A program made the translations under genes and the position numbers. From NCBI GenBank assembly GCA_951406725.2, contig OX597826.1:14570001-14634000 (forward strand): a stretch of 64,000 nucleotides of DNA. Reading direction: 5' to 3'. Position 1 is the stretch's first letter, and each line of letters begins with the position of its first letter. Of this stretch, positions 1-64,000 are shown piece after piece. This stretch comes from Octopus vulgaris (lineage: Eukaryota). The notes beneath the pieces were generated by a model. The model had not been told where the DNA came from. It did no database searches and saw nothing but the letters and a program-made list of their open reading frames with translations.

Positions 1-324
1 AACCCACATTCCTTCGTTAACACGCTTACCGGTTACTCAAGCGAGCCAAATTACTCGCCTTATTTAAATTTAATGACTATATTAACTCGTTGTTGTTGTT
101 GTAAACAAACTTTGTATGCTTTCGGTGCGAATTATTTTGCTAAGCGGTGTCGAGTTTTACAATTCTAATAATGATAATTTTAATAATAATAATTTTAATT
201 TTATAAGCTTAAAGCTTATAGCGATCACCATGCAAATGACTAAGGAAGATAATCAGGCATATAAACCCTTGACAGAAAAAATGTAAGCTTTCCTGTACGC
301 GTCGGACTCGAACTCACATCCCTT

Positions 325-370
325 TTACTTGTTTCATTCATTTGACTGCGGCTATGCTGGAGCACCGCTT
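325..370 (-). mobile_element. 3' tail fragment of tRNA-derived SINE (family A)
   Basis: ttttacttgtttcattcatttgactgcggctatgctggagcaccgc nearly matches 34382-34428, the tail of a full minus-strand copy. Confidence 0.75.
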
Positions 371-382
371 TATATATCTATA

Positions 383-437
<55 letters not shown>

Positions 438-444
438 ATATGTA

Positions 445-488
<44 letters not shown>

Positions 489-603
489 TATATATGAATA
501 TATATATACACGCACATGTATGTATATGCGTATATACATTTGTGAACTTCGACATATACAGGTACATAAATACATATACATACATACATACATACATACA
601 AAA

Positions 604-647
<44 letters not shown>

Positions 648-681
648 GGTATAATGTGTGTATGTCTGCGTGCATGTGTGT

Positions 682-743
<62 letters not shown>
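371..743. repeat. Compound (TA)n/(TACA)n/(TG)n microsatellite
   Basis: Direct inspection. Confidence 0.95.
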
Positions 744-748
<5 letters not shown>

Positions 749-849
749 GTTTGTTTTATTAAATTCTTCCGCTTTCTTCCTCGCTAACAGGCAAATATAT
801 TCCCATCAATTTGGCCATTTCTGTCACTATTCACTGACTTATTGTTTTT

Positions 850-1780
850 AATAACCGCTACTCCCGTATTGAATAACTTTGTCTTACAAGGTGAATTGTG
901 ATGTAGGACCAGTTCACCATTTCATGTCACCTCTCTCGTAGCTTCCAAGCCACTAAATGATTTATTTATTAATATTGTAGTACACTCGTTTATAATAATA
1001 ACGAAGTGACACTGTTAAGTCTTTCTGTGCCCGCCACCCTGATTTCACTCGATTATTTTACAAACATCCCGTTCTCTAGCTATAAGTATTATATCCACTT
1101 CGCCAATATATAGCATTAAATAACTTTATCCGACAATATTGCATCGTTCTTGACATATTTACACCTTTAATAATCTCCAGCGACCGCATTAACCAAATTT
1201 ACTTACCACACACTTCCTCACTATCTCTTGCTTCTGACAGAGATTTTCCTGTCATTTTTCACAAATTTACCTCTTTGTTCAATAAATGAAACTGACCATA
1301 AGAAATATTATGTCAAAATTTTTACACTACCTTAAAATGTATCTCTCAAATGCTTATATGTTATACTAACTAAAGCTAATAGTGGCCATAAGCATTTTGT
1401 ATTTCATGATAAAACATGGTTATTAGAGCAGAAGTTTAGCAGTATCATTCTCATTACACCAGTAAAGTTACTCTGATCATTATTTTCTTCCCTACTTTCT
1501 GAGGTTTGCATAATCGTAGCGTTGACAATATTAGTGATATTATATAAGAAATCAATACAGGTGAAATAACTTTGAACTAGCAGTTTTCTGGACTTGAAGA
1601 ACGACAATAAAAAATGACAGATTTTAGCAATATATGCTGCGAATGTTCATATGTTTAATCGTTGACGAATACGCAGCAGAGATATTTGTATATATGTTGT
1701 TAAAAAGCGTCCAGCTTTCTAGTCATAACATTTTACCAAGATTTCTCTATATTACCCAATAACTTACTTGCATTTTATAT
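850..1780 (+). pseudogene. Heavily decayed Penelope-like RT/GIY-YIG remnant
   Basis: Frameshifted translation near 1035-1095 gives TLISLD..FTNIP..LAISII (PLE RT motif A-like); KNMVIRAE near 1410 resembles the PLE thumb region; many stops. Confidence 0.4.
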
Positions 1781-1817
1781 GGAAAAGTACTATCTCTAAT
1801 CATGACATAAATCTTGA

Positions 1818-2095
1818 TATATATGTGTGTGTGTGTGTGTGCGTGTGTGTGTGTGTGTGTGTGTGCGTGCGTGTGTGCATATACACACTTACAAACGCAT
1901 ATATGTATATGAGTGTGTATATATGTATGTGTATATATAAATATGTGTGTATTATGTGCATATATATGTATATATATATATATATATGTATATACACATA
2001 CATACATATACATATATATCATGTTATCATACATATATATATATATACATATGCATACACACACACACATATATATATATGCATATATATATATG

Positions 2096-2146
<51 letters not shown>
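1818..2146. repeat. (TG)n/(TA)n microsatellite
   Basis: Direct inspection. Confidence 0.95.
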
Positions 2147-2150
<4 letters not shown>

Positions 2151-2409
2151 AAGGACGACAATGGAATAGGCAGTTAAGTTATGAACTTCATTAGCTTACA
2201 GCTGTTTCTGCTACGATATGCAATAGTCTTATAGGAGATATTAAGACGCATACATACATGCATATACACACGTATGCGCGCACATACATACACACACATT
2301 ATACATACATAAATACATGGTGAATAATATTTTACGCCTGTTCTATTTATAATACAACTATTTTTAATTTTGTGCATTTTATCGACATCTGTATTTATAT
2401 TTTCTTGTG

Positions 2410-2608
2410 TGACGTTCTTGCAGTTTCGGTAGAGACCGCGCCTGTTGGGAGAGCGTGCGCGAGCTCAGCGCCGACTAGCGGTCGCTTATACAAGACTCGC
2501 TCATACTGCGGATTTCTGCTCGCAGTTCAAGACAAAAGTTCGCACAAACCGCGGCTCGCACAGCAAATCACTCGCACAATGCGGCACTCGTACTGCGAGG
2601 TTCTACTG
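2410..2608. mobile_element. Single terminus of a pogo/Tigger-like DNA transposon
   Basis: Reverse complement reads TA|CAGTAGAACCTCG, a Tigger-type TIR start, followed by repeated ctcgcaca/ctcgtact subterminal motifs; second end not seen. Confidence 0.5.
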
Positions 2609-2827
2609 TATTTGTAAATATGTAGATATGTATGTATATACAAACACACACACACACATACATATTGTCATTCTATACTGCCTGTATACGTTTATATTTT
2701 ATGCATGTGCGTATACGTATATACATGTGCGCGCGCATGTGCGTGCATGTGTATTTCTGTGAGTGAGTGTGTGTGTGTGTGCGTGCACAGATGGACATGT
2801 ATATATGTGTGTGTCTGCATGCTTATA

Positions 2828-2985
2828 TAGTCTAGTGGTGAGGCTGTCGCACTCAATATCATTAGATCACAAGACTGTGGTTTCGATTCTCAGACAGGCT
2901 CTTGAGTAAAACACTTTAGTTTACGCTGCTCCCGCCCAATCAGCTGTAAATGAGAATCCCTGCTGCGGACTATGTCCCGTTTAGT
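2828..2985 (+). mobile_element. Degenerate tRNA-headed SINE (family C)
   Basis: tagtggt...gtttcgattctc A/B-box-like head then cttgagtaaaacacttta; similar to 30780-30930 and 54518-54840. Confidence 0.5.
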
Positions 2986-3058
2986 ATGGGCTTCGAAACA
3001 ACGCGATAGGCTTATGTACCTGTACATATAATAAGTCGCACTCAGTTCTGCTAGAAAA

Positions 3059-3146
3059 AGGAGAAGAAGAAGAAGAAGAAGGAGAAGAAGAAGAAGAAGA
3101 AGAAGAAGAAGAAGAAGAAGAAGGAGAAGAAGAAGGAGAAGAAGGA

Positions 3147-3207
<61 letters not shown>

Positions 3208-3376
3208 AAGAAGAAGAAGAAGAAGAAGAAGAAGAAGAAGAAGAAGAAGAAGAAGAAGAAGGAGAAGAAGAAGAAGGAAGAAGGAGAAGAAGAAGAAGAA
3301 GAAGGAGAAGAAGAAGAAGAAGAAGAAGAAGAAGAAGAAGAAGAAGGAGAAGAAGAAGCAGGAAGAGTAGAAGAAT

Positions 3377-3407
<31 letters not shown>

Positions 3408-3520
3408 AGAAAAAGGGAAGAAGAAGCAGAAAAAGAAGGAGAAAAAGAGGAGGAGAAGAAGAAGAAGAAGAAGAAGAAGAAGAAGAAGAAGAAGAAGAAG
3501 AAGAAGAAGAAGAAGGAGAA
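3059..3520. repeat. (GAA)n microsatellite with internal (TAA)n
   Basis: Direct inspection. Confidence 0.95.
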
Positions 3521-3874
3521 ACATCTACGTATCACTTTCTAGTTTGTTTTATGAGTTTTGGTTACGTCGCTGCAGATTAAGGATTAGGATTGTCCTGGTT
3601 TTAGTTATCGGATAGATCATCCTTTTGAGAGTTAGTCCCGGCAGCAGGTTTTTCGACCCCACTCTGGTTCCCCTATGGGTAATGCAGGCAGCACTAGTTG
3701 TTCGGACAACGACCGATCCAGTCGGGGATTTGGCTTCTTGTCATTAAAATATTGACGGTGACATTAGAAGACAGTTCTGCTTGTTCAGAGTAAACATTTT
3801 GACAGACCACCACCTCCGAGTTCTTTGAATGGATATGTTTCTCATATCGTAATCATATGTGACTTTTAGGTCGA

Positions 3875-3914
<40 letters not shown>

Positions 3915-4419
3915 TTTTTGACAGATACATTTCCGGGCATAATTATTTAGTGATGGTTTAAACTCAGGCTAACTTTCTTTTTGTGTTCGTTCGTGAAAAA
4001 TCGCATTGTTTTTGTTTAGCTTTGCTTCGCTCGTGACACTTGCTTTTTTGCTCATGCGTGCCTCTGTGTGTGCGTGTGTCGTGCGTCGTGTAAGCATTAT
4101 TTATGTTGTTTATAAATGTGTACATGTATGCATAAACAGTTGCATGCATACGATATTAATTAATTTACGTTCTTTCTGTGCATTTGGTGTGTTTTTGCAG
4201 AGTTCCTAATGTGGGTTTCGATTTTTTGCACACGTCACATTGAGATATCGTGCATAAAGAAAAGAGAATTTACACTTTATATAACAATTATCTTTAAGAT
4301 TTTTTAGTTACTTTGCTTTAAAAGAACTTTTCCCCGCAGAAGTTTTCCTTCTGTTGCACCTATGTTGCTGCGTTAAATAACGCCCATGCAGTTATTTTGC
4401 CGGGAGCTGTTCCTTCTGC

Positions 4420-4652
<233 letters not shown>

Positions 4653-5123
4653 GAGTGAGAGAGCAGTTCATGCCATCAAAGTGACACTGGGGTAAAATAT
4701 ACGAAGCCCAATATACCCATCATGACTACCCGTCTGATAAAGGTACACCAGGCACATGCATCACAACCATATGTGCGCGGCATGGTGATCTCATATCAAG
4801 ATAAACAGCACATGACCTTGCAGGTGGGGCCCAGTTAGAATTTTCTTCAGGTTGAGTAGCCCATCCCGCTCAAACGGTCCCTGAATAAGGGTTGCTTTAG
4901 GATGTTGAAAGAACCACCCATGTTTCCAGAGGTGAACTATTCAAACCCCAAAGAATCCCTATCAACACATGGTTATGATGCTCCTCCACGACTTCTGCTC
5001 GTGATCAGAGATGCACATATCGTCTGCCACTAAGGGACATGCTCAACTGGTTAAGGTCAAACAACTGACAAGCAAATCTGTGGTATTGAGCAGAATATTT
5101 GCTGTAGCCCATCTTTTATACCA
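4653..5123 (-). mobile_element. ~470-bp non-coding interspersed element embedded in an (ATT)n tract
   Basis: Complex sequence with sharp boundaries and (ATT)n on both sides; resembles an abundant octopus repeat from memory; strand inferred from an AAT tail. Confidence 0.55.
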
Positions 5124-5420
<297 letters not shown>

Positions 5421-5421
<1 letters not shown>

Positions 5422-5836
5422 TTGGTTTGGCTCAGGTTCGGTCTTATACCTGATAGGAATTATGTGGATAGCGAGTTACTACTTTCAACCTTAGGTGCCC
5501 ACAAATTTTCAGTGGTCTTTCAAGTGCTTAGAACCCTCCTGATAACACTTAGAAACAAACTTTCTGTAGTGCATTCTGTTTCAATCTCCTTCGGCCATTT
5601 GTGTATATCTTGGCTTACTGTTCCAAACGCACCAATTATTGTAGGTACGACGCTCTTCCTTTTTTAAATTTTAAGGGATTGTATGTTTTGTTTTGTTTTG
5701 TTTTTCTTCGTCTTTCTTCACGATCTTAGAATCAAACGGGCATGATGGGTCAATAAGTATGCAGCATCACCTTCCTTATCTGTAGCCGTTGTGTCTGGTC
5801 TATTATTTTTTAATTTCTTTTCTGTTTGGATAGGAA
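5421..5836 (-). mobile_element. 3' fragment of RLE-type non-LTR retrotransposon (R4/Dong-like)
   Basis: Minus strand gives FPIQTEKEIKNNRPD...(fs)CILIDPSCPFDSKIVKKDEEK...VVPTIIGAFGTV, a PD-(D/E)xK restriction-like endonuclease; 3' end abuts (AAT)n. Confidence 0.7.
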
Positions 5837-5845
5837 TTATCATCG

Positions 5846-5885
<40 letters not shown>

Positions 5886-6123
5886 TACTTCATTGACGCA
5901 ACTGTCGGAAAACTAAACTTTTAACATCTGGCAACAACATATACAACGTGCATATAATTCCCTTGGCTTAATGAGCAACCGGTTCTTACTTTAATTGTGG
6001 TGAAAGAACAAAATCTTATTTTGTACACAATTTTAAACTATCTTTATTATTATAATGCTAATATACTCGTTAAACCTGTAAAACCCATCTTCTGCATCTT
6101 TTCATCTTTTCTCTCTCTCTCTC

Positions 6124-6189
<66 letters not shown>

Positions 6190-6194
<5 letters not shown>

Positions 6195-6465
6195 GTTGTA
6201 TACTGTCAATATAACAAGAACGTGACAGTAGGGGGTACACCACCGTTGTATAGCCCTAGGAAGCATCGAACGCCTCCTGATGGCTTTGACACATTTTTCC
6301 CTGTGTCCTTATATACATATACGAAGGGGAGACAAACACCCCCGGCTGCCGAAGCTGCATCTAGGGACACGTGTTTCAGGATCGTTGTCCTTCATCGGCC
6401 TAGAGTATACTCTTTTTATATTTTTCATACACCCAACCACGTGCTTTCACACACCAACTCTCTCA

Positions 6466-6467
<2 letters not shown>
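6190..6467 (-). mobile_element. 278-bp non-coding HHR-bearing element between (TA)n tracts (PLE-terminus or retrozyme-like)
   Basis: Flanked both sides by (TA)n; contains HHR motif at 6360-6404. Confidence 0.65.
6360..6404 (-). ncRNA. Minimal type I hammerhead ribozyme (U4C core variant)
   Basis: UCUAGG-CCGAUGA-AGGA caacga UCCU-GAAA-CACGUG-UC-CCUAGA: 6-bp stem I, 4-bp stem II, palindromic stem III, GUC triplet. Confidence 0.8.
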
Positions 6468-6523
<56 letters not shown>

Positions 6524-6524
6524 C

Positions 6525-8685
6525 TCCCTCATATAAACTGGCCCACAAATACTCCGAAGTTAGGCAAATGCTCTACATCAGATAAAGCAGCAGCAGAATT
6601 ACTCTTTAATCTAATGGATAAATTCTTCCTGACTCAGCTAGTGCTCGAACCAACAAGACAGAATAAAACGATCTTGGATCTAATATAAACCAACCACTCC
6701 ACTCTAGCTCTGTTCACAGTATTTCAGTTGAAGAAACTCTCCTCTCAGACCACGACATGATACTCTGCAATTTTAATTCCCGGCATATCAAAACCAAACC
6801 AGCCAATCCTACTTCACGGCACTCATTTGGCAACGTGAACTTCCACAACTCGGACTGGGGGAGCAATCAGAAAGGATCTGTCCTTCATCGACTGGTCTTT
6901 CACTCTCAGTTCCACTCTCATTGAGACCGCATGGCAACACTTTGAGAACATTGTCACCTATACATGCTCAAAATACGCTCCTACGAAATCCACTAACACA
7001 AACAGAAACCGGCTCCCTAAAAAGAAAAAAAAAACACTCATTAGGCACATAAAAAGACTCAGTAAAAAACAACCATTTAAAATACTCCCACATACAACAT
7101 CCACATTCAACAACAATGAAAAGGCTGGAGTTGGAAAAACTTCATCTGCAGACCAACATGAAAACCTCCATCGAAAATCAAAGAGCTGTGGAGGAACAGT
7201 GGGTAATCAAAACATCAAACAGAACCCAAAAGTGTTTTACTCTTATTCAAATAAGTATAGAACCGCTGTCTCGCCCATTGGACCATTGTTGATGATAACG
7301 GCATTCCTCAACACGATGCTAAAGAAATGGCAGAAATACTGCAGAAACAATACTGCTCTGTCTTTAGTGATCCCACTGATATTGACGTAAGAGAAGCGAA
7401 CGAAGTTGATTCCCAACATAAAATCTCGGATATAACCTTCACTGCCTCCTATCCCAGTCTGTCATCCCGGTTTTCAAACAGGGAAACAGATCCCTTGCAG
7501 TCAACTATCACCCAATTCATTCACGTTCCACATCATTAAAGTGTTTGAAAGAGTGGTAAGATCAAGGATAGATGCCTTCCTGGTGACCCACAAACTTCTA
7601 AATGCAAATCAGCATGGCTTTCGTGGTGGCAGGGACAGTCTAACACAGCTCTTACACCACATTGAATATATACAGGGAACAGGTTCGAACTCTGATGTCA
7701 TATATCTTGACTTCAGTTAAGTCCTCGAGAGGGTTGACCATAATATCTTACTCTAAAAATTGGCAAATAGAATCTGTGGAAAACTTCTACACTGGCGAAT
7801 AGAACACAAGAAGTTGTGGTCGAAGGAGTACACTCAAACCCAGCCAAAAGTCACCAGTGGTGTCCCTCAGAGGACTGTCTTGGGCCCGCTCCTCTTTATA
7901 ATTTAGATAAATGACCTTTCCAGCGTCGTAAATCACTGCAAAGTGAAAATATTTGCTGATGACAATAAGCTCCAGAAAATCATCAATGAAGTGGAAGACC
8001 GAACTCAACTCCAGTCTGATCTATATGCTGTGAGTCAATGGGCAGACAAAAGCAAAATGCAACTGAACGAGGGAAAATTTGAGCTGATGCATTCTGGAAG
8101 TAAGTCTATACTAACACAGTACTCTTCCTTCTGAGGAACCGCTCACGGCATCTAATTATATCAGAGTCCTATGGGTAATTATTGATAATAATTTCAGTTG
8201 GAGTGCCCACATCAACAATAAGGTCGATATAGCTCATAAGATGAGCTCCTGCATCTTAAGAACCTTCCAATCCAGAGAACAAGGTGTCATCATTCAACTT
8301 TTCTCCTCGTTTTGTACGGCCACACGTCGAGTACTACTGCCCCTTGTGGTCCACCCAAAGAAAACGAAACATCTCAAGGATTGAATTACCTCAGAGGGCA
8401 CTTACTAAACGAAGTGAAGGCATAACTGCCCTATTTAACATTGTCCCAAAACTGATTAAAGAGGAAAAGGATCCCATCACCTTTAAATGGACTCTGGATA
8501 GATTTCTTCAAGATAAGCTACCCATACGTGGATGCAACTCACTCAACAATAATTCACTACTTGAATGGTCCATAAACAAAACTTGACTTTAAAAGGGTTT
8601 AAATAATCCTATTGGGTGGTACTATTAAGTTAGACATGACCTGGACCAATCTTTGGTCGAAACATATATAAGTTTTATCTAAGTT
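6525..8685 (+). mobile_element. 5'-truncated decayed CR1/L2-group LINE (end of APE endonuclease + RT)
   Basis: LTQLVLEPTR..ILDL, SDHD, QHGFR, DVIYLDFS, SGVPQRTVLGPLLF, KIFADDNKL, RPHVEYYCPLWS in broken frames; 3' stem-loop gacc-aatcttt-ggtc-gaaac. Confidence 0.85.
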
Positions 8686-8698
8686 ATATATATATATA

Positions 8699-9126
8699 GG
8701 CATAGGAGTGGCTGTGTGGTAAGTAGCTTGTTTACCAACCACATGGTTCCGGGTTCAGTCCCACTGCGTGGCACCTTGGGCAAGTGTCTTCTACTATAGC
8801 CTCGGGTCGACCAAAGCCTTGTGAGTGGATTTGGTAGACGGAAACTGAAAGAAGCCCGTCGTATATATGTATATGTATATATGTGTATGTGTGTGTGTGT
8901 GTGTGTGTGTTTGTGTGTCTGTGTTTGTTCCCCTAGATTGATTGACAACCGATGCTGGTGTGTTTATGTTCCCGTCACTTAGCGGTTCGGCAAAACAGAC
9001 CAATAGAATAAGTACTGGGCTTACAAAGAATAAGTGCCAGGGTCGAGTTGCTTGATTAAAGTCGGTGATCCAGCATGGCCGCAGTCAAATGACTGAAATA
9101 AATAAAAGAGTAAAAGAGTAAAAGAA
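8699..9126 (+). mobile_element. Full-length tRNA-derived SINE (family A)
   Basis: A-box gtggctgtgtggt, B-box gggttcagtccc, internal TA/TG tract, 3' stem-loop cagtcaaatgactg, (taaaagag)n tail; several copies in window. Confidence 0.85.
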
Positions 9127-10170
9127 TATGCAATTATTATATATATATATAATTATCAAATTATATATATATTATTATATATATATATGTATATATATAT
9201 ATACATGTATATATGTATATATATATATACATACACATACGACTGTGCACTTTCACGCACACACACACACACACATATCCTTGGGTTAGACACCAGTAGT
9301 GATGCTGATATCCATTCTTTGTCTGAGCATGCGCGTATGTGTGTGCTTGTGTCTCTCTGTGCCTCACCACTTAATAAACGCTGTTGGTATCTTTGTTCGG
9401 CTAAAAACGTATTTCGATAGCATCAATAATCATAGTTTAAAAGTAAGTTCTTGTACCTGGGTCTATTTGGTGAACTAAATCACTTCAAGCCTCAGCAGCA
9501 GAGTAGCTGCGAGCGTGAAAGAGACACAGGCAGACGGATACAGCAGGAATAAATGCTGAGATTAACTGGAAAAACACAACAAAAAATATCAGTTTTAATT
9601 GTGTTTTTACGTGGGTGAGTGCATATGTTAATGGAGGTGTAGTGGTTTTTTGTTGTCATTTTTTTGTGCTTGTATGATGTTTTTATGCTTATGCGTACAT
9701 TTTGTGCTTGTGCATAAGTGTCTGTATTTTTGCGTACGTATATGCATATGTTTGTCTCTGTTAGTATGTGTGTATATGTGACTGCATTATTGTGTGATTC
9801 CTATGCTGCATGATGGAATTTAATTCCATTGGTTTGGAACATTTACCAACATACGGTAACAGTTGAACGATCGAACAAAGAATTACAATATTTAATGCTA
9901 TTAAGATCAGAAATGCGTTCTGTGACTTAATAGTTGCTCTTATTGATTGATTGTTGATCTTATTAAAACTGATTGGCTTCGATCAATTCGCAATTATCCT
10001 TGTAATCCGATTTAATTCAACCAAATATTTCCTTGCTTCTGGGATTTACGTGACTTCCATTTCACTTTCTCCAAACAATGAGTTGATTCTAACAAATTCT
10101 TCTGTCAGGTAAAATCCTGTTGGTTAACGTTTTGATTCTCATGAGTTCGTCTCTTATTTTCCACATGTAT

Positions 10171-10248
<78 letters not shown>

Positions 10249-10272
10249 TACTGTTTCGCGATGGAAAATGAA

Positions 10273-10311
<39 letters not shown>

Positions 10312-11214
10312 GTTTTCATTTTCCATCATTTTATATATATATACATATATATAAAAGCAAATATGCGTGTATATACACATGTATATATGTATCCATGCAC
10401 ACGCATATACACATATGTGTTGTCTTAATTTGGTATTATTATATCGTGTTATTTATTACATTATTGTTTAAACGTTGTTATTGTGTCTCGTTATTGTTTC
10501 TTTGCCCTTTCACAAATCACGTGGCTTTATATTTTAAATCTCTCAACTTCGTCTTGGCTTTTGCTCCACTATCCTACCGCCCCAATACCACGCAAATTTC
10601 CTGCTGTTGGTTATGAATCCGTTATTTTTATTTAGTGCCTTCTGTAATTTTTTCGAACTTTGTAATATTTTAAACCAAAATCCAGAACGGCATCTGTCCT
10701 ACACAAGAACCACAATCTAAGGACGGGCGTAGGATTTTTCATGTATTAGCTATTTTCCTCACTTTTCTTAGAGCCTTACTTTTTGATATTTTCTGTAAGT
10801 ATGTTGTTCTAACATTTTTCTTCATTCTCTCGTTTTCGTCCTGTTCCTACCCTTCATACGACTCGTATCTCTATCTGTGAAGGGAAAGATTAGAATATCT
10901 ACCCCTAGTGTGTACAGTTTACACTTCATGAGTCGTTTACACTTCATGAGTAGAATTCACTGAGTAGCTAAATGTAAAATAAACGCTCTTACAATATTTA
11001 TTCTTTGGTAGCTGAAAATGTTGCAGGTGAGGCATTAGGGAACTTATGCTGTCTGTGTATGTATATGTGTGAATACATGGGTAAAAACTTTAAATACTAG
11101 CTAGATTATGCGGATCTAAGAAACGTTACTCTATGTGTCAAAATAATTGAGATGTTCAGTCCACAGCTGACGAAGGGTATGTGCCGTAATGCGTACATGG
11201 GTATATACACATAA

Positions 11215-11231
11215 ATGCATATGTGTGTATA

Positions 11232-11292
<61 letters not shown>

Positions 11293-11394
11293 TTATGTGC
11301 GTGTGTGTTTATCTATATGTGTATGTGTGTGCGTATGTTGCGTATGTTTATCTCTATGTATGTGTGTGAGTGTGTGTGTATACGTGTGCGTGTG

Positions 11395-11452
<58 letters not shown>
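11215..11452. repeat. (TA)n/(TG)n microsatellite
   Basis: Direct inspection. Confidence 0.95.
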
Positions 11453-11455
<3 letters not shown>

Positions 11456-11947
11456 ATATTCGGTTGGAGCCTTCTGCTGCGACATAAAGTTTCACGAGTC
11501 TGTATTTGAGAAAAGTCATAAATTCCTTGATTAATTAAGCGAATAAATAGATGTATTGATTAAAAACCAAGAAATACAGCTCGTAAAAATAAATATGTAG
11601 CTAATTTCGTGGCCGACTTATTGACGTTCTGATGGACACACTCCCTGCCGGCCGTTTCCGTCACTCTTGAATGACGTATATACGCGTACGATCACATCAA
11701 TTTAGAGAGTAGGAAACAGGAAGAGTAAGAGAGAGACACAGAGCGAGGCAGAGAGAGGGGGGAAAAATGGGTGGGTGGGTGATACAGAGAGAAAAAGTAT
11801 GTGCATATATTAAACTATTAAACTTAATTTTTAGCCTAGATTAAGACAAAAAAATTAAGGTGATTATTGCAATAAGAGTTATAAATGTTAAAAAAAATTC
11901 TTCAGTATGATCACTCATACATGTGTACGATAGCGTAAAATATCCAA

Positions 11948-12069
11948 ATATATATATATATATATATATATATAAACATGCATATATATATATATATGCA
12001 TGTAGTATATATGTATATAAGTGTGTGTGTATATATATATATAGTGTGTGTATATATATATATATTTAC

Positions 12070-12108
<39 letters not shown>

Positions 12109-12140
12109 TATATATGTATATATGTTTGTAAATATATACA

Positions 12141-12181
<41 letters not shown>

Positions 12182-12218
12182 ATGTATATATATGCGTAAA
12201 TATGTATATATGTAAATA

Positions 12219-12304
<86 letters not shown>

Positions 12305-12325
12305 TACACATATATGTATGTATAT
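11948..12325. repeat. (TA)n-rich microsatellite
   Basis: Direct inspection. Confidence 0.95.
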
Positions 12326-12923
12326 GAAAAGAAACGAAAGAAATATGAATGAGAGGAAATGTTCAAACTTAATTTCACAGCTTGTAATGCATTTCGCATT
12401 AGATTTAGGTAATGGATTAGTGCAATGAGAAAAAATTAGGTTAAACTGGTTAAAAGAAAAAAAAAAGGAAAAGTACAAGTTCGAAAAAGGAAGAGAAGGG
12501 TGAAAGCAAATGAAAGAGATATGTAGAAATCAACAGTCTGTTAATATTTAATGGTTTCTCTATTTTAGCCATTCTCTGTAAATTGAAATCGATGGTGCCG
12601 AAATAGTGTTGGTATCAATTATATCCCAAAATCTTTAATTGTAATATCTAAATTGTATTAGTAAAAAAATACCTTTTTAAACACAATTGTGGGTGGTTTT
12701 CCTCTTTTGTACGTTAATTTTATATTACTTTCCCCATTTCTTATTTTCATCTTCCTTCCTCGTCTTTTTCCGTTTATTTAATTTTTATCTATTTATTTAT
12801 TTGTTTATCTAATATTGTAACCTTGTTTGTCTTCTTTACTGAATCGTTCATAAATAAAGTCATTGAAAATTATAATCTCTAATTTAACTACTATTCTGAT
12901 TCCATCATTAAATTTAGCATAAA

Positions 12924-13389
12924 CAAGCACTATGACCCGGAAACGCCGGGTCATAATGCTAGTTATCTCTAATTTTTATTGTTAAGGTGAAAGTATCTGA
13001 CATAAAATAGAGAAATGTTTTTGTTTCACTTTTAACACGTAATACTGAAATAGTGGAGAAGATATAATATTGCTATGGGCTCGCCCTAGGCAAGAAGTTA
13101 GACATTTTGTTTTGTCCATTAAGCTACAGGGATCCTATGTAAGGCATGTGTAAAATTTGAATGAAATTGGTTGTGTAGTTCTCAAGTTTTAGGGAATCGT
13201 AGTGGAGAAGATATGATATTGCTGTGGGCTCGCCCTAGGCAAAAAGTTAAATTTTTTGCCGATGACACTCCCCGGACCCTAAGTAAGGCATATGTAAAAT
13301 TTGAATGAAATCGGTTGTGTAGTTCTCAAGTTTTAGGGAAACACAGACAGACAGACATACACACATTCTCAGTTTTATATGGAGAGAGA
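12924..13389 (-). mobile_element. Non-autonomous Helitron (Lep1-like architecture)
   Basis: Minus strand starts A|TCTCTCTCCATATAAAAC..(TGTC)n..aaccgatttcattcaaattt; ends with hairpin atgacccgg-cgttt-ccgggtcat then CTTG|T; two internal ~149-bp repeats (13051, 13200). Confidence 0.7.
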
Positions 13390-14217
13390 TAACCGTATAT
13401 GGTGTCGCCATCGTTGTCGTCATGATCATCGTCACCACCACCATCAGCAGCACCACTACTACCATCACCAACTCCAACACCATTACCCACCAACACCACT
13501 ATCATCGTCATCATCATCATCATCAACTTTATCATTACCGAAAATACCATCGCTATCGTCACTTTCTTCCTACTATTCCTACTCTATCATTTTCATCCTC
13601 CTTCTCCACCTCCTCCTCCTTTTCCTCTTCCTCTTCCTGCTCCTTCTTATCATTGCCATAAACATCATCTTCACCTGCTCCAATTTTCAGAAATCAATTT
13701 TTTTTGTAATGCTTTTAGATATGATGTTCTATTTTCTTTTTTATCTTAGATTCTATTTGTCTCATTGGGAAAGAATGACTACCTCTGCCTGGTCAGTAGA
13801 TTTGCTAGAAGTAGCAAGCATATCTCTATCGACTCAGCTCCTAAAATCTTAATGAGAAGGACACACTCAATAACATTGTTATAGACATGCTATGTCCCAG
13901 AGAAATAAAAGTAACCCAGCTTAAAATGCCTCTGACAAGGGTTCAGTGAATAAAGCATGTCAAGATGGCATAGTCCCTTCAAAAACACAAGAATCATCAA
14001 CCTAGAGGCAGAGTTACCTCTATGTGGTCACATAAGGAGATAGAAATAGAACTAGCATAATCTCATTCAAATAATATCCTAATGATTTAAGAAGAACACG
14101 TTGGATCATATGATCAAAGACACTTGTTCGTTGAAAAGTAATGAAATGATCATCACTGGACTGCTCCTATCATAATTCTGCTCGATCAGAGCTGACCTTC
14201 GGTTTATCGTCATTTCT

Positions 14218-14344
<127 letters not shown>

Positions 14345-14595
14345 GTGAATTAAATAATCAACATGTGAGGGATGAAAGCTATATTTGTTACTAATTTTAA
14401 CACTATGTTTCACATTCCTGACTTTTTGAACATTGAAACCAGAAGGGAGAGAAATTAAACACGTTTTCTATCAGTTCGACATTCATCCAAAATATACAGA
14501 TTCATTTTATTGGTGCATTCTTGTAGATTAACAAAAAATAGAGACGTTTATGTACCCACTATATTACCGATACTTAGATCATCTCCCCGTGTATA

Positions 14596-15843
14596 CGAGG
14601 GGCGTTCAATTAGTAATGCCTCTGCAACTATTTATATTTTCATAAATTACGTGGCAAATTACAGCTCCGAACTAATTGTAGATTCTGATTTACAGGTGTT
14701 TGAAATGAGTCAAGTGGGAAATGGAGCCTGTTGAGTGTCGAGCAGTGATCCGGTTTTTGTATTTGAAATGACGCACACCACAGGATACTTTTGATGAAAT
14801 GAAAGTAACTTATGGTGATGATGCCTCATCATATGACCTTGTAAAACGATGGCATCGTGAATTCAAACATGGTCGGAACTCTGTGGAAACAGCTCCCAGA
14901 TCTGGTCGCACCCCTTCTGCCATTGATGAGGCATCTGTCCGTCTAGTTGAGGTTGCCATTTTGGAAGATCGACGCATAACTATTCGCCAAATAGCCCATG
15001 AGGTCAAGATTAGTACCGGGTCTGTGGAAACTATCATTCATGACCATTTGCATATGCAAAAGGTGTCTGCCAGATGGATTCCCAGGTTGCTCACACTTTT
15101 CCAGAAGCAAGAACGCGTCGAGTGCTCGAGGATGAATTTAGGGATGTGCCGAGAAGATGAGTCAAAATTTTTCAAAAGACTGATTACACAGGATGAGACC
15201 TGGGTCCATCACTATGATCCAGAGACCAAAGCCCAGTCAATGCAGCGGAAGCACCATGACTCACCTCCTCCAAAGAAGGCAAGGGTGCAGCCCTCCGCTG
15301 GCAAGGTCATGCTCACAGTCTTCTGGGACCAGGACGGAGTAGTTATGACAGATTTCCTGGCAAAGGGTACCACAATTATAGGAGCCTATCATGCTTCACT
15401 TTTGAGGAAATTAAGAGAAGCTATCAAAACCAAAAGGCGGGGCAAGATCAGCAAAGGCATCCTCCTCTTGCAGGACAACGCTCCGGTCCACAACTCGCGT
15501 GTCGCCAGATCAGAAGCACAGGCGTGCGGCTATGAACACTTCCCCCATCCCCCTACTCTCCTGACCTTGCACCCTCTGATTTTCACCTCTTTCCAGCCAT
15601 GAAGTTGTTTTTGAAAGGAAAGTGTTTCCCAGATGATGCAGCCTTGATTTCTGAAGTCACGTCGTGGTTGGAGGACCAAGCTGGGGTCTTCTACGAAAAC
15701 GGTCTCCATAGCTGCATCAAACAACGGGAGAAATGCGTAACTCTGAGTTCTTCCTATGTAGGAAAAGACTAATAACTGTGCCGTGTCGTTGCTCTACTGC
15801 TATGGGAAGTTGATCAGGGGCATTACTTATTGAACACCCCTCG
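14596..15843 (+). mobile_element. Full-length mariner transposon (irritans/Himar1-like), frameshifted
   Basis: ~29-bp TIRs cgaggggcgttcaattagtaatgcctctg / caggggcattacttattgaacacccctcg, TA target duplication on both sides, 1248 bp. Confidence 0.92.
14705..15772 (+). pseudogene. Mariner D,D34D transposase pseudogene
   Basis: ORF 14799-15602 has WIPRLL, DETW, QDNAPVH; YSPDLAPSDF lies in a shifted frame; N-terminus has a frameshift and stop. Confidence 0.9.
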
Positions 15844-15899
15844 TACAAACCCACAAAATTTCAACTTCGGCGCTATTTGAACAATATATTGTTAACTTT

Positions 15900-17060
15900 T
15901 AGTGTTTTTACCAACTGCATTCTAAAAATAATCATGACTCCATCCTAAAAATAATACCGACCGACTCTAACCACCAAGAAAAAAAGTGGCGGAGGATCAA
16001 AGAAAGAATGCTACCGGCAGCCAAGAATTACCACAAAAATGACTGAAATAGTAGAATTCAAAGAGAAAAGGAAGAACAACAGAACAAACAAATGGAAATA
16101 AATGGAACTACATGGTTAATTCATTGAACAAACCGAGAATGTTGGAGGTTAAAATCGCAGATCTCATTGATGATTGGTATTTGAAACCCAAATTATAGCC
16201 GCTCAGGGAAAAAACCGTTAGAATACATCTTAAAACTCAAATATCCACAAAATTCAATCAGAGAGCGAATGTAGAATTTTCAAGAGAGATGACGACAGTA
16301 TCAAAAACCTTTTGAGCGAGTATAGCATACTAGCACAAAACAAGTAGAAGGGAAAACATGGCTGTATATGCATCGGTATGCTAGCAAAGTGTGTTGCTTC
16401 AAAACAGCAGAAAAGTTGCATGAACAAGGTCTAGAGGTTATGAAAGAAAAAGGTAATTACAAGATATTATGGGATTTCCCCGTTAAGACCGGCCATATTA
16501 CTGATGCAAGAAGACCAATCTTGATTATAGAGGACAAAGTAAGAAAACTGTATAATCATAGATTTTGTAATTACCTCTCATAGCAGAACCGGTAACAAAG
16601 AAAAACATTGAGATTTATCAGGATGTAGCAGCGAGCTGGGGATCCGGTGGAAGTCTAAGCCAACAATTATTACTGAAGTAATTGCGGCACTTGGCACAAC
16701 TCCCAAAATGCTACCTGAGAAAGGAAAACGAACAACTATGACGATTTGAAGTGGGAAATAGACAGGTTGTGGGCAATGAAATGAGTAGACATAGCAATAA
16801 TAAATTTGCTCGCTTGGAAGTAAAAATCTCACCTACCAATGTGTCTCTAAAAGATTTGTACCAATGCAAAAATAGAACACCTACAAAAGGTGTCATTATT
16901 TTGAATTGCAAGAGTCCTTCGCAGGGTTCTTGAAGTACGATCAGTAAACAAATGTCATCTTAGTCTGCCGGGTGTGAAATAAAGAAATATAGTCTGCCGG
17001 GTGTGAACAACTGACGCTTTCCATCATACCCAGCAAAATAGGCTGAAAGTTTCCATCAAA
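15900..17060 (+). mobile_element. Decayed 3' part of RLE-type non-LTR retrotransposon (R4/Dong-like)
   Basis: ETQIIAAQ, degenerate CCHC knuckle (ECRIF...SILAQNK), KILWDFPVKTGHITDARRPILIIEDK, VIAALGTTPK; followed by AAC/AAT microsatellite. Confidence 0.7.
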
Positions 17061-17072
17061 TAATTATTACAA

Positions 17073-17142
17073 TGATAATAACATTATTAACAACAATAAC
17101 AGCAACAACAACAACAACAACAACAGCAACAACAACAACAAC

Positions 17143-17206
<64 letters not shown>

Positions 17207-17298
17207 TTAATAATAATATCGATTATGTTATTGCTGTTGCTGGTAATGAGAGATGGAATAATGTTAACTTAGTAGCAAACGCCAGAGGAGAAGAAAAC

Positions 17299-17341
<43 letters not shown>

Positions 17342-17400
17342 TGCTGTTGTTGTTGTTCTTGTTGTAGTAGTGGTGGCAGTTGTGGTGGTGGTGATAAGAG
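17073..17400. repeat. (AAC)n/(AAT)n/(GTA)n microsatellites
   Basis: Direct inspection. Confidence 0.9.
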
Positions 17401-19395
17401 AAGGAGATGAAGTTGTAGTCGATTGTGCTGATAGTGAATGACAACATAAATAAACTACAATATCATTATCAACAATAGCAACGAATTTGATTCTAAACAT
17501 TTTACAATGTGCTTGCTTCAATTACAATGAAAGAATAGTCTAGATTTCATATTTTAATCTATGTACACAGTAAATAAAAGCTAAACACCCTCTTCTGCTA
17601 CTGAACGGAATTCTATAAAAGAAGCTTAAATATTATATTTCAATAATAATTTATATTCAATAATGCGATTTGTCTTTTAATACGAAAATTATTTTTAGTA
17701 CAGGATTTTATATTATATTGAAGTTGAAATTTATTGAATAAATGTGGTGATTTGAGCAGTCTAGAAGCCGGTGAAAAGTTCCAGACTAAATACGTTACGT
17801 AGGTTAAAAGTTGATTCACTGAAAGACTTAGGTAAAAATTTCTCAGTTAATTGAATTTTCTTACACAATTAGAGATAGAAAATAAAAGCCAATGTGCAAA
17901 TGTTACGTATGGAAAAAATGTTTCGGCCCATAGAAATTGCATAATTAGAAAATATAAGTGAATTTGTTGCACGTTTTCTACATGTAGAAATCTGTTGTCA
18001 ATTGATCAAACAGGCTTGAGTAATCTTTGCTATGTTGTTTATCTGCCGCCAGTCGTCGCAACAGTGAGTTACGCAGCAATGACTTACGGCTTTGACACGA
18101 TTTGATCAGCTTTTTCCATGCTGGTCACTTTTCCCTTGACTTTGCCATTTTTCATGATTATTTCCCATCCACTTCATATTCTTTTTTGCAGGATGTTTGA
18201 ATTCTCAGTTTAATTCTTCCATGGACTTTTCGCCTTGTATAGTTGGGTGTAAATGAGTTGTCCGGGGGAATCCACTGTTACCTATCATGTGTATGTTTTC
18301 CAACCAATGTAAATTTCTGTCAATGAGAATTGCCATCTTAGGAGGTACCTCAGCACGCTTAGGATCTCATCATTCATGATTTGTCAAAGAGAGTAATATT
18401 CATAATTTGTCGCAAAGATATGATCTCCCATATGCAAATAAATTAATTGATTTTCTGCAATTAATTTCTCCACATTTTCATTCCAAGCCGTTTTTCTACA
18501 GCTAAGAGGGAAAATTCAATTAAGAGATCATTTAATGAGTACATCACTCAGTATGTCCCACCTCAACCTATTCAATGAGATTTATAACATTGGCTCACTC
18601 AGGTTATTACATTCATTTCATTTATTAGATGAATTGTTTTTGGTAAATTTCCACTCGGAAAGGGAATCTTATTGAAAGGCGTAACAGGGATCAATTAAAC
18701 CAGCTGTTTTCCCCCTGTGAAATATTGACGCCTTACACCAATGCACGAATTAATCATTACTGTAACAAGATTAAGCCATATTAAACAAGAGGTAGATTTC
18801 GGGAAAGCTATGGCTACTGCATATTCATTCCTACTGCGAGTGATTCCCGTTTTGATTCTTCTAGAAATTTATGGCCATGTTCCAAAGCAAACAGTGCTGA
18901 AAAATCACAATATGTAATATAATCAATAATGTAATAGAACGTCAGTGCAATGTTCATCTTCTCACTGCCCCACCATGAAGCAGTAAAAGCATACAGCTTT
19001 CTCAATCAATACGTATGTATATATGTTATTTAATGTACATTGGAATGAAAGCTACTAATAATTAATTGCTATTGAGACATTTTGGATAGGCAAATTTTTA
19101 TAACGTGTTCTGCGTCTCCAAGAACTCTCAGGCCCCGAGAAAATGTACCACTAATTTGAAAATAGAATGCTGGTACATGAGAATCCACGAGAAAAAACAT
19201 GAGAAAAATGATGCGAAAAGTCGAATGGGAAGACAATGGTTGAATGAAAGCGGATCAGTAAACTTTCTCTCTCTCTCTATCTCTCTGTCTCTCTGTATAT
19301 ATATATATGTGTGTGTGTGTATAAGTGTGTGTGCAAGTATATACATATGTCTGTGTGTGTGTTTGTGTGCGCGTGTGTGTGTATATGTACATATA

Positions 19396-20623
19396 CAGGG
19401 TGTCCTAAAAAAATGTATACACACTTTAGCAGCTGATAACTCAATTGATATTTTTTCTATAGGATTTAATGATGGCAGTCAGATTAAGCTTTGAACCAAG
19501 AAAATTCATTCTAAAATGATACTGGAAGTGTGAAAATGCAGTTGAAGTACAAAAACAGTTGGGGAGGGAGTTTCAAACAGATCCACCAATGCAACTCCCC
19601 ATCACTTGAATTAGAGATAAGTTTGAAGCTGATGGAACTGTTCAGAATGTCCACGATAAGCATTCCAGAAGACCCCGGACATCAACAACCCCAACAAAGC
19701 AAGGAGTACTGAAAATGAATCACCAAAGTCCAAGAAAATCTGTACGGCAAAGCGAGTCATGGAGTAGGTATTCCAAAATCATCTGTCCAATGCATTTTGA
19801 AGCATTGTCAATGGAAAAGTTACATTCCAAGATTAGTCCATGCTATTAATGATGATGATCCAGACGAAAGAGTGCAGCATTGCGAGTGGTACTTAGAACG
19901 ATGTGTAGAAGCTGCACACTTTCCAACAAAAATTGTGTGGAGTGATGAAGCCACATTCAAATTAAATGGTTCAATTAACTGCCACAGTTGCACCTACTAG
20001 GGTCCTGCATGTTATGGTGAAACACCATGTTAATTTGATATTTGTGTGGTGTGGTGTGGTTTATCATCAAGAGGATTAATTGGACCATTCTTTTTTTATG
20101 TTACTGTGACTGGTCCCGTTTACTTGAACTTGTTGCAACAGTCTGTTATGCCAAGCATTAGCGAAGACTTTGAAGATGAGGAGTTTTATTTTCAGCAAGA
20201 TGGGGGCACCCCCACACTACCATTGCTATGTTAGATCCTTCCTTGATGAGATCTTGCTAAACAGGTGGATTGGATGAAGAGGTATGGTTGAATTCACCAG
20301 ACCTCACACCACTAGACTTTTCTTTATGGGGATACCTTAAAGACAAATTCTACGCTATGAAACCTACAAGTCGCTGATTTGAGAGCAGCCATTGGACGAG
20401 AGTGCACACAAATACCAAACAAATTCTTTTGTGACATTTGTGATTCCATTCCTTTGCGTTGTCAGCAGTGCCTAGACCAGACCGGACATCAGTTTGAAAA
20501 CAGGCATTGACAAAACAATAAAATAATGTCTGTAGATTCTATTAAATTTTGAAAATGAAGTGTCTTTTAATAAACAACTACTTTACAATTGTTTAAAGTG
20601 TGCATACATTTTTTGGGGACACC

Positions 20624-20626
<3 letters not shown>
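19396..20626 (+). mobile_element. Full-length Tc1/mariner-superfamily transposon (DD41D/rosa-like), decayed
   Basis: TIRs cagggtgtcctaaaaaaatgtatacacacttt / aaagtgtgcatacattttttggggacaccctg, TA duplication; [32 protein letters not shown], SPDLTPLDFxLWG in broken frames. Confidence 0.88.
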
Positions 20627-20681
<55 letters not shown>

Positions 20682-20871
20682 TAAGTAATTAAGGGTTTAG
20701 CAACGAATTGCCTCACCAACACACCGAATTTAGAAATAGCAGTCAAAGAGATATAGCTATTCCTTCTACTAAAGGGGGATCTCAGTAAAAACACAGCACT
20801 TGAAAGGCAAACACAGACAGGTAAGAAAGAAAGAATGAAATGACGGCAATCTATCATGCAATTTTAAGTTA

Positions 20872-20963
20872 CCTACGGACGTACGTTTCGAGATCAAGTT
20901 TTAGGATAGCATAAGAATTAGAAAATTCTAATTTACCCAAACTTCTTCTCTCATCGGCGCAGG
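20872..20963 (-). ncRNA. Type I hammerhead ribozyme with extended stem II (U4C core variant)
   Basis: CCUGCG-CCGAUGA-GAGA[~53 nt structured]UCUC-GAAA-CGUACG-UC-CGUAGG. Confidence 0.8.
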
Positions 20964-21379
20964 ATACGACAATTATGAATAATTGTATATTAAATTTTGA
21001 GATACTAGAATGCATCATCTCAACTCAGTGTCAGAGCGAGCCAAAGCATGACCAGTACCACGAAATTCAAAGTTTGAATGAAAGTTTGTGTCACCAGCCC
21101 CCTTCCACCCGCGTGTAGCCAAGACAAAATGCTGCGGTCATTTACTGGGATAAAATATGGTTATCAGTAATAATAAAGGGTGAAATTAATTAATTAGGGA
21201 TAATTATCAATTACACCAAGTAGATTTCGGCATGTGACAAGGGGGCTGGTGACACAAACTTTCATTCAAACTTTGAATTTCGTGGTACTGGTCATGCTTT
21301 GGCTCGCTCTGACACTGAGTTGAGATGATGCATTCTAGTATCTCAAAATTTAATATACAATTATTCATAATTGTCGTAT

Positions 21380-21468
21380 CCTGCGATGAGAGAAGAAGTT
21401 TGGGTAAAGTAGAATTTTCTAATTCTTATGCTATCCTAAAACTTGATCTCGAAACGTACGTCCGTAGG
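21380..21468 (+). ncRNA. Hammerhead copy with 3-nt deletion in the catalytic core (probably inactive)
   Basis: CCUGCG-(CCG missing)AUGA-GAGA...UCUC-GAAA-CGUACG-UC-CGUAGG; otherwise nearly identical to 20872-20963. Confidence 0.75.
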
Positions 21469-21753
21469 TAACTTAAAATTGCATGATAGATTGCCGTCAT
21501 TTCATTCTTTCTTTCTTATGTCTGTGTTTGCCTTTCAAGTGCTGTGTTTTTACTGAGATCCCCCTTTTAGTAGAAGGAATAGCTATATCTCTTTGACTGC
21601 TATTTCTAAATTCGGTGTGTTGGTGAGGCAATTCGTTGCTAAACCCTTAATTACTTAGTATTACTTAAATTTTCCTCGAATGGGGCTTCTACATGCCGAA
21701 ATCTACTTGGTGTAATTGATAATTATCCCTAATTAATTAATTTCACCCTTTAT

Positions 21754-21806
<53 letters not shown>

Positions 21807-21809
<3 letters not shown>

Positions 21810-22429
21810 CAGCATGTAAAGGACCAATTCATGTCAAAGAGAGTAATATTCATAAATAATTAGGGATCAGCAAACGATTTGCGTCACCACATACTGAAGT
21901 TTAGAAATAGCAGTCAAATTCTTGGCTATTCTTTCTACTTTAAAGGGAGATCCCAGAGGAACCGAAGCACTCAAAAGCAAACCACGCAGGTAGAAGGGAA
22001 AAAAGACGAAACTCATTCTATAATAAGTTGCCTACGGACGCGCATTTCGGAATTAAGTCAGAATAGAGCACAAATAATAAATAATTATACTTTACCTGAC
22101 TATTTTCCTCATCAGCGTAGGATTCTTCAACTATAAATAATTGTGTCTCAATCATTAATAATTGTGTATTAAATTTGAAGGCACTGGGAACCGCCATTTC
22201 ACCTCACGGTATCAGAGAGAATGTGTAGCTTGCCAGTACCACCAAATTCAAAAGAGTGATTGAGAGTAGGTTAACTCTCCCCTGTCCACCAGCGCGTTGT
22301 CAAAGTAAGATACTATAGTTTTTTTTTTATGGGAGAAAATACCATTATCAGTAATACCAAAAGGGTGAAATTAATTAATTACGAAGTAATCATTAATTTC
22401 ACCATGTAGAATTCAGCATGTAAAGGTCC
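21807..22429 (-). mobile_element. One full 604-nt monomer (plus terminal redundancy) of a diverged subfamily of the same HHR unit
   Basis: attcagcatgtaaagg at 21807 and 22411; collinear similarity to the 20679-21758 unit (ttagaaatagcagtcaaa, ccagtaccac, aagggtgaaattaattaatta). Confidence 0.8.
22031..22121 (-). ncRNA. Canonical-core type I hammerhead ribozyme with extended stem II
   Basis: CCUACG-CUGAUGA-GGAA(aau)AGUCAG...CUGACU(uaa)UUCC-GAAA-UGCGCG-UC-CGUAGG. Confidence 0.88.
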
Positions 22430-22800
22430 TTACCACTCTTTGTCTTCACTCTCGTTACCAATGTATCCTTATGCCTTTCGCTTTTCTCATCTCTACATAT
22501 GACTACGCATTCTGATAAATTCTACCACCACAACTGGTAAACAGAAATGATCGTGAATGAACTATTACTACCACTGCTCTTTATTAATTAATTAGATAAA
22601 TAGCTCACTACCGCAAACGACTTTCTTCTTCCTGTTATTTTCCTCCATTTACTTCTTGTATATAATTTAAACTACGGTTTACCCGTTGAATTACCTGCTA
22701 CCGTATACCTTTACCAAGGACTGTACCTACGCAGCTAATCACCAGGAGCGCCTTTGGATTTGACCATCCCTTAGAGGTTTTAAACACCTCTAATTTATAT

Positions 22801-22811
22801 CTACATATGTG

Positions 22812-22886
<75 letters not shown>

Positions 22887-22965
22887 ACATATATATATAT
22901 GTATTCATATATATGTATGTATATATGTGTATGCATATATGTATGTATGTATATATGTATGTGTG

Positions 22966-23022
<57 letters not shown>

Positions 23023-23025
23023 ATA
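22801..23025. repeat. (TA)n/(TATG)n microsatellite
   Basis: Direct inspection. Confidence 0.95.
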
Positions 23026-23360
23026 CCACTCATTAATATTAATGAATATCATAACTTCACGTATCTTTACAATAGTTTGTGCGTGTGGAGCATACAGCTG
23101 TCAATCTATTCTGTCTAACCCTGTTACAAACTTTATCTTGTTTGGTGGAAATAACCTATATAAGAACAGATTTAGTAATTGTAGCCTTTGAGAATGCGAT
23201 TCGATTATTTTTCTGTAACCTGCACTGACCCATTCATATTTGTACTGTTGAAAGGGAAATAAAGTTCTTGACCCGATATTAATTCTCTGGAGAAATATAT
23301 TTATTTCAAATTTCTTTGTTTCTCTAAATATTTTCTAGAAACCAAAAGTATTATTTCGTT

Positions 23361-23684
23361 TGTGGATTTGGTTTGCAAGATTCTTTACGTGAGTTCGTGT
23401 GTTGAAGCATATTCTGTTGTGTCTGGGGAGAGTCATTCTCTTTTGTTGCCTTATAATTTAACACGCTCACCGGTAAAATTTCCACTTATTACTTTTTTAT
23501 CTCTAAAATTTTCGTTGCATCTTGCAACCTTTTCAATAGTCTTGACTCAAAACTATTCAAAAGGTTGCAAGACGTAATGAAAATTTTAGAAAAATCAGAA
23601 AAAGAAATAAGTGGAAATTTTACCGGTGAGTGTGTTAAATTATAAGCCATTAAAAGAGAATGACTCTCCCCAGACACCACAGAA
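23361..23684. mobile_element. Fold-back (palindromic) element, ~270-bp hairpin
   Basis: 23412-~23540 pairs with ~23550-23684 (gtgtctggggagagtcattctctttt / aaaagagaatgactctccccagacac); flanked by aaaagtattat(t)tcgtt direct repeats. Confidence 0.75.
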
Positions 23685-23782
23685 AAGTATTATTCGTTCA
23701 TCAATATTTCTAATCGACTTGCTCCCTCCCCCAAAATTTCGGGCCTTGTACCTAGAGTAGAGAAGAATAATTCTTAAATTTT

Positions 23783-24160
23783 AAGGTGGCGAGCTGGCTG
23801 AAACGTTAGCACGCCGGGCGAAATGCTTTGCGGTATTTTGTCTGCCGCTACGTTCTGAGTTCAAATTCCGCCGAGGTCGACTTTGCCTTTCATCCTTTCG
23901 GGGTCGATTAAATAAGTACCAATTATGCACTGGGGACGATATAATCGATTTAATTCGTTTGTCTGTCCTTGTTTGTCCTCTCTGTGTTTAGCCCCCTGTG
24001 GGTAGTAAAGAAATAGGTATTTCATCTATCTTTGAGTTCTAATTCCTCCGAGGTCAACTTCGCCTTCCATCATTTGGGGGTCGGTAAATTAAGTACCAGT
24101 TGCGTACTAGGATTGATCTAATCGACTGGCCCCCTCCCCAAAAGTTTCGGATCTCAAATT
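23783..24160 (+). mobile_element. tRNA-derived SINE (family B), internally duplicated
   Basis: ggcgagctggc head, gagttcaaattcc B-box, core gtcgactttgcctttcatcctttcggggtcga repeated; matches 55662-56279; degenerate copy at ~24227-24400. Confidence 0.8.
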
Positions 24161-25710
24161 TTATGTTTAATCTTAGTTTAATTTTTACTGTCAGTGTAAA
24201 CCGTTTCGTAATGTTTCCATGATTATAAGGCGGCAAAAAGGTTTATCGGAATCTCGTCTGCCTGTACGTTCTGAGTTCAAATTCTTCTGAGGTCGACTTT
24301 GCTTTTCATCTTTTCAGGGTTCATAAAATGAGCTGCTGGGTCGATGTATTTGATATAGCCACTCCCCGAAACCACTGATTTGGTGCCAAAATTTGAAACC
24401 AGTATTTCCCAGATTGTTCATTTGACAGAAAAGAAAAAGCGTCAGCCCATTATCATTTGTTGGTCTCCACACCACCAACCGGCTTGACATAGTATTCAAA
24501 ATTCCCTGAAAGAAGGACCGGTTAGATAGCTAATTCTCGATACACTGTCTAAAATAAAGATGAAATGATTCCGTTGATACACCATTGGTCCTATATATGC
24601 TCATTCACGTGCACTTGTTGCTAAACAAGAACGACAACCGTAAATTGGAGTTTGGAATATAGATACCCAATGCCCCTTCATCTTAGTGATTTAAAAATAA
24701 ATTAACACCTATCATCATCATTAGTTATTATCAGATCCAACGAGAGGACGTCGCTAGAACTGCTAGAAATAGCAGCAATGACCCCACCTATGAAATTACA
24801 TTCAACCATATTATAAAAAGATACACTGGATTGTGGGGTCATGGTTCCTTGCACACACGAGAAAGGCGGGATGGTCATAGTTAGAATGCCTACGTTCGTA
24901 TAGCTGCTATGCGAGAGCTATACAGGTAAAAAGCAACAATGATTATCTACATCAAGCATGACGTCAATACTATCATCATCATCATCATCATTATCATCAT
25001 CATCATCATCATCATCATCATCGTCATCATCAACATCATCATAAACATCCTATAATTATTCACATCGTTCTTGTACAAATAATTATTACTGCAGTCATCG
25101 TCGTAATCTGTAACATCACATTGCATTTCCCACCATTTTTGTGTCTCTCTCATCACTCTACTAAACATACCATCCCATGGCTTTAATTATAAATATCTGA
25201 ACATAATCATCATCACGATATTAGCAACGTTCCTACAGTCATTACTTTATTTATTACATCACTACCACTGCTGTGATCTTCGTCTCCGATATTAAGATCA
25301 TTAATATTTTAACCATCGTCATCAAAATTATCATGATTACCATCGTCCTTATAAATATCATGGACATTTATACTCTTTCTTCGTCACAATAATTATGATG
25401 ATTCATTTCACCGTCGTCATCATTATCATCATCACCACTACCACCACCACCATTATCATCATCATCATCAGCAGCAGCAGCAGAAGCAGCAGCAGTATTA
25501 TCACCATCATCATCATTCCCATCCTTCTCACATAATTCGTCATCATTATCATAAGAATGCTACGACCACTGGCATGCTGTAGCAACACATTATTTAAGTC
25601 ACTCCTTCACTTATCTAATTTGTGCATTTACGCTTTTTTCTTTGTGTTGTGACTTCATTTAAAATGTTCTCTGGGCTTTTTACTGCACAGAAACAAATCT
25701 CTCAAACCAA

Positions 25711-25808
25711 TACATACATACATACATACATACATACATACATACATACATACATACATACATACATACATACATACATACACACACACACATACATACA
25801 TACATACA

Positions 25809-25892
<84 letters not shown>

Positions 25893-26013
25893 TACATATA
25901 TACTTATATATATATACATATATACATATGTATATATGCATGCATATATATGAGTGTTTATATATATATATATATACATATATTTATGTATATATGTATG
26001 CATATATATATAT

Positions 26014-26071
<58 letters not shown>

Positions 26072-26185
26072 CATATATATATATATACATATATACATAT
26101 GTATATATGTATGCATATATATGTGTGTTTATATATATATATACATATATTTATGTATATATGTATGCATATATATATATGTCTT

Positions 26186-26216
<31 letters not shown>

Positions 26217-26305
26217 GCATTATGTATGTATCTACAAATGCATGTATGGATGGATGTGTGTGTGTGTGTGTGTTTGTGCATATGCTCATAAATGCATATA
26301 TATAT
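25711..26305. repeat. (TACA)n/(TA)n microsatellite
   Basis: Direct inspection. Confidence 0.95.
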
Positions 26306-28347
26306 TAACAGTGAACAACAATATCGGTAGCTGCGATCGCTGCAACATCAATGGTAGTTACGTCACTAGCAAAAATGAGCAGTGGACAACAACAACAACA
26401 ACAACAGCAACAGCAGCAGCAACAACATTTACAATGATAACTATAAAATATGCAGCACAACAACCTCGTGAACAACAATAACATCCTTACCAATAGCAGA
26501 TGAAATTGATGAGATTTTTAATGGATTTATTTCCTGAAATAAAATGGTATTTATATTTAGGGGAAATTATATTAATTGCCGGATCAACAACTTGTTATTT
26601 GTCACTTCATTACTTTTTCCATGTGTCCACTGGAGACCACATTGTTCTGCACGCGCACATTCCTCGGGTTGCTTTTCTGTTTACATTTTGTTTCTCAATA
26701 CTTACACCTTCGTGTTTCCATAATTAAGCTACCCCGTCGCTAAACCACCCCACATTATTTTGTAGCCGGTTTGTCTCATTTAATTTCCTCTAAATGTGTA
26801 TCAGGTGTCACCTCTATTATTGACGGTTAATACAAAACCTTGAATCAATAGCGTCGTTTATAACTCGTGAGGAGATTTAAAGCTGGAAGTAAAGCTCATA
26901 ACGCATTCAGTCATAGGAGTGATACTGAAGACTCCGATTTTATATGACGTAAATTTGTTTTGTTGCTTTTCTTTTTCAATTCCAATCTATTTGAAAAAGA
27001 AAATTTCTACTGTACGATGCTAGATAAAAATATCACACATCCATTTTGCAGAACTCCTGCTCACAATACTAAAATACTTCTAGTCTGCGTCAACTGTTAA
27101 CAGCGAGATACACCGTATCGTTGATGGGTTGAATGATCTGGCTGCAGATATAACGTAATGCTAGTCATAACGTACGAACAATCAACTTCTCGGATGTTGT
27201 CAGTTAAATATTCCATTGGACTTACCCAATATACGAAACCAGGTCTATGTATTATTATGTCACTTCAATAATTCTCATATAGGTAAATTTTAATAGCGCA
27301 AGGTAAATTATCTTGGGCAGGAACATGTCACACTTAATCCCTACTTTCTAGCTAGAAATCTTATTCACTCATATGTGATGACATTATTCATACATTGATA
27401 CAATTGCTGCTTTATATGTGAGAAAGGCAATGAAACCATATTCTAAAACTGATATCTATATTGGATGACTTTCCTATTCACACGTCTTCAATTACCACCG
27501 TATGTTATATTAATATATGAAATTCAAATGAATTAACCTTACCTCCGCATTTTATTATCAAAACCACGTCAGTTGACTAAATATAGCATTATTGCAGGTG
27601 ATTATCCTGAATGATGTTTACGAAGGGACACCTTGTGTTGCTTTGACTTGCTAAATTTTCATATATATGTTCGTGTGATGGGTGAATTATATCATTTTTG
27701 TCAACGCTCGCCAATGGAAAAATGTATAAATATTTGATGGATGGATATAAACAAGATGGAAGAGTTTTAATAAAATGAACAGAGAAAACAAGAAAATAAA
27801 CTGGTCGTTGGTTTAAGTTCATAGAGTAGAATTAAGGAGGGTAAAAAAGAGGACGAGAAGGTATATTTTTTTGTGAAGACTGCTAAAAGACTCGCAGACA
27901 TATGGGCACAGTAGGGCCAGTATCATTTTGAAATCTGCTTCGAAATTGCCTGATTTCAAGAGTATGCTAATTTACACAATTATTAGCCTCACATGGATCA
28001 AATATTTCTGAAAGAAATTTACTAAAGGAAAACTGGGTAGCATCGTGTCAGAAGATTTTCCTGTTTTCTGATAGTAGACTTAAACCAACATTCAATGTAA
28101 TACCACTTCCTGGCTTTTGGTTGCCTTTAGTACAGGCTTTGAAAGAAGTCTTGGGGGCTGCCATTTCCTCCTTCAATAATACACAGAGATAAAAACAAAA
28201 TAATACTCAAGCGTGGGCAAGGTAACAGAAGATTGAAGACACTGAATAACAGTTAAACATTATACACAGTCACCGCCTCCCATACAGATATGAATGCATA
28301 TTAATGTACATATATACACATAATCATATACTGATGATGTACAAATA

Positions 28348-29620
28348 TTGGGTTGTCCGGAAAGTTCGTGCCGATTTATAGTAGCTTACCTTTCTATTTA
28401 TTTTAGAACCTAGTTGAGTGCATAAAATAGGATTTGACTACACCTCCATTTAGAGCACAGTTTAAGCTATCTTTTCGTGGAAGAAGGTTTATGTTCCTAT
28501 AACCTGTGTTAATTCTGTAACCCTTTAAAATAGAAGATAAGAAAGTTCCTTTTCGGCACTTGATGCTTTTCTTTTTCCGTAAAGGGAAAAATGCCTCACA
28601 AGCAACAAAAAAAATATGCGCAGTGTACGGTGATGTTTCTTTATCCAAAAGAACTGTACGGAAGTGGTTTGCAGGGTTCCGAGCTGGAGATTGTAGCCTT
28701 ATTGATAAAGAGCGATCAGGCAGACCATCCACTACAGATGATGATCAAATCAAGTCATTAATTGAGAATAACGCACATTGCATAAACCGAGAATTGGTTT
28801 GCACAAAGCCTCGACCTATCGAAATCCGTCGTTCATGAGCACCTGGTAAAGCTTGGGTACACAAATCGCTACGATGTTTGGGTTCCACATGAGTTAAGTG
28901 AGAAGAACCTTTTGGATCGTATTTCCATCTGTGATTCGCTTTATAAACGGAATGAAAACGCGCCTTTTTTAAAGCAAATTGTGACAAGTAATGAGAAATG
29001 GATTATCTACCGAAATGTTCAGAGAAAGCGATCCTGGAGTAAGCGACATGAGCCACCCTTAGCCACCCCATAAGCGGACCTTCACCCTTTGTGTCTGGTG
29101 GGATTGGAAAGGAATTCTCTACTATGAGCTACTCCCAAGTAACCAGACAATTAATTCTGAGAAATACTGCACACAACTGGACGAGTTAAATGCAGCAATT
29201 CAAGAGAAACGTCCAGAATTGGCCAACAGGAAAGGTGTTGATTTCCAACATAATAATGCAAGACCGCATGTTTCTTTGGGAGCCAGAGAAACATTGCCGC
29301 AGCTCGGCTACGATGTGTTACCCCACCCTCGATATTCACCAGATATTGCTCCTTCGGATTTCCACTTATTCAGGTCTCTGCAGAATAGTCTTAATGGTAA
29401 AAATTTCAATTCCTTGGATGACGTAAAAAGATACCTTGATGAATTTTTTGCCATGAAACCACCTCAATTCTGGGAAGAGGGTATTTTCAAGTTAAAGAAA
29501 AGGTGGAGACGCATTGTGCAACAAAATGTTTCATATTTCGTTGATTAAAGATTAATGGCAAGTATTTATTGACCTTTTTCTTTCCTTAAAAAATCGGCAC
29601 GAACTTTCCGGACAACCCAA
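28348..29620 (+). mobile_element. Full-length mariner transposon (Mos1/Hsmar1-like), decayed
   Basis: Perfect 30-bp TIRs ttgggttgtccggaaagttcgtgccgattt, TA duplication; WVPHEL, VTSNEKW (first D to N), QHNNARPH, YSPDIAPSDFHLFRSL in broken frames. Confidence 0.92.
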
Positions 29621-30593
29621 TATATTCATATTATAATGCATGCATAAAGACATATGAAGACCATGAGGACACATGACGACTTTTACACGTGTCCCTGAAG
29701 GCATGTTATAAAAGGAAGTTAAAAAATAGAACTGTGATAGATAAGAACGATATAATGGGTCAATTAGTAATACAAACACTAAAAGAGAAGCAGGTGAAAA
29801 ACAAATTTGGTTTTCATTACCTGTGTTAGTAGCATACACACAAAGATTTCGAGAGAGTTATTTAATTTCTTTAGGATCTCCGTTTCTTAATTCGTATTTT
29901 TTGTTGATATTCTATCATTGTCCAACCACCACATCTTTTCTGCTTTTACACGTTTAATTTATGCCGTTCAGCTTTATAATCTTTTTCAACATGTTTCGAA
30001 CGATCACACCAGGAACCCTGAAAATCGACTTATTTTGCGGCACGTTGCCTAATTCCTATTTTAATTAATTTATTCAAATTAACAAAATTCATTAACAGAC
30101 ATTTCCCAAAGCAACCCATTACTAGTTTCCATTTAATCCTTTAACTATCGCGTAGTAAAACTATCTGTGACTCCTAAACGAATTTGCTTAAGTGTTAAAC
30201 ATTGGTCCTTAAGTTCCGCGCCGTCTTTTAACAATTTTTGTTTACTTCTGTGGAGCTTAGAGTCTTTCATATTTACATCGTACCTTCATTTCATGAACGC
30301 TGTAAGAAGATTCAATCTCGACACTGAGAGACAGTTATCTGCTCTTTAGGGTATCTTTAGAGCAGTATACAAAAATAAAAAGTTATCTTCCTTATCTAAC
30401 ATGCAACCAGAAACATCGAATTTGCAACACTGTGCTAGTAAAGAGAACTAAAGTTCTGTCTTATTAAAATTCCATGATTTTCTTTATAAACAGGTATGAC
30501 ATACTTTTCTACCAACAAAGAATGAGTTTTTATACTAAACTCATCCGGAATTTCTAAAGAAAAATAGGATACATGGCTTTAAATTTGTTGCTG

Positions 30594-30690
30594 AGTGGCT
30601 GTGTAGTAAGTTGCTTGTTTACAAACCACATGGTTCCGGGTTCAGTCCTACTGCGTGGCACCTTGCGCAAGTGTCCTCTACTATAGCCTC
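30594..30690 (+). mobile_element. 5' fragment of SINE family A
   Basis: Matches 8707-8803. Confidence 0.8.
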
Positions 30691-30727
30691 TTTTTAAAAC
30701 AATCTTTCATGCATGTATACATACATA

Positions 30728-30765
<38 letters not shown>

Positions 30766-31806
30766 TGTGTGTGTGCGTGAGGGCGTATGACCTAGTAGTA
30801 AGGGTGTTGTACTTACGATCTAGCTCTCGTGGTTTAATTTCCTAGACCGGGTACTGCATTGTGCTCTTGTGCAGAGCACCTCATCTCACTTGTTCTGCAA
30901 TCACTTCGACACTTGACACCGCAGTACAAATCATCTGTGAAGATCGTTCAGCTAAACTTTCACACGTCGTCTTCAATGGGAGACTCAATCATATATCATC
31001 CTCATGTATATACGTAAATGTCTATCGTATCTGAAAATAGAGGTAACGGTCATATTTGGATGGTATTGCAACGTAGGTGTGTTTTATCATGACACTCCTG
31101 GACGTACCACCAACAGCAAGAAAGAAAGCATTCCACACGGAAAATTAAATTTACAGATATTTAGGAATACTCGTCCCAGTGCCCCTCAAAACGTGTGAAT
31201 TTCTTGGACAAGTACCAAACTATCATACTTCTAGCGCTCTGATGACTATTCTAGTATTTTAAGAAGTATTTGAGTCTAAATTTTATATGATTGTAAGAGA
31301 GCTCATTTTTGAACTTGTACAATGCCATTTATTTGTTTGCATACACAAACGCGGACGGGCCACTCTCATTGATAAAATGGATGAAATAATTAATACAGCT
31401 ACTCTGAGTTTGCATAAATATCTAGGGCAAACCTAAACAAACTTACAGCAAGTTTAACCATGCTATAAAAAGCGGATACTATATTTAACAAGCGTTTTTT
31501 TTTTCTTCAATTAGAAATGGAGATGGACTTAACTAGTTTCAATATCTTTTATCGCTTTATCAGTGATCAGTCACGAATGTTTTTACCTCAGAGATAATTA
31601 AAGCTTTTACCTGTTGATAGTATAGACAGACTCAGATAGAAGAGAACTGTGTGTCCCAGTATGCACCATTGTGCAATCACTACTAACGTGAATAAATAAA
31701 TTAATTAAGGGAAGCATTAGGATAAATTGAGATATAAGGTATTTTATCATAAAGCTATCAATCTATCGCTGTGTGCTATATCTTTTATTATTGCACACAC
31801 ATGCAT

Positions 31807-31865
<59 letters not shown>

Positions 31866-31991
31866 ATATATATATGTACATATAAATATATATATATATA
31901 TGCATACATACATATTACTATGTATTTGTACGTATGTATTTCTATATGTATAAATACACTAACGCACTTACAGTTATAAATATGTAAAAGA

Positions 31992-32031
<40 letters not shown>

Positions 32032-33426
32032 CCTGTGTGTGCGTTTGTGAATCTGCATGCGTATAGGTGTATATGTTGCATAAGTTTATTTATTCATTAT
32101 GTACATTGGAAGTTAATTTTCATCTAACGTCATCTCTCAGCATCCATATCGTTAAGGCTCCATAATGCTTTCCATTAAAAGTTTCTTCTGACTTACAATT
32201 GTAAATATTTATCAACTTTACCATTTACTCATCAGCAAGCTTCCATATCGTTACCAACAGAGTAACACCACAATTCATTAACCCCACAAAAGACCGTCAA
32301 CATTTTCATTCTTAACATTCACTAAACCCTTTAGAAGTACAGAATTTTCGAAACTGATTTGTCTTTATTTCAAAGACATTGATTATTTCATTTACCACCA
32401 TAAGTTCATTTACGACACCATAAGTTCATTATTGTAGAACAACGCTCTTCTAGGCATTGATATGTATTTCAGTTACACAAGTAAGTGATATTCAGGATTT
32501 TATTCATTTATTCATGATTAACTGAAAGCCGTAAACCCAGTCCTTTGGAATTCTTTTCCACACTTGTACTTCATTAAATAATTATCTGATTTTAATATAT
32601 CACTGACACTGAGCCACTTTGGCTTCTATTAAGGTAATTCGGTGGATATATGCATCTTTCTATAAATATTTCTTCATGGATCATTATTGAACATGTCAGC
32701 GACATTTATTATATTCGACGATAGTGTTATCAATTTTCTTTCGATTGTCACTTTGCATTTGCGAACGAGATAACACCAACTAGTTTCATGATTCTCAATT
32801 GCCCAATATCTTTAATCAAAACTCATATTCAATTTATTGAAGGATCTTAAATGGTAAAAGTAATATTCACAGAAGATTGTAAAACGCTTAGATTTTCACC
32901 TTTTACCGTACTTTTTTTTGTCAACTCCATAAAACCTGTTCCTCTTAATATCTATTGTAAAATTCAGTTGTATCCAACTAATTAGTAGTAAAGTATATAT
33001 TCAAGATATCTCAAACCATCTCTCTCCAATATTTCACACGCTGTGTCCTCTCTCCCTCTCTCTCTCTCTGCCGCTCTCTCTTCTCTCTCTCTCTCTCTAT
33101 GTATGCATATATGTATGTATGTTTATATACTATAAATTCGTGTTCTTTGGGACATCAAGCTTTACAGAATAGTTTATATATCCATTGGTAGCTTTGGAAT
33201 AAATCATTCGGCCAATTTCAATTTTAATCTTAGCATTGAAGGATTCGTCAGTTAAAGCTCCATTATTATTCTTTAAATAATTTTCAAACAATATCATCCT
33301 ATCATTTCTATGCATGTTTGTATGGCTGGCTGTTTATGTCTGTTTGCACATATACACTTACACACACACACATACACACACTTACACACACACTTACACA
33401 CACTCACACACACACACACACACACT

Positions 33427-33529
<103 letters not shown>

Positions 33530-33710
33530 TATAACGGGAAATATTTTGATTCACCCCACCTTTTTTCCTCTCAAGTTAAGAATCTCCCTGAATTATTCTT
33601 TAAGATCATTCAAAAAAGCTTTCATTCAGATCATAAATATCACGCCATCGTTAACAAATCTAGTTGAAAATTATCATATTCAAAATAACCAAATTAAGGC
33701 TCCATCATTG
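33530..33710 (+). pseudogene. Penelope-like element fragment (RT-GIY-YIG linker)
   Basis: YFDSPHLFSSQVKNLPELFFKIIQKSFHSDHKYHAIVNKSS*KLSYS..PN resembles the PLE WFNPP....F....H....IFN...KLSYS..N motif. Confidence 0.55.
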
Positions 33711-34364
33711 ATGCTAGTAATAGATTTAAATTTAGAAGGAATATTCGGCACCGGGATTCCATGGAACGTAATCAGGAGAGTAGCAATCTGATTTCCATAT
33801 AAAAAAAAAACTTGCAATTCTCAATCCCCATAATTTTTCCCGTTAAAAGGGTCCTGTTTGAAAAATAACATAGTTTATAAGTGCGAAGTAAGTACCTCAA
33901 AAGAACTCTAGAAAATCTATATAGAGAGCACAATAGACTTTAAAACTAGATATAGGGGCCATAAAAATTTATTTGCAACCCTGAGCAAAGAAAATTCGAC
34001 AGCACTAGCCAGACACGTACACGGAACAACGAAAGCAACGCGAGACGTGTGTGTCTGTGAAATATGTTTTAATTTCATATATATATATATATATGTATAC
34101 ATCAAACAGTTTTGCCTGGATTAACAATCCCTCTCTGATAACTCTGACCAAGGTAACATTAATTTTCTTGGTTGTTCAATTTTTCTCAAACGATCAATGA
34201 GCCGACTGACTAAACTAACCAATAATGAACCTATATTGACTAGTTTAAACTACTGTAAATTAAATCAACTGCAATAAAGAAAAATAAATAATGACTATTA
34301 TTAATGCCTTATCTTGTACAAATACATACATACGTATATACATACATACATATATACATATATA

Positions 34365-34771
34365 CTCTTTACTCTTTATTCTTTTACTTGTTTCAGTCAT
34401 TTGACTGCGGCCATGCTGGAGCACCGCCTTTAGTCGAGCAAATCGACCTCGGGACTTATTCTTTGTAAGCCCAGTACTTATTCTATCGGTCTCTTTTGCC
34501 GAACCGCTAAGTGACGGGGACGTAAACACACCAGCATCGGTTGTCAAGCAATGCTAGGGGGACAAACACAGACACACAAACACACACATACATATATATA
34601 CATATATACGACAGGCTTCTTTCAGTTTCCGTCTACCAAATCCACTCACAAGGCATTGGTCGGCCCGGGGCTATAGCAGAAGACACTTGCCCAAGATGCC
34701 ACGCAGTGGGACTGAACCTGCAACCATGTGATTGCTTAGCAAGCTACTTACCACACAGCCATTCCTGCGCC
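34365..34771 (-). mobile_element. Full-length SINE family A
   Basis: Reverse complement of 8699-9126 with high similarity. Confidence 0.88.
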
Positions 34772-34777
34772 TATAAA

Positions 34778-34896
<119 letters not shown>

Positions 34897-35263
34897 GGTG
34901 GTTGTCTACTTCTTATGCAGAGTCTGACCACCTCTTTTATTTACACCTTAGATCTGTCATTGCGTCTGATGTGGCTTTTTAAACCAGAGAATATTTTGAA
35001 AAGAAACCCACCTACATTCTTACATTGCGTACATAGGAGTGCGTATGTATGTAATGAATATATAAACACCACTAGCAACACTAAAATAGAGTAGCACCAT
35101 GTCATAGGTTATTTTTATCTGGAATAGTCGTTCTCCTGCAACTTCGAAATTTTAAAGTATTTAACTGAACTATCAGTGAAAGAGCTTGACACATATTTAT
35201 TGAAATCTTCGAAACCGGCCTGTTGTTGAATGCAGTTACATCCTGCCTTTAATCCATCATATA

Positions 35264-35462
35264 TAAAATTCCTGGCTTTAGGAGTATCGCGAAAGGTGAG
35301 TTGAAGCCCAAACTTCCGAGTTCTTTTACAGGGCTTAGAAAAACTGAAAAATCGCTGCAATAAGTGTGTGAATCTGAGAAGCGAATATGTTGAATAAAAT
35401 CATAATTCATTCATCCTCATCTATGTTCTTTTACCTAAAGGCAGAAACTTTTCTGCACCCGT
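35264..35462 (+). mobile_element. Mariner-derived MITE/deletion derivative
   Basis: QGLEKLKNRCNKCVNLRSEYVE* (mariner C-terminus); degenerate TIRs aaaattcctggcttta / taaaggcagaaactttt. Confidence 0.6.
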
Positions 35463-35466
35463 TATG

Positions 35467-35525
<59 letters not shown>

Positions 35526-35529
<4 letters not shown>

Positions 35530-35755
35530 GAAAGAATGGAGTTGAACGACGATTTAACAAAATTCCTTTATTTTCGACATATGTTTCGAAGGCTGCATAT
35601 TCCTAATTTCGAAGGAATAAGGGGTGCATTATGCCGCCTTCTCAGCAGGAAAGACAAGGAACTTATGTCAGCATCAAGATGAACAAAAACTCTTAGATGA
35701 CTGCCCACACGGAGTTCATAGCGAATTATCCATACTAGGATAATTCATTCAACTA

Positions 35756-35757
<2 letters not shown>
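35526..35757 (-). mobile_element. ~230-bp non-coding HHR-bearing element between (TA)n tracts
   Basis: Sharp (TA)n boundaries; contains HHR-like motif at 35572-35652. Confidence 0.6.
35572..35652 (-). ncRNA. Hammerhead-like motif (A6C core variant), extended stem II
   Basis: UUUC-CUGCUGA-GAAGGC(g)GCAU...AUGC(a)GCCUUC-GAAA-CAUAUG-UC-GAAA. Confidence 0.7.
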
Positions 35758-35808
<51 letters not shown>

Positions 35809-37256
35809 GTGTATGTGTGTGTGTGTGTGTGTAAAATTCGCGCGCGCGCGAGCACACTAACAGACACGGATATTCGCTTGCCACCTTCCTGTATAGAATA
35901 ATGTTCCTTAACTTTTCTGACTAATATTTTTCTATCTGTAGCAGTCAGACTGCGACAACTGTTGAACTCTCCATTCGGTATTTTACAAACTTTTTGATAG
36001 GGAGAATTTCCTTCAAACAACATTTTGTTTGCACAGAACGGAAGTACTCTCAGAGTCTTACTGGAAGAATCTTAATTTTTTTTTCTTTTCTCATTTTTCT
36101 TTTGTTGCAAGATTTGTACAACCTTGGTTTTATTTACTGATTTATCATTTACACTAGTGGTTTGATTCTATTCGATTCACTTTTCTCGCCAATGATTTGT
36201 TTATTTAACCATTTTCAGACATTTCATCATCTTATGCGTATTTTTCTCTTCCTAGGAATATTATGTTAAACTTCATCCTTCCTTTTGGAGACATAGCTAA
36301 AGCATATAGCTTTAAAAATTGAAGTAAATTAATGTATTTCTCCGCAAATGTCATTCCCTGAGAGAACTTGAACCAGTTTGTCTGGTTATTCCGAATAGAC
36401 CTAGTCACTATTTTGTTGATTCAAGCTTCACAGTCTTGGGATGCTTAATGTAAAGTTACTTTCTACAATAAATTTTAATTCTACCGTATTGTATTTAGGA
36501 AAGATTCTAGTTCTGCACAGCACATTAGCACAACCTTCAATATTTGGTAAGCAGATACCAAGAGTGAACTTGTCTCAAGTAGCGTAATGCATAGTCGAGA
36601 TGGTTAGATTAAGCAAATATTCTGAGTCTCTTAAGTTAAACTGGACCATTTCTATCTAAGTGTTTGACTGGCCTTTTAATTCTGGGAAAATAGAAACTTC
36701 GTTAAAAGGAAAAATCAATATGCTCGATCAATTTCGTTTAAATTTATTCTATCTTTCTGCCAATGCCCCGCACATTAACGGGATGATATGCTGTGCAAAT
36801 TGAATTTATGATTTAATTTTATGATGATATAATTACACACACATATAGCAAACATGGTGTATGTGTGAGTAATTTTTCTTCATATAAATTTTAACGGATG
36901 TACTTTAGAAAAGTTGTTTCAAACCAGCTTGGAGTGGGGTGGGAAGAATCTTTTGTGGCTAATTACTAAATTCAGACATAAATATAGTGTGATAAATTTA
37001 TTTATAATTAGTATATATCGATTGAATCCATCAACCATAAGGCTTGTACATATTTTGTCGATCTCGGGAACATGGGCAACAACATCGATCAATGTGTGTG
37101 ATTTCAAAGCGGAGGAGGACGAACGAGTATTGTTCAAATTTCTGTGATTTCTCTCATCGAATTGCACTTTCAGCTTTTAATAATAATATTTATTTGAAAA
37201 GCTATTTCATCAGTCATACATTAAAAATACATTGTTAGAGACATTTGACATAAGTT

Positions 37257-37642
37257 TCTCTCTCCCTCTCTCTCTCTCTCTTTCTCTCTCTCTCTTTCTC
37301 TCTCTCTCTTTCTCTCTCTCTCTATCTATCTACCTATCAACCTCTCTCTCTCTCTCTCTCTGTCTCTGTATGTCTGTCTGTCTCTATCAATCTATCTATC
37401 TAGCTAGCTACCTATCTACCTATCTCTCTCTTTGTCTCTGTGACTTTGTCTGTCTGTCTGTCTGTCTCTGTCTATCAATCTATCTATCTATCTATCTACC
37501 TATCTATCTGTCTGTCTGTCTGTCTGTCTCTGTCTGTCTGTCTCTCTCTCTCTGTCTCTGTCTTTGTCTCTCTCTCTCTCTCTCTCTCTCCCTGTCTCTC
37601 TCTCTCTCCCTGTCTCTCTCTCTCTCCCTGTCTCTCTCTCTC
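37257..37642. repeat. (CT)n/(TCTA)n/(TCTG)n microsatellite
   Basis: Direct inspection. Confidence 0.95.
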
Positions 37643-38117
37643 TAATCATTTTGGAAATATTCGGCTTTTACCTCACACAGCCCCAATGGACATTTAAAAT
37701 CAGAAGTGAAATAACAGATGTTATTGACATTTAATTTGATTTCTTAGAACTAACAAATTAATGTCAAGAACAAATTCTGAAAAGCATTTCTTACTATGCG
37801 CAGTTGTGTCTGTCGTTTTCCTATTCTAGTTAAGAAGAATAAAATGACTAAAACATCTAAATTTAATGCAGGATGCTCAATATTATTTGAAGAAGTGATG
37901 TAGCATAATAGATTGGAACACTGACGTTACAGAGCTAAAGTAACTGTATTAACGACAATGTCGAGTATGACAATCTAGCTTACACCTTATACATATGCAG
38001 GCATTCATTCATACATGTATGTATGTGTACGTGTATGTATAAGAGGGAGAAAGAGAGAGATAAATAAATAGAAAGATAGGAATAGATATAGTTACTGATA
38101 TACATACTTTATATATA

Positions 38118-38365
38118 TTGGGTTGGTGCATAATTATTGCGGCTTCTTTTCAACTAATTGTATTCAACAAAAACAATAACAGGTAACAAAAACATATTTA
38201 AATGATTATTCCGGAGCATATTCACAATCTACTTCAATTACTGCTTCGCATTTTCTTGGCAGACGATCAGACCGCCATTTAAATATGTTTTTGTTAATTA
38301 TTGTTTTTGCTTTTGCTGAATAAAATTTGTTGAAAAAAAGCCGCAATAATTATGCACCAACACAA
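38118..38365 (-). mobile_element. 248-bp mariner MITE
   Basis: TIRs ttgggttggtgcataattattgcggctt / aagccgcaataattatgcaccaacacaa, TA duplication; internal DRLPRKCEAVIEVDCEYAPE* transposase C-terminus. Confidence 0.85.
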
Positions 38366-38409
38366 TATATGTATATATTAACTTCTTACTTCCTCGCGCC
38401 TTCTTTCTG

Positions 38410-38597
38410 CTTCTCTTCTTCTTCTTCTTATTCTTCTTCTTCTTCTTCTTCTTCTTCTTCTTCTTCTTCTTCTTCTTCTTCTTCTTCTTCTTCTTCTTCT
38501 TCTTCTTCTTCTTCTTCTTCTTCTTCTTCTTCTTCTTCTTCTTCTTCTTCTTCTTCTTCTTCTTCTTCTTCTTCTCCTCCTTCTCCTTCTTCTTCTT
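38410..38597. repeat. (TTC)n microsatellite
   Basis: Direct inspection. Confidence 0.95.
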
Positions 38598-38699
38598 TGC
38601 AAAGAATTCACAACGACCTCGAACCTACAAGAGTAAACAAGAAAGACAGAAACCTATTGAAGAATTAAACTTCTTTTATATTTTATCTAATGAACTGGA

Positions 38700-39185
38700 A
38701 TACATATTATATGAATTTCATCAAAATTGGAGATTAAGAATTTTAATGGGGTTTCTTGCCCTCATAACAGACCCCAACAAAAATTCTAATCATGATATAT
38801 TTATCCCATACTACTCATCTTTATGCCCCGATTCCTAAATCTAAATCATATAAAACCCATTCAAAGGATTTTGCTCCTGAAAAATGGATCACCTGGAGCT
38901 CAAAATTGTGGGAGTTAAGGCCCCTATTAGGGGAGTCTTAAAGTCAACCAGAGAAATTGAATTGTTGGGCATCTTTTTTAACTTGTGTCTTATATCTATC
39001 GTTTAAATTAAGAATAAATCCGAGAGAGTGAACAGCAAGAATGAAGAAAGCAGATGAACGGAGGAATGGTGGTAGAACAATTGTAGTTGCAGCTCGGGGC
39101 CAATGGAACCTTTCAAAGACCCTTAGATAATGCCTACATTGCACTGCGCAAGGTGCAATGTCAGTATCATCTCCCTACGAGAAAT

Positions 39186-39225
<40 letters not shown>

Positions 39226-40355
39226 AGAGAGAGAATGGATGTGTGGGGTGGTGTGAGTTTGTGTGCGTGTCAATATCGTAATTTCTTAGAATTAGTCTAG
39301 GCCGACTCGTAAAAGATCAATAGTTAAATAATTTAGTGAAAGAGTAGAAAGTGCAGTGAATGATGTGTGGAATAACGAAGGCAGTAGTCTTATAAACCTA
39401 TGCTGGCACTTCAGATGTACGAATCAGAACGTAGTTGCACTTCCTATGCACCAGATTAATTTTAAGACCAAAACGGCTACAGATTTTTCAAAAATCTAAG
39501 ACTACAATTGTATTCGTCTTGGCTTACGAAAACTTGTTGAGGGTAAACCCCCATAAGGGGTCTTACTAATCTCCTAAGAAGTTGTCTAATATCTATGGTT
39601 AAAATTTCCTCAACAGCAAAATTATATAAATTTTCATGGGGAGTATTGCCTCGTCTATGCCCCCTCACTTTCAAATGTATATTGCATTACATCTGCCCTT
39701 ATGCACAGAATATAATTTCCAAATTTCATAAAGATACATTCAGTACTTTCGACCTTGTTTTGGATCATTAAAAAATGACTGAAATTTGAGAGTTAAGGCA
39801 AATTTTAGATATTAGAATCTTCATGGGAAGTGAAATCTTTGGGAATACTTCTTAATTTATGTCAACTATCTATGGTTAAAATTTCATCAACATCGGAAAT
39901 TTATGAATTTTCATGGAGGATTCTGTTCCGTTTAAGCCCCTTAAAATTCAAACCAAACACTTCATAATATCCGCCCTTATACATTGAATCTAAGTTCCAA
40001 ATATCATAAGGATCCATGCAGTAATTTTGGTCCATGAAAAACGACTAAAATTTGCGGGTTAAGCTCCCATTAGAGGTTCTTAGAATCATCCACAAAAATG
40101 CAAATTTGGGATATAGTTTTTAATTTATATCTAATACCTGTGGTTCAAATGTCATCAAAATCCGAATTCCATGAATTTTCACGGGAGGTTCTGCATCCCC
40201 TTTATGTCCCCTCAAAATTGTATGAAATATACGGCATTACCCTTCTTCCTAGGTTTGGATTTTGTGTTCCACATTTCATTAGGATCGGTCCAATAGTTTT
40301 CAAGTCTATAAGTAACACATGAACTCGCATAAAAACATTGACTTTTATATAATAT
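38700..40355 (-). mobile_element. Helitron-like non-autonomous element with diverged ~270-bp internal tandem repeats (interrupted ~39010-39530)
   Basis: Repeat anchors tctatggttaaaattt at 39592 and 39869, variants at 40137 and 38995; end at 40270-40355 (atttcattaggatcggtccaatagtttt...cttttatata) resembles the Helitron end at 13300-13389. Confidence 0.55.
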
Positions 40356-40387
40356 ATACATACATATAAAAGTCAATAGATATAGAT

Positions 40388-40550
<163 letters not shown>

Positions 40551-41117
40551 TATTATATTTCCTAACTCACTTCTACAGCGTACTGTTAAATTATATTGTA
40601 ATATAATGTTATCCAGAGTTACAAACATTCATTTATAAAACCAACATATAGTATTTCTCGTCGTACATGCGACTGCAAACCTACCAGATATTCCAGCAAG
40701 TTTTCATAAGAAATTTAATCAATATATTGTTCACAGATTAATATCAAACTAAAGATTTTTCACACATAAGAAAATGCAACAGATGTAATGCCTTTTTTTT
40801 TAAATTTCAAATTTACATTTTTTCATTCAGAATCCATCGCTCATTTGATTAATCGAATGCCAAACATCGTTTCTGAGTATGAAACTCTCGCCTTACTATC
40901 TGGGATTTTCTCACCCATAGCTGATGTTAATATGCTTGGATTCATTGTTGTTAGAGATGGTAAAATGAATATCAACAAGTTCGTGATCGTTTTACGAAAC
41001 AAAATTCACTTTCAGATAAATTATTATGTTGGTTCAAACTTTCGAGTGATAATCAAATAAAACATTTAGTTACAATGCTAGATTAACGCCTCTATCGATT
41101 TTCACAAATGTTTACGC

Positions 41118-41186
<69 letters not shown>

Positions 41187-41311
41187 CAGCAGTAGCAGCA
41201 GAATATTGAGGAAGAAGAGAATGTATTTTAGGCGGGTAAATACAAAGACACATGCATAAATATATAGTGTAAGTGATAGACAGATAATTATACAGATAGA
41301 CAGACAGACAT

Positions 41312-41390
<79 letters not shown>

Positions 41391-41391
<1 letters not shown>

Positions 41392-42516
41392 GTTTCTTTA
41401 TTGGCCACACAGGGCTGCACACAGATGGGACAAGTTACAAGGTAGAGCTTTTCTTTTGGGGGATGAAGAGAACAAAAAACAAAAGAAAAAAAAGGGGGGT
41501 GGCATAGGTTTTCGATCAAGAGGGATCGTAAAAGGGAAGAAAAGAACAAAAACAAAAACAAAAAAAAATTGAATAAAATAAAAAGAATAAAAAGAATAAA
41601 AAGAAAAAAAGGGAAAAGGAAAAGGAACAAAAGGAAAAAGAAATGAAAAAAGAAGAAAAAAGGGGAAAAAAGGGGAAGAGGAAAAAAAAGAACGATCAAT
41701 AGGGATCGTGTATCACAGTGTTATGATATATGGTGTAAAGGGGAAAGCAAGTAAGGTTTATCCGTGGGAAGAAAAGCCTACGAAAAAGACCACGGTAACC
41801 TTGGTCAATATTGTTATATGTTACCACATTTGTTTGCAAGTGGGTAACCCTCTGTTTTCAATTTCTGGGTTCATAGGATTATGCTCAAGGTGGCTTCGTC
41901 ATTCATACGTGCCATCCTTGCTACATTCACCCATCTTTTTTTAAAACATTCGCTAGACAAAACTTGCCTCTCTACTCTCACTTTCCTTTTCAAGTGGTAC
42001 TTGAAGAAGTTGATGAGAGATTGACCAGAGAGGAAAGTGTTTGTCTCCAATCCTTTCAGACGCGTCCACCAGATACATTCTTTCGCCATAGCCACAAGGA
42101 TGATGAAAATAGCTCTTCCTTCCCGTTTGAAGGAAGGAGGCGTGACAATATTGACGATAGACTCAGCTGATAAACCGACTCGTCCCACACGTGACAGCAG
42201 TTGTTCGACATAAGCCCACAGGTCGGAAATTGTTGGACACTGCACGAGTGCGTGCAGAACGGTTTCGTCGCTCTGACCGCATCTCGGGCAGGTCGGCCCC
42301 GTGTTTTTGAGCCGTGTCTGTAGAGCTTATCCCGAACGGGTAGCGCTTCTCGGCAGCACTGCCAGGCCAGGGATCTCTGGAAGTTGTCCATGGGCCCTGG
42401 CCCGAAAGTCGTCCTGAACAGGCGGGTCAGGTACTCCTCGTCGACGTCCAGGTTCGCCCCGAGCTCGTCGTTGTACCTCCCTTCCACTAATCCCCTATAG
42501 AATGCATTGGTTGTGT
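41391..42516 (-). mobile_element. 5'-truncated Tx1/L1-clade LINE 3' end, inserted in (GATA)n
   Basis: zf-RVT-like LAWQCCREALPVRDKL..CPRCGQSDETVLHALVQCP..LW; AATAAA near 3' end; (GATA)n on both flanks (41347-41390, 42517-42609). Confidence 0.8.
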
Positions 42517-42575
<59 letters not shown>

Positions 42576-42789
42576 TTAGATAGATAGATAGATAGATAGA
42601 CAGATAGATGAAATAGGTTTCTGGTAGTTTTCCCCAATACAACAGTGATTACTAAAGCCCTTTATATTTTCCTATATATTGTTTAGAAGTTTACGAACGG
42701 GAACCTATAATGTAAACGATGAAATTCCACAAAGCGAAAGCATATGTGTGTGTGTGTGTGTGTTTGCATGAATGTATGCATACACTCAT

Positions 42790-43695
42790 GATCGTCTGAA
42801 CGCGGTAGTCTGAACTCTTCTCTTATACCTAGATAATATCACACAATCAACAAAAATAGGGATATCGACAGGCTCCGCCTAAGAAGAGAAAGCAACGTTA
42901 GGAGCTTGAGATCAGTGCAGATAGCCTTCGAATATCACAGTCTCTCTCAGACAACACATGCTAAACAACAGCATCAAAAGCAAATACATTTACTTAGTTC
43001 TGAACAGTGAGGAAAACAATATCCTACGTAGTGAGCTCCTCGGGAAGTACTCTGTTCTTGATTAACTCCTATACAACCCTAAATCAGCAGAACTGGTATA
43101 TCTGAAAGAAGACTTAGAGGTGAAATGCTCACCATGCCAAAACAAAGACCATGCATGAGTATGTTTCTTGTAGACTTGAAGAAGATAGTAACATTGACAT
43201 GAAGCGGCCTCTAGTGGACTCGTGTCTGCTACATCACACTTCGAAGGCTATGCATTTACAGTCTAAGTGGAGTCGATTGCTACTAAATACCTCATCAACA
43301 TATAAGACGGTGAATGCCTTGGAGTAGCAAGATGAAACTGTAAATGTTGATTGTGTGTCATGGCGTTGTCACAAAAACAATATAAAATTACCATTCGGAA
43401 AAAAGACTGTCTTGGAATAAATATAGAGAATTCCTATATCATTGAATGCAGTGAATAGATTCATAAATACCGGCACAAGGAATGCTTCCATCAAATCATC
43501 TGTCAAGTGTAAGCATAACAGGCCAGATATTGTTTTTTCAGACCGTCAAGATAAAGTATGTCTCGTCATAGAGGTCAGCTGTCCTGCTGATATGAATATC
43601 TCTTTGAAACTCAAACTGAACTAAGACAAATATGGAGAACTGCTTCGAAGCCTCCAGCTTCAATATTCGTATTACAAACTTATAAGCTTGAATTT
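42790..43695 (+). mobile_element. Decayed RLE-type non-LTR retrotransposon fragment
   Basis: DIDRLRLRRESNVRSLRSV (DRLY..R..GGRGL-like), TSHFEGYAF, KCKHNRPDIV...CLVIEVSCPADMNI. Confidence 0.72.
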
Positions 43696-43699
43696 TCTT

Positions 43700-45795
43700 T
43701 AAAAGAAGCCAGCCAGATATAATAATATAATAATAAAATTTGTAGGTTGTGTTCGGAAGAAAGCTATAGCATAATTAGAATGAATGGAAATCTGGTTAAT
43801 ACTAGGAATGAAAAAGTTGCTCATGTAAACACATGACCAAATTCCTATTTATCAATCTTAAATAATTCTTCACTCCCCGATTGCTTAGATTACTTTTTGA
43901 TGTGTTTTTAAATATGTCTATATGTTATCTTTTTCTATGGAATACGATTACTCATCACATCCACTTTACATCACTATATCTTACACTATCTTGATATTCT
44001 TTTTATTTAACATTTTCTTCTAACAATTGCATGACCCACCATATATTGGTCTAACACTTTATCTACCTCTCCTTACACCTCCTTTTCTCTCAATATGTCT
44101 GTTTTTTTTAAATTATATCTTTCTTTAACATATAATATACCTATAATTTTTGTATTTTATTTTATTTGCATATGTCCATTTAAACCCCCTCAACATGCCC
44201 ATTCTAACTATTACTAGTTTATGTTACTTGTCAATTTACCTGATAATTAGATATATTTTACTGCTGATATATGCAAATATGTATTGTACTTCTCCGTGTC
44301 CTACATCCCTACAACCATGTGTGCATATCTAGATATGGATCTTATATGTCATCTGTGTGTGCATATCTATTATTTTGAGCTTATTTATTATGTTGCCACA
44401 AATATGTATTGTTTAATATGAACGTTTGTATCTGCACATATACAATATGCTTCACATACACACACACATATATACTACTTTTTTTTATATGTTTGTATAT
44501 ATATATATCTATATGTGTGTGTCTTGTCTCTCTTTGCACCGCTATGAGTATATATATATTTGTACCGTGTTCTTTCTTTTATGTATACTCTAATAAAAAA
44601 CAACTAAAATTCCTATATCTATGTATACTAATGTGCAGATATGCCTCTACTTACGTATGAATAAATATACTAACAATTGTTTTCCTTATAAGATTATTTT
44701 TTCTCTGACATTATGTATAATTTTTTTTTATATTTATGTGCACCCCCATACTCGTACTTTTTCTTATATTCATAATACACAACACTCTTCTATTACTCGA
44801 ATAATAATAATAATATTCTAATACCATTATATATCCATCACGCATTATGCCAAGCTAGTTTCTCTAGTTCCTTACCTCATAATTTTTTTATTTATGCTAA
44901 AACATACTTACCGTATAACCTTACAAATCAATACATATAAATGAAACCCGCTATTTACTATTTTTCATTCCCAGTTCATTTATCTCCGCTATATTATTAT
45001 TTTTCCGTATTCCTACATCCTTTATTTTCTTTTTCAACTTCACTCTTTTTTCATCTTTATAGCCACAGCAAGTATTTACTATCTAAATTGTAATATTAGC
45101 AACATTTTTTTTCTGTTTTTACTTATTTCCTACCTGATATTTAATACATACTGACAAATATCAGTTCTTATGCAAACAGAAGTTCATCTTATGCATCATA
45201 TTCTCTTTTAACCCTCTAACACTTGTTTACGTGAACAATCCAGTAGCTCTTTATACACCATCTCCTCTAGATTAACTCCATTCTCATGTATTAAAGTTTT
45301 TTTTTAAATACACCACACTAAGTATTATTACTAACTGTCAGATCATATCTCAATTCAAATATAGCCATGCCTTTCCATTGGACATTTCTATACAATTTTT
45401 GCCTTACGCGACTTATTTGAAGTTAAAATTTCTAATCTCCTTATTCATCTGTAGAAGGAACGTCTCTGAAACCTCTTTTACTTATATTTTCAAATAACCG
45501 TTACAGCCTTTAGCTATAGTTAATACCCAACTGGACTCACATTTCTTTTTCTCATAAAGATAAATAGGAATCTCCTAGATCCTATCCTGCTATTTGCTTT
45601 CTCACATCCTTTGTAAAAATTTTGTTTATACTTCTTGCACTGAAGAGTACAGTGATATATAATTAATTTGATTAACTCAATTCAACCATGAATTTGCATG
45701 ATTTTTTATATCTCTGTACGAAACGATTGTCTGCATGAATTAAAATTTCTTAGATATTTTAATATCTTCTCTTCTCCATTTTTAACAAAATTGTT
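43700..45795 (+). mobile_element. 3' end of a Penelope-like element: GIY-YIG C-terminus, ~1.8-kb AT-rich tail, terminal HHR
   Basis: KICRLCSEESYSII...LVNTRNE..(fs)CKHMTKFL resembles the PLE CxLC..EK..I...LN.R.E...CRH..KF terminus; HHR at 45633-45738; continuity of the middle is inferred. Confidence 0.6.
45633..45738 (+). ncRNA. Canonical-core type I hammerhead ribozyme, extended stem II
   Basis: UC(u)UGCA-CUGAAGA-GUACAG(u)GAUAUA...UAUAUC(u)CUGUAC-GAAA-CGAUUG-UC-UGCA(u)GA. Confidence 0.82.
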
Positions 45796-46012
45796 GAGTT
45801 TTATGGCGGTGCCCCAGCATGGCCTTAGCTCATGAGCTGAAACTAGATCAAATCAAAGTATATAAGTATATATATATATATAACGGGAAGCTTTATGAAA
45901 ATAAACAAAAGACGAAGGCAGGTTTACGGAAAATAAACAAAAGACGAAGGCAGGTGGAATACAAACAAACAATTGTATTAGTATGGCGCTCAGGAAATAT
46001 AAATAAAACAAG

Positions 46013-46050
46013 TCTTTAACGTTTCGAGCCTACGCTCTTCAACAGAAAGA
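46013..46050 (-). ncRNA. Minimal hammerhead-like motif in PLE 3' terminus (A6U core variant)
   Basis: UCUUU-CUGUUGA-a-GAGC guag GCUC-GAAA-CG-UU-AAAGA. Confidence 0.65.
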
Positions 46051-46612
46051 TACACAGAGAAAAAACACAGAAAGAAGGAGAGAAAAAAATTTTCTTCGTG
46101 CAGAAGCTAGCGAATCAACATGGCGATCTGATTTCGACCAGAAGTCAAAGATCAAACATGAGACGCAAGAGCAAAATTAGGGGAGATAATAGGGTTGAAT
46201 GACCTAACTCCAACATAAGAGTGTGTGTGTGTGTATGAGAAGAGTGTGTGTGTGTGTATGAGAGAGTGTGTGTGTGTGTATGAGAGAGTATTAGTGCGTA
46301 TGAGAGGTCTGGACGTGTTTATGTATATATGATGTGATGTGTAAAGTCGTATGGTGTAGTGTAGAGAGAGGAGAAGAGGGGGAGGGGAGGAGGGGAGAAA
46401 GAAAGGGGAGAAGAAGGGAGAAAGAAAGGGGAGAAGAGGAGGGGGAGAAGGAAGGGAGAAGAGGAGGGGGAGAGAGAGAAGGGGAGTGAGGGAGCAGAGG
46501 GAAGGGGAAGAGGGAAGAAGGAGGGAGGGAGAAAGAGGGAAGAAGGGAAGAAGGGAAGAGGAGTAGGGGTGAAAGGATGAAGGACTGAAGAGAAGTAGGG
46601 GTCGGGGAGAGG

Positions 46613-48541
46613 TTAGATGAGGAGGGGGGCAGAGTTGAGACCAAATGGCGTATAAGAGCGAAGAGAGAAGATTAATTCCTGTTCACGGCGCAAACGGGAA
46701 TCCGGATGGCCTCTGTGTAAGCACAAACCGAACACAGACAGGTGTTGCAAGGAGTGACCGGTGGAGCGGAAATGGCGTGAGACCGGTGTGTCGTACGCAA
46801 GGCGGATGTCACGAAGGTGTTCCGCGAACCGGTCAGCCAAGCGGCGTCCCGTTTGTCCGATGTACAGGGAATGGCAGAGAGAGCAAGAGATGCAATAGAT
46901 AATATTGCTGGAGGTGCAGGTGAAGGAGTTGAAGATGCGATAGGGTCGATGATGGGTGCCAGTGAGGAGGGTGGTGTTGGAGAGGTAAGGGCAAGTGCGA
47001 CAACGTGGGCGGGAGCAGGGGAACGAGCCAGGTTGGGAGGTAGGGTCAGGGAGGGAGCTATGGACCAAAAGGTCTCGAAGGTTATGGGCTCGTTTGAAAG
47101 AGGGGAGGGGTCGGTTAGGGAAGAGGTGTGAAGTGGACGGGTCGGACTGAAGATGACGGAAAGCTCGAAGAATGGTGCGTTGGAGAGGTAGGGTAGTGGG
47201 GTGGTAAGTGAGGGGAAAATGGAGGCGGGAGACTACAGGGCGAGTTCGGGGAGAGAGAGCAGATACACGGTCCACGGAACGTGCTCTGGCAAGGGCGGTG
47301 TGGATAGTGGTGAGGTGGTATCCACGTAGGATGAAATGGTGAGCCATACGTTGAGACTGAGTCTCAAAGTCATGGTCGTCACTACAGAGCCTACGTAGAC
47401 GGAGGAATTGGGAATAGGGGATGGAAAGCTTGGTGTGTTCTGGGTGGGAGGAAGAGAAGTTGAGGTATGAGTGTGAGTCTGTGTTATTGTAGTGAATGGA
47501 GGTGGTAAGAGTGAAGTGAAGAATGCTAACCGAAATGTCGAGGAAGGAGACAGAGGTGTTGGAGATAGTGGAAGTGAAGTGGAGGGCTGGATGGAAAGAT
47601 TGAACAAAAGAGAGGAAGGAATCTAGATGTTCACGGGAGAGTGAGGTGGCACCGATAATGTCGTCAATGTAACGACCATATAGTTCAGGAGTGGGACCAG
47701 TGAAATTAGAGAATATTTGGGCCTCAACATAGCCAACGAACAGGTTCGCATAGTTGGGGCCCATTCGCGTTCCCATGGCCACTCCCGAGATCTGATGGTA
47801 GAACTCGCCCGTGAACGAGAAGCAGTTATAAGTAAGGACAAGTTCGGCCAGACGAATGAGTGTGGAGGTGTCAGGTTCAGGGTTGGAGCGGAGGTCAAGA
47901 AAGTGTTGAAGTGCCTGCAGTCCTTCGTGGTGAGGGATAACGGTATAGAGGCTCTGAATGTCCATAGTAAAAAGGATTTTGGAGGAGCCGGGAGGAAAGG
48001 AGAAAGAGTTGAAAAGCCGGAGAGCATGGTTGGTATCGTGGATGTGGGAGGGAAGAGATGCCACAAGGGGGGCAAGGACACGGTCGAGGTATTTAGAGAT
48101 GAGCTCCGTGGGGCAGTTACAGGCGGAGACGATGGGGCGGCCAGGGTTGTTGGGTTTGTGGATTTTGGGGAGGAAGTAAATGGTGGGGGTACGTGGGGTT
48201 CGCACAATTAGGTTGGATGCGGTGTGGGGGAGACGGGAGGGCGAGATGAGGTCGCGGACAGTAGAGGATACCGTCTGTTGGTAGCTACGTGTGGGGTTAG
48301 AGGACAGAGGGGAGTAGAAGGAGGTGTCATTGAGTTAGCGGAAAGCCTCGGCCCTGTAGAGGTCCGCGCTCCACACCACTACAGCTCCACCCTTGTCAGC
48401 CGGTTTGATGATAATATCAGCGCGCCGTTGGAGGGAACGAAGAGCCGAGAGCTCAGCCGGGGAGATGTTGAGGCGGCGTTGGCGCCTGGAGAAGTTAAAC
48501 CGCTCCAATGCACGCTGACAAGCGCCCGCGAAAAGATCCAC
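46613..48541 (-). pseudogene. Penelope-like reverse transcriptase / GIY-YIG endonuclease, one premature stop
   Basis: ORFs 48335-48541 and 46613-48205 are the same frame split by a single TAA at 48335-48337; IKPADKGGAVVV, LPKIHK..PGRPIVS, DIQSLYT, GVAMGTRMGP, RYIDD, CSRPRCRTC, NIIYCISC..YIGQTGR, PFGLN. Confidence 0.92.
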
Positions 48542-48554
48542 TGCTAGGAACTGT

Positions 48555-48757
48555 GTATATACGTGTATGTGTGTGTTTGTGTGTCCCCATCATCGCTTGA
48601 CAACCGATGCTGGTTTATTCACGCTCCCGTAACCTAGCGTTTCGGCAAAACAGATCGAGACAATAAGTACTAGGCTTACAAATAATAACACATGGGGGCT
48701 GTTCTAGCATGGCCGCAGTCAAATGACTGAAACAAATAAAAGAGTAAAGGAGTAAAT
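48555..48757 (+). mobile_element. 3' half of SINE family A
   Basis: ttgacaaccgatgctgg...catggccgcagtcaaatgactgaaac, taaaagag tail. Confidence 0.8.
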
Positions 48758-49294
48758 ATTATTTTGCAACAAGTAACAATGCTAGTTCTAAATTCTCTCC
48801 AAGAGATCAACGCAGTAGTTGTAAGGACAAGTAATAACGATGCACAGCTGCATCCGATAACCAGTTAGAGGAGATGTCCTCTTGGGGTTAAAAAATTGCA
48901 GTTAGAATCCGCTCGAACGGACAGCCATGTTAAAGTGGCTACGAATATTACTTGTCAATATTTTTTTGCAATTCTATTTCATCTACTGTACGTGAATAGT
49001 TAAGATTATTTTACGGCAAGATACGATTATCAGTTTCCTTCTGATGATCAAATTTATTATTATGAATGTTGCTGATATTTCCATGTATACAACAGAATTA
49101 TTTTCAATATATTATCTTGCAAGTGAAGTTATTTTCTGGAATAATCACGGTGAATATTCCTGTTATTTTGTTGTACAAATCCACTAATGCTATTCATTAT
49201 TGGATATAATTTTTATTTCGCTATTCATTTTCAGATATAAATCCTATGTACTTTATTAAGAAATCAAATTTTTATTCTTGCATGCTTGGGTATC

Positions 49295-49366
49295 CATGCA
49301 GTGGGACTAAACCCTGAACCCTGTGGTTGGTAAGCAAGCTATTTATCAAATTGCCACTCCTGCGCC
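49295..49366 (-). mobile_element. 5' fragment of SINE family A
   Basis: gcagtgggact..gaacc..gtggttggtaagcaagct..gccactcctgcgcc. Confidence 0.7.
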
Positions 49367-49499
49367 AATTGTATAGAATATAAGGGTACATGCTATAAAT
49401 ACTTTTCAGAGAATGACAAAATTTTTTCCAGAGTGATAGATACATGAGTTAACAGGGCGCACTAACTGCAAAATATGCAAACTGACAATACACACATAT

Positions 49500-49549
<50 letters not shown>

Positions 49550-50199
49550 TGTGTATTTGTGTGTATGTGAGCGCGAGTGCGCGTATGTAGTGGTTTCTCT
49601 CCATATAGCTAAATAAGCAGCCATAACACAAATCCCTCACAATAAAACGCGATCGTTCCATTTCCTTTTCTGAAGATTTCTGGTTTCATATGTATATAGT
49701 TATCTTTTTTATGATTTGTGTTTTAATGAGGAAAGAGGGAATAGGGTGCCGAAGAGCTAAGAATTCAGCCGTTCTTATCCAGACAAATCTTTGATTCTTC
49801 GCACAACGTTTAAAAAGATTAGGCCAGTTCATTTACCTGAAAATCTGTATAAGATATCAGTCGAAGATTCAGAAAAAAAAACACAAAGAATTCATCAATG
49901 CCATGTTGTGTAGCAGAGCTCCTTCTGTCTTAGCCTAGGACAGGATTCTCATTTGCTTCATCTCCTATTGTCTTTATCAAGACTGTATGTTTTAAAAAAC
50001 TGAAAAATATACGGAGTGAAGCGTGAGGCTAAATCCAGTTTGTCTGAGCAATAAAGATACAGTGATTCTCCTCTTGCTGTCAAAGCAGAGAAGTGAGATA
50101 GACCTGTCCAATATGTAAATCAATATGACTGGCATCGTTTTAGATGGGATTTATGCGAATATTATGTCTTGTTTTATACATACATTTCTAATAAACTGC

Positions 50200-53100
50200 A
50201 CCGATCATAGGATTACTGTGGAGCTGTTCCTCATCGTGGCTATGGAATGAAAAGTAATCAGACTGGAAGGTGCAAAGGCAGAAATCATTACAAAATCAAC
50301 TTTGTCATCATTTCGAATTCGATAAAATAAACAGCCGTAAACTACTTTCAGAAACTCATTCAGCCATTCTTCCAATTTCGCGACTATGCCGGGATCACGC
50401 AGTTTGTGACATTTCATTCTATGATCAAATTTATCGAAAGCCTTTGCAAAGTCGATATAGATCACATCCTGATTTCAGTGATTGAGCAGCTGTTTCAGCA
50501 TCCAATCATAGTGTTGTAAGTGCTGAATCAGGTGGCTTCTTTCTGGCAGAAACCATGCTGGGTGTCAGGCAGCAATTCATTTTCCTCAGGGAATGTGATT
50601 AGTTTACTTCTGACTATTCGTTCCATGACTTTGCTGCTGTGCGAAGTCAGAGAGATATATCTGTAGTTTTTGGCCTCTACTCTGCTACCTTCTTTATGGA
50701 TAGGGTATACGGTTGCGGCCAAAATGATCAGAACGGTTGAAAAAATAACAAAATAATTTAAAATGACAGAGAATACTGGAATTATTTAATATTTAGTATG
50801 AAGCCCTTTAGCTTCAATCACACTTTTACAACTTTTACAACTTCGACTGCATGAGGAAATTAAATTTTCAATTTCTTGTTGGGTGATCATATTCCATTCT
50901 TCCTGAAGGGCATTCCATAATTGCTCGGTTGTTTTAGGATTTCTGGCTTTCCTAGAATATTCCACACATTTTCAATAGGATTAAGATCTGGGCTTTGAAC
51001 AGGCCAATCCATAACAATAACCTTTTCAGCCTTGAGGAAGTTCATGACCACCTTAGCCTTGTGACATGGAGCATTGTCCTGCATGAATATGGGTGGTCGC
51101 TTAGTTGAATTTCTCAGCACAGGCAAGACATGACCTTTTACAAGTTGTTTATAAACTCCTGCATTTAACTTTCCATGTAATTACACCAAAGGGCCCACAC
51201 CATCTCCAGATATCATCCCCCAAATCATGACACTTCATCCACCGAATTTAACACTAGTCTTAAGGCATTTAGGCGACAATTTTTCACCTACTTTTCGACG
51301 AAAATAACATAAACTTAGATTCATCACTGAAATGCACCGTTTGCCATTTTTCTTGAGACCACAACACATGTTCGGCTGCAAAGGTAAGACGACACCTTTT
51401 ATTCTTGGAGCTGATCAGTGGCTTCACTGCAGGTGCTCTTGCTTGTAGGTCATGTTCAACTAAACGACGAGACACATTTTTCCGAGATAAAGTTTTCTTC
51501 AGTACAATACTCATTTCCCGAGAAATAGCAGCAGCAGTTTTAAATCTGTCCTTTTTAACCAACTTTACCATAGCACGATCCTCTCTTTTGGTCGTTTTTC
51601 TTGGCCTACCTGTAGACTTTCTTGCTTCACACGAACCACAATCATCGTAGACCTTAAGAATAGCGTGAACAACACTTTTTGACTTGTTAACAATCTTTGC
51701 AATAGACCCAATACTTAAATTATCCTTCTTTCGAAGCTTAATAATCTGCTGGCGAATTGGTAACGGAGTAAATGGCATTATATTAACAAAGTACACTGCA
51801 GATATTCTTACTAATGTTTAGTAAACGAACCATCACGTAAACAAATTCAAAACTTTAGAGTTCGCCGGTTAAATATACTAAAACACGGAGTAAAAGCAAC
51901 CGTTCTGATAATTTTGGCCGCCATGGGTTTTGCAGTAAATCTCTAAATCATCCATAACTTTTGTATTATCCTCTCAAATTACACCAAAATCTCAGACAAT
52001 AACAAATAACGTATTTATTGTCTGTGAAAATTATAGAATATAAAACAACTTTGATGAAAACTTATACCTACTTTTTTGACGAAAACAATGCCGTTCTGAA
52101 CATTTTGGCCGCAACTGTATTTACCCTTCCTTCAGCTTGCTTGGAAGTTTGCCAGTTGCAAGGAAGCTCTGGAAGAGAGACTGCAGTTGTCGTGCTCGGT
52201 CCTGCTTCCATGATTTTAGAAGGATTGTTTGGAATCCATCAGGGTCAGTAGTTCGGGTTCATTTCATCTATAGCTCATATTACATCGTCTTCTTTTATAT
52301 TGATGTAATCAATCATCACTGTTGCGAAAATATCAACTGGAGTGCTGACTTGGAAGTGTCCTATGGGTGGAGTGAAAACACTTTTGAATTGCCCGTTTAG
52401 TATTTCACTTATACCCATTGGGTTTCCTGTGAGGGAACCATCATTTTCAAGGAGTGGCCCTACCCTCAGTGCACTGAGGCTCTTTCTTTGGCAAACTTGT
52501 AGAAGGCTCTGATGTTAGATCTTATATTGTCTATCGCCCAGGCTTCTTTGTCTGCTCTTTCTTCTTCATGGGAGAGCTGCAGATATTTTTCAATCTCCAG
52601 CAGTTGTATTTTCAGGTGGAAATGTTCGCTGTCTTCAATTTGTTTGTTTAGGCGATTTGAAATTTTCGTAAGAACTTTCATAAGAACATTCCTCTCCCTG
52701 GCAATTTTGTTCTTGTGTACAGCGGCCTTTCTTTCCGGAACACATTTGTAACATATGGCTTGCAGTACATACATAAATGGTTGAAGTTTCATGTCGATGT
52801 CCGGAGCGGAGAGATATTTACACCAGTTTTGTTTGATGATCTCTTTCTTAATTTGTTTCCAGTTTGCCTTATGGAACACCAAACTGGAAAGATTTTGAGA
52901 GTTTCTTGTGGTCTTTATGTCCATAGATTCCTCTGGTCCGTACATGGTCAGCTCTACCATACTGTGATCCGAGACTAGAGTCGGTGTCACACATTATGGA
53001 TGAGATCCATATTATTTGCGAAGCAAAGATCCAGTGTATTACCTACCCTGGTTGGTTAGAGTACTATTTGTTCTGTTAACAAAGTGTTGATGAGGTTCAG

Positions 53101-54350
53101 GAGAGTATTCGCCTGTCCTTGTTCGCAACGCGCCATTCCTGGGAAAGGCCCTCAGGCCATCCGATATTGGGGAGATTCAAGTCTCCCATAAGAAGTACAA
53201 TTATGCGTTGTTCTAATGTAACTAGCACTTCTATTTTTGTAAGGCAGTCTTCAACGTCGTCCACGTGATTCGGAATATCTGGTGGGTGATATATATAGTA
53301 TATATAACTATATCAAGTTGCCTTATATGTAAAATTAGTGTGTCGTTTATTGAATTTGAGTGTGACGAAAGGACCTGTGGTGTAAGGTCTGCGTAAATGT
53401 ACATGGCAACTTCACTGTCGGTCAGTAATGCAACATACTGTAGCATGTGTATTTCTGCATTTGCTATATCTGATTTCAGATGCGTTTCCGTAAATGCTAA
53501 GCATAAGGATTGATTGCATGCAACAAGGTCTCTCAAGAAAGGAATTTTTGTCCTGTTACGAAATGTTTACAGTCCTCTGATATTCAGTAAGAGCACCGAT
53601 GTGATGTCCGTGTTGTTGCCGGTGATCTCCACCATGGGTCCATTTCTGATGGGCTTGTGTGTTGGGAACAGTCCATTCTGTGAGATTGATAAAGCTAGGC
53701 CAGTTGCTGCAAATTCTTTTGTGCCAGGTACAAAAATGATTGCTGTTCTGCAGCAACCCTTTCCACTACATGTTGATAGGACTAGTTTCTAGTGCGCACT
53801 ACATCTCCGTATTTCCGTTTTGGGGTAGGTGATATGTAATCCTTTCCTTTTGGCGGGTATGGTGTGGCAGGGATTTCGATGCACAAAACGGCAGTTTGCG
53901 CTTCCCTCTCCATGCCAGCAGACACCTTTCAAATAGAACTTACACATTCGTGTGTGCTGTCTGTTTTCATCTTTTTTGTTGTATGAGCAGTCAGACTTGC
54001 TTTCCTCTCTTGTTTCATCTTTTGTTTTCTTCTTGACTTTTTGGGGGGTTGTTTTTTCTTGGCTCTTTCACTTCCTCCGTTTTTCACTTTGATGGTGGTA
54101 GGGGCACTTTTATTTCGGCTTTCTTTCCTGGCATATTATTCGCTTATATCTTCTCTGTTTCCTTGAGTGTATACCAAATGAGGGGAACATGTTTCGCCTG
54201 CATCCGTGCGTCCATCCTAGTCATTTTTGCTCTGTTCATTATCAAAGATGGCATCAAGAGTGTTGACGTGGGATCCTATGAGAGCGTTGGAGCGTATAAA
54301 CTCCTGCTTCTTTTGCTCTATTTCAGCTGATGTTCTTGAGTTGCCATTGC
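50200..54350 (-). mobile_element. Decayed CR1/L2-group LINE (CCCH-finger ORF1, APE endonuclease, partial RT), 3'-truncated, split by a Tc1 insertion
   Basis: CKFYLKGVCWHG..CRFVH (ORF1); AFTETHL, MGDLNLP, PTR..NTLDL, SDH (APE); PIHKEGSR..NYRYISLTSH..KVMERIV..QHGF, IYIDFAKAFDK (RT). Confidence 0.82.
50710..52117 (-). mobile_element. Tc1-family (DD34E-type) transposon, frameshifted, nested in the LINE
   Basis: TIRs cggttgcggccaaaatgatcagaacgg / ccgttctgaacattttggccgcaactg, TA duplication; GRPRKTT, VHFSDESKF, FMQDNAPCH, WPVQSPDLNPIENVW. Confidence 0.92.
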
Positions 54351-54517
54351 TCTTCGGCGAGATGAAGAGAGAGAGAGGAAGTGTGTGTGTCTATATATTT
54401 AGGGTCTTAGAAAAGAAAGACGATGTGATGGAGGGAAGTGAAGAAATAGGTAGGGATAGATAGAGGGAGAGAAAGAGTGTATCTAAATATTTAGAGATAT
54501 TGAGGTGGCTGCGTGAA

Positions 54518-54839
54518 AGCGCGTGGCTTAGTGGTTAGCGTATTCGGTTCACGATAGTAAGGTTGCAAGTTCGATTACCGGTGGCACGTTGTGTTCTTGA
54601 GCAACGCACTTTATATGACGCGTTGCTCCAGCTCACTCAGCTGACGAAAATGACAAGTACCTGTATTTCAAAGGGCCAGCCTTGTCACATTCTTTGTCGT
54701 GCTGAATCTCACTCAGAATCACGTTAAGTGCACGCGTGTCTATGTAGAGCTCAGTCACTTACCCATTAATTTTACAAGAAAGCTGTTCCATTGATCGGAT
54801 CAACAGGAACCCTCGTCGTCGTAAGCGACAGAGCGCCAG

Positions 54840-54841
<2 letters not shown>
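54518..54841 (+). mobile_element. tRNA-headed SINE (family C)
   Basis: gtggcttagtggttag A-box, aagttcgattacc B-box, then gtgttcttgagcaacgcactt. Confidence 0.65.
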
Positions 54842-54877
<36 letters not shown>

Positions 54878-54890
54878 CATGCATACATAC

Positions 54891-54964
<74 letters not shown>

Positions 54965-55661
54965 GTATATATACACACACACACACACAGTATCTATACA
55001 TTTTCGTTTTTGTGTAACGAATTGACAGTTTATTTTTTTCAAATCGTTAACAATATACTTTGGTCTTAACTAAAGCCCAAGTAGCCATTGAGCTGAGAAG
55101 AAAATACAGCTTTAAATTGTTACCAATTGAAAACTACGCAATACGAGTTTCCATAAGACCGTATTTACAGACTTTATCAGAATTATTGGTCATGTTTTAC
55201 AATTTCCGTAATCTCGAAATCATATATACTGAGTTAGCTGTAATGTCCAGCTACACATTTTCATAGATACATGAACTATATTGTAAATATTCATGAACAA
55301 GTGAACATGTACATGCATATAGACAGACGTATTAAGCTTTATGCTAAAAACTCACGTTGTATTTACGCACAAATGAAAATCACTCGCGAAAAACGCAATC
55401 ATTCGTAAAAGAATGATCATATGCATTTTCGTACAGACTCACCTCTATGCGAAGAGACTTCAAACAAACACACACACACATAGGCAGACAAACACATACA
55501 TGTATATGCACACACGCACTGATCTCATCAAACCGAAAAAGAATTAATATATTAGATGGCGACATGCCATACATAAAGAGACAAGCTCATGGTCACATAT
55601 ACAAGCACAAGGGCACATATCTACTCACATGAATATCTATGTCGAAAGATAGACTCAGAAC

Positions 55662-56279
55662 AAGGCGGCGAGCTGGCAGAAACCTTAGCACACCGAGCGA
55701 AATGCTTACCGCTATTTCGTCTTTGGTCTGCCGCTACGTTCTGAGTTCAAATTCCGCCGAGGTCGACTTTGCCTTTCATCATTTCGGGGGTCGATTAAAT
55801 AAGGAGCAGTTACGCACTGGAGTCGATATAATCGACTTAATCCGTTTGTCTGTCCTTGTTCGTCCCTTCTGTGTTTAGCCCTTTGTGGGTAGTAAAGAAA
55901 TAGGTACTTCGTATGTCTTTACATTCTGAGTTCAAATTCCGTCGAGGTCGACTTTGCCTTTCATCCTTTCGGGGTCGATTAAATAAGTTCCAGTTACGCA
56001 CTGGAGTCGATATAATCGACTGAATCCGTTTGTCCGTCCTTTTTTTGTCCCCTCTCTGTTTAGCCCCTAATGGGCAATAAAGAAATAAGAAACGTTAGCA
56101 CGCCGGGTGAAATGTTTAATGGTATTTCGTTTGTGCTTACATTGTGTTCAAACTCCGACGGGGTCGACTTTGCCTTTCATCCTTTTGGGGTTGATAAATT
56201 AAGCACCAGTTGCTTACTGGGGTCGATCTAATCGACTGGCTCCCGCACCCAAAATTTCAGGCCTACAGTAGAAAATAAT
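55662..56279 (+). mobile_element. Trimeric SINE family B with 13-bp target-site duplication
   Basis: Core gtcgactttgcctttcatc x3; TSD atagactcagaac (55649-55661) / atagactcacaac (56280-56292). Confidence 0.85.
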
Positions 56280-57064
56280 ATAGACTCACAACTAAAACAA
56301 CTAACGCAGAGTAACCGATGCAAAACTACACACATGCGTATACAGCGAAGTCACAGCAACACCGTTAAAATTTATTCACCCAATATATAACATACCCATC
56401 AATCTTCATAAACACCCAATCACACTAACACCCAAAAATACATTGTTACGTAATTTTGTATAGTATTTGATATTAAATAAAATACAATATATGTATATAG
56501 GAACAAAATCACTTGTGTGACAGGCTTCTCTGGTGAAAAAAATCATTTGATAAAACATTATAAAGCAAAACATACGCACACCAGTTAATCACTCTCACTT
56601 ACTCATATACATGTGTTAATGTTTGTGCGTTTATCTGGAATAAATATCTCTATTTCTCAACGAATCTTCAACAAATTTCGCACCAAGTTCCATCAAGATG
56701 GAAATAAAAACAATGAATTAATAAAAATATGAATTGGTGGTAAAATATTGATGAGTGAAAACAAGAGATAGAGACCGTAAGTTGAGAAGTTGAAGATAGA
56801 GAGCGGTAATCTTAGGACACTGAGGTATAGGAATTTTGTGAGTTTATCACTTAAAATTCTGTTTTTCTTTCTGTTTCAGATTGTTCTCAACTTTTCTCTG
56901 TCCTCCTCCTTTTCCTCACTTCACTCAGCTTCTATTTAAATCTCTCCCTTATCTCTCTCTCCCTCTCTCTCTCTCTCTTTTCTCTCTCTGACATAGCAGA
57001 TACATAACTGTTTAAGTCTGTATTTCATAAATGCATATGCGTATAAATAATATATATGTTTATG

Positions 57065-57115
<51 letters not shown>

Positions 57116-57117
<2 letters not shown>

Positions 57118-57280
57118 CAGGAGTGGTTGTGTTGTAAGAAGCTTACTTCGCAACCACGTGGTTCCAGGTTCAGTCCCACCGCGTGACACCTTGGGCAAGT
57201 GTCTTCTAATATAGCCTCGAGTCGACCAAAGCCTTGTGAGTGGATATGGTAGGCGGAAACTGAAAGAAGCCCGTCGTATA
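57116..57280 (+). mobile_element. 5' half of SINE family A
   Basis: Matches 8701-8863. Confidence 0.82.
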
Positions 57281-57320
57281 TATATATATATTTATATATA
57301 TATATATTTATATATATATA

Positions 57321-57425
<105 letters not shown>

Positions 57426-57449
57426 CGCATTTATGAATTTATTTATATT

Positions 57450-57866
57450 TCTCTTTTATTTGTTTCAATCAATAAACGCAGCCATCCTGGGGCACCGCCT
57501 TGAAGATAATGTAATCGAATGCATGGATCCGAGTACTTACCTTTTTGAAAGTCTGGTAGTTATTCTATCTGTTTCTTTGCCGAACCGCTAGTTTATGGGG
57601 TGATAAACACACATGTACTAGTTGTCTATCAGTTGTTGTGGTAGTGAGACAAACAGGCACACGCACACACTAACACACACACACACAAATACACACACAG
57701 ACATATATACATATATACGACGGGCTTCATTCAGTTTCCGTCTACTAAATCTACTCACAAAGCTTTGGTGGGCCGATGCTATAGTAGAAAAACCTTGCCC
57801 AAGGTGTCACAGAGCGGGACTGAACTCTGTACCATGTGATTGAGAGGCAAGCTTCTTGTCAAACAG

Positions 57867-57868
<2 letters not shown>
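57450..57868 (-). mobile_element. Diverged SINE family A copy
   Basis: Collinear with 34365-34771. Confidence 0.78.
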
Positions 57869-57959
<91 letters not shown>

Positions 57960-58606
57960 TACACACAGTCATGCATACATATATGTGAATATACAATATA
58001 TGTGCGTGTGTGTGCGTGTATGTGTGCCTGTCTTTGTGTTTATCCCCCCCCCCGCCAACGCTTGAAATCCAGTACTAGTTTCTTTGCGTCCCCTTGTATT
58101 AGCGGTCGGGCAGAATTGACCCATAGAATAATTAGCAAGCTTAAAGATATGGATGTGTTCGATTATAGCCCTGAAGGCTGTGCACCAGCATGGACGCACT
58201 CTAAAGTCCATAAAAATGAAAAGATAAAAGATATCTATCTGTGCAGACATCACAAATTACCCGTCTATATTTATTACAGACAGCAACGTTTCTCCTTGAC
58301 GTAGAAACACTCAGCAGGAGTAATCAGCGTACCAATCCAAACACACGCTTAGAGATAAACTAAGACTCCGACCACCCTTTTCTTCCTGCATATGAATACA
58401 AATCCATATATTTGAGTGAGTGCATGTATGTCAGTATATATATATACACACACACGTACATACATACATGCATACATATATACATGCATACATACATATA
58501 TATATATGTATATATATAAAAAGTTAATTCAAGCAAGAAAACAAAAAGACAACAACGCAAAGATGTGGAACAAATAAAGTATTATTGGACGCTCAGGAAA
58601 GAAGGG

Positions 58607-58950
<344 letters not shown>

Positions 58951-59879
58951 CGAGAGAAAGAGAGGATAGAGAAGTAGTATATACGTAAGCGAAGGCAACG
59001 TGAGGACATAACAGATAAGTTTTCGAATAAAGAGTAATTTGAGCAAAAAATTCATAAATTTCAAATGTCAGAAACTGAAATGTTTGTGGAAACGAAAATA
59101 GTCATTATGATGATATTGTTTCCAGTTGTTACTAATCGCTCGGGGAGCAACTAGATATGAAATTACTGGAGACTGGAATATATTAATATATGCCACTGTC
59201 TATTTGCTTTAATGTGTGGTTTCTAATGTAATTTATAGCCAGTTATCAACTTCTTCATTCTGAGTCTCGGTGTAATGCGGTAAGCCTTTATTGTAGTTCA
59301 GCTCCCACTTTGATATCATATATTATGCGAGTTCTGATCTTCAGACTTTATGTCACAGCTTACAATGTTACTTTATTCATTCATTCGCCTTCGAGTAAAT
59401 GCAGGATTCGATTTCTAAGCTGTAAAGTATGAAAATAATTGCACATATCCTGCCATTTAGATGCAGGACAGTCGTTTTACATGTTATACTACCAGCTTTT
59501 ATGACATTGCTGCTGTTTAATTCCCAGAGGAACAGGACAGAATTAATAAAACACTCGATTATTAAAAGGTAAATTTCAGAATCCGCTATTGGTATGCTTC
59601 GAAATCGAACAACACTTATTATTGAACGACTTCCTGTTTTCCGACATTATCTCGCTAAATTTCTCAAAAGTCTACAGGAAAATATAGTTGAAGTGATATT
59701 TCATAAAAGTAATTAACATTTACATCACGACTGGTTTTCAAAGTTCAAATTTTTTTCTTTATCCACTCAGTTCGAAATACCCGAGATGACTTGTGATGAC
59801 CATGACGACTATGGTTACGATTGTAATAAGAACTTTCTTTCTTTTTTGTTTGAGGCGAGGCGGGGCTGGTAGAGTGTTA

Positions 59880-60450
59880 GTATCTAAGTCCTTCTCAGGA
59901 ACACCGAAATAGTAAGACAGAGTAAGTTGATGATCCTTTAGAACAGTTTCAAGATGATGGCTGCAAGAATATTATGGAATAACATGGACAAGGAAGAAAT
60001 TGAAAATTTAAAAGTTCGGTGGAGGAAAGTTTGGATTGACCGAACAGGGGCTTCGTATAGATACACTGTTAGTGTCATAAGGGAAAGAAAACAATGATTT
60101 GGGAATGCTTGATTAATCATTCGATAAGATAAGCTAATTCCGATAAGAAAATGTGAATAATGTGTTGCAAAAAGCAGAAGGAAGTGAACAAAGTTTGTAA
60201 ATGAGAGAGTGGAATGTAGTGTAGAGCTACTTTATTCCAATCAATCTTTCGAGAAATAGGCAAGTACAATATACAAGATTCGGGAACCTTTCTTCAATAT
60301 AGTATTCCGTTTAGTTTCGTAGAGAGTTGATGTTTGTTATAAACTGGAGTGAGTTGTCAGTTCGTACATAAATGTAGAACATTGGAATGAGTTCTCAACG
60401 CTCCTTGGGTGGATAAATAGTTTCTTTATTTGTAAATGAAGGCTACCTTG
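59880..60450 (-). pseudogene. Heavily decayed Penelope-like RT remnant
   Basis: Minus strand: F-I-T-N-I..(fs)ET (SLFTNIP.ET-like) and IQTFLHRTFKFS..LFHN (thumb-like); many stops. Confidence 0.4.
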
Positions 60451-60512
60451 AAACCAATGGTAGCCTTAATTCACAAATAAAGAATATATGTATGTATGTA
60501 CATATATATATG

Positions 60513-60588
<76 letters not shown>

Positions 60589-60590
<2 letters not shown>

Positions 60591-61330
60591 TCAATAAATG
60601 GTGGGGTTGTGTTGAGCGCACGTGGAGAAATGATAAGTAAGGAAAAATTTTTTTAAAAATGCAGAATGCTCAAATGAAAGAAAATTTTAATAAAATGAAA
60701 AATTGATAGAATATATAAATATATATTTATTCAACCGGTTTTCGTCATTGTATGACTTGTCAAGAATATTTATGTTTTAAAAAGTTTTTTAAAAATTAGA
60801 AAGGGGAAAAAAGAAAATTGCATTGTTTTTTGTAAAAGAATAATGATAAAAATGTACAAAAATTAAAAAATAAGTACTCCGATACATTGTGAGTTCGTTG
60901 TGTATCTTGAGTTTTATGATTGTTCACGAAAAAATTACCTTGAGGTGTTAAGATCCAAAGGGATTAAGAGCATGTGAATTATCCACATTATCCACATGCT
61001 CTTAATCCCTTTGGATCTTAATACCTCAAGGTAATTTTTTCGTGAACAATCATAAAACTCAAGATACACAACGAACTCACAATGTATCGGAGTACTTATT
61101 TTTTAATTTTTGTACATTTTTATCATTATTCTTTTACAAAAAACAATGCAATTTTCTTTTTTCCCCTTTCTAATTTTTAAAAAAACTTTTTAAAACATAA
61201 ATATTCTTGACAAGTCATACAATGACGAAAACCGGTTGAATAAATATATATTTATATATCTTATCAATTTTTCATTTTATTAACATTTTCTTTCATTTGA
61301 GCATTCTGTATTTTTTAAAAAATGTTTCCT

Positions 61331-61334
<4 letters not shown>
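60589..61334. mobile_element. ~340-bp-arm palindrome of a PLE-like 3' terminus inserted in (TA)n
   Basis: 60636-60976 is the near-perfect reverse complement of 60993-61334, 16-nt spacer; arm begins HALNPFG(fs)LNTSR*, like a PLE ORF end. Confidence 0.8.
61202..61242 (+). ncRNA. Hammerhead-like motif with U3-A8 core covariation (mirror copy on minus strand ~60728-60768)
   Basis: UAUUC-UUGACAA-GUCAU aca AUGAC-GAAA-(A)CCGG-UU-GAAUA; one extra nucleotide relative to consensus. Confidence 0.55.
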
Positions 61335-61401
<67 letters not shown>

Positions 61402-62049
61402 TATATACATGTGTGTACATGTGTGTATGTTTTTTTATTCTTTGTCACTTCACCGGTTGAGGTTGGGGAAAGTGTTCTTGTAGCTCATGTTATACGCCTA
61501 CCAACGGCTACAGACCAAACTGCCTCGACTCTATTTCTGTTTCGTCTCACTTTAGGTTCGGCAACCGCTCCGATTTCTCGTTATTGGCACATTCGTTGTG
61601 CACGCTTTCTGAGCAGATCACTATTGTATCGGAAGCTAGATCACATGCTGTAGATGATGTGCTTTCAAATCTTTCTTTCACCACCCTGAGTTGGACTCAG
61701 TTCTAGGAAATGTTATCGTCTTGAAGGAGTCATAAGGAATTGCATGCTGATAGCAGTCCCGAAAACATATCAACCACTTATGCCGGCACTGATCACACGC
61801 CTATATTGTGCTATGAAAGTGGTAAATAGTCATCCTCAATATCTCTGACGAGAACTCTGTATTTCTTCCTCCCAAATTTTATGAGAGAATTTTAGAGACA
61901 GGTTTGCTCTTGGAATAATTTTGCTTGGGGCTTTAATATGACAAACATGATGTCAGATCCACTCTACAAGCATCAAAACCATTGTTCAGTGTAATCATTC
62001 TGCAAGATGTATCGCAAGAAATAAGAAATCCTTTGTAGCTCTACTGCTC

Positions 62050-64000
62050 GGCAGTAAAATAGAATGTAATCAGTGTTGTCTAAAACTAGCATAGGCGATA
62101 TATTCCACCATATTCAAGAAAATCGAAGGCACTTCGTGCCTATAAAGTTTATCCCGATCAGGCAAAGCTCCCTGGAAGCACTGCCAGTCCAGAGACTTTT
62201 TGAAATCATCCATCCGTTCCGGTCCGAAAGTTCTCCGGAAAAGAGCCACTAGCTAATCTTCTTCAACGCTCAAGAACATCATCGCACTTTTCCTCCACTA
62301 ATCCTCTATAAAAAGCTAAAGAGGATGTACCACCTATCGCACAGTCCGTTTGACTGAGAGCAGTGAGCGTTTGTAAACATTCCACTATCCAAATGGCTAG
62401 TTTCTTTAACGGAGCTGCAGTATTGGGTGAAACAGAGCCACGGAAATACGTTTCTGACGAACGGTGACCACACTTGTTCACCGTCAAGGAAGCACTGGAG
62501 CCTCAGCACATGTCTGTGCATCATCAACCGCGGCTTGCCCAGGCCACTACGCAGCAGGTACTGCGAACAGATAGACCACTTGACCATCAGGACGCGTCCC
62601 TTCCACAAGGAGTGGAAGAGTATACGCTCCAGCGTAATCCGATGGTGGCCAGGACAAGGCACGACGGTCAAGGGATAATAGATGACGGACGCGATATACA
62701 CGTTAGCCATCTTTGCCCGACCTTTCAAGAATTGTTTTCTCTCGGCCCATTTCTAGGTGAGAGTAGTCACACTGTTCGTTACTGCGACCCATCTAGAGGT
62801 CCGAACTGAACCGGACCACGAGCAACTTAACGAGTCCGTCCGTCCAGTGTCCAACGACATAGTTTGACGGCATGGACATACTTCTCCAGGTACCGAGCCG
62901 CAAGCCCACTGATTTTTCGTGGTTAATTGGTTAATTGTCGCTCTTGAAACCGCCTCTTAGTCCCTGAGAACGGAGTCGATCATTTCTATGTGTTTATGAT
63001 CCGACAAAACTATAGTGACCTTGTCGGTATATGCTGACACGCATCTCCCACATCCTAGGCCACGTGGGATGTCTCTCAATGCCTCCAGTTTGTGTAGTAG
63101 TGGCTCGTGAGTCAGTACATACAACTGAGACGAGAGGGGACAACTTTGCCGAACCGAGCACATGATATCGAACGGCTCTGAGAGGTGACCGTTCACTCTG
63201 ATCGCTGAACACACGTCGCTGTGCATTGCAGCGATGCAGCTCCTGAATACAAGTCCGAAACCAGATGCCTTAAGGACAGCCGCCAGGTATAGATGCTCGA
63301 CCCTATCGAAAGCTTTTGTCTGATCTAAATTGATCAGGGCCCCACCCGTGCTAGGTTCTTTAGCCACTTTCTCAATAATGTATTGCATGAGGTGGAGGTT
63401 GTCGTGGATGGATCCTTTCGGGATGGCGCATATGTGTACCTTACTTACATGATCCCCGACAACAAGCGCCAACCTCATAGCTAACAGCTCGGCCAAAATT
63501 TTAAACTCTGCATTCAGTAGAGTTATGGACCTAAAGTTGTCAATATTGTTTGCCTTGTTCGGTTCTTTTTATCAGCAACCTCACCGCTCATCGGCTCACA
63601 AAACTGGGAATTCTCCCATTCTGTTAGTACTTGCATTAAGCGTTTACTAAGAGGTCGCCGAACAAGTCTGACACGTAAGCGTAAAGCTCGTTGAGCAAAC
63701 CATCCCAACTAGACGATTTATCCATCGTGCTGCTAGCCATTGCTTCCCGTATTTGAAAGGCTGTTATCAGTTTTTCGCATCGTTCTGCCTCTGTCGATGA
63801 GATCCACGGCAGCCCGTCGAGGTAGGACGTGAAATCGATCCTGCGACCCGGCTGACCACTGCTCCCGTACAGTTGAGCGAATCGCCGCTGAAAAGCTGCT
63901 CACGTATGTTTGTGATCAGTTATGACCTTCGTGGCCCGACAAGGATCAGATCGTGAATTTATTGCCACTTAGCAGATTGAACGCCTTTCGTCCCTTCGTG
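62050..64000 (-). mobile_element. Decayed Tx1/L1-clade LINE RT region (runs off window)
   Basis: SIHDNLHL, LINLDQTKAFDRVEH, SVRQSCPLS, AYTDKVT (degenerate YADD); AFYRGLVE shared with the 41391-42516 copy. Confidence 0.85.

Follow-up and report, generated by a model that had tools for sequence, protein, structure and literature searches.

We consider it probable that the segment at 21807-22429 of the window (the whole stretch of 64,000 nucleotides of Octopus vulgaris DNA analysed here) represents one arm, truncated at its 5' end, of a non-coding hammerhead repeat with many copies, likely a non-LTR retrozyme copied by a Penelope-like enzyme from a circular RNA template, and that the 19-nt repeat at its two ends likely reflects by chance where the copy was cut off. 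A first look at the genome, which is microsatellite-rich and 2.8 Gb in size, gave 2138 candidates for the repeat unit of this family (family B), of which 40 were scored. The longest stop-free frame in the doubled 604-nt unit is 90 codons, so that the unit has no protein-coding capacity, as is characteristic of retrozymes. When the 604-nt monomer was aligned with the neighbouring unit (subfamily A), a check proposed in the first-pass annotation of this DNA, the two were collinear round the whole 588-nt unit with identity in 425 of 568 columns (75%), and the alignment score was 555 vs 139±15 for shuffles. The features of the locus are listed in Table 1.

Table 1. Features of the composite locus in the window
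Feature	Position	Strand	Description
Subfamily A insertion	20681-21756	.	Much younger neighbour; short-start arm 20681-21235 and inverted long-start arm 21239-21756
(TA)n tract	21757-21805	.	Between family A insertion and B arm; likely priming site
Family B arm	21807-22429	-	1.03 turns of the 604-nt unit, non-coding, with RNA sense on the minus strand; 21807 is a non-canonical 3' end, 22429 a 5' truncation
Redundancy copy 1	21807-21825	+	19 nt (16 exact), unit position 1-19
Family 'short' reverse-transcription start	21853-21860	-	Unit ~47; internal in B copy; 37/78 arms
Type I hammerhead motif, family B	22031-22121	-	6-bp stem I, ~60-nt stem II, short stem III; palindromic loop III (C to T mutation here); predicted cut between 22037 and 22036
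Family 'long' start region	22339-22360	-	Unit ~533-554; internal in B copy; 37/78 arms
Predicted 40-nt hairpin	22364-22403	-	In the 'tail' between the start sites; part best conserved between subfamilies
Redundancy copy 2	22411-22429	+	Internal element sequence, ending at family C junction
Family C	22430-22799	+	5'-truncated 3' end of Hydra-clade Penelope-like element, head-to-head with B arm; ends at distal fixed terminus
Degenerate hammerhead, family C	22506-22561	+	Core CTGATAA and GTG in this copy, vs CTGATGA and GTA in most relatives
TA-rich microsatellite	22796-23025	.	Right-hand border of the composite

Arms and start sites of family B

After removal of 13 duplicate or own loci, 78 arms from 48 other loci were mapped on the B unit, and 74 of the 78 start at two sites, 37 at the short start (unit ~47) and 37 at the long start (~533-556), with 4 elsewhere; these arm frequencies are biased, since the samples are top-scoring matches that favour long copies and one sample was chosen by the tail motif. 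Read as RNA, both starts correspond to 3' ends, and the ~110 nt that separate them include a predicted hairpin. Printed flanks show that nearly all family arms start on (TA)n, the target of non-autonomous Penelope-like elements (PLEs), and the family as a whole has the fixed 3' ends, 5' truncation, partial tandems, inverted copies and one-sided tail of PLEs; the B copy itself is without a canonical 3' end. Inverted pairs consisted of one short and one long arm in 22 of 27 cases in family B and in 18 of 23 in subfamily A, and never of two long arms. An origin of the inverted arm as a fold-back copy was rejected, because the short arm extends past the long arm in 11 of the 22 pairs.

Arms longer than one unit are frequent (15/78 in the B lineage, 41/64 in subfamily A), and arms that run across two cut sites (6/78 and 20/64, respectively) establish the head-to-tail tandem arrangement known from retrozymes, with the B copy having one hammerhead. 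The 5' ends, where reverse transcription stopped, are scattered round the unit in both lineages with no pile-up at the cut site. Run-off on a cleaved linear monomer was rejected, as there are no 5' ends at the cut (unit position 231; the nearest are at 223 and 240), and the scarless passes of the cut site speak against jumping from end to end of linear monomers. At three loci (L226, L018, L026) the insertion has three parts, one arm containing an additional jump suggestive of template switching, and one family copy (L028:1480-2230) lies outside a TA tract with a direct repeat of ~15 nt on both flanks, possibly a true target-site duplication (TSD).

Hammerhead motifs

A type I hammerhead core with stems, a defining property of retrozymes, was found in each unit by motif scan and by alignment across subfamilies. 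In the B copy the core lies on the minus strand (CTGATGA 22115-22109, GAAA 22048-22045, GTC 22039-22037), and the core of the canonical CUGAUGA/GAAA/GUC hammerhead described in the first-pass annotation is thus present. The word canonical holds less well for the motif as a whole: this copy reads GAAAT where its 11 aligned relatives (12 aligned in all) read GAAAC, so that stem III is weakened and the palindromic loop broken, and the Rfam hammerhead models gave no match at the gathering or E-value threshold, probably because stem II is ~60 nt long. It is the core motif, stem I and their conservation that suggest a hammerhead. The lowest-energy predicted folds put the core pairing in an inactive form, and compensatory change was seen in only 3 of 29 pairs; the circular fold of the unit has z = -5.2 vs 40 shuffles.

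Related motifs occur elsewhere. The core of young subfamily A is CCGATGA, not CTGATGA (window 20870-20965, minus strand, and the L209 unit), with no recurrent variant there, and the right A arm of the window is also without 2 nt at the hammerhead core. A further type I hammerhead-like motif with palindromic loop III and a short stem II lies at 6366-6398 (minus strand) of the window, and more hammerhead families with a stem II of 54-60 nt and palindromic loop III stand beside TA tracts at five other loci (L020, L045, L088, L089, L024), the copy at L089 being an inverted pair.

Shared variants in subfamily A and the template

Subfamily A is young, its insertions being 99% identical, and the set analysed (39 loci and 64 arms, after 11 overlapping loci had been removed and one arm under 95% dropped) includes an arm of 4.26 turns, the longest found. 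At the 13,932 positions of these 39 loci that are covered more than once, 13 single-insertion variants (private relative to the 39 subfamily A loci) were common to all covering turns or arms vs 45 that were private and unshared, where coincidence would give 0.012 common ones. An older subfamily gave 15 shared vs 93 unshared private variants at 28 loci, mapped on a 596-nt unit though its period is 599, which leaves a small junction offset. At a three-allele site both arms agreed in 13 of 13 A insertions, with 0.37 expected for each. Some A insertions are mixed: in 2 of 14 the two arms carry unlike alleles at site 173, and L181, L186, L188 and L209 contain individual turns that deviate at polymorphic sites. 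Moreover, 74 of 76 passes of the cut site in subfamily A show no difference within 14 nt, and the other two belong to one poorly aligned arm.

Repeated copying of one monomeric template would predict this pattern of shared variants, and a first pass over the data favours one monomer read from two fixed sites. Shared private variants could alternatively stem from uncleaved linear transcripts of homogeneous tandem arms, or from gene conversion between turns or arms. The corresponding account, in which uncleaved transcripts of tandem arms are copied, the hammerhead is incidental and homogeneity comes from the sources or from gene conversion, seems to us unlikely. In its favour, the genome has multi-turn sources (20 arms, at 16 of the 39 loci, run over two cut sites), the substrate that dominated in vitro was uncleaved RNA (PMC11167929), and seamless passes of the cut site agree with it as well. 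However, this account must regenerate length, because each daughter copy is 5'-truncated, and it has to accommodate many distinct haplotypes, each homogeneous inside its insertion. No recurring turn-offset differences stood out at the 52 discordant sites (45 of them private), and no long array was present among the 37 exact motif matches or the best-40 lists.

We do not follow the first-pass annotation where it took the B copy as independent support for a circular template, since over-unit arms are routine in these families and any multimeric template yields terminal redundancy; by itself, the B copy does not discriminate between a circular template and a linear multimer. That the template is circular is probably right, and young subfamily A supports this much better than the B copy does.

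Family C and the B-C junction

The B arm is joined on its right to family C, for which we found 1086 genome candidates. Family C has fixed ends at 22799 and 22664, it is old and broken in the copies examined, and other copies continue for more than 1.4 kb into remnants of a reverse transcriptase (RT) and endonuclease (EN), on which Pfam was silent. Read by eye in the translations of other C copies and compared with the definition of the Hydra clade in section 11 of PMC8557442, these relatives have the CxCX5C linker, DKT, CxxC and CxH round E and N, and a C-terminal EN, together with a hammerhead and (TA)n ends, and they are thus assigned to that clade. The two-start architecture is the same as in A and B, and inspection by eye showed the asymmetry in 11 of 12 pairs of neighbours on opposite strands; the terminal region of C showed no significant similarity to A or B (best E 0.04, AT-rich). 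Contigs in two of four runs (X1, X2) bridge the B-C junction, which is therefore no assembly artefact; none of the runs' contigs spans the whole B locus.

It is conceivable, if improbable, that B and C arose together as the paired arms of a single insertion, in which retrozyme RNA was the template at one nick and RNA of the Hydra element at the other. The enzyme behind such an event, likewise improbable, would be a dimeric Hydra-clade protein that as a rule makes two copies of a single retrozyme circle, one on each nicked strand and each from its own fixed site, and that here would have used two RNAs, the circle on the left and its own RNA on the right. If true, the B-C composite would preserve, as a fossil, an event of twin priming on two templates and would thereby identify the helper element. 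The two families stand head-to-head with TA on both outer ends and none between them, there is a short imperfect similarity at their junction, and their private divergence is similar (B 14/622 vs C 11/368, p = 0.53), the dating of B against C being not significant. Against this, it is the sole such junction among 172 classed 5' junctions at 111 loci (41 redundant loci having been removed), of which 28 end in unrelated flank. Arms normally carry one haplotype, both arms would here carry tail sequence, a pairing absent from the 27 and 23 inverted pairs, and B resembles its nearest relatives more closely (96-98%) than C does its own (93-94%).

The terminal repeat of the B copy

The observations of the first-pass annotation on the repeat itself were confirmed. 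By exact matching over the whole window the 16-mer occurs at 21807 and 22411 only. If a single A/T mismatch is allowed, the match is 19 nt long, at a spacing of 604; about 2e-4 pairs would be expected by chance in 623 nt. Its likeness to the reverse complement of 21682-21702 in the neighbouring unit was seen directly. The motif forms the internal tandem junction in other family copies and also in the other subfamily, and it is element sequence rather than a TSD, as had been proposed; a TSD or local tandem duplication as the source of the pair, for which the B locus offers nothing and only the flanking repeat of L028 a parallel, is refuted by these internal occurrences and can be set aside as extremely improbable.

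The statement that the copy is exactly one monomer is correct in its arithmetic (623 = 604 + 19), but neither end is a terminus of the family, and the placement in the same TA tract as subfamily A applies to the left end alone, the right end being fused without TA to another repeat family. The left end lies 46 nt into the tail, off both family start sites, and none of the 78 other family arms starts at unit position 1, so that a start of reverse transcription at 21807 is unsupported. A genome-wide search with an exact pattern, TA directly preceding the motif in its majority form, had 0 matches; this pattern misses the variant of the window itself.

We regard as quite improbable the proposal that reverse transcription began at 21807 on a circle and proceeded for one turn plus 19 nt, with the redundancy as a signature of the mechanism. 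The period and redundancy are real, arms of 1.01-1.02 turns exist (3 of 64 subfamily A arms exceed one turn by 30 nt or less), the anole PLE starts internally on its RNA (PMC11167929), and 4 of the 78 arms start at other positions; yet besides the lack of a second arm with this start, stops are scattered round the unit, and on its right the copy is fused to another element. Even if true, the proposal would not separate a circle from a linear multimer.

The junction letters at 21807 are compatible with the long start followed by the loss of ~65 nt spanning the hairpin, and a contig in run X5, which may be a paralogue, joins identical TA-end letters to the long start, indicating that long starts with such letters exist. 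Judged by these few letters, the B arm most likely began at the long start and later lost ~65 nt including the tail hairpin. Loss of the left end through the subfamily A insertion was rejected, as no B remnant lies to the left of A, which abuts the mariner end and TA. Since the non-canonical left end and the fusion on the right set the 19-nt redundancy, the figure of one turn plus 19 nt is most likely a coincidence, and "exactly one turn" is probably no more than that. The copy is a doubly truncated relic, which would be dead with its one mutated hammerhead.

Proposed mechanism

In line with what has been demonstrated for other animal retrozymes, a genomic arm with two hammerheads would be transcribed, and self-cleavage would release a unit-length RNA that is ligated into a circle. 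A Penelope-like RT/GIY-YIG protein, most likely of the Hydra clade, would act in trans and nick both strands of (TA)n, and each nick would prime cDNA at one of the two fixed sites ~110 nt apart on the same RNA. The two start sites and the pairing of one of each are observed in the copies, and because of the shared haplotypes we infer that one RNA molecule served both arms. The RT would then continue beyond the cut site, covering between 0.1 and more than 4 turns before it stops at random, and the cDNA ends would join each other or the flank, in keeping with structures seen in the copies. At the B locus only one arm is present, and its 5' end would have joined the adjacent Hydra-element remnant.

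Comparison with known elements

Judged by its sequence features, the element appears to be a new family of animal non-LTR retrozymes, or non-autonomous PLEs. Circular templates were proposed for more-than-unit PLE copies in 2014 (PMC4209133), Cervera and de la Pena 2020 (PMC7229834) demonstrated circles of animal retrozymes and proposed mobilisation by PLEs with a circular template, and Li et al. 2026 (10.64898/2026.07.22.740005) argued that retrozymes are non-autonomous PLE derivatives. Like animal non-LTR retrozymes, our element is non-coding and low in GC, with head-to-tail units that each carry one type I hammerhead, it occurs as monomer and multimer copies, and its unit falls inside the 51-972 bp range given in 10.64898/2026.07.22.740005. 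It differs in unit length, ~590-604 nt vs ~300 in those retrozymes, and in that its copies are dispersed partial tandems, with 3' ends fixed at two sites and with inverted, asymmetric arms on (TA)n. Circles were shown there, whereas A and B are known here from genomic DNA, and no homologous PLE terminal repeat was found among the loci compared. The main text of PMC7229834 nowhere uses 'inverted', 'target site' or 'Octopus'.

With PLEs as described by Craig et al. 2021 (PMC8557442) and Frangieh et al. 2024 (PMC11167929) the element shares 5' truncation, partial tandems, an inverted 5' copy, a tail at one end, (TA)n targets, a hammerhead with palindromic loop III, two RT start sites that bound the tail and priming of both strands, the last two as found in vitro (PMC11167929). 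In contrast to the PLEs of these accounts it has no ORF, a tail of ~110 nt rather than 30-40, and up to 4.3 seamless turns. Plant LTR retrozymes have a similar circle size (600-800 nt) and are also non-autonomous (PMC7229834; 10.64898/2026.07.22.740005), but their type III hammerhead, LTRs, 4-bp TSD and Gypsy helper, as given in these sources, were not seen in family A/B, and a plant-type LTR retrozyme was rejected on the type I topology and the absence of an LTR pair.

The single B copy matters little in itself, and the value lies in the evidence at the level of the family. This evidence bears on how PLEs make tandem, inverted and tailed insertions, and on whether retrozyme circles are the template. 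In PMC8557442 the PLE cycle is described as undefined, and insertion by the anole PLE in vitro proceeded from uncleaved RNA and was unaffected by mutation of the hammerhead (PMC11167929). Young subfamily A, with its many 99%-identical, haplotype-marked insertions, offers a genomic test of the template question. No description of the family or of the haplotype test was found in the literature searched, which was without most subscription journals, repeat databases and supplements.

Candidate helper elements and other elements of the window

The genome contains many intact RT+GIY-YIG elements of 781 aa and several Hydra-type families. Among 38 GIY-YIG loci or stretches and 25 Hydra-type loci, a small part of 6136 GIY-YIG candidates, none had a terminal repeat homologous to A or B, and the Hydra-type families match C only. 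Our guess is that a Hydra-clade PLE may be the helper, because family C has a similar hammerhead type, the TA target and the two-start asymmetry. One intact 781-aa RT+GIY-YIG element (L111, G000:C16:20834500-20841500) has a 456-nt terminal repeat and many copies with the same 781-aa frame; no hammerhead and no homology to A, B or C were detected in it, and its upstream 359-aa frame has no Pfam match.

A Penelope-like RT+GIY-YIG frame with 27% identity to L111 (E 2e-63) is also present in the window at 46613-48500 (minus strand), where in-frame stops precede an open stretch of 573 aa. Moreover, we take ~19380-20626 and 14772-15602 to be remnants of mariner-like transposases, the former of which has an inverted repeat at its end, immediately ahead of the TA tract, and 62957-63568 (minus strand) is presumably an RT-like frame of a non-LTR retrotransposon.
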